A stretch of DNA of 10,325 nucleotides from a virus (lineage: Duplodnaviria > Heunggongvirae > Uroviricota > Caudoviricetes). Positions within the stretch are counted from its first letter, which is position 1; every line of letters starts with the position of its first letter. This document shows positions 1 through 10,325 of the stretch, in pieces. A program made the position numbers and the translations under genes. The notes under the pieces are model-generated. The model was not told where the DNA came from and did not search any database. It saw only the letters and a list, made by a program, of their open reading frames with translations. The DNA lies in the IMG/VR virus record IMGVR_UViG_2706794669_000004, one strand, 5' to 3'.

Positions 1-7637: not shown

Positions 7638-7662
7638 AATAAAAAACACGCTCGCGGCGTGT
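7638..7662 (-). terminator. tR'-like intrinsic terminator about 75 nt downstream of the late promoter
   Basis: Minus strand: ACACGC-CGCGA-GCGTGT hairpin (7646-7662) followed by TTTTTTATT (complement of 7638-7646). Confidence 0.55.
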
Positions 7663-7723
7663 GTCTGTCGCGGTCTCTATCCGGGGTTCCAATCCCGACG
7701 CCAGATTTTGCTGGCGCGTGAGG

Positions 7724-7753
7724 AATATAGCCCCGGACAATGTGTCTGGTCAA
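7724..7753 (-). promoter_or_regulatory. pR'-like late promoter immediately downstream of Q
   Basis: Minus strand, just after the Q stop: TTGACC (complement of 7748-7753), 17-18 nt spacer, CTATAT/TATATT (7724-7730). Confidence 0.5.
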
Positions 7754-7757
7754 GCAC

Positions 7758-8144
7758 CTACATAATTCGTTCTACGTATCTGTCCATCTCCAGCCGGATA
7801 TCAAGCATCATCAACATGCCATCAATAACCCCTTCCGCTTTCTGCAGGCGCTTGCCAATACAGGTATCCGAACACCCATGTTTCCGTGCCAGACTCATAA
7901 AAGTCATTCCACCTACGTAATAATCCACCAGCAAATCGTGCAAATCCTGATTTTTCTTGTTCAACCGGGCCATACAGCCACAAATTATCATTGCATCATC
8001 ATCAGAACACTGAGGGCGTGATTTCACTTTCGACGGAATTAACCCTTTAAAACCAGCAGCGATCGACGCCCAGGATACATCTTCATGAGTGTTTGCAGCC
8101 CAAGCCCCCCACCGTTCCATAACCTGCTGAATATCACGCGCCAT
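7758..8144 (-). CDS. Q: Late-gene antiterminator Q (short Q family)
   Basis: ATG at 8142-8144 with AGGTGAT upstream, product [61 protein letters not shown]...; resembles QuuD-type antiterminators as recalled; lies between rusA and a late-promoter/terminator pair. Confidence 0.85.
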
Positions 8145-8505
8145 CGTTATCACCTGTGATTTCATAAATCTTCACGCCCAGTCGCCCACCAGGAACGAGC
8201 TGACCGCGCACAATATTGATTTCATCAAACTGCTCGTCGTCTATGAGTAGTCCGGCATGCGTCAGCGCATCCAGTGGTGCTTTCAGGATATTGTCCAGGT
8301 CACGACGGCGCTTATCCGGTGGCTCTGCAATAATCTTTATCGCCAGCCTTCCGGACAGGTTTAATTTCAGCCGCTGCTGGCGAACAATTAGCGTCACATC
8401 ACGGCGATAACGCTCACCAACTTTTGATACAAAATATGTGCTGCCACGACGTCGCCAGTAAGTATTCACCGTCGGCGGATAAGGTAAAATAAACTCATGG
8501 CGCAT
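8134..8505 (-). CDS. rusA: Holliday-junction resolvase RusA
   Basis: 123-aa ORF, ATG at 8503-8505; conserved RusA core [30 protein letters not shown]; typical nin-region location upstream of Q. Confidence 0.9.
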
Positions 8506-8762
8506 CAGCGCAGCACCTCCTGCACCATTTTTTCAAACTTTCCAACTTTGGTTTCCAGCTCTGCCACACAATCAACGAGCTCATCCACCGCTTTTTGTGC
8601 GCGATGTTTCGCCTGCATCAGTTCCCTGAGCGCTGGCACCATATCCCGACGAATGGCATCTTTTGTTACACCTGTTTTTTCCAGTTGTTCCGCCTGTCGC
8701 AACATTTCCTGCGCGTGTTTACGCAATTGTTCAGAGGTAAAAGTCATTGTCTGGTTGTTCAA
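8505..8762 (-). CDS. Hypothetical nin-region protein (about 80-85 aa, helical)
   Basis: ORF between helicase and rusA; stop overlaps rusA start (TGATG), suggesting translational coupling; start is either TTG at 8762 or ATG at 8747 (MTFTSEQLRK...). No recognisable domain. Confidence 0.55.
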   Translation of the reverse strand: MNNQTMTFTSEQLRKHAQEMLRQAEQLEKTGVTKDAIRRDMVPALRELMQAKHRAQKAVDELVDCVAELETKVGKFEKMVQEVLR

Positions 8763-10150
8763 AAGAAACGCTCCATCTTACTGCTGTCGGTACGTGTATT
8801 GCTGTATCTGCGCGGCTGGGGCTGCCGCATTGGGGTGGAAAGAACCTGTGCGCTTTCCTGGTCCACAGGCAGAAAATGTCCGTTATAAAAACGCCGGTAA
8901 ATCGTCCCCAGAGAACCGTTACGTTGTTTCGTGATATTAATTTCTGCTATGCCTGTAGCCTGTGTATCCGGGTTGTACACTTCATCCCTGTAAAGCATCA
9001 GAATGATGTCTGCATCCGCCTCTATTTCTCCGGAATTTTTCAGGTCTGAGTTCATGGGACGTTTATTGGGTCTGGACTCCACACCGCGGGAGAGCTGGCT
9101 CAGCGCAATCAACGGAAAACCACCGGATTTTGCCAGGCCTTTAAGCCCCTTTGAGATTTCACCCACGGCAAGGTCATGACGCCCCGTGGTTCGGGTTTTT
9201 ATCAGCCCGAGATAATCAACCACCACCAGCGCCGTTTCCGGATGTTTAATCAGATGGTGTTTCGTTGTTGCGCATATCTCATCAATGGTCAGGTTCGCCT
9301 GGTCCACCATCCAGATATTGCGCCCGGTCATCCGCCCCACCCCTTGTGAGAAACGCGCCCAGTCTTCATCTTCAAAGTGAGCCACAGATTTCAGGCGTGA
9401 TACTGGCATCCCTCCAGCCGCAGACACCATACGTTCACCAATCTGGATGTTCGCCATCTCCATGGTGAACAGAAGCACACCATGCCCCTGCTCAGTCACC
9501 TTGTCGATGATGTCCAGCGCAAGTTCGGTTTTCCCCATCGAAGGACGGGCGGCAATGAATACCAGGTCTCCGGGCTCCATACCGCCTGTTTTTGCGTCCA
9601 GTTCATCAATACCGGTCATCAACGTCCTGGATTTCTCCAGCCCCTGATTCCGGCATTCAACACGCTCAACCACTTCCGGAAGCACATCATCAATATGTAC
9701 CGGCTGAATGACGCCCTTTCCTGTCGACAGTGTGACCATCATGTTCTGCGCATCCTTCAGGGCATCTTCAGCTGCTTCACAGGTATGCGCATCACGTAAT
9801 TTCTGCAGCGCCTCATTCAGTGTTTTTTCTGCATCGCGCAGTGCGGCATTGCGCCGCAACGCTGCAACATAGTGCTCCAGTGAAGACTTCACCCAGGTTT
9901 TACGCCCGGTATCAGTAATCACCGGGGCAAGTTCCGGCATCTCATTACACAACAGCACGGGGTCAATCACTCCTGAAACACGGGCCTGTCTGCAGATGCC
10001 TGTGTAGATATCCCGATACGCTCGTACAGAAAAAATGTCCGCCGGTAGTGTGATCAGAATATCCATCACTTCATGATCTGCCCCACGCAGAAAGAATGCG
10101 CCAATGACAGCGCCTTCCAGGTCATCATTACGCCAGACTGGTGTTGTCAT
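8759..10150 (-). CDS. Replicative DNA helicase, DnaB family
   Basis: ATG at 10148-10150 with GAGGTG 8 nt upstream (MTTPVWRNDDLEGAVIGAF...); Walker A ARPSMGKT, DnaB C-terminal motifs (ALSQLSRGVESRPNKRPMNSDL, ADADIILMLYRDEVY). ORF-track start at 10291 is an in-frame extension into IS2. Confidence 0.9.
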   Translation of the reverse strand: MTTPVWRNDDLEGAVIGAFFLRGADHEVMDILITLPADIFSVRAYRDIYTGICRQARVSGVIDPVLLCNEMPELAPVITDTGRKTWVKSSLEHYVAALRRNAALRDAEKTLNEALQKLRDAHTCEAAEDALKDAQNMMVTLSTGKGVIQPVHIDDVLPEVVERVECRNQGLEKSRTLMTGIDELDAKTGGMEPGDLVFIAARPSMGKTELALDIIDKVTEQGHGVLLFTMEMANIQIGERMVSAAGGMPVSRLKSVAHFEDEDWARFSQGVGRMTGRNIWMVDQANLTIDEICATTKHHLIKHPETALVVVDYLGLIKTRTTGRHDLAVGEISKGLKGLAKSGGFPLIALSQLSRGVESRPNKRPMNSDLKNSGEIEADADIILMLYRDEVYNPDTQATGIAEINITKQRNGSLGTIYRRFYNGHFLPVDQESAQVLSTPMRQPQPRRYSNTRTDSSKMERFF

Positions 10151-10254
10151 GCAGCCACACCTCTGATACAAGAACGGTAGCTGGGCCAGTTGAACGACAA
10201 CCAGTTGCGCCCCCCGTCTGTGATCCTGTCGGCAATGCGGGGGCTGATGAACGC
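10147..10254 (-). pseudogene. 3' remnant of the gene upstream of the helicase (probable replication initiator or helicase loader), cut by IS2
   Basis: An open frame runs from the IS2 boundary to a TGA overlapping the helicase ATG (ATGA): ...AFISPRIADRITDGGRNWLSFNWPSYRSCIRGVAA-stop. Function not recognisable from 35 residues. Confidence 0.3.
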
Positions 10255-10325
10255 TGGATTTGCCCCTATATTTCCAGACACCTGTTATCACTTAACCCAT
10301 TACTGGCTTGCTGCCGTAGATATTC
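10255..10325 (-). mobile_element. Terminal repeat of a second IS2 copy, continuing beyond the window; opposite orientation to the 5151 fragment
   Basis: TGGATTTGCCCCTATATTTCCAGACACCTGTTATCACTTAACCCATTAC matches the IS2 right end as recalled and shares the CCAGACA..TATCACTTAA core with 5171-5193. That it is a second copy in opposite orientation is inferred from which terminus faces the window. Confidence 0.8.

Follow-up and report, generated by a model that had tools for sequence, protein, structure and literature searches.

What does the IS2 end beside a prophage helicase gene record: the insertion of an element into the neighboring replication gene, or the scar of a larger rearrangement? The question was raised by a stretch of phage DNA of 10,325 nucleotides (hereafter referred to as the window). 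A preliminary description of the window interpreted an IS2 terminus at position 10255 as a second copy of the element that cuts a replication gene, and proposed that this copy, together with an oppositely oriented IS2 piece at 5151-5780, could account for a deletion at 5780.

The window is a Shigella sonnei prophage locus

The window was extended beyond its ends by exact-protein look-up of the helicase. The resulting reference set comprised 16 loci from 14 Shigella sonnei assemblies, 13 being chromosome-sized records. Proteins identical to the helicase and to the truncated portal protein each occur on at least 1000 contigs and are named Shigella sonnei in the source records, the helicase also simply Shigella. 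Window positions 1-5150 and 5782-10325 are 100% identical to most loci from chromosome-sized S. sonnei records. Three loci from two assemblies (L006, and L010 and L020 of CP044191) show 1.5% divergence over 1-5150 and identity over 5782-10325. S. sonnei is of recent clonal origin, which explains the 100% conservation without selection. A search with a 39-nt junction pattern gave no match among GTDB species representatives, where S. sonnei presumably has no representative of its own.

Both window ends fall within insertion sequences, the left one 97 nt inside IS4 and the right one 71 nt inside IS2. The features at its two ends are as follows.

1-97: terminal 97 nt of IS4, cutting the portal gene and forming the other boundary of the remnant
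81-1112, minus strand: portal gene remnant cut by IS4, 343 codons kept
8759-10150, minus strand: intact gene of a DnaB-like replicative helicase, 463 aa
10147-10254, minus strand: 3′ remnant of a DnaC-like helicase-loader gene, 35 codons and TGA, residues 258-292 of 292
10255-10325, minus strand: IRR-proximal 71 nt of an IS2 copy (hereafter IS2a), IS2 positions 1331 to 1261 by alignment to RefSeq-annotated IS2

The loader, holin and portal genes are all truncated, and head and tail genes are missing beyond the portal gene. A functional lambdoid prophage would also require integrase, repressor and initiator genes, none of which was found within 10 kb on either side. With neither loader nor initiator the remnant cannot replicate, and it cannot be packaged because the portal gene is cut by IS4.

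The gene cut upstream of the helicase encoded a DnaC-like loader

The minus-strand frame from 10254 to 10147 translates to AFISPRIADRITDGGRNWLSFNWPSYRSCIRGVAA, followed by a stop. The 35 residues align with 258-292 of an ‘ATP-binding protein’ (292 aa) of E. coli EC11 and agree with it at 34 positions; the gene for this protein is located just upstream of the helicase gene. Homology to related E. coli prophages ends exactly at 10254, and IS2a sits at loader codon 257/258, directly upstream of the helicase. The full-length relative matches phrog_50 (3e-89) and PF01695, and the 35-aa remnant itself matches the phrog_50 C-terminus (E = 5e-6). The IstB/AAA+ ATPase domain (PF01695, residues 141-256 of the relative) is wholly lost. 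As judged from these matches, the remnant is a pseudogene fragment of the DnaC-like phrog_50 family. Its stop codon (TGA, 10149-10147) and the helicase start codon (ATG, 10150-10148) overlap as ATGA. The preliminary description was therefore correct in recognizing a truncated ORF with 35 C-terminal codons overlapping the helicase start, and all its coordinates proved exact. Its suggestion that the replication initiator or loader had been lost holds for both: the loader has been destroyed, and no initiator gene is present at this locus. In the mechanical ORF list the helicase frame, which runs open upstream into IS2, is given as a 510-aa ORF.

Comparison with related prophages identified clear homologues of the truncated ORF within replication modules. 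In the EC11 module (NZ_CP027255.1) the helicase and loader-remnant region is 97.1% identical at the DNA level and has the same ATGA overlap. The EC11 loader, however, is intact and has an initiator gene (phrog_270) upstream, whereas the window keeps no more than 35 codons from the end of the loader gene and lacks the initiator. The EC11 prophage adjoins potB, while the window remnant is located between ypjA and bamE; an argument for inversion based on the orientation of a related prophage at ssrA was dropped for this reason.

IS2a is a rearranged copy of a variant isoform

The IRR of IS2a lies at 10255 in reverse complement and starts with TGGATTTGCCCC. The alignment begins exactly at IS2 position 1331, which bears out the terminus originally placed there. 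Window positions 10254-10325 are 91.7% identical to canonical IS2 (72-nt BLAST alignment, 6 mismatches). The 71-nt end is matched at 99% or more in 1310 of 4016 matching E. coli records; among the matches listed, all are 71/71 (E = 2e-28) and lie within annotated IS3-family transposase genes. This end is not a solo terminal repeat, since beyond 10325 the element is complete (1331 bp) in every S. sonnei locus that extends through it. In reference locus L007 the element spans 8566-9896 and contains orfA (121 aa) and orfB (301 aa); the transposase is also called as one fused protein of 407-424 aa, with 409 aa in the majority of loci. The transposase genes are on the minus strand, co-directional with the helicase, and their ORFs contain PF01527, PF13276, PF00665 and PF13683 (HTH_Tnp_1, HTH_21 and rve types). 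Over its full length IS2a is 97.7% identical to canonical IS2, with 24 of the 30 mismatches in the 3′ 555 nt, and has only 5 mismatches to a variant E. coli copy (L039). On the sequence evidence, IS2a is a variant isoform of IS2. We also considered IS2a as a mosaic of a canonical 5′ and a variant 3′ part, which would have proved a crossover, and rejected this because L039 shows the same spread of differences. Variant-isoform markers are found along the whole of IS2a, and the sequence gives no direct sign of crossover between different copies.

The pentamers flanking IS2a differ (GTTGC vs GCGTT), so the check for target-site duplication turned out negative. In contrast, another copy, IS2b, located inside IS4 1 kb to the left of the window and 99.85% identical to reference IS2, is flanked by GACAC on both sides. 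Since IS2a lacks a target duplication, it is to be regarded as a rearranged copy, not as a different element. IS2b was considered as its reciprocal partner and rejected, as it has its own perfect GACAC duplication.

Beyond IS2a, on the IRL side, the DNA is chromosomal and belongs to the autotransporter gene ypjA, which is interrupted at codon 459. This gene is followed by a recombinase-fragment gene (annotated as partial ‘recombinase family protein’ in E. coli matches), and further along by a DUF5508 gene (ypjCB in the E. coli match), IS1 copies, an alpha-amylase gene and a CsiD-domain gene (glaH in E. coli). The flanks follow the order of the E. coli map as far as ypjA and resume it at bamE. 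The locus has no initiator, immunity or integrase genes. Given the missing target duplication and the presence of ypjA on its far side, IS2a is read as a rearrangement junction and not as a simple insertion. Thus, of the earlier view that IS2 cuts the replication gene, the truncation of the loader stands and the simple insertion (given GTTGC/GCGTT and the ypjA flank) does not. We conclude that the window is very probably an IS-bounded dead remnant (~10 kb) of an S. sonnei lambdoid prophage, with IS2a as a rearrangement scar at its edge.

Fate of the missing prophage DNA

A later rearrangement with IS2 as a substrate would have removed the 5′ part of the loader gene, the initiator, the immunity region and the integrase from the locus. 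The likeliest route would be homologous recombination between this IS2 and another copy of its own isoform. On balance, we favor deletion of the missing DNA over its inversion or translocation elsewhere.

We give somewhat less than an even chance to a moved prophage arm, with IS2a as the inversion or translocation product of IS2 copies in the loader gene and in ypjA and the reciprocal junction elsewhere. In E. coli, ssrA-smpB is located between ypjA and bamE; a purely local deletion would remove it as well, and complete loss of ssrA-smpB is unlikely. In CP044191 (L020), IS4 abuts not bamE but a cluster with Pfam families fitting raiA-pheA-tyrA-aroF. A hybrid IS2 beside the loader remnant in contig L027 follows the common isoform to position 542 and the variant from 777, with IS21 on its far side; L027 is, however, a draft contig in which the assembler may have switched paths inside the repeat. 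S. sonnei genomes are, moreover, heavily rearranged at IS (PMC8072062). Searches for the moved arm itself point the other way. No N-terminal loader fragment of the expected length (~258 aa) was present among the best protein-search hits, where cluster representatives could hide one. The reciprocal junction pattern, GCGTT followed by IRL, was found in IMG/VR in only two unrelated contigs, one with an 80%-identical IS2 relative and the other with a 95% copy and no loader DNA.

A truncated IS2 in the holin gene

At the other side of the bracketed block the following features are found.

5128-5150, minus strand: holin remnant, last 7 codons, the rest of the holin gene being gone
5151-5780, plus strand: 5′ fragment of IS2, positions 1-630, 629/630 identical to IS2

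The fragment carries the IRL (TAGACTGGCCCC... at 5151), complete orfA (5242-5607) and the first part of orfB, and with orfA and 5′ orfB only is not autonomous. It is of the common S. sonnei isoform, identical over all 630 nt to IS2b and to the IS2 of a related contig, L036. It differs from IS2a by 8 mismatches in 630 nt (98.7% identity), and the two are, therefore, different isoforms. Alignment to IS2 confirmed that the two pieces are oppositely oriented and bracket 5781-10254.

CTTAC at 5146-5150 is the IS2 target sequence at the holin site. A full-length IS2 with CTTAC on both sides is present at the same holin site in related contigs L036 and L037. All 16 reference loci contain 441 bp of holin and upstream DNA where the window has IS2(1-630) and an A; IMG/VR contigs L030 and L034, which span the whole site, also have the 441 bp and no IS2(1-630)+A. 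At the 5780 junction only GG is common to the IS2 position 630 side and the deleted partner. Base 5781 is an A, matching neither IS2 (G) nor reference phage DNA (T). The junction was looked for in IMG/VR and not found there, and neither of two junction-spanning ORFs (84 aa and 98 aa) is on record; the holin::IS2 deletion allele is known from the window sequence alone.

We infer that, in the sequenced strain, the holin gene was interrupted at CTTAC by an IS2 of the common S. sonnei isoform. An illegitimate deletion of about 1.15 kb, ending at the GG microhomology at the foot of a GC-rich hairpin, would then have taken away the 3′ 701 bp of this IS2, the second copy of CTTAC and the adjoining 441 bp of holin and upstream sequence. 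The 5780 junction would thus be a later microhomology deletion, which would also have destroyed lysis.

Alternatively, the holin::IS2 allele might have been copied by gene conversion from a paralogous lysis module of the L036/L037 type and then truncated. L036 and L037 are IS600-rich contigs with a lysis module 97.7-99% identical to that of the window, and their IS2 is at the identical nucleotide, in the same orientation and with the CTTAC duplication. The L036 element equals the window fragment over 630 nt, and the flanks do not differ until 5097 on one side and 6031 on the other, which means that a conversion tract would go unnoticed. The pattern of L006, L010 and L020 likewise indicates mosaic exchange in the module. 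Such conversion presupposes, however, that an L036/L037-type module was co-resident in S. sonnei, and the data also fit independent insertion at a favored target site. No IS2 is present at this holin site in 5426 complete E. coli genomes. We consider this origin of the allele rather unlikely.

It is highly unlikely that 5151-5780 is an assembly artefact, a chimeric join via a repeat in a strain that in fact has the reference arrangement or a full IS2. The window does end inside IS4 and IS2, like a repeat-bounded short-read contig, and the allele is found nowhere else. However, the 5780/5781 join lies in unique sequence with 2 nt in common, which a repeat path switch cannot create, and reads spanning the join must therefore exist.

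Hardly credible is the remaining possibility, a simple IS2 insertion in a continuous prophage followed by recombination between the inverted IS2s to produce the 5780 deletion as initially proposed: the pieces are inverted and share 630 nt, but IS2a has no target duplication and has ypjA on its far side, inverted repeats recombine to give inversions and not deletions (a principle restated by Seferbekova et al. 2021, PMC8072062), the reference genomes have IS2a without the 5151-5780 fragment and with a colinear block, the isoforms differ, and GG is all that IS2 at position 630 and the phage DNA share at the junction.

The block between the IS2 pieces

The block 5781-10254 is colinear with the reference S. 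sonnei loci and not inverted. Besides the helicase gene and loader remnant it contains the following.

5781-8762, minus strand: remainder of the bracketed block, between the IS2 fragment and the helicase gene, made up of the features below
8505-8762: 85-aa ORF
8134-8505: RusA
7758-8144: antiterminator Q
7315-7730: isrK/C4 RNA module
6714-7277: ORF6N antirepressor-like gene
6214-6524: four tRNA genes
5781-6213: non-coding DNA, with a GC hairpin at 5782-5800

Two more speculative readings are, taken jointly, improbable. In one, the loader-less helicase-RusA-Q-antirepressor-tRNA block would be retained, with transcription from IS2a, because it serves the host. In the other, the same IS2 point in two non-identical holin genes would reflect either a strong, sequence-specific IS2 hotspot through which lysis is disarmed again and again, or active gene conversion between paralogous prophage remnants in Shigella.

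Implications

The locus shows stepwise disabling of a prophage by IS2 and IS4, affecting the loader, the initiator, the portal and, in the sequenced strain, the holin. The IS2 next to the helicase is best treated as a rearrangement junction and not as an insertion. This is relevant to users of IS positions (for example, in ISMapper-type typing) and to prophage predictors run on Shigella genomes. The strain-specific holin::IS2(1-630) allele, if true, is a possible lineage marker. Beyond annotation the locus is of little importance.

Comparison with known systems

IS2 is an element of about 1.33 kb with orfA and orfB joined by a programmed frameshift. The copies described here agree with IS2 (IS3 family) in both terminal repeats, the 1331-bp length, orfA and orfB, and the 5-bp duplication at clean insertions. 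They differ in that IS2a has 30 substitutions and no target duplication, and that the second copy is limited to the first 630 nt. A composite transposon was rejected: from the geometry, the outer ends of the segment from 5151 through IS2a would be IRL and IRL, not IRL and IRR, and the interior of IS2a lies to the right of 10255, away from the bracketed block.

IS2 ends can create hybrid promoters, as in the IS2-ampC case, via a -35 box or read-through. The geometry here is the same, with the IS2a IRR facing the helicase-RusA-Q genes in the sense direction. Unlike in the IS2-ampC case, a simple σ70 consensus scan across the junction of the IRR and the loader remnant found no promoter-like site.

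Five IS, with IS2 and IS4 among them, have expanded in all Shigella and give rise to gene loss and to differences between strains (Hawkey et al. 2020, PMC7373316). The locus, already in public genomes, is a case of ordinary insertion-sequence-driven genome decay and not a new system. It has the same kind of pseudogenes and junctions, at ypjA, loader, holin and portal, as described for IS-driven decay in Shigella (PMC7373316, PMC8072062); nothing is qualitatively different, the window representing one specific locus of this process.

Truncation of the helicase-loader gene

The window closes with 71 bases (10255-10325), starting TGGATTTGCCCCTATATTTCC, that align in reverse complement with positions 1331 to 1261 of a copy annotated in RefSeq as "IS3-like element IS2 family transposase". 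The 71-mer matched 4016 E. coli records, with identity of ≥99% in 1310; all matches listed were identical over 71/71 bases (E = 2e-28) and lay inside annotated IS3-family transposase genes. When 9800-10325 was compared with related E. coli prophages, similarity stopped precisely at 10254, the annotation under the match reading "replicative DNA helicase" and "ATP-binding protein". The minus-strand frame from 10254 to 10147 encodes AFISPRIADRITDGGRNWLSFNWPSYRSCIRGVAA up to a TGA stop, which forms the overlap ATGA with the start codon of the helicase. This peptide shares 34 of its 35 residues with the C-terminus (residues 258-292) of a 292-aa protein whose gene lies directly upstream of the helicase in EC11, an E. 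coli with an intact replication module. Searched at full length, this E. coli relative gave matches to phrog_50, "DnaC-like helicase loader" (3e-89), and to Pfam IstB_IS21 (PF01695, 2.5e-15); the 35-aa remnant by itself matches the phrog_50 C-terminus (5e-6). Lost from the window are 257 of the 292 loader codons, including the whole of residues 141-256, which match the IstB/AAA+ ATPase domain. The preliminary description had proposed an IS2 terminus at 10255 truncating an ORF whose 35 C-terminal codons overlap the helicase start; the alignment and the EC11 match agree with it, and comparison with related prophages, which it had suggested, showed the cut gene to be the DnaC-like loader.

The 463-aa protein of the window is a DnaB-like helicase (PF03796, 8e-73; phrog_19) and the EC11 gene upstream of the loader encodes a replication initiator (phrog_270, 1e-78; HTH_36), so the intact module is initiator-loader-helicase. 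A mechanical ORF list contains a 510-aa GTG-started ORF (8759-10291, minus strand), since no stop codon interrupts the helicase frame across the loader remnant and into the terminus of IS2; according to homology and gene calls, the gene actually begins at 10150. One S. sonnei genome (JBEAAD010000003.1, L018 164-1385) carries a further IS3-family element within the helicase gene, at window ~9918-9921, which splits it into 101-aa and 387-aa ORFs.

Shigella sonnei loci and the complete IS2

Exact-protein look-up of the helicase yielded 10 loci, nine from chromosome-sized records, and that of the truncated portal six additional loci, all six from such records (HE616528.1 is presumably strain 53G). 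Both exact proteins are named Shigella sonnei or Shigella in source records, in at least 1000 contigs each. No match to the IS2/helicase junction was found in a scan of GTDB representatives. Window 1-5150 and 5782-10325 are 100% identical to most of the fetched S. sonnei loci. In every fetched locus extending far enough the IS2 (hereafter IS2a) is complete, which settles whether 10255-10325 is a solo end: in locus L007 it occupies 8566-9896 (1331 bp; orfA 121 aa, orfB 301 aa). Compared with canonical IS2, IS2a shows 30 mismatches (97.7% identity); it represents a variant isoform present in E. coli too, strain CFSAN061771 carrying a copy that differs from it at five sites.

Three loci from two S. 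sonnei assemblies, L006 (CP032523.1) and L010 and L020 (both CP044191.1), differ from window 1-5150 by 1.5% (69 mismatches) and are 100% identical to 5782-10325. This suggests that their late region (the lysis-terminase-portal half) was exchanged mosaically with another prophage.

A rearrangement junction at IS2a

IS2a has the pentamer GTTGC ahead of its IRL and a different one, GCGTT, behind its IRR. Clean IS2 insertions are surrounded by duplications: GACAC at nearby IS2b, which sits in the IS4 directly left of the window, and CTTAC in two related IMG/VR contigs, L036 and L037. The far side of IS2a is non-phage, a 459-codon ORF reading into IRL that corresponds to the beginning of E. coli ypjA/ehaD, a gene for an adhesin-like autotransporter (97.8-99.5% identity among matches listed). 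It is preceded by a recombinase-fragment gene, a DUF5508 gene (ypjCB in the E. coli match), IS1 copies, an alpha-amylase gene and a CsiD-domain gene (glaH in E. coli). E. coli matches call the recombinase fragment only a partial "recombinase family protein"; by the K-12 map we take it to be pinH. The opposite boundary is an IS4 (window 1-97) that interrupts the portal gene at codon 343 (remnant, 81-1112); beyond it lie bamE-recN-nadK-grpE, identified by their Pfam families. E. coli Z142-6 has the order glaH-amylase-tRNA-Ile-DUF5507 pseudogene (ypjCB in a sister record)-recombinase fragment-ypjA-island-int-ssrA-smpB-ratA-yfjF-bamE. Given this order and the flanks, the S. sonnei remnant replaces the 3' part of ypjA through yfjF.

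Thus, IS2a is a rearrangement junction rather than a simple insertion: the second IS2 does cut the loader gene, as first described, but the expected target-site duplication is absent and ypjA stands on the far flank. The predicted loss of the loader or initiator was right, but its cause is that the fragment stops at IS2a; the 10 kb on either side contain no genes for an integrase, a repressor or an initiator and none for head or tail. A third IS2, IS2b, lay outside the view of the preliminary description. In locus L015, 11100-13770 is IS4 carrying IS2b, ~1 kb left of the window, an arrangement seen in most S. sonnei genomes.

Origin of the ypjA-loader junction

In the likeliest route, which we infer, a variant-isoform IS2 would first have inserted into the loader gene and then undergone homologous recombination with a second copy of that isoform in ypjA; direct copies would lead to deletion of the intervening DNA and inverted copies to its inversion. 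Local deletion alone would take out ssrA-smpB too. The best protein matches, listed as representatives of 90% clusters, include no loader N-terminal fragment of ~258 aa, and the GCGTT+IRL pattern occurs in IMG/VR only in unrelated contigs. A canonical/variant mosaic was rejected on comparison of IS2a with an E. coli variant copy, and a crossover is thus neither proved nor refuted by the sequence of IS2a itself.

Two IMG/VR drafts, in which the assembler may have switched paths, provide evidence that the IS2 beside the loader remnant does recombine. In L027 (4449-7910) it is the common isoform to position 542 and the variant from 777, with IS21 on the far side; in L025 (4418-7513) it is truncated near position 172 and followed by DNA matching the E. 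coli hchA/porin (annotated ompC) region. These far flanks without ypjA reflect either real rearrangement in the strains or path switching during assembly. In CP044191 IS4 is flanked not by bamE but by a cluster with Pfam families fitting raiA-pheA-tyrA-aroF.

The truncated IS2 in the holin gene

Window 5151-5780 corresponds to IS2 positions 1-630 on the plus strand (629/630), so that, as had been claimed, two inverted IS2 pieces bracket 5781-10254. The fragment is identical to IS2b, which lies in direct orientation to it, across 630 nt, and to the L036 IS2; eight differences from IS2a make the bracketing copies different isoforms. With IRL and IRL as its outer ends, the arrangement does not form a composite transposon.

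All 16 reference loci, and the IMG/VR contigs L030 and L034 spanning the whole site, have 441 bp (DNA upstream of the holin gene together with 64 of its 71 codons) in place of IS2(1-630) and one A; contig L029 ends after the first 242 bp of this stretch. The left junction, CTTAC followed by TAGACTGG, is present in the IS600-rich L036 and L037 and in none of 5426 complete E. coli genomes. There a full-length IS2 with the CTTAC duplication (L036 3195-4525; L037 264-1594) occupies the same holin nucleotide, in the same orientation, as at window 5150/5151. Their lysis modules are 97.7-99% identical to the window, the nearest flank differences being at 5097 and 6031; L037 carries ~1.45 kb of additional DNA (1803-3252) within the holin-upstream stretch. 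The common site could reflect a hotspot, shared ancestry or gene conversion, and the holin IS2 may have arrived by fresh transposition or by copying from a paralogous module.

At the right junction IS2 ending in GGGTATGG is joined to (A)CCTCCTCCCCGGAGGGGGG, the deleted partner having the sequence CTACGG(T)CCTCC here; GG are the sole bases in common. Base 5781 is A, compared with G in IS2 and T in all reference phage sequences. The deletion stops at the base of a GC hairpin, directly beside the GC-rich inverted repeat CCTCCTCCCCGGAGGGGGG (5782-5800). An illegitimate deletion of ~1.15 kb would have removed 701 bp of IS2, the second CTTAC and the 441 bp. The preliminary description suggested that recombination between the IS2 pair could explain the deletion at 5780. 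Recombination between inverted copies yields inversion (PMC8072062) and would invert 5781-10254, yet this block is colinear with the references; that reading is therefore rejected.

Transcription and RNA genes of the block

The IS2a transposase genes point the same way as the helicase, and read-through into it is therefore possible; a consensus search across the IRR/flank junction revealed no sigma-70-like site. Rfam matches at gathering level lie between Q and an ORF6N antirepressor-like gene, and tRNA genes lie downstream of Q:

7641-7717, minus strand, isrK (77.5 bits)
7678-7730, minus strand, c4-a1b1 targets
7532-7615, minus strand, C4 antisense RNA (71 bits)
7315-7398, minus strand, sRNA-Xcc1 (77.4 bits)
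6214-6524, minus strand, four close-set tRNA genes (Met-CAT, Arg-TCT, Thr-TGT, Gly-TCC)

Judged by these matches, 7315-7730 is a putative P1/P7 immI-like or isrK-antirepressor control module. A 74-aa ORF that overlaps the RNAs (7529-7753) is probably not a gene.

Comparison with known IS behaviour

The initial observation was real and its coordinates precise; the simple-insertion and 5780-deletion readings fail on the missing target duplication and the colinear block. The IS2a-helicase junction is already in public S. sonnei genomes, and is ordinary and known; the truncated holin::IS2 allele may be the only part specific to this isolate. All Shigella species show expansion of IS1, IS2, IS4, IS600 and IS911, accompanied by convergent loss of genes and by variation between strains (PMC7373316); IS-associated rearrangements in Shigella are many (PMC8072062). 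IS2, a member of the IS3 family, acts here as documented for Shigella.
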